A stretch of 64,000 bases of DNA, from NCBI RefSeq assembly GCF_964204645.1, contig NC_134026.1:27810150-27874149 (forward strand). The letters run 5' to 3'. The notes under the pieces were generated by a model. That model was not told the origin of the DNA. It did not search any database and saw only the letters and a program-made list of their open reading frames with translations. Position numbers and translations under genes: made by a program. Shown here one piece after another: positions 1-64,000 of this stretch. Every line of letters starts with the position of its first letter. The stretch's first letter is position 1. This DNA is from Tubulanus polymorphus. Taxonomy: Eukaryota > Animalia > Nemertea.

Positions 1-488
1 TACTCGGAATTTACATTCAATTCATCACTACTCAGATACCATTTCAAAGTTGCCTTTGGTAACATCATGAACTCATCCGTATTCAAAATTTCGTGAAAAT
101 GCCAGAAAATGAAAGCTTTGGCTTTTTCATACATTTCACTTAAGCAGAATTTATCACAAATATAAAATACAGAAAAACAGTTTGAGTAAGAGATAGACCT
201 CAACATGTAATCACAACTGTATGTTTTCAGTTGCGTGAATTGAAGCATGCACACGACAGGAACAATAATGAACACATTTGAATTCGTTAAATTCAAATTG
301 CCAGTTGAAATATAATCGAGAATGAGTTTAAATCCATCTGCTGATACGTCATTCAATGTGATTTCTGTTGCATTTCTTTCCAGCATATTACTACTAAACA
401 TAGCGCGGAAATATTCACTGTTTTCAGAAAGCGCATTTTTAGAACATTCGAACTTCTTTCCTTCGATATTCAAAGTTACTTCATCCAT
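1..488 (-). CDS. BTB-BACK domain protein (Kelch-like/KBTBD family), 5' part; runs off the window start
   Basis: Hand translation from ATG at 488: MDEVTLNIEGKKFECSKNALSENSEYFRAMFSSNMLERNATEITLNDVSADGFKLILDYISTGNLNLTNSNV...NCFSVFYICDKFCLSEMYEKAKAFIFWHFHEILNTDEFMMLPKATLKWYLSSDELNVNSE. SEYFRAMF, LILDYI-TG and LSSDELNV-SE are typical BTB and BACK motifs. No stop before the window edge, so it is absent from the ORF track. Confidence 0.9.
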   Translation of the reverse strand, partial: MDEVTLNIEGKKFECSKNALSENSEYFRAMFSSNMLERNATEITLNDVSADGFKLILDYISTGNLNLTNSNVFIIVPVVCMLQFTQLKTYSCDYMLRSISYSNCFSVFYICDKFCLSEMYEKAKAFIFWHFHEILNTDEFMMLPKATLKWYLSSDELNVNSE

Positions 489-532
489 ATTGCCGGATCT
501 GATGACTAGAGCAGCACTGCAGCTATAACAGA

Positions 533-721
533 TTAATCTATATGTCCAGCATCTTGAAGTGCATAACGCCGCGATAGATAAATCGTGCCGATAATAGAAA
601 TGACAACCACACAGAATGCAAAGATATAAAATGTTTCCTCATCAAATATATCAGTGAATCCAGGGATATACTGAGATGCGTGTTTGACAATTTTCCTCTG
701 GGGCGAATTCTTTGGTAACAT
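533..721 (-). CDS. 62-aa single-pass membrane microprotein, upstream ORF of the BTB-BACK gene
   Basis: ATG in AAAAGATG context just after an acceptor (TTTTGCAG at ~744-751). Acidic stretch DIFDEETF, then a ~22-aa hydrophobic helix (YIFAFCVVVISIIGTIYL), then basic SRR, which is typical membrane-protein topology. Confidence 0.65.
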   Translation of the reverse strand: MLPKNSPQRKIVKHASQYIPGFTDIFDEETFYIFAFCVVVISIIGTIYLSRRYALQDAGHID

Positions 722-2027
722 CTTTTATGGGTTTAATTTTTCTCTGCAAAAAATAATAACATGTTAATGAAAAAAAAAGAATAAATAAGTAAACTGGAGC
801 TTAAGATCTTATGCTATAGATCTAATATGAATATAACGATTTGTGTTGCTAATTAGTGCGATTGAAAATGCAGAAAATGAACTTTAATTAATCTAATTCC
901 ATTTACAAATAGCTAACACTGAGGGCTACATTGAGTTGATCTAAATATGAAGAATCTGATATAGAGTCATACATCACATACCAAAGTTTCAATTTGTATT
1001 TGAGGATTTTTCAAGTAGTTCCATGAAATTCTAGAATATCCCCGAAAGTGGTCCAAAATAACAAACTTGTTTTATCGTAGCTGTATCAAATATGCAAATA
1101 AGCCATACTCGACTGCCAGAGATCCAATTCAAATAAATAATAATTTTATTCACAAAGTGTGATAATCAACATCACTTACCAATTCTCATTTCTATTCCTT
1201 ATGTTTTCCTTTTTACTGATGCTTTGCCCTCACAGAAAACTACTTTTTTCTCTCTTTTTAGAATTGCGCTTGTTGAAGAAATAGTACATTTTATTGTTTT
1301 TTTCTCCAATCTCTGTAAATCGCCTGTACTAAGGCTTTCCGTGAAACACATTTTGACTTGAATATGGTCATCTCAATCAAATCATCTTTACTTTAATGAC
1401 CGATAGTACAAATCATCGCTCGCCTGAGAATTAAATTCTCGCTTCATGGATTCTTCATATACCGTAGTACAAATAAACCGTCAGCCTAAGACAGGTTAAC
1501 AGAAAATTTACCTAAGCAAAAAACCAAATAATTGAACCATCATACAATAAGCCACACAAATATTTCTCATGGGATGTAATAGCATTTATTTTGCAATTAA
1601 CACCAATGAAGCCAATATCATATTCATACCATGGCATACATATTTTTTGATGACAATGATTTCAAGCTTTTATTTTTATTAACAATACATATTACATACA
1701 TACTTACCTGCGGGTGAAACAATGTAGATCAAAACAAAACAACATTCGTTGTGGTTTTATTTCACTGAATGAATTCATAAGCATTAAAATGAAATTAATT
1801 TGCACATAAAACTTGATGAAACACCATCATCGGAACATAATTCAAATTGGTACATAAGGTGCGCGAGCAATCATATGGCTTTTGATCACTAAGATATATC
1901 TGACCCACAATTTGAATATAAATGCATTCACAACTTTTCAAGCGACGCAGATAATTCTATGAATTGTCATTTTTAATTGTTCATAGTAACACAGCTACCG
2001 GTATACAGAGTTTCAGTTTGTTGACTC

Positions 2028-6587
<4,560 letters not shown>

Positions 6588-7541
6588 ATTTGTAGCTTTT
6601 TAAACCAAAGACGAGATGCACAGAATAACAAGCACCCGCGGTGCACGAAGACCTACGGCCCGTGTTAGGTTACGATAGATGGCGCCACGATGTCTTGCGG
6701 ACTCGGGAGCGGACTAAAAAAAACCAACATAACGAAATAATGTAATATTTATGTTCATGCATTTATTCTTTCTCAAGTACACGTAATATAAATAAAGCAC
6801 CATCAAGTTCTCAAAAATCATGTATAACCAGTTTCACTTTTTTTGTAATCATCACAAAAATCCTTTTGAAATAAAATATTTGCTCATCACAAACACATTT
6901 AATATAGTTTAAATCAAGTCATTAACAATGATCATGTTTCAAAATGGAATGTCACAGGTATTCATGTTTTGCCTCATAGAATTAGCTATTACAATACTAA
7001 ATACCAAAAAGACTAGTTCTTGTATATCATATATGATTACCACAACTCATGTATATGGTTAAATAAACAGTGATTAACAAGATATGTAAAAACATAAATA
7101 TAAACTTCTGCCCTTATCTTCTTCATATCAAATCAGCCTTTTTTAAAATAATATTGAAAATTGTATTCACTAGATTATTTGTGGAGCTAAAGGCTGTTAA
7201 TGGAAGTCAAGACTTTTGTTCTGAAATTATATGTTCGCTGTGTTTAACAAATCAAGAGAACTTTACTAACAAATGATTGTATATATCTGAAATCTCATTA
7301 ACCATATAGGTATGTATTCAATACAACACAGCAGTTGGCAAATTATGTTAACTGAACATATTATTCAACTATTTGGACCAAATTAATTCAACAACTTATA
7401 TTCATCTCAGGATGGGGGACGGATTTGTCCAATAAACCAATCTTGATTACAATCAATAATTTGATGCATTTAAAATCTCATACACGCATTAGATGCAGAT
7501 TGGTGTATGCATCAATATACCCAAAAATACATACCAGTAAA

Positions 7542-7782
7542 CAGGGTTCGATCTAAGAGGACTGAAAGCCACTTGCCTGGGCCTCAAGTATATCTGAAAT
7601 TTGCAATTGCCACCTCTGGAATCTACTTGCCCTCTACACTGACTGTCTGACTGATCGCACAATCAAAAAGCTTTAAGACATCAGAATGCACAAGCCTGGC
7701 GGACAAGTGAAAACACGATAACCTACTTGCCCTAATGAAAATATACTTGTCCCAGGCAATTGGACAAGTGCTTCGTACCCTG
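7542..7782. mobile_element. Non-autonomous DNA transposon (MITE)
   Basis: Imperfect TIRs CAGGGTTCGA...TCGTACCCTG, flanked by a GTAAA direct repeat (7537-7541, 7783-7787). Internal repeated ACTTGCCC/ACTTGTCC motifs in both orientations. Confidence 0.65.
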
Positions 7783-7969
7783 GTAAACAGAATAAATCAG
7801 CTGTTTGAATAAATAATTTCAACATCCATCCTCATTAACATAATCCCCACCGATTGCAAGCAATGGGATTTTGATCCAGCACAAATTGTCTTCTTTTGCA
7901 ACACTCATATAAATATAGATATTAGATACCGACTTGGTTCATCATACAGCGGGTCATGGAATATATTTA

Positions 7970-10675
7970 TTATGCAGCACTTCCATAATTTTTCACATTT
8001 TTCAACTGTTCGTACTTACACTCATTGTCACAACGCTGTTGTTTGGCGTGACAAGCAAATCCAATAGCCAGCAATATAAATATGATAAACAACAACATTA
8101 ATAAAACGAACAGAGTGAGGTTTAGTTTGTTCGGGTTGGTCACGACTGGTAACGAATTTGTGGCATTTAACATCAAACCAATGGGCCATCCTACTTTTGT
8201 ATCTGCCACCTGTGGAAATACGGAACAAAAAAATTGAAAGGCTTCAGTTGAGTGTCACATGGAAGAATGCTTTTTGAAAAATAATAAACTTACATCCTGA
8301 ACAAATGAAATTTGCGGGAATGTTGTATCATTAAAGTGAAACCCATCCAGTAATAATGCGAGGATAAATTGGCCATCATAACAGTAATATGGAAGTTGAT
8401 CTTTAACTGAAGTTCGCATAACTTTTACCTGTAAGATACAATACATATTGATATTTCGAGGGATTTTCATATTTCTCTTAACATGTACGGACAAGCTGGA
8501 ATGTCTTTACCTCATCCCAAGTCTTGTTACAAAGACTGTAGACGGAATTTCTGAATCGAGAGATTGTCAATGGTTGCGAAATATCTGTCAAATTCAGGAA
8601 ATTCATTTCATACCAGTAACCAGAGAATGCCTATGAATAAGATAATCAAAATTATGATTGAACAACTTCCTAGTTGGGTTTCATCGAAATAACATACCAA
8701 ATAATAGCCATGGATAGGAGGCATGTATCGACCATTAAAAGAACAATGATCGTATTTACATGAAGCAGAAAAATTGAACATCTCTTTCACATATGCTAAA
8801 CACTTTTCTGGCTCGGCAGTTCCCTCGAACACATATGTTTGATTCTGGAAAATAATTAATAATTACTCGTATCTAAATCAGAGCGCTTTGAATGAAAGAA
8901 AAAATACAGTGTTCCAAGAATTTTGCATACCTTAGAACTTGCACTCAAATTTGGAATGATTGCAGAACCGTATGTCCTGATAGCTGGTGCTCCCTTAACA
9001 CATGGTTCATCAAAAATTTTATTTGAAGCAACTTCTAGAATATTGCCTTTTGGGCCACAAGGACTTTGCACTTTATTTGCAAAACTATTGTTCTGAAATC
9101 GAAATATTAAAAAAAATGCAAATGCGAAATTTTTTAGTGTATGTTTTAGACATTCATTCTTCTTAGAAATAGATGCTCACTTTAAGTACATTAGCCAGAT
9201 ATCTTTTTTCTGACTCGCCTTTTCCATAGCACAAGAAACTATCCGCAAACACTGAATACTGTTTACCATACAAAGTTAGATTTTCTGCGTATTTATCTTC
9301 AGGAATTTTTACACCAGGCTCTGGTATGTAGGTTATTTGTGAAGAGGCACCACCCATCTCGAGCGCTCCAACTGTTTCTTTGGATTTTCCAACATTAGTT
9401 GGAAGATGACGAGAGCTTTTGAATTTTGATCTTACTACCTAAAACATTGACAAAAAGGAACGGTAACCAGATTTTTCATACAGATCATTCTAAAAAGGAT
9501 GGATTATTATATTACCTGTCCAAATGAACCGAGCAAATAATTGACAGTAACCCAAGCAAATGCGCCCTCTTCTGTGCCAGTCAATATTAATGCTTGTTTT
9601 TCAGGTTCCGTGAATTTAAAAGGAGTTTTAGTTAATTCTTTTCTCACATCAGTCATCATTTTATCACATGTAGTCCTATTTCTCTCCCTATCAAAACATA
9701 AAATCTTAATTACAGGCCATTATAAAAGGCATTCGTAAATAAAAATTGCACATAGTACAAGTAGGAGAATTTCCTAAGTGGAATGTAATACACACCTAAG
9801 CATTCTCATTCCTGCAGTAGCACCGAGAAAAATGGGCGCATTTTTCCATTCACTTTTTGGTATATTCTGTTTAGCCGTTTCAATGCAGTCACCAAGTGAT
9901 TTACCAGCATTTTCTGGATTGGATTCATAGTCAGCCAATGGTGAAGCTAAAACGCAATGTGAGAAAGACTTTTGAGTAAACTGATGATATAGGCCTAAGA
10001 CATTTGAACTACCAAAGCCCGGTTACCTTTAGAACGACATTTAGCTATTTGTTCCACTATTCCAGTACCGTGGTATTTGTTTCCTTTCCATTGATAAACA
10101 AATAAAGAAGTTCTTGAAGATCCAGCATCGATTACGATTCCATACTGAAAAATAACAATCAAAACAAATGATTCTCTGAAATGGTAAACCTGACTGAATC
10201 AACTTTTTTTTTTTCGAAGCTCACATCATCTGGTATTGGGTCACCGATAACTTTCAGCGTTGCGATCGCTACCAAACCAATACCGCCAATCAAAAGCGAA
10301 ATAGCAGCAAAAATCCACCAGTTACTGTAACCAAACGTTTTTTCATCTGATGCTACAATGAAAACAATTCAATTTTTTAGCTCAAATATTCTTAAAATTT
10401 ACCTTTGAAATGAATAATAATCTTAATAGCTTACCGGGCGTACCCAAATACAACGTATCTCCATCTTTGATTCCACAAGTTCCAATTGTTCGGGTATTAT
10501 GTAAGGTTTCATCCTGATTGTTGCGCAGGATATAGTTACTTTTATGTTTGACGCCCTTTTCGATGCAAAATGTTGAAATTAGACTGTCGATGGTGTCCCC
10601 TAACTGACAAGCAACTTTTACACGTCCCTGCACGTCACTCTGCAGAATGCTTTGCACTGACACTTCGATCTCCAT
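7970..10675 (-). CDS. Ectonucleoside triphosphate diphosphohydrolase (E-NTPDase, CD39/ENTPD1/2/3/8-like, two TM) with N-terminal ubiquitin-like domain
   Basis: Apyrase conserved regions: ACR1 YGIVIDAGSSRT (~10110-10144), ACR2 IFLGATAGMRML (~9797-9832), ACR3 LTGTEEGAFAWVTVNY (~9538-9590), ACR4 GALEMGGASSQI (~9334-9370), ACR5 VGWPIG (~8177-8194). N-terminal TM WWIFAAISLLIGGIGLVAIA and C-terminal TM LTLFVLLMLLFIIFILLAIGFAC. Stop at 7970. Confidence 0.92.
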
Positions 10676-12431
10676 TGTTTGTGTCAATCTTCAATAGGAT
10701 GTTGAAAAAGGAATCAATAATCAACATATTTAAGATGACTTATGTACTCGCTTCATTTTGAGTCAAATCTCTCCACAACAGCGGAGGCTGGAGCCCCTGG
10801 AGGGAGGGACATATGCCATTCTCAGAGGGCCAGAGTTCCTCAGGCTCTTGTCAAGTTTGTACGGCGTATAGGAGATAGAGACAGAGTATAAGGCATAATT
10901 CATGCATTAATTGATTAGAGAGACCACTGTCATGACGGATCCTCCTTATTACCGAGATGACTTAATTTACCGAGATGAACCGAGCAGATGACATGATGAA
11001 ATATACCATATTTATTTATTCCTGATTTTAACACTTGAAATCGTATTATATCAGCAATAAATGTCTGCTGGAGTCATATTTTACATACACACACCAACCA
11101 AAAGCCCCCAAAAAAAGTGAGAAGGAAGTTTTAGGCTAAATATCAAAAAATATTTTTTTAGCTCACCTCGCTCGGCTCTACTACTAATCCTGTCTCTCTC
11201 TCACTCTACCTTCTTCAGCAGCATCAGTGACAGATGCAGGGGGCCGGGTCTTTTTCTGTGAATTTTATTGTATCCAAGTGTGCTTACACTCCAAAACTGG
11301 GTTGACAGATTTTTAATTGGTCAAGTGACTTTTGGAGCCTTCAAAAGACAACCAACTGTAGAATGTGCATATAAGTCAAGCATACGCCTGGCGCTACAGA
11401 CTCCGGTAACTCCTCTGTACTTAACTGTAGAATGCGCAGATAGGACGCTGGAGACTTCGTGCTACTTGGTGTCGTCAATGAAGGTCAAGTTACTACTGAA
11501 ACTGTCAAATGAATTTTTTACTTATCCCTCACCTCATCTTACAGTTTATTGCTGCAACTTTTAGCAAAACATTGCAGCTGCGAGAAAAAACATTAGGCCT
11601 AAATCATTGACTATTGTTACTGCACCTTAGTTTGTTAAAGAATCTACTTTATTTGATTTGTAAAAGCAGGGCAACATGGGCAAGAAACAACTTTCCTTCA
11701 CTCAGGCTTGATTTCACTAATCAATCAATCAATGATTCCACTTACCAAAAAAGCCATTTTAGTTAGTTTATCTTACACCAAATCAGCTCAGCTATGTCAT
11801 GCTTCAGCTCAGTCCATCTATCAATATCATTTGAACTGGACGAATTATTGTTTGAATTTAGATAAGCCTGACCGAGTTGATGCGGTCTCATCCTGTCCTG
11901 AAGTGTCTGGTTTGTGAAATCAAAATCAAAAAAAAAAGAAGATTGCCGATGGTCACTTAAACCACTTAGTGCTGAGGCCTATAGCAATTACACATGCAAT
12001 TTCTATAGATAAACTACCTGTCCTAATTACACTGACCTTATATCTCTTATCGATTTACACTCTCATTAATATATTTTGATATTTGTTTTGTTGTTTCTCA
12101 AAAAGGGTTCACGAGAAAAAAATCAATTAGGAACATAGGCCGCTCTATTTGACTCATAGAATAGTGATGAATCATTGAAAATCGTTTCATACATGTGAAA
12201 TATGATCACGAAATGACCTAACAAACAAAACAATAAGAACAAAAAAGATCAGAGGTCTGTTATGATGGTTTTATTTATTGAAATCTGTTTAGTGAGAGCA
12301 GAGTAATGACGATATAAAGGCGTATTTAGCTTCTGTGTCTTTGAGTCAGGGGTCACGATAGCGATATACAACTGGTACTTACCCTCAGTGAATCTCTTCA
12401 ATGAACTTGTGATATTTTGTAGTAGTAAGGA

Positions 12432-15400
12432 ATGGATATGTTGCCACATCATTCCCAGCCACAAGTTCGGGTCTTGGTTCTGAATGAAGGAGAAAATAAG
12501 GAAAATTGTCTCTTTAGATTTGAAAAAGGTTCGTTTTCGTAAACAATTCTTTTTGATGCGAATAAAAACTTGAAGCTCTAATATGATTTGTTGTAATGAT
12601 TTTTCAGGTTGGCAGCTGCGTTTTACGCTAGGGCCATCACTGCATTCGAAATTGGTGCGAATATTCTGCAATCATCCGCAAGAAGAAAAACAAACTTTCG
12701 AGCGACATGTATATCATGAGTTAAAATGGGTCAAGCCTTCGATATTCAAAGCCGACAATTTTGATGACTACGCCGAAGTAAAAATCATTCGAGGAGGCTC
12801 ATTTAATTATTTCTTTACAATATGTGACAGGTAATTTGGGCTAGTAAAAAGTTTCTTCATGTTATTCTTCAATAATGCTCAATAATTTCTTCAATTGTTT
12901 GTCATTGTATTTTACAGCACTGCTAAAGAAGATGCGAGTGGCCTCGGTTACTTTTTGGTCGATCCAATGCTCAATGTTGGCAAGGAGAATGATTCGATTA
13001 CATTGGACTGTATTCAGTGTCAGTCAATCCTTTCAAAAAGTCTTGGGCCATTCAGTGAATGGGAGGGAAGACTCCTCGTGGCTAAAGAGTCTGGCTATAA
13101 CATGATCCACTTCACACCGTTACAAGAACTTGGTTATTCAAACTCGGCGTATTCACTGAAAGACCAGCTACACCTGAACTCTAACTTCAGCCCATCCCCG
13201 GAAAAACGCTACACATTTGAAGACGTGGCTAAGTTGGTGAAATTTATGAAGACGAATTGGAATGTTTTATCGATGACTGATTTAGTCTACAATCATACGG
13301 CGAGTAATAGTCAATGGATACATGAACACCCAGAGTGCGGGTATAATTTGATCAATTCCCCACATCTAAGACCGGCGTACATCTTCGATAGGGTTTTCTA
13401 TCATTTCAATGCTGAGATAGCGGATGGAAAATGGGAGAAATTTGGTATTTCAGCAAAACTGAGCTCTGAAGATCATTTACAGGTATGGTTGTTGTTAAAT
13501 TCTCAATGTAGTGTAGTTTTATGTACTTTTCCTAATTCTCATTGATTTCACTCTGCAGTGTATAAAGAGAATACTCCATGAAAATGTATTGCCGAGGATT
13601 AAAATCTATGAATTTGCAATGGCACATGTGGCTAATGTAACAGCAGAATTCAGGAAATTAGCCAAAGGTTAGTTCAAAATATATGAATCAGAAATTGATT
13701 TTGAGTATTCTACAGTTTACAGATCGAAATTACTAGGGAAATGGTTTTATTTCAGTGAAGGGTTGTCCTCCGGATGATAATCTCTACAGTTCACCAATTC
13801 AACTCAAAGTAATTCAGGATCCTCAATATAAACGTCTCGGATGCACAATCGATATGGAGCTTGCGTTAAAAATGTATAACCGACCTATGTAAGTAACTGA
13901 ATTTAACAACTATTCATTCATTCAATCAGTTACTCACAATCATTGCATACCGGTACATTTCTACAATTTCTAGTCCTGGAATAATCAACGAGGAGCAAAG
14001 ATTAGATCATTGTTGCAAGCAACTTCAAACTCAGCTTGAAATACTCAATCATCATTGTTATGAAGAGATTATGGAACATTTACAAAAGGCAGTTGACAAT
14101 ATTTTGGCAAATGCTCGCTATCGATTTTTAGACTCGCACGGTCTTAGATTAGGAACAGTGACAAAAAAGACCCCGATCATGTGGCAGTAAGTGATTCAAA
14201 ACGATTCATCTTCAAGTCTGTTATAATGCCACTATTGGGACCAATAGAAAACATGGTGATTGGACTTTAACTGTATATGAACATCGTATATATTCATTGC
14301 AGGTATTTCTATCATCCTGAAGAAGATGATGTCGGAATTGAAGAAGAGGAGAAGTTGATGTATACCGAAAAAGGAGCTAGTCGTTTCGCGTATAATGGCT
14401 GGGTGATGAATGATGATCCATTGAGAAATTTTGCGGAACCTGGTGAGTGAATCATAACTAACGTTGATGGATTGATTTAGATTTTGTTATATATACGAAG
14501 GTAATTGGCTTTTGCTTTTTTCCGCATTGTTTTTTATAGGTTCAAATATATATCTTCGCCGTGAATTGATAGTTTGGGGAGATAGCGTGAAGTTGAGATA
14601 CGGAAGAAATCGTGATGATTGTCCGTATTTATGGGATCATATGTTGCTGTATACACAAGAAACAGCTCGTATATTCCAGGGAGTTCGATTAGACAACTGT
14701 CACAGTACACCTCTTCATGTTGCCGAGGTAGGCCTCGTGCTAAAACACCTTTTCATCTTTTTTATCCGCATAACTGTGTGAATTTCATGAATCGAAAGAC
14801 TACTATCGGTACATGCATCGTATTTGTAGTTTATGTTGGATGAAGCTCGTAAAATTCAGCCTGATCTCTACGTGGTAGCGGAACTGTTTACTAGCAGCGA
14901 ACATATGGATAACATCTTCATCAACAAACTGGGAATCAATTCTCTTATTCGCGGTTCGTAAAAAGAATGTGTCTCACTTCCGCTCACCTGAAAAGATAGA
15001 GAGAATCGGAAATTATTTGGTATTGATTTGTTTGTTTGTAGAGGCAATGAGTGCTTGGGACGCGCATGAAGAAGGTCGTCTCGTGTATCGATATGGTGGT
15101 TTACCCGCTGGTGCATTCATACAGCCTCACGTACGACCACTCGTTCCATCGATCGCTCACGCTTTATTCATGGATCAAACGCATGACAATCCATCACCTA
15201 TAGAGAAACGGTCGGTTTATGATCTCCTTCCTAGTGCGGCGTTAGTGTCTATGGCTTGTTGCGCTACTGGAAGTAATCGTGGCTATGATGAGTTGGTGCC
15301 TCATCATGTAAGTTCTCATGTTAAATGTCTTTGACCGCACTGACTCTGATGATATGAGTTAAAACTATCGGTTTATTTTACAGGTACATGTTGTCAATGA

Positions 15401-18400
15401 GAAGAGATTATACTCATCCTGGAGTGAAACAAATGGAAATGGAAAAGTTGGGTTAAAATCTGGAATTATTGCGGGTAAAAAAGCTTTAAATAGACTTCAT
15501 TACGAGATGGGCATGGCTGGATTTTCGCAGGTGAGATTTCATTAAACTGCTTTTTTGTATCTTCAATAATTTACCTGCTACAGCAAAAGCTTCATATCGT
15601 ACTATCATTTTGTAGGTGTATGTTGATCAAGTTGATCCAAATATAGTCGCTGTCACAAGACATAATCCTCTTAATCATCAAACTGTTATATGTGTAGCTA
15701 GGACTGCATTTTCTCATCCAAATAACTTAGATACAGGTTTCGTTCCTCCTCTCTGTGTACCAGGTCAGTCAAACATGTATATTGCAGTAACTACACTCCT
15801 GTTGGAGATCAGGCTCTAACTCACACCATTCATTGAACTGTTATTTGTTGTTTTAGGACAAGTTCATGAAATAATCTTAGAAGCTTATCTAAAACCAAAG
15901 AATAATTCGCATCAAAGTCATGAGAAAGATCCAAACTATATCAACGGGCTGAATAATTATGTTATTCAAGTGCGAGAAAATGTGAAACTTTATGAAAGCG
16001 AGATGATCGAATTAAACAACAGTAAAGATGATGACATTGAAGAATACGAGTTTGTCAATTTCCCACCTGGTAGCGTTCTAGTTATAAGGTTCGTTTAAAG
16101 TCCTAATTGATACCAACCTGAAATGGTCTGATCAATTCTTAAATGGATATTTTTTTTTCAATTTAAGGGTTTCGTTGAATCAAGGTTGTAAGAATGCTAT
16201 TCTATCAGTGAGAAAGTGTCTGTCTCAATTTGGTTATCGTATGAGATCGTACAGCGGTCATCGCATTGAACGTTCAAACAGCACAACGGATTTCAGGTCA
16301 ATTGTCTCCAGTTTAAGTTTGGCTGATTTGAACCGTGTATTGTTCCGATGTGAAGCTGAAGAGCATGATGACATCAAAGGGGGAACTTATCACATACCGA
16401 ACTGTGGAAATCTCCCTTATTGTGGTCTACAGGGTAAGTCAACTGTTCATTGTATTTTTGATGTTGTACATGTTATGTCTCATCTAATATTTCTTAATCA
16501 TCTTTTTTCGTAGGGTTCGTATCTGTTTTGACCAAAGTTCATAGCACTAATGATCTAGGTCATCCGCTGTGTGAAAATCTGCGAAATGGTAATTGGATGC
16601 CAAACTACATATCGAATAGACTGAAAAAGTATCCCGGAACTAAAGAGCTCGGACACTGGTTTGAAGCTGTATTCGAACAACTAAGCAACGTACCTCGTTA
16701 TTTGATTCCCTGTTATTTCGATGCCATTGTCTGTGGTTCGTATGCCATCTGTCGCGAAATTGTTTGGATGAAAATGTCTAAGTACGTTTAGAAAAACTAT
16801 TATTACCAGTATTTGTGAAAACTGGTTGGCTATTATTATGATATTCTAATTATTGTCAATATTCTATCTTTAATCAAGGTTTGTACAAGAAAGTTCTTCA
16901 TTTGTGCAATCTTTGTCATTAGCAACGCTGCAGTTTTGTGGCACCGTTAAGACTGCTCCTCTGCCAAAACTCTCACCCAATCTAGCTACCCCTTTACCAC
17001 CCACTACTGTTCACGAAGAAACGGGAAAAAGGGAACAGTCGTGTATAACAATCAGTGCAGGTAAATAGTGCCACAATCAACTGGTAGTTTCAATGTTGTA
17101 ACATTTTCATGTAGCCGTATGGATTTCTTTTAGGTCTTCCTCATTTTGCTGAAGGGGTCATGAGAAACTGGGGACGTGATACTTTCATCGCATTAAGAGG
17201 TCTTCTCTTACTTACCGGACGTTACCAAGAAGCAAGGTAGATTAATGAAGATGATCAGAGTTCTTCATCTTTATTATTATGCAACTGGTTATATTTTTGT
17301 GTATGATTTCAGGTATATAATTCTTGCTTATGCGGCTACATTACGTCATGGCCTGATCCCTAATCTACTCGGAGCTGGATCCTGTGCGAGGTATAACTGT
17401 CGTGATGCTGTGTGGTGGTGGTTGTACTGTATACAAATATACTGTGAAATGGTACCTGATGGTTTCAATATTCTCGAGGATAAAGTTTCCAGACTTTACC
17501 CTAAAGATGATTCACTTCCAGAACCACCTGGATTCTGTGTAAGTTCTTTCACGTTTTCATAGAAAAATGAATAACTTTTGAATGAGGTAGTATAGTTAAT
17601 AATGATTTGTGCATATTCATCCCTTCTACATCAGGATCAGTTATTGAAGGACGTTATCCAAGAGGCCATGGTTAAACACTTCCAGGGGACTAAATATCGA
17701 GAGAGACATGCTGGTCAGAATATTGATAGAGAGATGACTTCAGAAGGTAAAAACCAATGGTTTGATTTCTTCGTTCTCTTTTTGATTCCCTGTTAATCAT
17801 TGTTTGCTTTTTGAAGGGTTTAACGTTGAGTTTGGTGTGAATTTGGAAACTGGATTTGTTTGCGGTGGTAGTGTTCAAAATTGTGGTACATGGATGGATA
17901 AGATGGGTAGTTCCCATTGTTCGAACAACAAGGGAAAACCTGCTACACCTAGGTATTATAATGACATTCATCCATCAAATAAGTCAGTTGAGCTGAACTG
18001 ATATATAAATGTGAATTGTTTGTAGGGATGGTTCAGCGGTTGAACTTGTTGGTCTCAGTAAGTCTACTGTGCGTTGGTTGTCAGAGATTCATGATAAAGG
18101 ATTATATCCGTATGAAGGAGTTTCTCGTATATCTGCAGGTAAATCTTTATCAGGATCAAAAGGTGTATCATTTACCTTTTTCTCATATTTCCTTGCACTT
18201 TTTGTATCTTAACTTATTTTGTAGATGGTCAAACTATCAAATGGACCTACAAGGAATGGAATGACAAAATCCAGCAGAATTTTGAGAAGTACTTTTTCAC
18301 AGCTGTTGAACCGTACAACAGTGAAGAAAATCCTGATTTGATTAACCGTAGAGGTATCTACAAAGACTCGTACAAAGCTACTCAGTTTTGGTCTGATTAT

Positions 18401-19227
18401 CAATTGCGACCAAACTTTCATGTTGCAATGGTTACGGTAAGTTGTTTTTGACATATTTTCAACGGCTATGAATCATTAATCAAGATTTTTATGTGATGTA
18501 TGTGGAATCTTGCCTTTTACAGGCACCCGAAATGTTTACACCCAAGAATGCTTGGACCGCTCTTGCAATGTCAGAGAAATACCTGTTAGGACCACTCGGC
18601 ATGAAAACCCTTGATCCAGGGTAGGTCTATTTCATTGTGTTTACATCCCCAGTAATTTTGAAGGTTATATATCAAGTTGTGTTTTAGGGATTGGGCATAC
18701 AATGGAGACTATATCAACTCTGTGGACTGTCCTGATTATCACACTGCGAAAGGCTTTAACTATCATCAAGGACCAGTGAGTTGAATAAAACTCGATATTT
18801 CAAGTGATATTTCTGGATATATACTTTTACTTTATTGATCTGTGTTTTAAGGAATGGTTGTGGCCAGTTGGATATTTCCTCCGAGCAAAGCTGCGTTTTG
18901 CAAAAGAGATGGAGTCAATTGAGCCTGGAATTTTGCAGAAAACCATTCGATTCACCCAAGGATATCTGGCCCATCACCACGAATATATACAAACTAGTGA
19001 CTGGAGATCATTACCAGAACTTACTAACAGTAATGGAAAGGTAAATACTCTAACTTGACAATTCTATCCAAAAGCATTAAAAATACAGGTAGATACAGCA
19101 TGTCAGAATGTTTAATCATTTATACCAAATTTTTGTTCATTTGTAGATTTGCCACGACAGCTGTCCAGCTCAAGCATGGTCAATAGGCAGTATGTTAGAA
19201 GTCATGTATGATATACAGAAGTACTAG
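12432..19227 (+). CDS. AGL: Glycogen debranching enzyme (4-alpha-glucanotransferase / amylo-1,6-glucosidase), multi-exon
   Basis: Start [33 protein letters not shown]. Motifs [108 protein letters not shown]. Stop TAG at 19225-19227. Confidence 0.97.
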
Positions 19228-20956
19228 ACAAATTCAGCTTTTTAGAAATATTATATGCAGCCTCGATAGCTTTGTGATAATTGTATATAGTATACTGGTA
19301 GGCGATTCATTTTGATTTTCAAAATTCAGCTGTTGTACTGGTAATGACCTAGAGGAATTTTTCTGTGATTAGTCGGTGCAAGAGATTGTACATTGAATCG
19401 TTTCTATCTCATGCAAACAATACACTAATACACTAGATGGAAATAACGCATATCGGAATACGAATAAACCAATCAGCATATGATAAATGAAAGATTTTAC
19501 TCACATTTAAACAAGATCGATAATTTTAAGATTTTACATGCATATTCAATTTGATGTATAAACAATAGGGCTTAATGTTGATGCTTTGGATTTTAAAATT
19601 GCTAATAGTTTTGAAGTGCTGTCTCCATGACCAAGTTAAGAACTTATTGTAGAATTGCTCACTATTGGCAATCATGTTAGTACCGGGTATGTAAGCTGTC
19701 AATGTAGAGTTGCATAAAACTTGGTAATTAGGTTATTAATCTTAGGGATAGTGATCAGTATTATCTGAATTATTCATCTATGTATATATTTATTCGAGTT
19801 ACGTTGTACAAGTTTGATCAAAATTAAGAACATAATAAGAATGTGGTTATGTTTGTGTTTCTGTATTGCTATTAGAGCCTACTTACAAAAATTGTTATTT
19901 GAATAGTAACACATGTACATATGAATATTAGTGCCATAGAATTTTGTTAAGTATATATCTATATATTACTTGCTTACTTGTATTTTGTATATACTGTATT
20001 TTTGGCCAGTAACTTAATCTGCTTCAACACTTGGACTGTCAACACTTAGATCTTGAATGAGTAAAGTAATATTAACTTATAAATTGTGAATGATTTAATT
20101 TTCTATAACTGCATTTATGTACCTTGCTATAGATCTGGATTTTAACATATCTAGAAGTAGCCCTTAAATGAATGTTTGAAAAATTAATCCTGGGGTACAT
20201 TCTCCATTTTACAACATGCAGGAAAAATGTTTATAACTCTGTGCCAAAAATAATGCGTTCTTCAGCTCTTTCAATTACAGAATAGTAGAAAATTTTGTTA
20301 TCCTAAAAATCTGTTAAGGTTTGTTATTTTGTATTTCCACTTATTTCACATATATTAACACTTATATAGGTATTTATGTAACTGAAGTAAATGTATGTTA
20401 ATTTATTTCTGTATGGAATTATTATAGATCAAACCTAGGACTGTTAATGCTTCTAACCTAAGCAATTCCATGTAAGCTTATACTGTGCGGATACAGGTTC
20501 CACAAATCAAATCAGGATTAATTTTGATGGGACAGGCAATTAGCAACAAGTCTCAATGTTTGACTAGTGAAACTGGTCCCTGTTCCTGTTAGTACGTTTT
20601 ACTAGTCGTTGGCTGCCACTCGTTCAGTTTTTTGATTCTCTGAAATAAATTTGTTGAGATAAATTATGCAGTCTTAATTTGAATGATTCTGCTGGAAGAT
20701 GTTATGGATCGCAATGAGGAATGTGGAGTCTCTGAACGCAACTTCTGAGCCAAGGAGCCCTTATACTATAGCAATGAATAGGAGATCGTAAAAATTTACA
20801 TCATACACATGTATTACCGGGAGTTTCGTATTTGACTGCTCAAATTCCATTTTGCTCGAAGCACACAACTACTAGACAAATAACATTCCAAGTTTCAATA
20901 CGTTTTGATAAATTCATCACTCACGAATAAATTTGTCTCCAGGCTAAATTGATATA

Positions 20957-21122
20957 CAGTCGACCCCCGATATACTGCCCTCCCATTTACCGCCACCGCC
21001 AGGTTTTCACAATGTACATCTCTATACAAATACATAGTAAACCACCCTCGATATACCGCCATATCCTCTATATCGCCAAAATCGTTCTGCACCGATGTGG
21101 GCGGTATATTGGGGGTTGACTG
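20957..21122. mobile_element. Tc1/mariner-superfamily (pogo/Tigger-like) MITE
   Basis: TIRs CAGTCGACCCCCGATATAC ... GTATATTGGGGGTTGACTG, flanked by TA on both sides (20955-20956, 21123-21124). Internal repeated ATACCGCC motifs. Confidence 0.85.
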
Positions 21123-21238
21123 TACATGTATTATGTATTATACAGTAAATAGATTTTCAATTTTCCTGATTTTCATCTTGGCACTGGCCAATTCAGTTAA
21201 ATGTTTAAGGCCCCAATGCTATTGAAAAAGAGTAGATT

Positions 21239-24200
21239 TTATTCATCTTCTTCATTGTTCCTGACTTCATCGCCATAAAAGTCAATAATGCTCAATGAGC
21301 CTCCACAGCAATATGCTATTTCATTTAACTGTATCTCATCTTTTAACATTTTGTTGCAAAAAGTTAAGTTGATGCATCGAAGGTTAATTGCGTAACTGGT
21401 AGATCGATATGCTCTGGGAAAATCTTTGAATTCCTGGAAAGAAATAAATTCATCATTTCGGATAATGAAATCATAACAATAGAACCAGGTATACCTCATT
21501 TCTTTTTAATTAAATTTCTGTATTTTGAAGTGGAATTCCTTACATCATCGCTGAAGCTATCCTCTTCATCCGGTCCTAGAGCCTCTGTAATGGGAATTCT
21601 CTGTTCGAGATATGCTTGGGATTTTTTCCAAGCATCAACATCTAATTTACAGTAATTGAAAAATGGATATTATATTGCAGACAAAACACATGGCGACAAG
21701 AAATAGGTAAAGGCTCCTACCTCCGATAATCGGCATGAGTGGATTTGAAGTAATCAGTTTTAGTCCTGCGACATAGAGCTTTTCCAAGTAAATGCAATTC
21801 ACCAGAATGGCTTCAAGGCTAACATCCGTTAAATCTTAAAAGATTAAGGGCAGGGACAAAAGTTCCCGTAAATTCAAAAGCAATTTAAGGTGTGGTATTA
21901 TTTGATTAAATTCTACTTACTTGCATTCCAGCTGAGGTCGAGATCGCGCAAACAGTTTAATCGCTCTACGAGGGTTACCACTGCATTGTCATCTATCTCA
22001 CGTGCCATATTCAGACTCAATTTTGTCAGTGCCAGACAATTCAGAGATATGGAGTCTATAACCTGAATGGTTACATTAGTGGTATCCAAGAATAGCTCAC
22101 GTAAGTTATGGCAGCTTCCAGTCACCTCCAATAAGCCTTGTTCAGTTATATTTTTACACTCTGATAAATTCAAGTGAACTAACTGGAAAAAGTTTGATTT
22201 TGATGTAGATAGTGATTATTTCACCAGTAAAATACATTCTTAGACATGTAGAATATTGCATGTGTAGAAATGCACAAACTTACTCTGTGTTTACAGTTAT
22301 TAGCAATAGCCGTCAGGACAGGATCAGTGATGTCACAACTTGTCAGGTCAAGGTATTCGTTTTTTGACGTTATCAATGGAATTACTGCTTTTTGATTATC
22401 AGCATGAAAAACGCCTGAAATTAATGCACATATTTCATTCTAGCATGGCACAGAACAGGAATTTATTCATATTCAAAGACACTGTAAACTATTACTAACA
22501 TTCTACCTACCTGGGAGAGTTAAGTTTTGAATGTCTTTACATAGATTACCAAGAGATGAAAACCCTGTAGTAGTTACACGCTTACATTCAATCTGAAAAT
22601 ATATTTTTGAAAAAAAAAAATATGCACATGTATATATGTATAACTTTTAAGCACTTTGAAATTTTCTGAACCTAGTGATGCTTAAGATTTTCAAAATATC
22701 TTTGTTGTTCCAGTTCCAACCTACCGGTAACAAAACACGTGTACAAACAATAATAACAAAACTTACTAATGAAATATCCATTAATTTACTGCAACAGTTT
22801 GCAATGTATTCAAGCATTTCGTCAGACAAATTGCGCCAGGACAGTCTTATACATTCCAGCGCTGGATTTGAAAGGAAGAACGCTTTACAACATATAGCAT
22901 TCAAATTTTCATTACTATAGTCGATATCTATTGCATGTAAACTTATCAAAGCCGGTTCAAACCATTTCAGCCTGGATTGCGTAATAGATTGAGTGTTTTC
23001 TTGACATTGTTTCATAGATTTAGCTGATGAAGCATCACCATGCACATCACATTTCAGACTAGTGTCAGTCACATTTTGTGCAGGAAGATTTGAAGCTGTG
23101 AGTTTGACATCTTGAATTAGCGGCAGTGTTCCTTGAGCATTAGATCCTGCCCACTGAGGTAGGAATGACGATACATGTTGGTGTACATCTGCCGTGTTAG
23201 AAGTACTTTCCACAGAGACACTATTTGTTTCCAATAGTCCCCCATCTACTGTTGAATTCTCATTACCAGTACTGCATTTATCAAGATTTTCCTTATTTGA
23301 ATTCACTGCTTCAGATTCATTGCTACACTTATAAAGTATATTTTCAAATGACTGATCTTTGAGTTTTGCAATATTTGTAGCCAGAAATACTGCACTGTTA
23401 AAATTGAAACCTGCCAAGTACCAAAATGACATACAATCAACCTGAAAATATATGAATTTTGAATGTTTACCAAGCATTTTATCTCCCTGAAGATGACTAC
23501 CATATACCGTACATGTATTAGGATATAGTTGAAACATCAAATAAACTATTAACTCGAGGAAACTTTTCAGACTTTATATTTTCGTTATTAGTGTGGATCT
23601 TATATAGGCTATATATAGAATCTTATCTTGATATAGTCAATATAGAACTACAAAATGATATAAAATTTGTTTTTAAATATTATTTACCTCAGTCAGCGAA
23701 AAATCAAGGTGTTTTAGAGTGCGACCACAAAGTGTTACAAGATTTCTTATTCCCATATTGCTGATCATTTGACAGCCAGATATATCAACACTGGTTAAGG
23801 ATGATAACATGTCTAACTGGAAGGATATGAATATTCAGGATATTTCATTACAATTACAAACCGTTCATCACGATTTATGGCCTGAAAACGATATGAAACG
23901 TCAACTTACACTGTCACTTCGACGTCTTTCAAGAAGTAGCTGGTCTTCGCGGATGAGAAATACTTTATCTGTCAGTTCATGGCACATAGACAAACCGAGA
24001 TGTTTTACACATGGAAGATTAATGAGAATACTCTACAAAAAAATTAAGCTATAAATATTTCATAGTGCCTAGAATTTGTAAAATAGATGAATGCATCTTA
24101 CATGTACAGCTTCATTTGATATATCAGTATTGTCAGCTGTAAATGAAGTTAGATTCTGTAAGTTACCGGAACAAAGCGATATCAATTCTGGTCGAAGCAA

Positions 24201-25214
24201 TCCGTTATAGCATTGCGATAGATTCAAATCATTTGGTTTGCACCTTTTAACAAAAATTGAGAAAAAAATTATCATTAAATACAATAAATAAAGAGAAAAA
24301 ATAGAGTAGAAAATCATTAACTTCCTAGCTAGGGTAACCCTTAATTGTTGGTACAATCACTGACACCTAATTTTCTCATTTTAACCCCTTTTATTGAAGA
24401 CTTTTTGGATATCCTTCAATAATGTGAAGAATGGATTAAAAATCTATGTTTTAGGTCCACTGCCAGTGCTTTCTGGTCCTAATAAGACTTCTACGTATCA
24501 GGTAGGCCTATGTTCATCAAAACTGACTGAGCTAGGCCACCTGATGTGCTCTCAAGTCAGGTTGAAATAGACATTAGTCACACAAGTCAATAGTAATACA
24601 GCAAATCAGCATTAATCCAGTGTCTGATTCAGTTCGTTCCTTTAATTTTCTTCAACCTCAGTTCAAGTTCAATAACTTGGAACAGGGACTTCGACTTGTC
24701 ACAATTGATAGTGAATGAATAAAAACAGTATCCCTGTTTTTTTAATTATACAGGGATACTGGGATTGGTAATTGATACTGGTTTTATTCGACAAGTCCCT
24801 GTGATACTTGGCAGGCCAGGGGTGTTGTCTACTGACGGGTTTCAATGGTTAACTGGTTAATGAGTGCACCTACTTTTTGGTGATATCTTGTATCCCGTAA
24901 TCACGCAGCTTGATACATTTCTTCAAACACAACTTTTTCATGTGAGATGGTGCACATCTCCACAACAGTACATTTGTCAATCTCTTCGGATACATGTCAA
25001 CGAGGCGATTCAGAATCGATTCCGATACAGCAGTGAAAAGATTCATAGCAAGAAGTTCGCCCATATCGTTATTGTCCGAAAGCATCTCCATCGCCTCATC
25101 TTCATCCTCATTGTCTTCGTTATCCGATGAATAATACTCTCTTTCGCCGATGAGAAATTGAACGCATGTGTCCCGCGCCATGTTAGCAAGACTTTGAACA
25201 GAGGAAGACATCAT
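21239..25214 (-). CDS. Leucine-rich repeat protein (cysteine-containing LRR, FBXL/AMN1-like repeats), multi-exon
   Basis: Repeats such as LCLKKCIKLRDYGI, LNLSECKNITEQGLLEVTGSCHNLRELFLDTTNVT, LTKLSLNMAREIDDNAV, LRDLDLSWN and LRCINLTFCN lie in exons with GT-AG borders. Acidic patch near the N-terminus. Exact 3' end is uncertain. Confidence 0.8.
24683..24801. mobile_element. Short MITE-like element in intron 1 of the LRR gene
   Basis: Terminal CAGGGACTT...AAGTCCCTG, with an internal inverted pair CAGTATCCCTGT / ACAGGGATACTG. Confidence 0.55.
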
Positions 25215-25807
25215 GATGCAGTCCGCAGCCAGTGCCAGTGCCAGTGGCAGTAGAGCGAGAGTGGGCGTACCTGCACACTACGGAGAACAATATTCGAAAT
25301 TCGGTACGCGAGATGTCCAGTGATTATCAATCACCACTACCAGGGTAAAACGTATCAACTGCAGTGTTAAGTACGCTCACCACGCCGATCATGCCGTATT
25401 AAAATGATACGGGATGTAATTTAGGCCGCGCCTGTGTGTAGGTCGACACGACAGAGACTAGAGAGCGGTACAAAATTACCGCCGCGTGGTGCCTTCCCGC
25501 CTTACACTCAGCGCCACCAGAGCGCAAAGCGCGATGAGAGGGTGGCCCCTTCCCCCAGTCAGACACAACTCTCACAGGTCTGTGCGTTTTGTTTACAAAT
25601 ACTTAACGCATTGGATGGTGATGATAAAATACTTTGATGAATCTCGTCCTACTCGACTGACTCGAGACGAGAGTGCGACTGTTTCCAGTGGCCATTTCCA
25701 CTGTGAAAGTGGACTTGCAGTTTTGAGAAAATGGGTGGCCATAGGAATTTTAAATGTTTATTGATTTATTTATTAAAACTTTTTACAAACAGAGTTCTCT
25801 CGTGAAT

Positions 25808-28800
25808 ATGGCGTCAGAATCCGATTGGCTTGTGTCAGAATCCGAAGTGGATGAATCTGTAATCGGCTCTCCACTCATTGGTTTAGTCAGGTAGGTAAGG
25901 CTTATCTAAAAAATAGACTGTGAATCTGAACGAACAAAAAAAGAACGAAATGTCGACACAGTTAGCCAATGGACTCTGTTTTAGAGTCCATGTTAGTCTC
26001 GCCACTGGAGCTCGATCTTGATGGCTTGCCTTGTTACAGATTATTAGAAACTAATGAAAAACAACTTGAAGTCCAGTCACCGGTCAGCGATGAAAATTCG
26101 CAAGAAATACCAATTATCGATGAAGAGTTCTTCGCCCAGACTTCAAAAACACCGATTCTACGGGTAAATAAACTTTGATTTTAAATACTCAATCAATGAG
26201 TGAAGAATGAGTGACGAGGATTAATTGATTGGTCGAAAAATGGGTGCAGGTCAACTGCGATGCAATCAAAAACTGCTGGCGAAAGAGACGATCGCAGATG
26301 ACCTGGTATCAGATCTTATTACCATAGAACTCAAATCAAATTGATTTGAGTTCTATGTTATTACTAAATAGATTTTTTAGTATCACTGGCCATGGCGTTG
26401 CCTTACACCATGAGGTGCTGCCGCTTTGCTGATCGTAAGCGGATTTTTCATACACTAATATGAACCAACTCTGGCAAGCAAAGGATTACCAGGGCACAGT
26501 GACTGCCAGAGCTAGCTCGTATTATGGCATATCGTATAGTGTATGAAAAACCCGCCAACGACGGGCATAGCGGCAGCACCTCACGCTGCGGTGAGCGGCA
26601 CCCGGGGCCTTTGTCATTTTTCGCGACGACGCGTTACGACTGTTCTTGTGAGACGCAAGAAAGTGGAATGAACTGAACTGGTTGTGGGATTGGGAGAGAC
26701 GATAGCATCGAATCGTAGAAAGTAGAAAATGTGCGACTAATTGTTGCAACTGGCGTCGCTGGCCGACGGGACTGTTTGGGTCGTCGCTGGCGGTCGCAAG
26801 TCACAAGCAATCGCTCCGTGTTGCAGGGCCTACCTAGCGCCCCACCTAATGACTCGCGTTTTAATTAATTTCAGAATTATAACACAGATGAAGATGATAG
26901 CGATGCCACACAATTGAGTTGTGAACTTTCAGCACCAGCTGTATACACCAACCGGGTGATCGAATCTGCATCGTGTCTTCAGTCGGATGAAAATCAGGAA
27001 ATTGAAGCGGATTATATCAGTAGATCTAATAGCGACTCGCAGTGTTCGGTTTCAATCTTAGTCGCTAACAAAAATAAGCCAACAAAAATGAAAGACCCCG
27101 CAGCGTCAACGGCAAATATAACGTGCAACGAATCCGCTGATAGATTACAAAATATTAGCTCCTTCTTAAATGAGGTTTTTGAGAATTCTGCTCGTCCAAG
27201 CGATTTCAGCAAAACAGAAATACATCACGATACGTGTAACAGAAAGAACGAAGATGTAGATGACGATTGTGTCATAGTAGATGATCGTATTACTGAGACG
27301 ATCTCTTCTCGTGTACTCTCTGATGGTAATAATAACCATACTCCTGCCTCGCACGAATCCGCCATCTCGACTGGTAAAGCTGACTCAAATCGTCAAATGT
27401 CGAATACTGTTTCCGATCGTTCACCTATTAGCTGCAAAATGATATCACCGAATACTATCCATAAAAAGCAAAACATTGTTACACAGAAAACAACCTGTGA
27501 TCAAAAGAGAAAACGTAAATGTCAGAAACCCGTCGCCAACAAGACTCCTAGAAATCAACAAATATCAAATACAGACACGGACGAATCCTCGTCAAGTGGA
27601 AGAAGTTCTGGTAGCAGTACTAGACAAGTTAAGCCGAACTCAAAGGTTAATAGAATTGAAATTATGAAATATTTTTCGATTGACGTTCTCTGTATTCAAA
27701 TACTTCATATTTAAGCTATACTCCGGCGGCAAACCATGGACTATGCAGAACTAAGAGTTTTACATGTCTTAATACATAAATTCCTATTTCTCACTTATTG
27801 TCAGAAAACGAACCCAAACGATATTATTGACGTGCCAGACGATACAAGTGACGAAGAAGAATTACACAAAATTAATCAGGTCAATAAAAATCAAATTAGA
27901 ATTCGATAAAGTTCAGACTAATCCAATGAATCCAGTAGGATGCGCATTCCCCTATCTCAAAGTAAAGAATCTGTGTCCCGATAGTAGCCTATAATAATTT
28001 TATGTTTTAGCGACATCAAAGCGAAATAAGTTGGATCAATAAGATCGAGAAGAAACAGATAGTGATCCTTGATCAATGCTCGTCTTCCACGCTGAATATT
28101 TTGGATCTCGGTAAAAAAATTCTTATTTGAATGTTTATTGAAATTCATGCAGATTGAGACGGCTTTGAGTTTGATATCATCTTCAAACCGAAAAATCTTA
28201 TGATCTACATCTTTAAAAGTTAGATAGAAAATCGCCTTCAAAAAAAAGTTTCTTGTGGATAACGGCGAACTTCGGTTGTTGTTATATAATTACCGTATAG
28301 ATATACGTATATATTCCAGACTCGATAGAAAAGGATATCAAAGAAATTCAACCGCTTTTGACTACTCTTCATCAAACGCATAAGAGAGAACAGACGATTC
28401 TGTCAAAAATGGCCAGTAGTCAAATAAACTTCAATAAATCTAAATCGAACAAAGAACAGTTTGATCTTTTGGCAAGTCGACATAAGAGATTAACAGAGAT
28501 CGTTACGAAACAGAAAGAATTGGTGGCAAAATATAAAGAAGCTTATGGTAATCGTGAAACGAAGAGTAACACCTAACCAATCTAAAATGCCTTCTCTTTA
28601 TTATTTTCCAATTATTTTTGCTAGCCTCGATCGCAAAGCAGGACACAGAAATTAAACGTGTCGAAGAGGCGCGACCAGATAAACCTCGGACACACGTTGA
28701 TCGTCGTGTTGACAAACCAGATGAAGTTGTGATTTTTAGTGAACGTGAACATCTTGTCCCAAGACCAAAGCAGATGAATCTGACAACTTCAAATCAATCA

Positions 28801-29270
28801 GAAAATAAGTATCTTGTTATCAAACCCGTTTCGAATGTTAACAGACCTATAGTACGCATAGTACAAGCACCTCAACAAATGTTTCTGCGGAATGCGCCAG
28901 CTACGGGTTTTCGCGCACCTAGAATTATTTCCAACCCAATGAACCCAGTTCAAATGATTCGTTATGAATACCCACCTTCAACAGCATCAACTGAATCTCT
29001 GCTCAGACAAGTTACACCTCGTGTGAACGAACAATTACAACACCTACGGAGCTTCGGGCAATACACATCTTCCAACATACGAACCCATCTCAATCTATCT
29101 ATTCCAATAAAGGTAGCGTGGCATTTGATATTTTCTCTTGGTAAAGTTTATAAACTAAGAATCTCGGATAATCATATGAAGACGTTGGTTTTTACTTTTC
29201 AGCAGACAATAAACAAGTCAAGTGAAGTCGGGATTGAAGACTCGTTCCAGTTAGTACAATATCGCTTTTA
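25808..29270 (+). CDS. Uncharacterised protein: acidic/Ser-rich disordered N-terminal half, possible coiled coil, Pro-rich C-terminal part
   Basis: ATG at 25808 (MASESDWLVSESEVDES). Exon-like open segments at ~25808-25890, 25962-26163, 26875-27644, 27805-27879, 28320-28547, 28625-29112 and 29203 onward, with GT-AG borders. No recognisable domain. The 3' end is uncertain. Confidence 0.65.
26388..26605. repeat. Long imperfect inverted repeat (MITE-like foldback) in an intron
   Basis: TGAGGTGCTGCCGCT...GCGGATTTTTCATACACTA (~26411-26458) pairs with TAGTGTATGAAAAACCCGC...AGCGGCAGCACCTCA (~26537-26583). Confidence 0.75.
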
Positions 29271-30900
29271 GTTCCTTTCTACAGTTTTAGTATTGTATCG
29301 CGTAGATGATATTCATCTGCTATTTGGATGATCTTCAAAACATGAAAGTAATGCATCTGTGGTGAACAACAAAGGCTTTTTGAAACTATCTGTGTGAAGT
29401 GTTTTTATCTATAATTGCATCTATTATGTATTTCAATGTCAATAGAAATTGCTTTTCATTGTATCATCATTGACTACGATGATGGCAATTCGGAAGTACA
29501 TTTACTGTGTGATGCCCATCTCAAAAGTTATAGGATGTCGCAATACGTACGAATCTGAAGCCAATGTGTCTGTTACTGTGTCTTTTATGTAACTTCAGAT
29601 CAGATGTCCGATTATGTGAACAGAATTTAGAAGTATCTTCATCCATCATCAGCGTAGCATCTTTACTTGATAAGTGTTGCATAAAACTTATCGATGACTT
29701 AGAACTTCTTCCTTCGACTCATTTACCAAACGACTTCTGGACAACAGAGAATTTTCAATCTATCGCATTACCCAATTCATTGACTAGTGATATTGATGTC
29801 TGGTAATGTGAAACATTCTCCGAAAAAGTTGCGAAAGTGTTACTGTTTGTTTGATATTAAGCGAAATTTGTTTATGATTTTCTAATTATCTCAGTTGAAG
29901 TATTGAAATAAATTCATTATGTTACACAAGGAATAGTCCTTAATCCAGTTGGTTCCTTTTGGGAAAGCCAGATTATCAATGACAATCGAAAGAAATTTTA
30001 GTTATGTTTTGATTGGTCACCTCTAAACATCCTCAACTAAGTCACCAAGTTCAACCACACTAGTTGGATCCATGGAGAAAAAGGAAAGTATCAAGAAAAT
30101 ACAAGAAAAACACTTCAATAAGTTATATTTCAGTCCCTTTAATGTCTCAACATTCACTAAAAAAACAAAAGTTTAACATAAAAAAAGTTGGACAGCACTA
30201 TAACGAGCATAATTCTTTTCAAAGTCTTTAATTAGAAAGAATTTTCATGTAATTACCATGACAATTTTAGAAAAACTAAAAACAAAGAAAACCGTATAAC
30301 CATCATTTTTCGGTGACATCCAATAAAAAGTATTCTGGTTTTAATGTCAACTGATATGTCACTGGAGAAAACTTCAAGAAATCATTCATTTCAGCTTAGG
30401 GCTAAAAGCCATAATTAAAAGTTTCCTGATGTGAACTCTTACAGAAGATTTAAGATTAAGCTCTTCTTCTCAAGAGTTCTCTCTGAAAACTACTTTAAAG
30501 ACGACAAATTCTGCTGGATTTGAAAAATCTTTTACACTGCACATGTGTTGTATTCTATAAGCTGCTTAACTTGAGATTCGATGCTGTGTTCATCTAGTGG
30601 GTGGATATAGCCAGGCAATGGTACTTCACATTTAAGAGCCTGATTTAGCGGCTATTTGCTATTTGAGAATTTCAGCCATCCATCTTCATTTCAAAAGGTT
30701 TGATGGATCAACAAAACATGTTGCACTGAATTGGATCATAAGGCGCTTATAAATAAGACATTAAAGCTAGAAGATCATTAATGCTGGTGCATTTGTTCAT
30801 TTCAATGAAGACATTGCAGTTTAATATGAGTAACATCCAAAGAAACGTTCAGCAAATATATTATTATATAACAAATAATTCATAAATCAATTTTCAGGTG

Positions 30901-30932
30901 AAATAAATAAATACATAAATAAATAAATAAAT
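30901..30932. repeat. (AAAT)n microsatellite; U-rich on the minus strand, probably in the Srrm234 3' UTR
   Basis: aaataaataaatacataaataaataaataaat. Confidence 0.7.
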
Positions 30933-32038
30933 ATAACAATGTGACTAGCTTAGCTTTAAGTATTCAATTGGCAAGATATGAAATCATAATCATTTTTCTT
31001 CAACCTCAGACTTACAGTATAATGTATTCTACATAATATGTACAATCCATAATCAGTGTTTGGTGAGATATTTGATATTTATAGGATGTCCATACAGTAT
31101 GTGTACGTGGCCACTAATGAAATTTGTGGTATAGATATGGGAGCAATTTCTGAGCTAAAAATAGCATAATACAATGAATAAAAGTTCTTACAAACATCTT
31201 TTTCTGACAAGAAACCATTCTCAAAAATTCAGTATGATAATATGAGGACCTTGCATGCATACGATTTCTTCATGGTATGGCTGGGCCCCTATAGTAGCAC
31301 ATAGATGATAAATATACATGCTAATGTTCTAACTTCATGGAATGGCGAAAGTTTGAAGTATATTCTTTGATTGACACAAGTGCAACTGATGCTAATGAGC
31401 AATAAAATAGCCTTGATTTACAGTGTTGAAGTTGATAGCTTTTCTGGTAGTAATTCACCCAGTTTCAACTAAATCGTGGCAAGATATTTTTGTCCGAAAT
31501 AAAGCACAATTGACAAATCAATTGGTTATCGTGCATACAAATGGAAATCTTATGCCAGAAACGATTGGCACAATGACAAAACAGATGCGGTATTGAGTTT
31601 CACTCACAAACTTTATATTCACATTATCAAACAACTGAGGAGATCACTGAGTCTGAATATGATACGCCTATTTCAAACTTCATTCTTGATACATGTATCT
31701 GAACTGTAACTAGCAACGTCGCTTTATCGATTCCTCAATTTTGATAGTGTACGGCATGCACGGCGCCAGTCATTACATGACATTGCTTTTTCACCTACGC
31801 AAAATTTCAATCGTTTCTTTTCCACCACGAACTTAATTACGTTTTAAATCTCAGCACTGAAGAATAATTATCATGTAACGTATGGTTTTTATGTGCAGTT
31901 AAAAACACAAATGCACATAACGTGTTCACACACAGACACACGCGCTTATCGGAGATCATGAGACAATATTCAGTCTATTCCTCATCATTATGAAGAAGCT
32001 GAAGAACAATAGTTTCTAATTTCACAGATATTCAGTCA

Positions 32039-35000
32039 TTATTTTCTATAGCTGTCCGCGCTACTGATACTGGTTCGACTCCAACTACGGCGATTTTTCC
32101 CATGTCGTCTAGTCCTGGATCGTGATCGGCTGGGAGAATGGCTGGATGAGCTCGGTGATGTTGGCGGACTTGGACGATAATATGGAATTGGTCGCTTTCT
32201 TGCACTAGAAAGATGAGGTATAAAATTGAGTTATCATCAGTCAGCGCTGAACGATTGGTTTGATATATGTCGGGCATATGGATGGCGTGTACAACATAAC
32301 AAACAGTTTGTGTGCAAAATAAATGTATAGAAAGATGTGACTACATTTGAAATCTTCAGTCTGATAACTCCAAGATTGTATGCTTGTTCCTTAACCCCGC
32401 AAAACTTACCTTGATCTGAAATCAAAAATATCTTTAGATATACATATATACATGTACTGGGAATATAGTCCATTATGCAAAATATAAAGGATAGAACTTT
32501 AGCATGATCATCTCCCAAAAACTATATTAAAAAACCAACTGAAACAATACTTTGATAGCTTTGATACTGGAGAGTAGATTCTCACAAATGTTGGAGCGTT
32601 TGCACACGCTAAAATTGAAATTGTTCCCATCCAGTTAATGGTAGCGTGACGGAATAGCTTTCAGAGTGTCCTTCAGCTACATTATTTTATTTTCAATTCG
32701 ACGATAAATTTAACAGTGGAAAAGTTTTAATGATCGTTAATTACCCCAACAAACTAGAAGAAACTTCTCAAGTAGACGTACATTTATTTAAACATGAGAC
32801 TTAGCCACAGTCTTTCAGGCACGATTAAAAAAATTCACAATAAATATCTGCTTTGTCAATAACAATTAAAGAAACTACAAGTTTTCATATATTAAATGAG
32901 AAATTGATGAGAGAGGCAGACATTGCAATTGGTACAAGCAGTGATATTTGAACTGCTATATACAGTTACTCATTAGATCATGTTTTGAAAGGTTACAGAA
33001 ATCATTGATTCGTAAGTTTTGCCCCACAAGTTCGTTGACATTTGAAACCTTTTGAATTGGGTTAATAGTGGTTAAATATACAATAGGATATGATAGAACA
33101 GTGCTGTAGAGGCCGACCAAACACTTCATGAATTCAGAAACAACATGTTCTGTCATATTCATATAATTATTGATGTTACACAAATTTTCTAAGTAGCAAT
33201 CATATGGATATTCATCATTCATAAGTTGCAGCAATAGACAACTTATTACTGGTTAATCCAATGGGAGAAGCACATTTTTAATAAGTTCATGTAGTTTCAT
33301 TCTATTTGATTGGGGGCAGAAAACAATACAAGCCATAACTCTGAAGTAGTGTGTGAACAATAAGCAAGTTACAATAAATGCTTTGTAGGTATACAGACAT
33401 ACATTGTTAATTATTTCATACTAATGACAGTTTAGATTGGATAATGCACAGACATATATAGCATTCAAATTAATCAACACAGTATTATAAATACATATCA
33501 GTATGAACTGATGGCCACAATGCATGATTCAAACTGATACATTACCTATGCATATAAAAAGGTTATATTGAAGGCAGCCAATTAGGGCGAGTAATTTATT
33601 TTTCATGAAGGAAGGTTAATTAAAGTAACTCAACTGTACCATACCACGAGATGATACAGCATAGATTTCTGATTGAAACTTTGTTAGTGCACCTGAGATC
33701 CCGTAGATGAGTTAATCAAATGATATTGACGGTTAATCGAACAGAATTTTGGTTATTCAGGCAAAAAATGCAATAATTAGTATTCCTTATGATGGGGTTA
33801 GTATAATGAACTATTCAAATCATACCATATACCTGCAGTAACCTGATGAACGACTGGAATACTGGGTCCTTTAATATTGAAATGTGACATTTATATTAAA
33901 ACATAGGATAAAGATAAAAACAGCGTAAACTAGATTTGCTAAAATCTCCACCTCTAGTAGTGTAATTTTGATAGGACTAATTTCAAAAATTCTTTCTGTT
34001 ATTTAGCAAATCTAATTCATGAGATAAGCAATACAGCATGCAAAAATAAAACTGAAGGGAATGAATAAAGATGAAATAAAATCAGTGACAATCATACACC
34101 ATTAAACGACATATCTACGAATAAATATCATCAGCCCAGATATACAAAATCCCTTGTCAAGTAATTAATGTGCATCATTAATAACTGGTTTTGACTGAGA
34201 CATCCTTCGGTTTGTTTGACAATCAATATTTGAACAATAGTAATAATCGTTATTTGATTGCGAAATGGAACCACATCCTATTGACATCATTGGATTTTTT
34301 CTCCATTCAACCATTGCCAATAGTTGTAACACTTTTTGCGATGGCCGATCCATATTATACACATACATATAGCTATGGAATCCTAGGACATGACAAACAC
34401 GATATCGAGAATGAGAAATAATTGCATGACGTAGTTGAAATGGAATCTTACCTGGTAATTCTACGTTTATCTAAATGACTAGGTGAGCCTATTCGTCGTC
34501 GTATGGATGGACTTCGAGAGAAACTGGATCTTGAATGCGACCGAGATCGCGAGTAACTTGCGGATCGAGCCCTCGACCTTGACCTGTATTTCGAAATACA
34601 TTTTTCCATTATTCCAAATGCCTATTGCCAACATTATATTTATGAAATATACATATTAGAATATAGAATTCTGTGACTATCGCACAAAGAACTATGACAT
34701 GAGAAGAGATCATCACAAAGAATCTTGCAACTCTTTTTCTCAGTGATTTCTGCAAGAAGGGACTGAATATTTGCACAATCTGTTTATCATTCCTCACATA
34801 CCCTGTACACGAGTCTGTCAATAAGTGAAACGGATTAAGTGGCAAATATTGAATGCAAGACTGGGCTTTTAGAAGATTTTCAAGCGCAAAGAATTTAATA
34901 GTTTATAGACCGAAATGTAAGAGTTACCTTCTGTTTGGATAGGAAGATCGTGACTGTGATCGGGAATGTGATCGTTTACTAGTCAGTTTTGGTGATGTTT

Positions 35001-38000
35001 TAGCAGATGATACCAATCCATTTTGTTTCGTTGGGCTATTTGAGGCACTGTGAACTGTGAGATTTTTCGGAGAAGCTTTATATCTATAATTAGAAATAGT
35101 CATCAAATACCGATCAGTACAGGGAAGTGAATTAGTTGAAAGAAGATGTCAGAATTTCATCAAAATCAAGGACAAATAAAGCATTGTAGATTAATCTGTT
35201 TTGTTAATGACATTAATTTGTTGTTAGAGTAAAAGACAGGAAAGACATTGTCACTATCAATGAACAGCTTTGGCAGGTAATATCCAGAAAGTGATTAACC
35301 AGCCATTATTGCCACAAAGACTCAAAATTTTTTGATGTGCTATAGAGCAAAGTATTGCCATGTGATACAATTTCCATTGGGACATGGTACTAATGCGACG
35401 GTAAAGGTAATTCTTTCGAAGATACTTTTTTTGTCACCACGAATTTGTGCATAGCGGTAGCCGCTACCACAAGTGTCATAACACGCATAACATATATAAT
35501 TCAGTGTAAGCTTACCTAGCAGTAGGTGAAGCAGATGGTACTTCTGCTGGTAATTCTCGCAACCTGATGAAAAAGGAAATTTGTGTTTGTCATGGCTTTT
35601 GGAGAACTTGGCGTACAAGTTAAACACCTTTTAAATTTGTCTACCGACCTCTCTTTCAACTGGCTTGGACTAGCCGATTTCGTACAACTCAGTTTAACTT
35701 TACTCGAAGGCGAATGAGATGTACCTCGTCTTTTCGATGATTTTTTGCTCCTATGATATCGATCATCATCAGAACTGAAATGTAAAGAGTAAACATGAAA
35801 ATTGAGAGGATTGTTGATGCAATGCAAATTTATCAATAGTTTTGTTCGTCGGAAGAAATGGATTTTTGTCGACATGAACAATGTTACGCTCAAACTGAAT
35901 TTCATCTTACTATATCATATGCAAATCAATAAGGAATTTTAATATAATAGATAGTACAATGTAGTTTCTCGCGCTAAATAGCCCTCCTTATGTTTCTGAA
36001 ATGATCGGCTAAATGCAGCATTCACAGACTTTCATAGAACGTGCAGGAAATTAAAGGTGTTCTGTCAAGGCAAATGGTTATAATGAGACTGAGTATGAAT
36101 ATGTGTCATTAATGAAGTCACGGGACACCTAGGTATATACATGAATGCATCAAAGTTCTATCAGTCGTATGATAAGCTATCACCTACTCTAGCAAGCAAT
36201 TTCATAATGGTGAAGACGGAAGATTAGATTCGTTTTTTCAGATCATGCAATGACACAAGATTCTGTGTTTTGTGTTACTTGAACCTGGCTTTATCAGTAG
36301 GATTATACAATGGAGGATCGACTAGGCCAGCAGAGGGTATTAGAGATTCGCCATACTATACCTTTCATCGGATTCGGTTGAAGAGCTTTGATTTGAATCG
36401 GCTGATGAGCTGCGTGTCCGCTTTTTTTTCTTCTCCTTTGAACTTGATCTGCAAAAGATTAACAATAAAAACCCCTACAGGAAAATGCTACTGAACAGCG
36501 GTGGGTATCATTAATGAGACAAACCATTAGTAGCTTAACCAAAAACTGCACATGGATTATACAGATGTTGTCATGGGAACGTATGATTAAATTCATAAAT
36601 ACCCAGCAATATACATGAAAGGATTCGAATTCACATTAAAACTTTGACAAATGCTTTCAAATATTGAGCTATAATTGCCTCATTAGATTTGATCCCACAC
36701 AGAGCCTCCGCGTTGAAATGATTGTGAAGTACCTTAATTGTCGTCGAAATATGTAAATTAAAATCTAATCAGCTTTTTAGATTTAGACTGCAAGCAGTTT
36801 AATTCATATATCGTTCTATCATCACTTTTGAATATTTAATGCTTCCCAGGTTGATTTGAAAGACAAGTAACAAGATCCAGGATAAGAGATTTGCTGCAAA
36901 ATGTCAGGTAATCAACGAAACCATGCTCTTATCACATATTACAATTTTTCCAGTATTTACCAACGAGAATATGCACTTTTTTAAATGCAGGAACTCATTA
37001 CTAGGTATCAGTTACTTACTTCTTATGCTTTCGGCGTTCTTTCTTCTTCTTGTGCTTTCTTACCGGTGATTCTGATCTACAAAATAGATAGACAACAATG
37101 AGATTAATGCGCGCGGAGAATGATCGTCATTTCTAGATGAATATAAAAAACGCCTCAGTCCTGTATTAATAAGAAAACAGTGATAACACTACACCAAGGA
37201 GATAATAAACACCAACATGGAACATCTCCATTCTTAACTAAATCAATCAGACCTGTTATTGTTCAAATATATGTATATATTTATAGGACCAACCATTGGC
37301 AAATGGATGCAGGAAGATTATTGTTAAAAATCTTTAAAAGGTTTATATAAAAGGTTGATTATGAATTTTTCCCTATCTTCCTTATCTTTTAACTCAACTT
37401 TGGGATACTCTTCTTGGAATACTAGGAAAAATCTCAGATCTGAACAAGACCTCAGTATCTCAATTCATTATCAAAGATTCCACCGATTCACCCTAACTAT
37501 TGACAGATGTAACTCAAAATGGCATTTCTGCTGGTTTCTCGGCCATTCTTGGGGTTAAGTGATAAATACGGGACTTCTTCCATATAGATTAATGCCAACA
37601 ACAGTGGAACTACATGTATGTTGATTTCTGTTATATTCTATGTTACTGGAGCCTGGATCTGCACTCTATCAACTAATCACATCATTTTCGCCAGAATGGT
37701 TTCACTTATAGAAAACACCCAGTCATCGGAAAACATTCAGACAAAACAAATCAACAAATAGTTGATCGAAGAAAACAGATTTACGCGTTTTGCATCAAAA
37801 CAAGAATTAAACGGCTAGTGAACTCATGCTATGAATACAGAAACCTTTGAAGTTTGATCTGACATGTATTTTTTTTAAATTATAAGGGGGATGTTTGATG
37901 TTGATAAGCTTCTGAAACTTGCTCTCCCTTTCTCGAGGAAGGTTGCAGATATGAATTCATTATCCTCCGCTAGGCTGCTTTCATATCAATGCTCCATCAA

Positions 38001-41000
38001 ATCTGTCTTTGACGTGATTAAACCATGATGAAATTTCAGAAGGGCAGATTTCTTCCACACACAAATTCTAACTTAAAAATAATTTCAAGCATAGCATGAT
38101 TTACATGGGAAGAAAGGCTTCTTAATAAACCAGTAAAGTTGCTAAATACGCTCACAATTAAGATCATAAATATTTATACGTGACTAATGAGAAGATCGAG
38201 TTAGTCAGAATATTTTTTCAAGAAGTTTAATTTGTTTTCAGGTTTTACAAACTCTCTTATAAATAGCTACAGCGCCATTTATTTATCCCCAAAATAACAA
38301 CGTAATTGAATTATCACTAACATGCATCCATTTGCCAGTTTGCCAATGTAAATTTACGCACAGTGGCTGTTCACACACTATCGAGACAGTCAGACTTGTG
38401 TGTGAACTTGTTTGTTTGAAAAACTAATAAGATTTTGACACAAAATTGAAGATGGTTTTTGACGAGCTCTTACCTGACTTCAAACTGCATCAGGATAATG
38501 TTAGGCAGTTGAAAAAAGGAAGTTTAAGAGTGTACTCAGTTATAAATGGAAACACACATTCGGGTTTAAAATTCGTTTTCTCAGAATCAGTAATATATTA
38601 ATAATACGCACACAACACATATATTTTTTTAATCATCATCACCGCAGACATTCCGGGGCCGCACAATGAAAATCATATAGTTCATATACATATATAATGA
38701 GAGTTCATATCAATAACCGCATGTGTTTTTAAGACGGACATTTCGCTGACTACAGATTCAGCATTCATAATATGATGACACATGACATTTAGTTCTATTT
38801 TATTTCTAAACTACGACTGAAAAAGTTACGTTTTCTTATTAATTTCATTATGGTTATGTAAACAGCCACGGGAATCTTGGATATCAGAGATCTTAATATC
38901 TGAAATAAATAGTCATTTGCCTCAGCAAGCAGCTCAAAAAGACAAGCTCATTGAATATACCTGGTCAGCTACCTTCAGAAAAGGTATTGAAATTCACCTT
39001 TTTAATAAATAGAATTACTATATTTATTTGATAGGATAACTATTGGTGTAGTTGTATTTTTTATCAAATTTCAGCTTCAAGGGTTTGAATGTTTCTACAT
39101 CGATTGTAAATGAATGAAATGAGGAATAAGAAAAAGTTATTCAATATATATATATATATACAATACTTTAAATCAGTCTGTCATGATCCCAACCTGAGAG
39201 GCAGAAAATAGGAAAAGAATATTGAACACTTAAAATACATAATTTCAACTTTCATTCATTGCCTAAGGGTATAAATGAATATGAACATAAAAGGTAACCA
39301 AAATTGAAATGAAACATCAGCAGAAAGAAGGTATAGAGCAAGAAAAAACAAATGACACAATGATGATTTTGATGATTGAATGGTTTTTTCATAGTCATTA
39401 TTTGCCAGCGTAAATTGCAACATCCTTCATAAGACGAATGTTAAAGGTTATAACACTAAAATGCTTTCAAACACTAGATATGTTTCATGTTGGTTTTTAA
39501 GTGAGCCATGAACGCACGAATGATCATCCATGCCATTCTTTGGCATGACTGTAATGTGATGAAATGTTCGTCGGAATGATAATTTAAACTGGCAAACGAG
39601 ACTGAACACAGTGAGGCTAGGAAAAACAATAGTGTGATAATGATTATAATAACCGTACAACAATAAACCCTGCTTAATCATGCAACTAGTCCAGTTTCTA
39701 ATCACCACTGCCATGAATGAAAAAAATTAGCCAGCATGTACTCGAGATTGTTCGAGAAATCAAATGAAAATACCAGTTTTACCTTTCTAAAATAGCTGCT
39801 TTTCAGGAGAGAAAAATATTTCGATGAAAATGTTAAAAACCATTAGGCGTTTTTCTATTAGGCTATTGCGTTATAACAGAGATTGCGCCAAAGTATCAAA
39901 CATTTCGTTATTTGGATCAAAAAGAAATAAAAGACAATAATTATGCTGCCCGTGAGCATATGAAAAATGTTTTAATTCGTCAAATTTCGTCGTATTCATA
40001 AAAGCGTATTTCGTACCTACATCGATTCACTGCAAGCAGTTGATATATCCTTAAGCAGAATTTCATTGTCAATTTGAAATGGTTCACTTTTTTGCTTAGA
40101 ACATTTTGTCAGCGAGCGCCTAAATATAGTTGTACGTACCAGCTATAAATTCCTGATAACCAATTACGAAAGCCAGAAGAAGGAAACAAAATTATTAAAG
40201 TGTCCGTAAATATATCATGCAGCGGGACACAAAACGTGGCCAGTTCAAAAAAATGTATTCCTTCAACAATTGAAAATAGAATGAATTGCAAACTAAAATC
40301 TCATAAGAAAAGCCTTCATGATTATTCATTCTGGTGTTTATATCGACTATCCTTCATTACATAGCGAAATGAAGCTTCTCACAACAGATTTCTGTATAAT
40401 ATGTAATAATCTGCATCTGTCACCATAAATAAGCGCATTCAACAAATAGTAATAGCATAGCGCGGGTCTGATTTTCATAACAATCTATAATTGTAATAGT
40501 TATCATCATGTCTTGCCTTCAGTCAAAAGACGATATTAATAAATGCAACCTTTTCCAGCGACAGAAAATCATAAAGTTTCAGATATAAATCACTATAAAA
40601 AGGTGATTTCGTCAATATATTCATGGGGGACCTCTCTCACCTCTCTGATAGAATTAAGGTGGCTGTTAATCAGGGTTTAGATGCTCCACCCATGTGTACA
40701 CGCGCACCTTAGGCATTTTATGGAATATTTCCCAAAGTATGCTCAGGGCCGTATTTTACAAGTGAAAGAGAAGACATAATTTCCGTTTCGTTACCGTTAT
40801 ACAAAGAAATGATAGACACATAGTTAATTGATGCATAATTCTGAGTTTTCATATAAGTGTAAAACTGAAGACAAAATGAACGCAAAAAAACAAAAAAAAA
40901 ACAACGTACAACAAAGCATTAATTTTCCCACTCACAGCAGCTACAGCATTTTGATCGTTCGTCTTACGTCATTTGGAAAAAAGGTAGGAAAACTAAAGCT

Positions 41001-44000
41001 TATTTCAATATTCTATGAAAACACAGCTTCATTCTCAGCACGTGGTAATCGATAAGCAATAGATGTTGAAATATGATACGCTGAAAAGCATTTCTTCATC
41101 TTTTCTCAGTCTTGAGTTATCAGCAAGATACAGAGTCTTCACCGGTGAGAAAGCGGAAGCTCGTTCTATAGAATTAGAGACTAACACATGCCCCAACAAA
41201 GAATACCGAAATACATCTAAAAACCGAGAGAACATTTATACCGATATAAAACCATACAAAATAATAACGCAATTCTTATTCGAAACGATACGACGGCTCT
41301 TGAAGGAAAAAGTTCGTTAAGAATTCGACAGAGAAGAAAGTGACATTAAAACGGAAAATCCCTGTCGAGAGCTGAATTATTACGTAACACTCTCCGCTGT
41401 ATTATACTTGTGACAATGAAAATTACGTGAATAACGGGTTCGATTGTTGTGAAACTCACCTGTCGTGGTGTCGCTTCTTTTTCTTCTTCTTCTCACGACG
41501 TGTCGGTGAAGGACTGGATGAGCTGTAAGAAAAAAAAAAAAATCAACCTAAATTCACAAATTATCCGCAGTTATTACTCGTGTATCGGATTCACCGCTGA
41601 TGAATCGAGCAGAATCGAGCAGAATCTAGCTGAAAAGATCATTCATAATTCACCGGTTTCGGCGTTAGTCATTTCACACGAGCGGTAATTTGCGCCGTTC
41701 GCTAAAAACAACGAGAGGCGAAGAACGACTCGATTAAAGAAGTGACAAGACTGAACGCAGGAAGGAACGAATTGATTTTCGTAAAGAGGCAGCATTCAAT
41801 AATGTACAAATATCAATGTTTTCCTCGTATGACAATCATTCGCAGTTCTATCACACTCACTAGACTGTCTGTCAATTCCATCTTCTTTCATGGGAAGTAA
41901 CAACAATAGACGCTGTTGTCAATCAGTAAGCGCCAAGTATGGTGGCACTATTACTGGATAAGCTGCAGCCTTAAGGCATGATAAGATTCCGAATTGGAGT
42001 TTTCCTAGCGGTGTTCATGTAGAAGAAATTGATTTAAAGCCAGCGTATAATTTGCCCCGCGATATATAAACATTTAGGAAAAACATGTCATCGATACGAC
42101 AAATATATCATAAATCAGATCAGGTCAAATTAAAAAATTCATTACGATTGACCTATTCGATTTAATTTCAGACCTTGGTACGAACTTTCATACAGCATCG
42201 ATTTTTTATTTCATTGATCAAATCAATTCTTTGAACGAAATGTTCTTTTTTTTTCTCACAGGGCAAGCGCAACAACCTGTTTCCCGTTACAAATGAAGAA
42301 AATAGGCAATCAAGAAAGTAACAAATTTTCCCCCCAAAAAGCAATTATCTATGCGATTCGCTTTGTAGTACATGGTGGATTTGGCTGCAAGCTCAGTCCA
42401 GATGATCGATCATCAGCAGGTACCGAGAATGTAATTATAAAAGGCTTAGCACAGGATGGAGAGGCCTAGTAATATTGTATTGTGTTATCAATAACGGCAG
42501 AACTATAACTGTTCAATTGGCCTCCCACATGCCTGATATAATGCATGCAAAATCATAACTCAAATGACCAGTGCAATGATTTATGGTGCATTAACAGTTG
42601 ATGATATGACGATGACAAGACAATCTTGATTGCCTTCGCGATCATCCGTGAAATCCATCATGATTTCTAGTTCCACAGATATTTGCGCTTTCGCTGCTAA
42701 AGTCTAACATTTCTAACCGATGCAGCACGACTCGCTAGAAAAAAATATATTGATACACGGTCAACAACTGCTATTCGAAACTGTGTGATAATGACATCGA
42801 AACAGCGCTGTACGTGTAAGAAAATTGTTAAGAGCAACGTTTCATCTACATATTAACAAGAATTGATAATCAATGCGCCGAGCGGAAGACATAGATTTGT
42901 ATTTGCATCGGTGAAAACATGATTTCGTACTTAAAACTGGCCGAATGCTGCGTCTGACGTCGATAACAATAAAAAAAACTGAGCAGGCTTACCTGCGTTT
43001 AGAATTGATTTCCGGTTCATTTTCTTTCTGATCTTGTAACCGTTGGGAAATAAAAGGTTTGCAACAATACGTCGGCGTCTGCGCACTGAAAAATATAAAA
43101 TTACACAAGGGATGATGATAAAGATTGGTATTGACAATATAACACAGTCTATATACAAGCATAGGGAAGAAATATCTGAAGTTGGTCAGGGACTCATAGG
43201 TGAAAGTTAAAATTACCATATATCACATCATAAATGCATGAAAAATTTACAAAATGCATCTTACCAGCGACGCTTTGTTAACTATTAACGGCCTTCGTTA
43301 GCTCGAAGGAAATTAATAGGGTTTTAACTATCCTGAGCCTGAGAATCAAGACTAAGCTCTTTTCTTTTGTAGTTTCCGGATTGGATCTGGGATGTGGGTA
43401 TTATCATATGTAACCTTTTTCAGGATATTCGGGAGGGATTGAAAAATGTGTAATGATGAAAATTCTCGTCCATCATTTAATAGGAATGTAGGCGTACCCA
43501 TCGGATGACACAAAGATAAAAAGCTCTTCGAATTAGTGATAACAATATGAAACTTTAAACTGAGGGAACGCTAGTCTGATTGCATCCTCGCGTATAATCT
43601 ACATTGATTGTAGATTGATAGAAGATGAATTCCCCAGACAGTGGTAATTATGACCTTATAATAAGATACTGAAATCGATTTGATTAGATATAATAGACAG
43701 CTTATGACTTAGAGGGAAGTGACTGTCATAGAGTTCACCATGCGTAATTTTGTCAATGTCAAGTTGCGTATAATATACTACATTTCTTATCATGAACTCT
43801 ACACTAAAATCACTAAACTGCAGATTCCAAATACAGAATACTCCTCTGTCTAATATAAACATATATATTTAAATATCTAGACCATTCATTCCATTTTTCC
43901 GCGCGACATAAATGATTTATTTTTGAAGCCAATATTGAAAATTGAAATAAGCCATTACTGATACTGTCAAACTGTTTATTATCCACAATAGACTCATCAC

Positions 44001-47000
44001 ATCAATCACATATCCATCGACAAAATACTCGTGTGCACGACACCAAAACATTTTGTGTGTTTCGCGTGCGTGTTGCAACTAATTATGTCAACGGAACTGT
44101 GTCCCTATTTGTGTTAATGTCCTTCGATAATTCTGCGTACTGTAACCATGATAAATATCTCCGAATTAGATCTTTTTCTATGGAACTGAAAATGAAGCGA
44201 TATCTATACAGCATTTTTGGAATGGTTTTTATTATTTTTCATTTCTGCCATATCCTCTAAGTTGTTTTATGTACCATCGATAATGAATATAAATGCTCTT
44301 AAGAATTATTGAAGTGACCACTAACTCGATGTTCTCCCATAGAATTAACTACCATAAGATGATTATATTGCCTGAAAAAGGCAGAAATCATCTTCCTTAC
44401 AGCTGACAGTCAGACGAGAGCTGCGTAAATCTTGCCTTTGATGAGGTGTAAATTATCACGTCTCAAAATATAAACCTCTCATTTTCTATGAAGCTCTAAG
44501 AAAAACCGGATTCAATCAGAGACTCGTTTCTTCGTGTTATTTTAGGATATTGATAATTCATATGCTGTAATAGAATTTCATATATGTAGAACTATCTAAA
44601 TTTGGTACACACAGTTCAGCAATATCTGCAGTATACATGGAGCCCAATTATAATGGATACTCACCAAAAAGAAAATATTGATAATACTTTCTTCTCAGCA
44701 AATCACAGGCTGTCATTTCAAAAGAACTACATTGGCAATTTACGACTTAAGCTGTTGGTGATGTCATTTTTAGACCTAACAGCCAAATTTAAGATGATTA
44801 TTCTTCAATCAATGTGCCAAAGTTGATAGAAGTTAGTAGAAATTGATGATATACCAAAAACCATTAACTACTAGGCCAACATAACAAAGAAAAACATCAA
44901 CTCTTTTTTAACTGTAAAGATGTAATCTGCTTATGGTATTTCTGCTGTCACAAGTGTCAACAGTGTCAGTAATGGTCTTATATGAAATGAGCAGGTTTTT
45001 ATTTGGTGGCCGGGATGAATTGCTGCCACTGAACACAGTAGGTGTTTTAGTCATATAAACCTTGGGAATTTGGATCAGTGACTTGATTAGAAAATATGAA
45101 GAAATATCAGGGACACAGGACCGGTTGGTAATTATGAGATACCAAACGAAACTGGGTTCATCTCAATATGACTGAAATTGAATTATGAAACCTCTTATTC
45201 TTTGAAAATATGATGACAGTACCATGTACAATTGATGACATGTTACATGATATGATACAACTTCAGTGGAATCAAAATTTTGTTAGAATATCTTATAAAG
45301 ACAATGCACTGGATCTGCCATCTTGGCTTACTAAAACTTCATAGATCTGCTGATTTTTTCTTCAGATGGGTAGAATCATATTCAGGTATTTAATGAGAGC
45401 GCCGATATCACATGCCTTCTTGATGTATTGACTTGAAAATCCATTATGATCAGTGGAACGGTTGAGAAAGCTCTTCATCTGTGCATGACAGAACTGATCA
45501 TCTGAACCAGAAACCATACGGAACTTTTCTGCCAGAAAATTGACCACCTTCTGTTAACCCTTCAATGCCGAGGTAATACGCATTTCATCTCAATTTTGTT
45601 AAGATTGAGCGGGTTTCAGTTTCCATCGCATGGTAACAGACTCACTTATAAACATTAATCTGACATCACCATCCATATTTCAAATATTCCCCACTTGGTA
45701 ATTGGCGCTAGTTTCGAAACAAACACCATTCAGCGTCGAAGGAGCCTGAAGTGTAATACTGAAGAGCTTGTCACTCCTAGCAGACAGGTTCTAATCGACT
45801 AATTGGTTATATTTAGAGTAACTGTATTCAATGACCAGTTGAGAAGAGATGTTCTAATGAGAGCGTGAAACCATGGACGACTGACTAATTGTTAGAACTG
45901 ATACAATGCAGACAAAATTCTATTCGAACTGGTATCGCCGTTTGCTGCGAGCTATCATTATTATTATCGGAATGCGGACATTTGGTGCGATCCCTCAGGA
46001 CCCACTGCATCCGCACTAAGATGGAGACTTGTTCCAGGGCAATGAAGAGGCAATGTTATTAGCGTGATGCGGTTTCAGGCAGTAGCGTTTCTAAGGTTTA
46101 CCATCGGATAATCCCTTGTCCTTTGAGGACACAATAACTATTATGTTATCAGTACACATAGTATACGTCCCCCGGTAAAAACATACGTCATATTCCAGCT
46201 ACGACGATATATTGAACTCCATCTAAACTAGAAAGACATGACACATGATGATAAAAAATTTATCCACCATGTACGAAATCGATCACAAAAAATAAAGCAC
46301 AAAGCTATTCAACGGAAGAATTAAGTGAACCACAGCTATGATAGCAATACTTCCATTAAGTCATCAGATATTCTTTTGTTATCCTTAGCCTGGTCTGCAA
46401 TATATGGGCTATGAATATCAAATATTTAGAAAATTAATTCATCCAAAAGATTATGACAGTTTATAATGTGATTTTTGCGCTGACTTATTCGAACCAGAGA
46501 ATATATTACTAGATTCGCACGACCAAAATTCATAGACTAGAAAAAGAAATAAATGCGCTCGATTTAAGAAAGAAAAATGATAACAAAACATGTTTTGTAT
46601 CTACTTTACTCAGTCTTTGGGGGTTAAAAGACTACAAGCAATTTATCATATTTATATCGTTTTTGTCAATGTTAATCTGCTGTTTACTTGCTTCCAGTCA
46701 ACTAAGCCAGTTTTCTGAAAGCCTATCATGCTAAGCAAGCTTCCCCGTAGCAATAATGATATACAGTTTGTAGTGAACCTTTCGTATGCGTAAGACCTTT
46801 AAATCAAACTAAGAAGCTTACATACGATGAAATAACTTTTCAGCTAAATTGAAAGCTCGCGCGGGAACACACCCCATTCTCCGAGCTGTGAGGTAACAGA
46901 ATCTTTAAAAATGCATTAACAGAAATTCCCCAGATTGATTGAATACTGAAAATAATCAGCAAAGTAATAAATTGAAGAGCCCCACTCACAGACTACTGAG

Positions 47001-50000
47001 TAAGAGAATTTTTTTCATAAGCAAAATGTGAATAAAATTGAAGTGACTCACGTTATGAGACTAAAACTTCATAAAAGCCGAGATATTGCTTGAATGGACT
47101 GGATTTATACTGGCTTTTTATACAAGAAACTTCATTAGTGAAGCCAAAATATAACTAATTTCATCTAATAGTGGCATAAAACAGAAATGAAATTTACAGT
47201 TCTTTATCAAACTCAGACCTAATATGACGGTTATACGTAGTCAATGACGAGTATTGAATCCTCATATAAGATGTACACACAATTCCATCTCTGTATTGTC
47301 GGTAAGAAGGGAAGATGAAACAATTCACATATATTCGATTAATTATTCATAGAATCAATTGCGACATTGTGACATAAGTTACTAACTGCGTGTTGTTCAC
47401 ATGATTCGAGTACTGCGCTGCACTGATGTACAGGTATCAGCCAAATCATCGTTTCTCCTCCTATTCATAAAAAACTGAAAAATGAATATTCGGAGAATTA
47501 CGTCATTCTTTGTTTACACGTACCTTCGAGAAAAATTCAAATCAACTTTATTCTGTTGATACAATTACGCAAGAGGTTGACTAATTGAAATGCATATATT
47601 TATTTACACAGAAAATGTGTGAACTAGTGGTAAACGTAACAGCAACGTTAGTAATTAGAAAGCAGGCATGATAGCAATGATGTCATATCGTATATGATAG
47701 ATGGATACGGTGAGATACGGCGTTATACCGACCTCAGATATAACGATTTATCGGTTATTACGAACTTAAAATTCCATCCCAAATAGAACAATTCCGATGA
47801 TTTCATACTGGATATAACTAACTATCGGTTATAACGAAACCGATTTTGAACGTACGTACGAAGATAATTCAAGAAAAACTTAAAGGTAACAAACACCCAC
47901 AACCATCCGTGGGTGTGGTAGGAAACCGATTGTGGTTTTGGCACCGAATTATAGATTAACACGCCATACTTCCATCTTCAGCTTATGGCTATTCGGTTAA
48001 TAATTCATGACCACAACGATCTAACAGGCTCCAGGGACCTGGTCTCTAGTAGCTGGCCAATCATTAATATTATTCTCAAGACAAGGCATGGTAAATGAGA
48101 CGATATACGCGAATATGTCAGGTCTTTACAATTACGACTATAATGTTGATAATGATACGTTTCTAATAGGGAGATTGAAAATTTGCCAATACGGTCGCAT
48201 ATCAGTGAAGACAAATCAATTTGTGACAATCAAAATATAACACACATATCATTAAATAACAACCTTCGGGAGAAATCCATTCGAATTTTCAGTGAAACCT
48301 TATTACTAATCATTATATATAATCAAAGGCATATGTTGTTTTACGGCTGATGTAAGTGATTCTGAATTCTATATCGTTGTACACCCTTAGTGCTTTAAAA
48401 AATCTAAATTGACGTCGTTTTTATCAGCATTGCTCAAAAGGTATCCAACGCTTCAGGCAGAGCGAAAAACTAAATAATGTGAAACCCTAGAAGAATGCAG
48501 TTCTATTTTTTGCTGGCAGGCATGAATGAAGTGAGAGTTCTTTTTTTTGATGCCTTCCCAAGATCTATTCATAAATCTGATGGTTGAGTCGTGGGAATTC
48601 TCTAATTTAGCTAATCGAAGTATGGCATTTTGTGTGAGTTACTACACTTACGGCAGCCATATTGTAATAATCTGACTGCTACAAAACACTTCTAAATCGA
48701 ACCCATTATGGGGCTGTACTTTCACTGGTATAAGACATGAATTCTAATTTGTTTCTTTAACAAGAATAACTTCTATCTTGTCCCGAAGTTCAGAGGACGA
48801 TCCACGTCAAGGAGGTGCAAGAGAAATATTCTTGAGAATTGGTCCAGATGTGCAATATGTCATTTGGATTAGTGTTATTATATTGAGAGTATGCCAATGG
48901 CAACCATCAACAAGCCAAAAATGGTAAGAATCGATGAAATGCCTCTCGACTCCGGGAACAAATATTCAGACATTGAGCGCAATGGGAGCCGACGCATCTC
49001 TACTGAAGAAATTCTCAAATTGAATTGGAATTAGTGACAATGAATTGATGTTTTCTTTGCATTAGAATGCACTAGCAGAGACATCACCAGCACCAGTGGA
49101 GACGCGTATAAACTGTAACTCTATCACCAATACTAGCTATTTGTGAGCCGTTAGATATTCCATAGTTACATTACCATAAATGAACTTCATACTAGACTTG
49201 AATAAAGATGAATTCGAATACACAAAGTCATCAATGTTTGATGTTTGATATTGAGTGTACATGGTCTAATACAGACTGTGTACAATCGAATGAAAAGTAA
49301 TTCATATCTGAATAGCAATATTCATTCGATCAGCGGAATAGAAACCAATTAAGAGTTCTGTAGCTGTTGTTTAATAATGAATGTATACTGATACCTCCAC
49401 CACAGGATATCTCCATGAATATATCAATAAATGTAAAATCAGTTCGCGATTTAATCATATTTACTCATACATATATACTTGAATCTTGAAGCAGCTCAAT
49501 CTCATGAAATTTCAGTAATAGAACCGATAAGACAATCATTATTTGGAGATGCAAGTCACCTTTAGGGTGAATATGATACTCTTCAAAATTGCACATTCAA
49601 TAAAATGGGATCCATCATATCAAACTGAAATGTCCCTTAGGCATATGCCGTTAAAGTACCAATTGATCTTGGTGAAATTTTCTTTTCATTTCGATAATTG
49701 ATCATTTATGACTGTGATACAACGGTCGCCCGCGTTGAGAATACAACCTAATTCACGTCAAAACAATCAATTTTTCAAATTTCAACTGACACTCGACGCT
49801 TCATATTTCTCGCAAATATCACCATCTCGCAGTGAAGTAAGTTGAAGAACATGGAATAATTTCCTTTTGGTGAAATGTATCACAATATACAGCGACAGCC
49901 AGGCACGGGATTTCAAGGATACGAAAAAGGAACCCTTTTAATGCCAAGATATTTCTCATCTTTTTTGAGAGGTGAAAGCATTTCTATTTCCTCAGAAAAC

Positions 50001-53000
50001 ATGGATGACATTTTGTAATGAGATCTGATATATCTTCCCCCAATATTGAAATCATCCATCATTGTATATGAATATATCTATTAGTGGATGAAAAGCAATA
50101 AGGAGTTACTTGAACTCACTTATCAATGAATATTGATACTTATAACGAATAGATCATTTTTGCTTTCTATCAATAGAAATACTTGAAATTTGAGCTTTGT
50201 TAACGAACTTGAGGTGAAGTTGAGCCTATCTGAACTGAATGTTCTCTTCATTTCTAAGGTAATTTCCGGAATTGACGAAGAAGTCAATGACGTACCCGCA
50301 CAACTGAGTACAGCAGACGAATTTTAATTACAGAACTATCACAGATAAGAATGATGAACGGCCTATTTCTGTCCTTAACTTTCATTAAAACCCGCCAAAA
50401 CATCGTATGAATTAATGCTTTAATAGCGCCGCAGTAATGTAGATGGATGACTAATTAAAAATTGCTATTACTAATCATTAAGAAACATTCATGAGATAAC
50501 ACTTCGATCGCATGAAAATAAAAATGTACAGTCTCCAGATACATTAACACATGATGAATGTAACGTCACATATGACAATATTGCGATAAATATTCAAATA
50601 TGCTTAATTCGGCGGGGGAAGAACACAACCCTGTGGATCTTTACAACATACAATTCTGTATGGATAGCTCGATTCTCCTAATTATTCCGAAATCGATAGA
50701 CAATTAACGCATCCATCATACACTGCAAAGAAGCCAACTGACTGACTGAAAGAGGCAATCAAAGCTGGTGCGGTTAGATAACAGTTTTTTTTAGGTGATA
50801 CAGCCGGAAGCGGCTAACTAAACAAAAAAGGCCAATTATTAATGAAGCACATCTTATATTTGTCTATTCAATGAGTATCGCATGAAATTGAATATTGATA
50901 AATCAAGTAGTTGCTTAGAGCATATTTCATCATCTGAATCGAATCGGGTGCGTAATATTTTTATCAATTTCTTCAGACTTTTTCAAATACTTCGCCAAAG
51001 GCACATTTAGTTAGTAATGTGGGATGAAAAGATACTAGTCAAAGTTTTAGTTTCAGCAACGCTCGGCGCTTTAGGCGTTATCTAAAGATATCCGATTCAT
51101 CCCCGAAATCGACATGATTACGATTTTTACGAGGCGAGTTTCTCAAAATTCATTTTATCGATCAAAATATGAAAATCATTAAAACCCGTCACAAGAATAA
51201 TAAAAATGTTAAATGTAAAAATGAAACTAAATCTTCAGATAAATGTTAAAAGTCATTCAACAAAGATCTGATCACTGGATCTGTACATTTCACAATTCTC
51301 ATGTCTCACACAGTGAGTAGACAGTGGCACGTCTATCGCGGTAGCCCATCTATAAACAAGGTTTTATATAGAAATCGATGAGCTATTCTACACAAATTCA
51401 CAACCACAACGATATTCACAGGAACATCATCGTCATCAGGCTTACACTTAACATCAACATTTCACTATCCATCGGTTTATGGCTTACTGAGGGATTGGTG
51501 ATGGGCCAATAAAACCGAAGAGATCGATCATCAACCCAAATGACTTAAAACATGAAATGTATCAGTGTTTAGTAAGGATAGAAATAAAATGCATATATTT
51601 TGTTACGGATTTGAAGCCAACATCGTGCAGGGATTCTTGTTCAAGTTTTTTAAGTAGTATAAAGAAACACCTCCGCATGCTCGGTATTTAAGCCTCGCGA
51701 CTTTCCATTACAGCTCGCTTCGGTATTTCGAGATAGATAGATGCGCCACGATGATGGAAACATCGAGAGATGAAATACCATCAGAAGGTCAACACAATTA
51801 CCTAGACAACATACGGCCAGTTCTATCATATCCAATTTTCGTGAAACAACAAATCACCAGACGGTTTTTTCATTCATGTCTTTTTTATCCCATGCATAGC
51901 TAGCTACATTGTACATGGTCCAACGCATTCACATACTTAATGGGTGCAACGGGAGACACCTTCTTCACAACGCTGTCGAACTGTTACGGCTATTAATCAG
52001 AGTTACAATGAAATCTTTGCACTACTGTCATTACTATTCGAGTCACAGCGATTTTATGAAAAAGAGCAAGTTTCGCACGGCCTATCATGTGAACATGACA
52101 TGATTATGCGATGAAGTTATCCATCAGCTTCAGAGGATTTTGACATTTCAAAACTCAATGCGCTTTTCTTTCCGTTCCCTTGAGAAGTGTATTACGATGT
52201 TCTGCGATTCTAACCACACATGACTCAACCAGTCACTAGGATTATGCAACTCATAAATGCTAAGCCTTAGTTTTACGGTTTTTAAATGCAAAATATTCCA
52301 CGCTGGATTTAAAGGCAAAATTATCATATTCGCCAGCCAGTGAGGTTGATTCGAAGAAAGAAATCTATGTTTATCAAGTTTCATCGTGAATACTGAATAA
52401 ATGAATTTTACGATTTTCACAGCTGATGATGATGATCGCTGCGTGATGCCAGTGACAGAGATGTAATGGCGTAATGATCGACACTGAGGTTAACTACGAA
52501 GAACCTGTATCTCAAATATACCACATACATATATATATATATATGTACATAGCCAGTAGTTCGGAGTGCTTGAATAAATCCTCAATGTTACGCACTTGTT
52601 CATTATCGGCTAAACTGTAACAGCACCAATAGCCACTATAAAGAGGCCGATATACAGTTTGACGATAGATCGCTTCAAAATTGTAAAAAGCATCACCATC
52701 AAGAAATGTGAAGTGACAAGTAAGCCGGGGATAATGGAGATAGCAGTATGGTAGTTCACTTTATTACAGTTAGAGAATAATAATGGCATTGGCGATGTTG
52801 GTATATCTAGTCCCATCATAATCTATTCTAATGGACAAATCTGACAGAAGACAGACATTAATTGTAATTGATGCTGTTTAACACTAGTGTTTGTACTGGT
52901 GTAGGCAAAAGATTTCTGATTTACCGAAAACCCTCGACTCGTCACCATCGGCCAATTAAAGTACATATGATGTTGTCCCTGTTTCCAATTCGCCTAATGA

Positions 53001-55190
53001 GCCACGTATATTCATACGCAATGAAAAGAAAAACTTCATTCTTCTCTGTTGGCTATAGAAGCGAAGTAGACTCGTGCTGCTCTGAAACATCGTTGCTCAT
53101 TATTTCATGTAGCATGTGAAGTTCGAATATTCAGAAGCACTCCCGAGATGCTGATAAATTCTTGCTCTACGTAATCAATTTGCTGATACTAGCTCACTAG
53201 AGAAACCACATGAAGAAATAATAGAACAAACGCCAATAAGAAGTGCACAGATTCTGGTGACAAATGAATTCATCCTCAAAGCCGCCGAACTCATAGGTAT
53301 CATCTCACACAAATAAGGCTTCATCGATGACACATTTTCGCTTATCTGGTCTAGTTATTTCAAGTTACTATGGATTCTATCTTTATTCGAATTCGCGAAA
53401 CTCGATTTTAGAATCAGATGATAAATCCATTTAATGCATAACTGTAAAGAAGGTTATCGTACAAGACTTCGACGCTTCCTCAAAGATATCAGTTTCTGAG
53501 TGTCTTCTCAAAGTTGCTCAGATATGCGATCGCTGTAAGCTTTAAGATGAATTATCCGCATATTTCGATAGATATTATTTACCAAACGATCATAAGGAGG
53601 AAATACCCCAATGGCTTTGCCGATGTCTCTAGATTTTTCTATCTGAAGAAGTTTGCCATCTTAGACGTCGTCATCTACGCTAGAAAGATATCGATCTTCC
53701 CGTTGTAAAACGCCATATATTAGCGATGTAAAGTGAAAATGGTTAATTTCAAATGACACACACAATCTGTACATTTGAATATATACATTTTCTACTAGTT
53801 TTACAACTAGCAAACAAAACTACATTAATTTCTATTACTCATAATCAAAATTGAACGCCGAGGTGATCAGGAGATATCATTCACTATACAATAAGATATG
53901 ATATCATAGTCCTGGAAAACTCCGGAATATTGATTAAATTTCAAGTAATCAAATCAATCAGTATATAAACAAAACCAGTAAATGCCGAATAAAGATTCCT
54001 TTTAAATGGATAGAAATGTGAGAATAGATACGTGTTCCTAATCAATCTTTGAACACAGTTCCAAATTGATTTGTTAGTAGTGTTTTCATGATTGCATGTG
54101 AAATAACAATGCATAACTACCGGCATTTGCATGGAAGAGATACAAAAATCGTGCTCAAAGCTCAATCAAATGGAGCCTTTGAAAAAGTTTCGAAATTGAT
54201 TTAACTGCTAACCACACTACGTAAAATGATTTGAACAACCTAATAATGTTATCAGATTTATCCATGCGTAGTTTATCTAATTTGAATGTCTAAATAGAGT
54301 TTCTTTTCGCAGGCATTTTACCGCAATTTTTGAGCGAAAGGCGTCGATCAATTCAACCACGTCTATGGAAAGAATGTTCAGGAAGTTTCAGCAGCGAAAT
54401 GAAAAAAATTATGCGCTTGACGTATAAGTTTCATAACAACATATGCAAATGATGTACACAATGCCTGAGGCGTCACTTAATCTTGTATATCTTTTATGTG
54501 AATCAAATAACGGCTATATTATATAAATAACACTTATAAATGTAAGAAACTTCATAGTTAGTGAAACTTGATATAAAATTACAAACTTTAGGATACACAG
54601 CTCTAAAACTGCGCCCGATGATAGAAATTCTTGAAAGGAATTCGTTATCAGCTGGCTAAAATTTATGATTTGTGCGTAAACTGAACTGAAACGACATATT
54701 TCAGTCCCGAGATTTTTCTGTAATTCAGATAAATGATGCTTTTTCAGGTAGCAGTCTGAAAATCGTTCTAATAATAAATTCGTCATCAAAGACATGGTGA
54801 AAACAAAAAATTCCATGGAGCAATGACGGTTGAGACACGCGACATTCTGCCGACGACGTTCTTCGATTTTATAATAGATTAAATTTTTCATTCTTGTGCG
54901 GTACCATGAAATAATTCTAAACATCTCGGCAGGTATACGTATCGGTGGTTTAAATAACTAAAATAATTGTAAATCACAAACGTTTTATCTCAAATAAAAA
55001 CAATAGAAACATGGTGATAATTAATCAGACAAAAACAAACGATGAGTACTTACAAGTATGAAACGTGGGGCGGATGACAGGCGTAATTTTTCCTGAGAAA
55101 TGAAGGAACGTAACATCCTCGTGATATCACCGTTTCTATATTCCGAACATGGTACAAGTTTGCGCTCCTGGCCACGTCGGTTGACGCCAT
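32039..55190 (-). CDS. SRRM234: Serine/arginine repetitive matrix protein, Srrm2/3/4 (Srrm234) family, eMIC-domain isoform
   Basis: Exons joined in frame, all with phase-2 introns: 55054-55190, ~42993-43085, ~41460-41522, 37020-37076, 36362-36448, 35628-35774, 35516-35563, 34928-35083, 34452-34583, 32039-32204. The last two encode ...RSPSIRRRIGSPSHLDKRRITS|ARKRPIPYYRPSPP...SSADSYRK*, matching the SRRM3/SRRM4 eMIC motif (SPSHL-x-x-RRITSARKRPIPYYRPSP). Lys-rich and RS-rich segments precede it. The two 5'-most exons are less certain than the 3' ones. Confidence 0.9.
47715..47850. mobile_element. Degenerate Tigger/pogo-like MITE remnant
   Basis: Repeated subterminal-type motif CGGTTATAACGA and variants (GATATAACGA, CGGTTATTACGA, GGATATAACT). 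No intact TIRs seen. Confidence 0.45.
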
Positions 55191-55379
55191 AATTACAACC
55201 ATTTATAAAATGTTTAAACGATCAAACCTTAATCATTCGGTTCTATTCGAAATCGCAAAAATACAGCTCAATTGAAGATTGATATTTCGGCCCAGAAATG
55301 CCGGCGAGCAAGTCTCGTCCGAAATGATGGCGTTGAACCTGTGAAGTCAACTGCCGTCAACTGCTTAATGCTCCAACTC

Positions 55380-55428
55380 AGTGAATACGGATCAATATAT
55401 AAACGTTAAACTGGCGGGAGAGAGGAGC

Positions 55429-55460
<32 letters not shown>

Positions 55461-55480
55461 TGGAGAGAGAGGGAGACGGT
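55380..55480 (-). promoter_or_regulatory. Candidate promoter of the Srrm234 eMIC isoform: (GA/TC)n tract plus TATA-like element
   Basis: GA-repeat tract at ~55417-55476 and a TTTATATA TATA-like element on the minus strand at ~55396-55403, about 200 nt upstream of the ATG at 55190. Confidence 0.45.
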
Positions 55481-58400
55481 GTTAGTGAATTGCGTGATAA
55501 CAACATATCCAATGAATTGTCTCACTGTACAGTCAGTGACAATCATTCACATCACTATTCAATGCCGCGATAAACATTCAATTCATTCCTCAGTCTTTTT
55601 TTAGATTTATGAATTTTTCATATCCATGATATACAAAAGTCTACTGAGCAAGTGGAAAACTGTTTTAAAAGGTATCAAACAACCTTCACGATAATAACTA
55701 AAGAACTGAAAATAAAATCAATTCACACCGGATACTCTGAAAAGTGAATTCATTTGATTGTTATATAAAGTCTCTTGATATTTGATAAGTTAGTTCGAGA
55801 ATATATTCTGACTTGATATTTCAAACACCCTCTAGGCTTCAAACAAAATAAATGCATATCACAAATCGATATCAGAGATTTTGAAAGTTAACTTGCCTCT
55901 AACTATATCATACTGAATAGTCATATCTCTTAATTCAAAAAGTAGCTCATTTTAGGAAGAGAATGCAGAAAATATACTTTCAGGTAATCATAAAGGTATC
56001 GGTATAAATCTAAATATACTAGTGGATATATTTCAGGGGTTTGCCAATAACATGAGATACTGAATGCAAAATAGACACTTCATAGATTATTCACGATAAA
56101 CTCACTATTATTGGTTTAAAATTGATTCAGTCCTAACCCGTCAATTACAACATTGTTTATTGTACAGTACCATCCTCGTCAAAAATAATCTATCATTTGT
56201 TTTGGGTTTTAGAGGATTACTACTTAAGCACATAGGGAAATCAATCATATCACCATGGAGTATGAGAAAGGTAATCTTCCTATTGGCACTTGTTACAATA
56301 TCGAATAAATTGGATCAAAATATAGAGATTCCTGACGACAAGACAAGGAAATATATTTACTAGTCCTCAGTGATGATCCATCTTATTTGATGATCCATTA
56401 TTGGGGAACTAATCGTGAAAATATGTTATAGAAGCAGAAAAACTTATCAAAAGGAATCTGAGAAACCATCCAGCGAGCAAAAAAATTCAAAAAGCCAATA
56501 AAAAGAATGAAACTTTGGGAACAAAGGCAGTTACTGGTAACAACAAAGATGATACGCTGGATATAATTATCATGGAACACATGTCTGTGGGCGTAAAAAT
56601 GAATACAATTCTTACGCAATTCAGCAAAAAAATTGTGCCTGCAGATAAAGTGCAAGATAGATCCAGCAAAGCTTGACATTCGTAGCTATAACCGATGAAT
56701 TGTTATAAATACATTCATTCCATTCACGTGATATAGTTTTATATTATCCCATATATCCGATGATATATCTTATGATGTAATATTGCTTCTAGAACGTTTC
56801 TGCCGTGAATTCTTGTTTTTGCTGAAAGAGCAACCTGATCGTTAGGCTGCCATAATAAGTAGTTGTTAGATACATATTTAATTAGATGGTGAATGTAGGA
56901 AACCTGATAGATATTATACTTGACTTCTTAATCGAATCTACGCGAGTTGCCATCACAAAAGTTTTAGTTAAGTCTCTAATGTCCATATCCGATTTTCCCC
57001 GAGACATTTCAGACTGACCATAGATAAAATGAATATCATATCAATTTCACTTTTCGGAAAGCATTAACAATTTGATTTATTGCTTCAGTCAAGACCCATG
57101 CATTTGCTCCTTCAAGTGCAGTCTCGGAAAATGTATATTCTAGTCAATATGGCATTATACAATGTATATGAATTAGTGACGTCACTTGAAAGCTAATCAA
57201 TAACCCAATAACAAACACATTTGCCATTTAAAAAGCTTATCATTTAATAGCAAGAACATCATCATCATCATCGGCAATATTTAAAACTTGATTAATATTG
57301 ACAAATTCACCAATTATGAATAATGATTGGATACAATTCAAGAAGTAATAGAAAAGGCATCGAGGAATAAACTGTGACTGATCATTACTGTGATGATAAC
57401 CGGAACCTTTCTTCAATAATTCACCACATTTCACCCATTTTAAATCTAGAAATCATTCGTGCAGAAAATTCTATGAAAACCATATTTGAAGCCAAGACTA
57501 ATGTTTAAGGTCAGAATCTGATATGGTTTAATAGGGACAGCAGGAACAGATGATGTAACAAGAACTTGCTACGGATTCTTCATCTTCGGGGATGCGAAAC
57601 ATGCATCCATGACATTTCCACTGATGAGGCATGAGATTACGATCTGCCTGCGGTAAAATAAATGGACGTCTCTCAAAGAAGTTTGAGATAAAAATTATCT
57701 GAAAAGACCAAACTACGAATTACGATGACGAAGACCCTGTTTTCAACGTAAATGGTTTTCATGATGAGAATTATACACAGTTAATGAACAGAGGATGGCA
57801 TCGCAATGACAGCCGTCTATGTGCAACGGAAATTGGGCCATTACTCGGGACAAAAGTCCTATTTACAGAACATTACACCCGTGTTATACAACCATTGAGG
57901 GCCCTTTTTTCACCAATTTCCTTAATGGAAGTTCAGCAAAGTGTAAAGATAGCCGGTACGAAAATGAGTGGAGAAAATATTGCGGAAGATCAATATGCAA
58001 ACATAACATTTATGATATCTTCTTTTGTGTGACAGTGTATACAGGTAGAAAATATAATTAAATGTGACCACAAGAAATACTGATGAAGCTGGCACTGGGG
58101 CTTTTCCTGCCTTTGAACTGTAATGTCTTTCGATTACTTATAATATCTCTTTATCAGATTACTGTTGGCAAAAATCCAAGCTAATTTAGAGAGATGATCA
58201 TTGTATATAGAAAGATCAAGTAGGATATAATAGATATATCTAGGTTTTTTACAGCCAGCTTATATGACAAATATTATAGATCATTGGGCATTAGACAGTA
58301 AATTCATCAATTCCAAAAACTGTTCTATACAAAAAACCTAATAATTTGTGAAGGAATGATACTTGGAGAGAAGTAAAGCGATACTCAAATAGATCCCAAC

Positions 58401-61293
58401 TCATATCATCGGAGATCAATCATATTAAAGATGACCAATGTCAGTTAATATAGCTATTGAAATATCCACGATTTACTGTATCAAGCCTTCGAGTTAAGTC
58501 CCCTGGTACTGATGACAAGCTAAATGGGTATGACGCTACTAGATCAGATATAGAATCAGCATTCCCAAGTGGTGCAAATACGAGAGATGGACACGCCAGA
58601 TGTTGTCAAATAACTGTCACCCTTAGTAAACATGATGCTATTCTCAGCTATGTTAATTAGGTCCGTGAAACCTAGGATATGATTATTTAAGTGCAAGATT
58701 CAGATTACATACAGTTTCTATCTGTGTGTATTGAAAACCTTTTGGCACCTAAAAAGTAACAGATAAAAATCGAAGATACCCGTCTTGAAATAAATGAAAC
58801 TTGAGCAAGTACATGTCTCTATGAAGCGGATTCCATAATGACCGCAAAAGACTATATCTATATAATGTCAAGTGGGTAACATTTTGCCAATGGCACTAAA
58901 TAAACATTCACACCTATGTAACATCCGCCAAAATCAATGCATTTTGATTAGTGCTAAGTTATATATTCATACATCCAAAATTGTTGAAAAAATTGATCAT
59001 GTTACTCGCTTACGTGTAAAACTGATTGATGATAAAGACATTGTTATGTGCTTCTATTTTCTGTCACTTTCTTTTTTTTTAGAAGCAAGCGAAGAAAGGT
59101 GTGGTCCTTTTGACGAACTCACAGCAATACATAATTGTTATTAAACAGTCCATAAAACAGGAATTAGTAGCAGCAGTTTTCTTATAGACTAATATAAACC
59201 ATAAAACATCTTCAAAGAACAAACAAAAATTTTTTTTGCAGAAATACTTAATGTCTTACACACAGTGAATTGACCATTACATGATAAAGTTTAAGAAACA
59301 ATTATTGTTCCTAGGGATTTTGTGGTAAAAAGTTCTTCTCATTACGTGCCTTGTTGAATAATACAATAATAGTCATTCATATATCACATAAAAGTATTTT
59401 TTCAAGTTTATTTGGAATGGTACAATATACATAGGTACTGGAAGATGTGTGTTAGACATGCAATTAGCCAATTTAAGCATGAGCTTGTTTGATTAATCCA
59501 TGTTAGTATAGCTGTGTGCTATAACACCTGCCTAACTCTACATCCATGTATGAATGTATGAACGGAAATTGGAAAGACAAATATACTGCAGTAATCATAT
59601 CTAAGCTTTACAGAAAGAAATCAAATACCGGCAGATGAATTGTGGTTCTACGTACTGGTACTGATAAAAAATTGATACCCTAAAAATACATGGAAATGTG
59701 CAAATTATTGATTGAATCAGTAGAGCCTTTATCGCCGCGTGTATTTTTGCAAGGCGGTAGTGAATCTTGATGAGAGATGAAAATGCAATCATTTTCACCT
59801 CGGATCGTAAATGACATCTGCTTTTACAACTGTCATTACAGCGCCTGTTTCCCTCAAAGACATAAAATAAAGATCCATTGAATATTCACAATGATATCAT
59901 AAAGGCTGCAGATACGGTTGTGTATATTATATGGGGTTGTTTTTGTCATTTTTCGCTAGTTTATGTCGGTGTCAGAAGCAATACCTGCGCAGAGTTATTA
60001 CTGCATACCACCACAGGGTTACAATAACCATGTATGACTTTTATAGCTATTACATTCCCAGATGATAACACGGTGGGCGAATCATTCTGATGGTTTATGC
60101 GCTGCTAGTATGCCTGCAAACACACACACACGCGAATAACTACATTATCAATTTCATCAATTTCAATTTAAAATGACCAGGCGCAAAAACTGAGCCAATT
60201 ATCATAATTCTATGCATTTTTTATCCAATTCAGGACAGGAATAACTATCTTTCCTATATCAATATAACTTACTTTATCATACATATTCATTTACACCGTT
60301 CTGAATAATGATTTATCATCTAATGATCGTTAATGGCATAATCATTAATTTCCAAACAGATAAGAAATAGCCGAAACTTTCTCGCGAGTACTAATTGTCT
60401 TTTCTACTGTGTCTGACCTAATGGAGCAATGAGCAATTGATTTTCGTATTCCGGCGAAGACCATTAAAGTGGTATGATTGACCTATTCGCCTCATCAATG
60501 CAATCATATGTGAATATTTATGAGAAAAGAGATGGGAACAGACTCTCAGCTTTTATTGATGGCTTTCTGGTTTAATGCTAGGAGATGTTAGCTAATGGCA
60601 TTTGTTTAATGTGCCAGGACCGATGTGGTCAAATGACCAATCATCGCAGACAGGGCTGACCACTTCACACACAGCTTACTGTATAATCAATTTATGTATG
60701 TATTTTGTTTTATAAGATTGTCACTACTCGAGCTGTCTTCTTGACCGAATACCAGAGAAAGAACAGTTACTTCTACATCGACGGTACAGCGTTTTAACTT
60801 TATCGGCAATAGCTTTGAAGCACACTGCGCTAGTATGAACCACAAAACTTCCCGATACTCTCTTATGTTACCATTAAAACGCATGTTAAAAAAGTATCAT
60901 GATCGGTCAATGCGCGATATTACTGGTTCAGATGTTGATGAATATTTGTCATATAAGGGTTGTGATCGGGTTCGGTGAACAGTGCTTCACAAACAAAATG
61001 AGACCGTAAAACATTAAGTCAAGGATTCTCCTGTTGGGTAGAACACTTCATCAGTAGTGTCAGAGATAATGGAACTTTCTCTCCAAATAATCCACTCGAC
61101 ATCAAGCGCAGGTTAATTGATTTTATATGTGCATCAGGTTATTCAGCATATTCAGCACATTACTAGGTTACATCCTTAATGTCAAGGAACTCTTTATATT
61201 TACTGGGTTCTCACCATTGGCAAATTGATCTGTGGTTTAAAATATTAAATTGGAATTGGATACGAATACTTATCCTAATAAATAAATGAAATC

Positions 61294-61318
61294 TATGTAT
61301 GTATGTATGTATGTATGT
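61294..61318. repeat. (TATG)n microsatellite
   Basis: tatgtatgtatgtatgtatgtatgt. Confidence 0.8.
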
Positions 61319-64000
61319 TAGCCTACACTTCTTTTTTCAATTTTTCATCTCTTGGAAATTAAGCTGAACATCAAGAAAAAGGACTTCATTTCACTAGGAT
61401 GGATGATTTTGCGTCAGCAGATTTCACCTTACGATCAATATTGATGAAAACATCATTTGGGAAGGCAGAGGAACAGCTGTATTTCCTACGAGAAGCACAG
61501 CATGCTTCTGTTTATCAAGATCTGTCCATTAAGACTGAACTACATATAGTCATCAGATACAAATCCCTGAATCCTATAATAAACTATCAATAAAGTAACT
61601 TGAACCAAAATATTCCACCGAAAGTTGCAACAATGGGAATTTTTTAGCGTTATACGAAACACACCGTTGAGTACTTGCAACTTAAGCTCAGCCATCTCCA
61701 TTTATCCGAACTTGTCATGTGATTACTAAAGTTATGATACATACGGACGAAAAATAATATGATACTGCAAACCTTATGCCTAACGCGGAAACTCAATACT
61801 GTGGAAGATTAATCAGTTACTGAGACATTGTGAAAGATAATGCATTGCTCAGGACGAATAGATTGAAATCACGAAGTTGTTATGAGGAGGGATGATTAGA
61901 AAGTAAGGCGCAGTAGTGGTCTGATTTCACTGCGGATCTTCAAATCAGTTTAATCAGTAGTGAAGGTTCACTTATAAAAACTTGCTGCATCTAAACTGCA
62001 TCACAGAAAATACATAGCTCTACATTCACATTTTTAAGGTGACTCTGATGTCAGCTCGTTTGATTCCTCGCGTTAAAAATTAAGGTTGTAGCAAGAACAT
62101 AGTGATTCCTAATGATGATACAGCCAGTGGTTGATGAGGTACCAATCAGGAAATGTTCACTGATGCAGTGATAACATCACTGAAGAATTAGGCTAACCAG
62201 CGAGCTAACAACATGTACCGCGCTACAATGTAGTTGAAATGAAATCTTTGAAATCGTTATATCTGAAACTTACGCCTAATGAAGGAATCCGAGCAGAAAA
62301 TAATCAGAAACATCTCATTTCAATAAGAAATAGATTGATCTCATTCGAGGATTCAATTTCAGTAAACATACCGAACAAATCATTCAATCGATGATCCACC
62401 TCATTCCTAAAACTGTGATAAAATCCTTAAATTGAATAGATGTTCTCAACAAGTCATTATGCTGTACTACAACTCGAGGAGTTGCTAACTAACTTATCAG
62501 ACTTTTACGATATACGTGATGATCTGCAGAAGACAATGCATGCTAAACGGCCAATAAGTACCTATAAAGGGCACAGTGGGAGCTAACTAATTCTGTAGGA
62601 TGATGACTGCGGTAGATTCAGCAGCTCCTTCAGCATGATTCAGCGGACAAATAAAATTCCGCTAACTGCGCCGATTACGACCCATCCGGGAATATGTGTC
62701 AATTGTATATCGCGACGATAAATACAGTAGAACATCACACACACAGGTCATTGATGATTCTATCAACGATCTTCGCTAAACATATATGCACCCCCTGATA
62801 CTGCCCTGATGAACATTTCTCAATTATATAAAAACCCAAAACGGCCATGAAAAAACTTCACTTCATCTCGATAACAATACGACGACAAATAATTGTCTAT
62901 TTGTCAAGGGAAACAGTTGTAAATTGATACACATCTTGGCAAATCGGCGAAGATCTTCGAACATCCTTTGATAAACACTAGTAGTGTGTCAAATGTACAC
63001 ACCCATTGGGATAAAGAAACACACCCGGGAAATGAATCAGTTTCCATGATTTGTGAGTGTCAGTAAAAGGATTTGCTGATTTGTCCGTAAACGTGACATT
63101 CATAAGTCTTGATAGCGGAACTCGGGAATCTGTACAAGTGACAATGAAGATACTTCTCGCATCTATTACAATACCTGAACACCCTAGACCAGAACATCGC
63201 ATAAAGATTTCGTTAAAAATCATCCTATCCAACACATTCAACATTATCAGTACTTTCTAAACCTAAAATCTAATGGACAGAGTTATTTTATTGCGAGTAG
63301 CTGCCACCTCATTGGTAATAGGGCCCAAGTAATAAAGACTGGTGCACTGTTAAAAGTTTATGTCTTAGATGTTAGAGAAGTCATTTGTTTCTGTGAAGTC
63401 ATTAAGGTTGGGTAAAGCAATCGATCAAGTGGGTGGCTATGTCACTACACACACAAACACCTCGACAATAGTGTCGTATAAAAGTTTGGTTTCTTGATTC
63501 GGAAAATGTGGAAATAAATGACAACAACTAACAGTACGTAAATACTTTATAGTGAATCTAGTAAAATTCTTCTACTTAAGTAAACATATTTACCTGAAAT
63601 GAAAAAAATTGAAGAATTGAGTATTAAGTTGAATAAAATAATGACAGCTCTATCGTATTTTTCTTGTAGATTTTCAAAACACTTAAGACTGGGGGTAGTA
63701 CAAACTAGAGTCCCAGGGGGCACAACGGCTAGCCTGCAGTATTCGCTTTTCATAAAAACATACAATTAGTAGGCTATATTTGACAAGATACACCCTCTGA
63801 TTTACGCAGTAAAATTGTATATTTAAGGTAACACACACAGTGAAAAAGCCTTTCATCTTGAAACCATATTTTTTAGATTCATTCTACTTGTCCATAGGCT
63901 TTGCCTACGGTCTAACAGAAATCATTATAAGTAATCATAATCATTCTTTTTTCATATCGTCAAATATTTTCAAACAGAAGGTTTTTCAGTATATTTCACC

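Follow-up and report, generated by a model that had tools for sequence, protein, structure and literature searches.

The window analysed here is a stretch of 64,000 nucleotides from the genome of the nemertean Tubulanus polymorphus. Between 2600 and 25300, it contains compact genes with short introns. One of them (2600-5840, minus strand) we take to be DEAH helicase-like, by its motifs; another (12432-19224, plus strand) encodes the glycogen debranching enzyme and matches its RefSeq protein residue for residue over 26 exons. The gene considered in this work lies further on, on the minus strand, and one of its introns holds six microexon-sized units, referred to below as the array.

Isoform X3 of LOC141900009 (XP_074642802.1) shows a 100% match to one exon of the array-bearing gene. 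This RefSeq protein contains a cwf21 domain (PF08312, E 3.8e-8, above cut-off, residues 56-93), encoded by exons beyond the window, and the Atlas clusters nearest to it are SRRM3-type. The eMIC core is divided between two exons of the window, and its second half gives an SRRM_C match, which on that piece alone stays below the curated cut-off; a homologue search with the last exon as the query returned one protein. If the 36-nt exon between the two halves is left out, the predicted splice form has a contiguous RIT-SARKRP core, the same as in the vertebrate SRRM3 matches. No form skipping this exon was seen in the RNA examined (the X2 contigs described below). By its domain content, the host of the array is a Srrm234/SRRM3-type eMIC gene, LOC141900009, and the name Srrm234 given to it earlier is a fair one. 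The 36-nt exon is likely an eMIC on/off switch in Tubulanus polymorphus. A donor located 7 nt beyond it (33826-33868, minus strand) shifts the frame and leads to the end of RefSeq isoform X3, and a gene model of Dreissena has an 11-residue insert at the position of the eMIC split. The N-terminus (residues 1-130 of protein P0123) resembles that of vertebrate SRRM3 and is devoid of blocks retained by the mollusc and annelid matches, pointing to a specialised duplicate or an alternative start.

The exon map was supported by contigs of sequencing run X2, in which eight exon joints of this gene were found (Table 1). The run was treated as RNA-type because its contigs join exons; no listed run is recorded as RNA. 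Since X2 contigs join 37076 to 41460, the array intron is real and measures 4383 nt, in agreement with the 4.4-kb intron that had been proposed between the two flanking exons, both of which are also present in RefSeq isoform X3. No RNA containing a unit was found among the X2 joints listed, where the 37076-41460 joint (marked "between: not known") records full skipping only, or in RefSeq isoform X3. Such a record is weak evidence of absence, because contigs lose rare forms and targets of NMD are unstable. The listed X2 form includes the eMIC-splitting 36-nt exon, and so it may stem from a tissue with low eMIC activity. In runs X3 and X4, contigs terminate precisely at 39796, the unit 4 acceptor; this was rejected as splice evidence, those runs being without splice joints. 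Their loose ends bear a self-complementary linker, presumably a sign of proximity-ligation DNA libraries. Unspliced X2 contigs over units 2-4 (39689-40634) and over unit 6 (37810-38887) were likewise left uncounted, as they may represent pre-mRNA, a retained intron or DNA.

Table 1. Exons, candidate microexons and supporting observations in the eMIC gene, in transcript order.
Feature	Positions	Strand	Observations
Exon	42993..43085	-	X2 joint 41522-42993; in RefSeq isoform X3; next upstream exon outside the window (loose end unmatched in the window)
Upstream flanking exon, 63 nt	41460..41522	-	Rich in lysine; phase 2 at its end; joined in X2 to both neighbours; RefSeq isoform X3
Unit 1, 4 nt (candidate)	40641..40644	-	Weak acceptor 3.3, donor 8.2
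Unit 2, 13 nt (candidate)	40140..40152	-	Alternative of 3 nt; 97-nt AG-free zone, pyrimidine tract back at -37
Unit 3, 13 nt (candidate)	40017..40029	-	9 nt with an alternative donor; acceptor 7.8, best of the units; UGC at -9 and -5
Unit 4, 13 nt (candidate)	39783..39795	-	16 nt with the tandem acceptor, 4 nt with the inner AG; one frame class
Unit 5, 12 nt (candidate)	38961..38972	-	Sole multiple of three; acceptor AG directly followed by GT; alone gives in-frame TAG
Unit 6, 11 nt (candidate)	38474..38484	-	Alternative of 4 nt; donor 11.3, highest of the six; UGC at -5, CTAAC near -21, no AG over 48 nt
Downstream flanking exon, 57 nt	37020..37076	-	X2 joint 37076-41460
Five exons: 36362-36448, 35649-35774, 35516-35563, 34928-35083, 34452-34583	34452..36448	-	X2 joints; RefSeq isoform X3; 34452-34583 carries the first half of eMIC
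36-nt exon	33833..33868	-	12 residues splitting the eMIC core; X2 joints; translations reproduce the RefSeq isoform X3 end
Seventh candidate microexon, 6 nt	32410..32415	-	Two residues at the eMIC split; acceptor 9.7, donor 12.6, best scores in the window
Last coding exon	32039..32204	-	Second half of eMIC; X2 joints; SRRM_C match

All six AG-[4-13 nt]-GT units described in the earlier note were located in the intron with their flanks. Their lengths are 4, 13, 13, 13, 12 and 11 nt (66 nt in sum), five of them within 11-13 nt, and it is correct that five of the six are not multiples of three. By sequence, each is a candidate microexon, 3-27 nt long with AG/GT sites. Each has a strong donor and an acceptor close by, which in most cases is weak: acceptor scores are 3.1-3.3 for four of the six, the lower limit in the training set, where the median is 8.7. 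The boundaries chosen earlier obey the first-AG rule; the best-scoring ones are the 3-nt form of unit 2 and the 4-nt form of unit 6, both of which break the 66-nt chain. The units are spaced 110-1397 nt apart, compared with 67-116 nt for ordinary introns. No repeat family common to them was found, and thus there is no sign of duplication; a search of 31000-44000 gave no Rfam matches. In one X1 contig, none of 17 intronic variants falls inside the three unit windows covered, which is uninformative because only 1.0 was expected. In the same contig, 12 of the 17 lie in the unit-free 1.3 kb (37077-38400) and the other 5 in 1.55 kb that includes three units, a weak difference.

Splice sites were scored with position-weight donor and acceptor matrices built from 34 introns of the window, 25 from the debranching enzyme gene (fixed via its RefSeq protein) and 9 from the Srrm234/SRRM3-type gene. 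Among the 265 AG-[3-27]-GT units of the array intron, the six rank 2, 3, 5, 7, 9 and 10; three of the four units ranked between them are alternative boundaries at the same loci, and the remaining one is a 23-nt unit at 41165. The intron contains 10 strong donors where 2.4 would be expected (Poisson p 1.8e-4, with cut-offs from the training set), and a passable acceptor is located 3-15 nt upstream of 6 of these 10, compared with 2 of 25 control donors (Fisher p 0.003). When two training sets, two length limits, four donor cut-offs and five acceptor cut-offs were combined, the intron exceeded 56 kb of control DNA at all 80 settings (p 5e-7 to 0.09; below 0.05 at 79), and the excess persisted when the model was trained on the neighbouring gene alone. 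A scan of both strands of the whole window gave 23 matches, 8 of them at the six loci.

With the score floor of the six units taken as a post hoc cut-off, the intron holds 6 loci, its antisense strand 0-1, and the sense strand of five 4.4-kb stretches of the upstream intron of the same gene 0, while 300 shuffles average 0.27-0.45 loci with a maximum of 3. For a threshold-free sum over the six best loci, 15 and 28 of 1000 shuffles did as well as the intron (p 0.015-0.03), a result that fails correction, since about 29 intron-sized stretches were available to choose from. Neither AG depletion (p 0.07-0.10) nor pyrimidine content (p 0.36-0.42) at -60 to -26 was significant. We read this as a real excess of splice signals; it is carried mostly by donors and comes from a small model.

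The consequences of inclusion for the reading frame can be enumerated. Of 64 possible subsets of units, 20 have a length divisible by three, the number expected by chance, and 9 reach eMIC: none, all and 7 partial ones. The remaining 55 are unproductive, their stops falling 555-661 nt ahead of the last junction in the cases written out. Taken singly, none of the units is tolerated, and this point stands without any picking of boundaries at the chain level: five units shift the frame and unit 5 introduces an in-frame TAG, the stops lying 555-617 nt before the last junction. All six single inclusions therefore have the property of a poison exon (a stop over 50 nt ahead of the last junction), and none of the six shows the frame preservation of eMIC-dependent microexons. 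By estimate, six random units would all be disruptive about one time in five. Assuming that each unit is included independently of the others, the share of productive messages would fall from 1 to 0.74, 0.55 and 0.14 at 5, 10 and 50% inclusion and return to 0.59 and 0.77 at 90 and 95%.

The complete 66-nt chain is stop-free and in frame with both flanking exons, as had been claimed, and it stays a multiple of three and stop-free with unit 4 at 13, 16 or 4 nt. A productive full chain is given by 12 of 144 combinations of unit boundaries. An open chain results in 12.6% of draws of six units from 31 controls, 8-27% of shuffled bodies with the same lengths lack a stop (a third of which applies when the frame is also considered), and an in-frame 66-nt chain is expected by chance in about 3-13%. 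The codon usage of the chain does not differ from that of shuffles (p 0.36-0.41). The open full chain is modest evidence. The prediction that partial inclusion would mostly be unproductive holds for 55 of the 64 combinations, but the description "all-or-none" is too strong, because 7 partial subsets still reach eMIC.

The link to eMIC was considered through the architecture of the splice sites. UGC motifs were said to accompany two acceptors, and they precede units 3 and 6 only; there is no enrichment before the units (2 of 6, compared with 5 of 25 constitutive acceptors). In mammals, 74-79% of SRRM3/4 targets have UGC, which is not strictly needed, and the targets are characterized by a strong donor, a weak acceptor and a pyrimidine tract that is set back (10.1101/2024.09.17.613571). 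Units 2, 4 and 6 combine these three features. The donors of fly eMIC exons are reported as weak (PMC8797185). Neural microexons usually preserve the frame (PMC10551640), and for this reason the six units are unlike independent protein-tuning microexons. We infer from their size, their architecture and the host gene that they may be regulated by eMIC.

Taken together, the six units may form an eMIC-sensing poison-microexon array that limits the level of the eMIC protein itself, a reading we favour while holding it only tentatively. At low eMIC activity, the array intron would be removed whole. As neuronal eMIC activity rises, one or a few units would be included and the message lost by NMD, and six units of unequal strength would provide a graded brake on eMIC output. 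Full inclusion would restore the frame and place 22 residues between two lysine-rich blocks, either as a real high-activity state or by coincidence. Negative feedback would be the simplest use of such an array, given that the encoded splicing regulator does harm in flies when in excess and that no unit is tolerated alone. In the fly, both excess and loss of eMIC do harm, and a poison exon is already in use at that locus (10.1101/2021.02.24.432780); autoregulation through poison exons is common among splicing factors. Against a pure brake stands the first-AG chain, which reopens at full inclusion, as a brake should not do. An extended form of this idea, in which the regulator counts its own activity, appears to us distinctly unlikely. 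Protein would then be made when all units are skipped or all included and nearly everything between would be destroyed, so that output is braked at mid-level and freed at saturation, and the 6-nt microexon would tune eMIC.

The units could instead be splice-like sites that arose by chance or have decayed, in an intron rich in AT, and that see no meaningful use, which we regard as rather unlikely. This would fit the absence of inclusion among the X2 joints listed and in RefSeq isoform X3, the threshold-free p of 0.015-0.028 before correction for the choice of intron, the training on 34 introns, the weak acceptors and the missing UGC excess. It does not sit well with the donor excess and the pairing of donors with acceptors, with enrichment at every setting (including training on the neighbouring gene), or with the lack of such loci in the five upstream-intron stretches; moreover, the X2 form may derive from low-eMIC tissue and contigs lose rare forms. 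The donors could also be real but serve longer cassettes, recursive sites or alternative first exons, for example those of a cwf21-less SRRM4-like protein. Donors are indeed the strong half of the signal, and four further strong donors have no near acceptor. In addition, the good acceptor at 39193 could pair with the donor at 38998 or 38961, unit 5 and 39193 are AG-GT sites, and a Nucella gene model (P0133) starts three residues before the array junction. Still, we judge this explanation very improbable in view of the 6 of 10 donors with an acceptor within 15 nt and of the five unit lengths confined to 11-13 nt.

The earlier note had proposed a coupled cassette, in which the six units are spliced together in neurons to add 22 residues and NMD clears partial products, making a two-state switch. 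Such a cassette would account for the open chain better than a poison array does: the first-AG chain is open whichever form unit 4 takes, its chance probability is 12.6% for six control units or a third of 8-27% for shuffled bodies, and the productive share recovers at 95% inclusion. The 7 productive partial subsets, the 12 working boundary sets of 144 and a codon score no better than that of shuffles speak against it, as do the acceptors scoring highest for units 2 and 6, which break the chain, and the homologues, in which an insert at this junction was found in 0 of 21 (all gene models, with two named spiralians). We therefore consider the cassette unlikely, and the earlier interpretation as a whole is partly supported. 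The poison array and the coupled cassette predict the same U-shaped output; what separates them is whether the full chain occurs.

The homologues came from 52 proteins examined. Besides the query, 22 have the junction motif, of which one stops at that point and 21 run straight on. The only named spiralians among these 21 are Haliotis and Dreissena. As judged by the protein junction, the intron position is common to molluscs and vertebrate SRRM3. A metagenome scan for relatives gave 596 pattern matches, 0 of which were confirmed.

Several other candidate features were noted at the locus. The 6-nt unit in the last intron may be a better single microexon candidate than the units of the array, judging by its site scores; it was not seen among the X2 joints listed or in RefSeq isoform X3. 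The downstream flanking exon has an internal strong donor (9.4) 13 nt from its start, use of which is predicted to create another 13-nt microexon (37064-37076) and to drop a lysine-rich block. The acceptor at 39193, directly followed by GT, and the strong donor at 38998 (minus strand) could bound a 196-nt cassette that excludes unit 5. In the upstream intron of more than 20 kb, a CT-rich stretch followed by an ATG-led open frame running to a GTAAGT donor was seen by eye at 55050-55480 (minus strand); it is a possible alternative first exon.

If the poison-microexon array is real, it would mean feedback of eMIC onto its own message, through an array in the regulator's own gene, in a spiralian. 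Studies of how microexons of differing sensitivity combine would also gain a natural six-step sensor. Known control of eMIC dosage acts upstream, by Elav/Fne or transcription, and no feedback onto its own message is described in the available parts of the sources (which also include PMC13247117 and 10.64898/2026.09.14.751627). None of the papers listed by our literature search was on microexons within a Srrm234/SRRM3/4 gene, on eMIC self-feedback or on eMIC targets in spiralians.

Among known systems, the RPS24 microexons (3, 18 and 22 nt) and the adjacent plant microexons of 5 and 12 nt (PMC8831610) are similar to the array in that several lie between two ordinary exons and some are not multiples of three. 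They differ in having fewer units and in lying outside a microexon regulator, and the available parts of the sources describe no feedback role for them. The eMIC-dependent neural microexons of vertebrates (SRRM3/4) and Drosophila (Srrm234) resemble the units in size (4-13 nt here), in the mammal-like strong donor and weak acceptor, in the long AG-free zone or set-back tract of three units, and in being skipped in the recorded forms. In contrast, the array has six units in one intron, five of them not multiples of three and the remaining one with a stop, has UGC in two units only, sits in the regulator's own gene and is known from sequence alone.

The 3' end switch of Drosophila Srrm234, in which a proximal exon is terminal or poison, is comparable to the exon between the eMIC halves with its in-frame and frameshifting forms here; that switch is located at the 3' end and driven by Elav/Fne in flies, whereas the present array lies in a 5' intron, and the text consulted has no mention of such an array (10.1101/2021.02.24.432780). 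Further known systems are the poison-exon autoregulation of SR proteins and fubl-1/fubl-3 and the neural poison microexon of Bak1, with which the array would share a predicted premature stop, NMD and action on the regulator's own message. Each of those cases, as presented in the partial sources, involves one exon; in the array, six tiny units stand in series, and the frame reopens at full inclusion.
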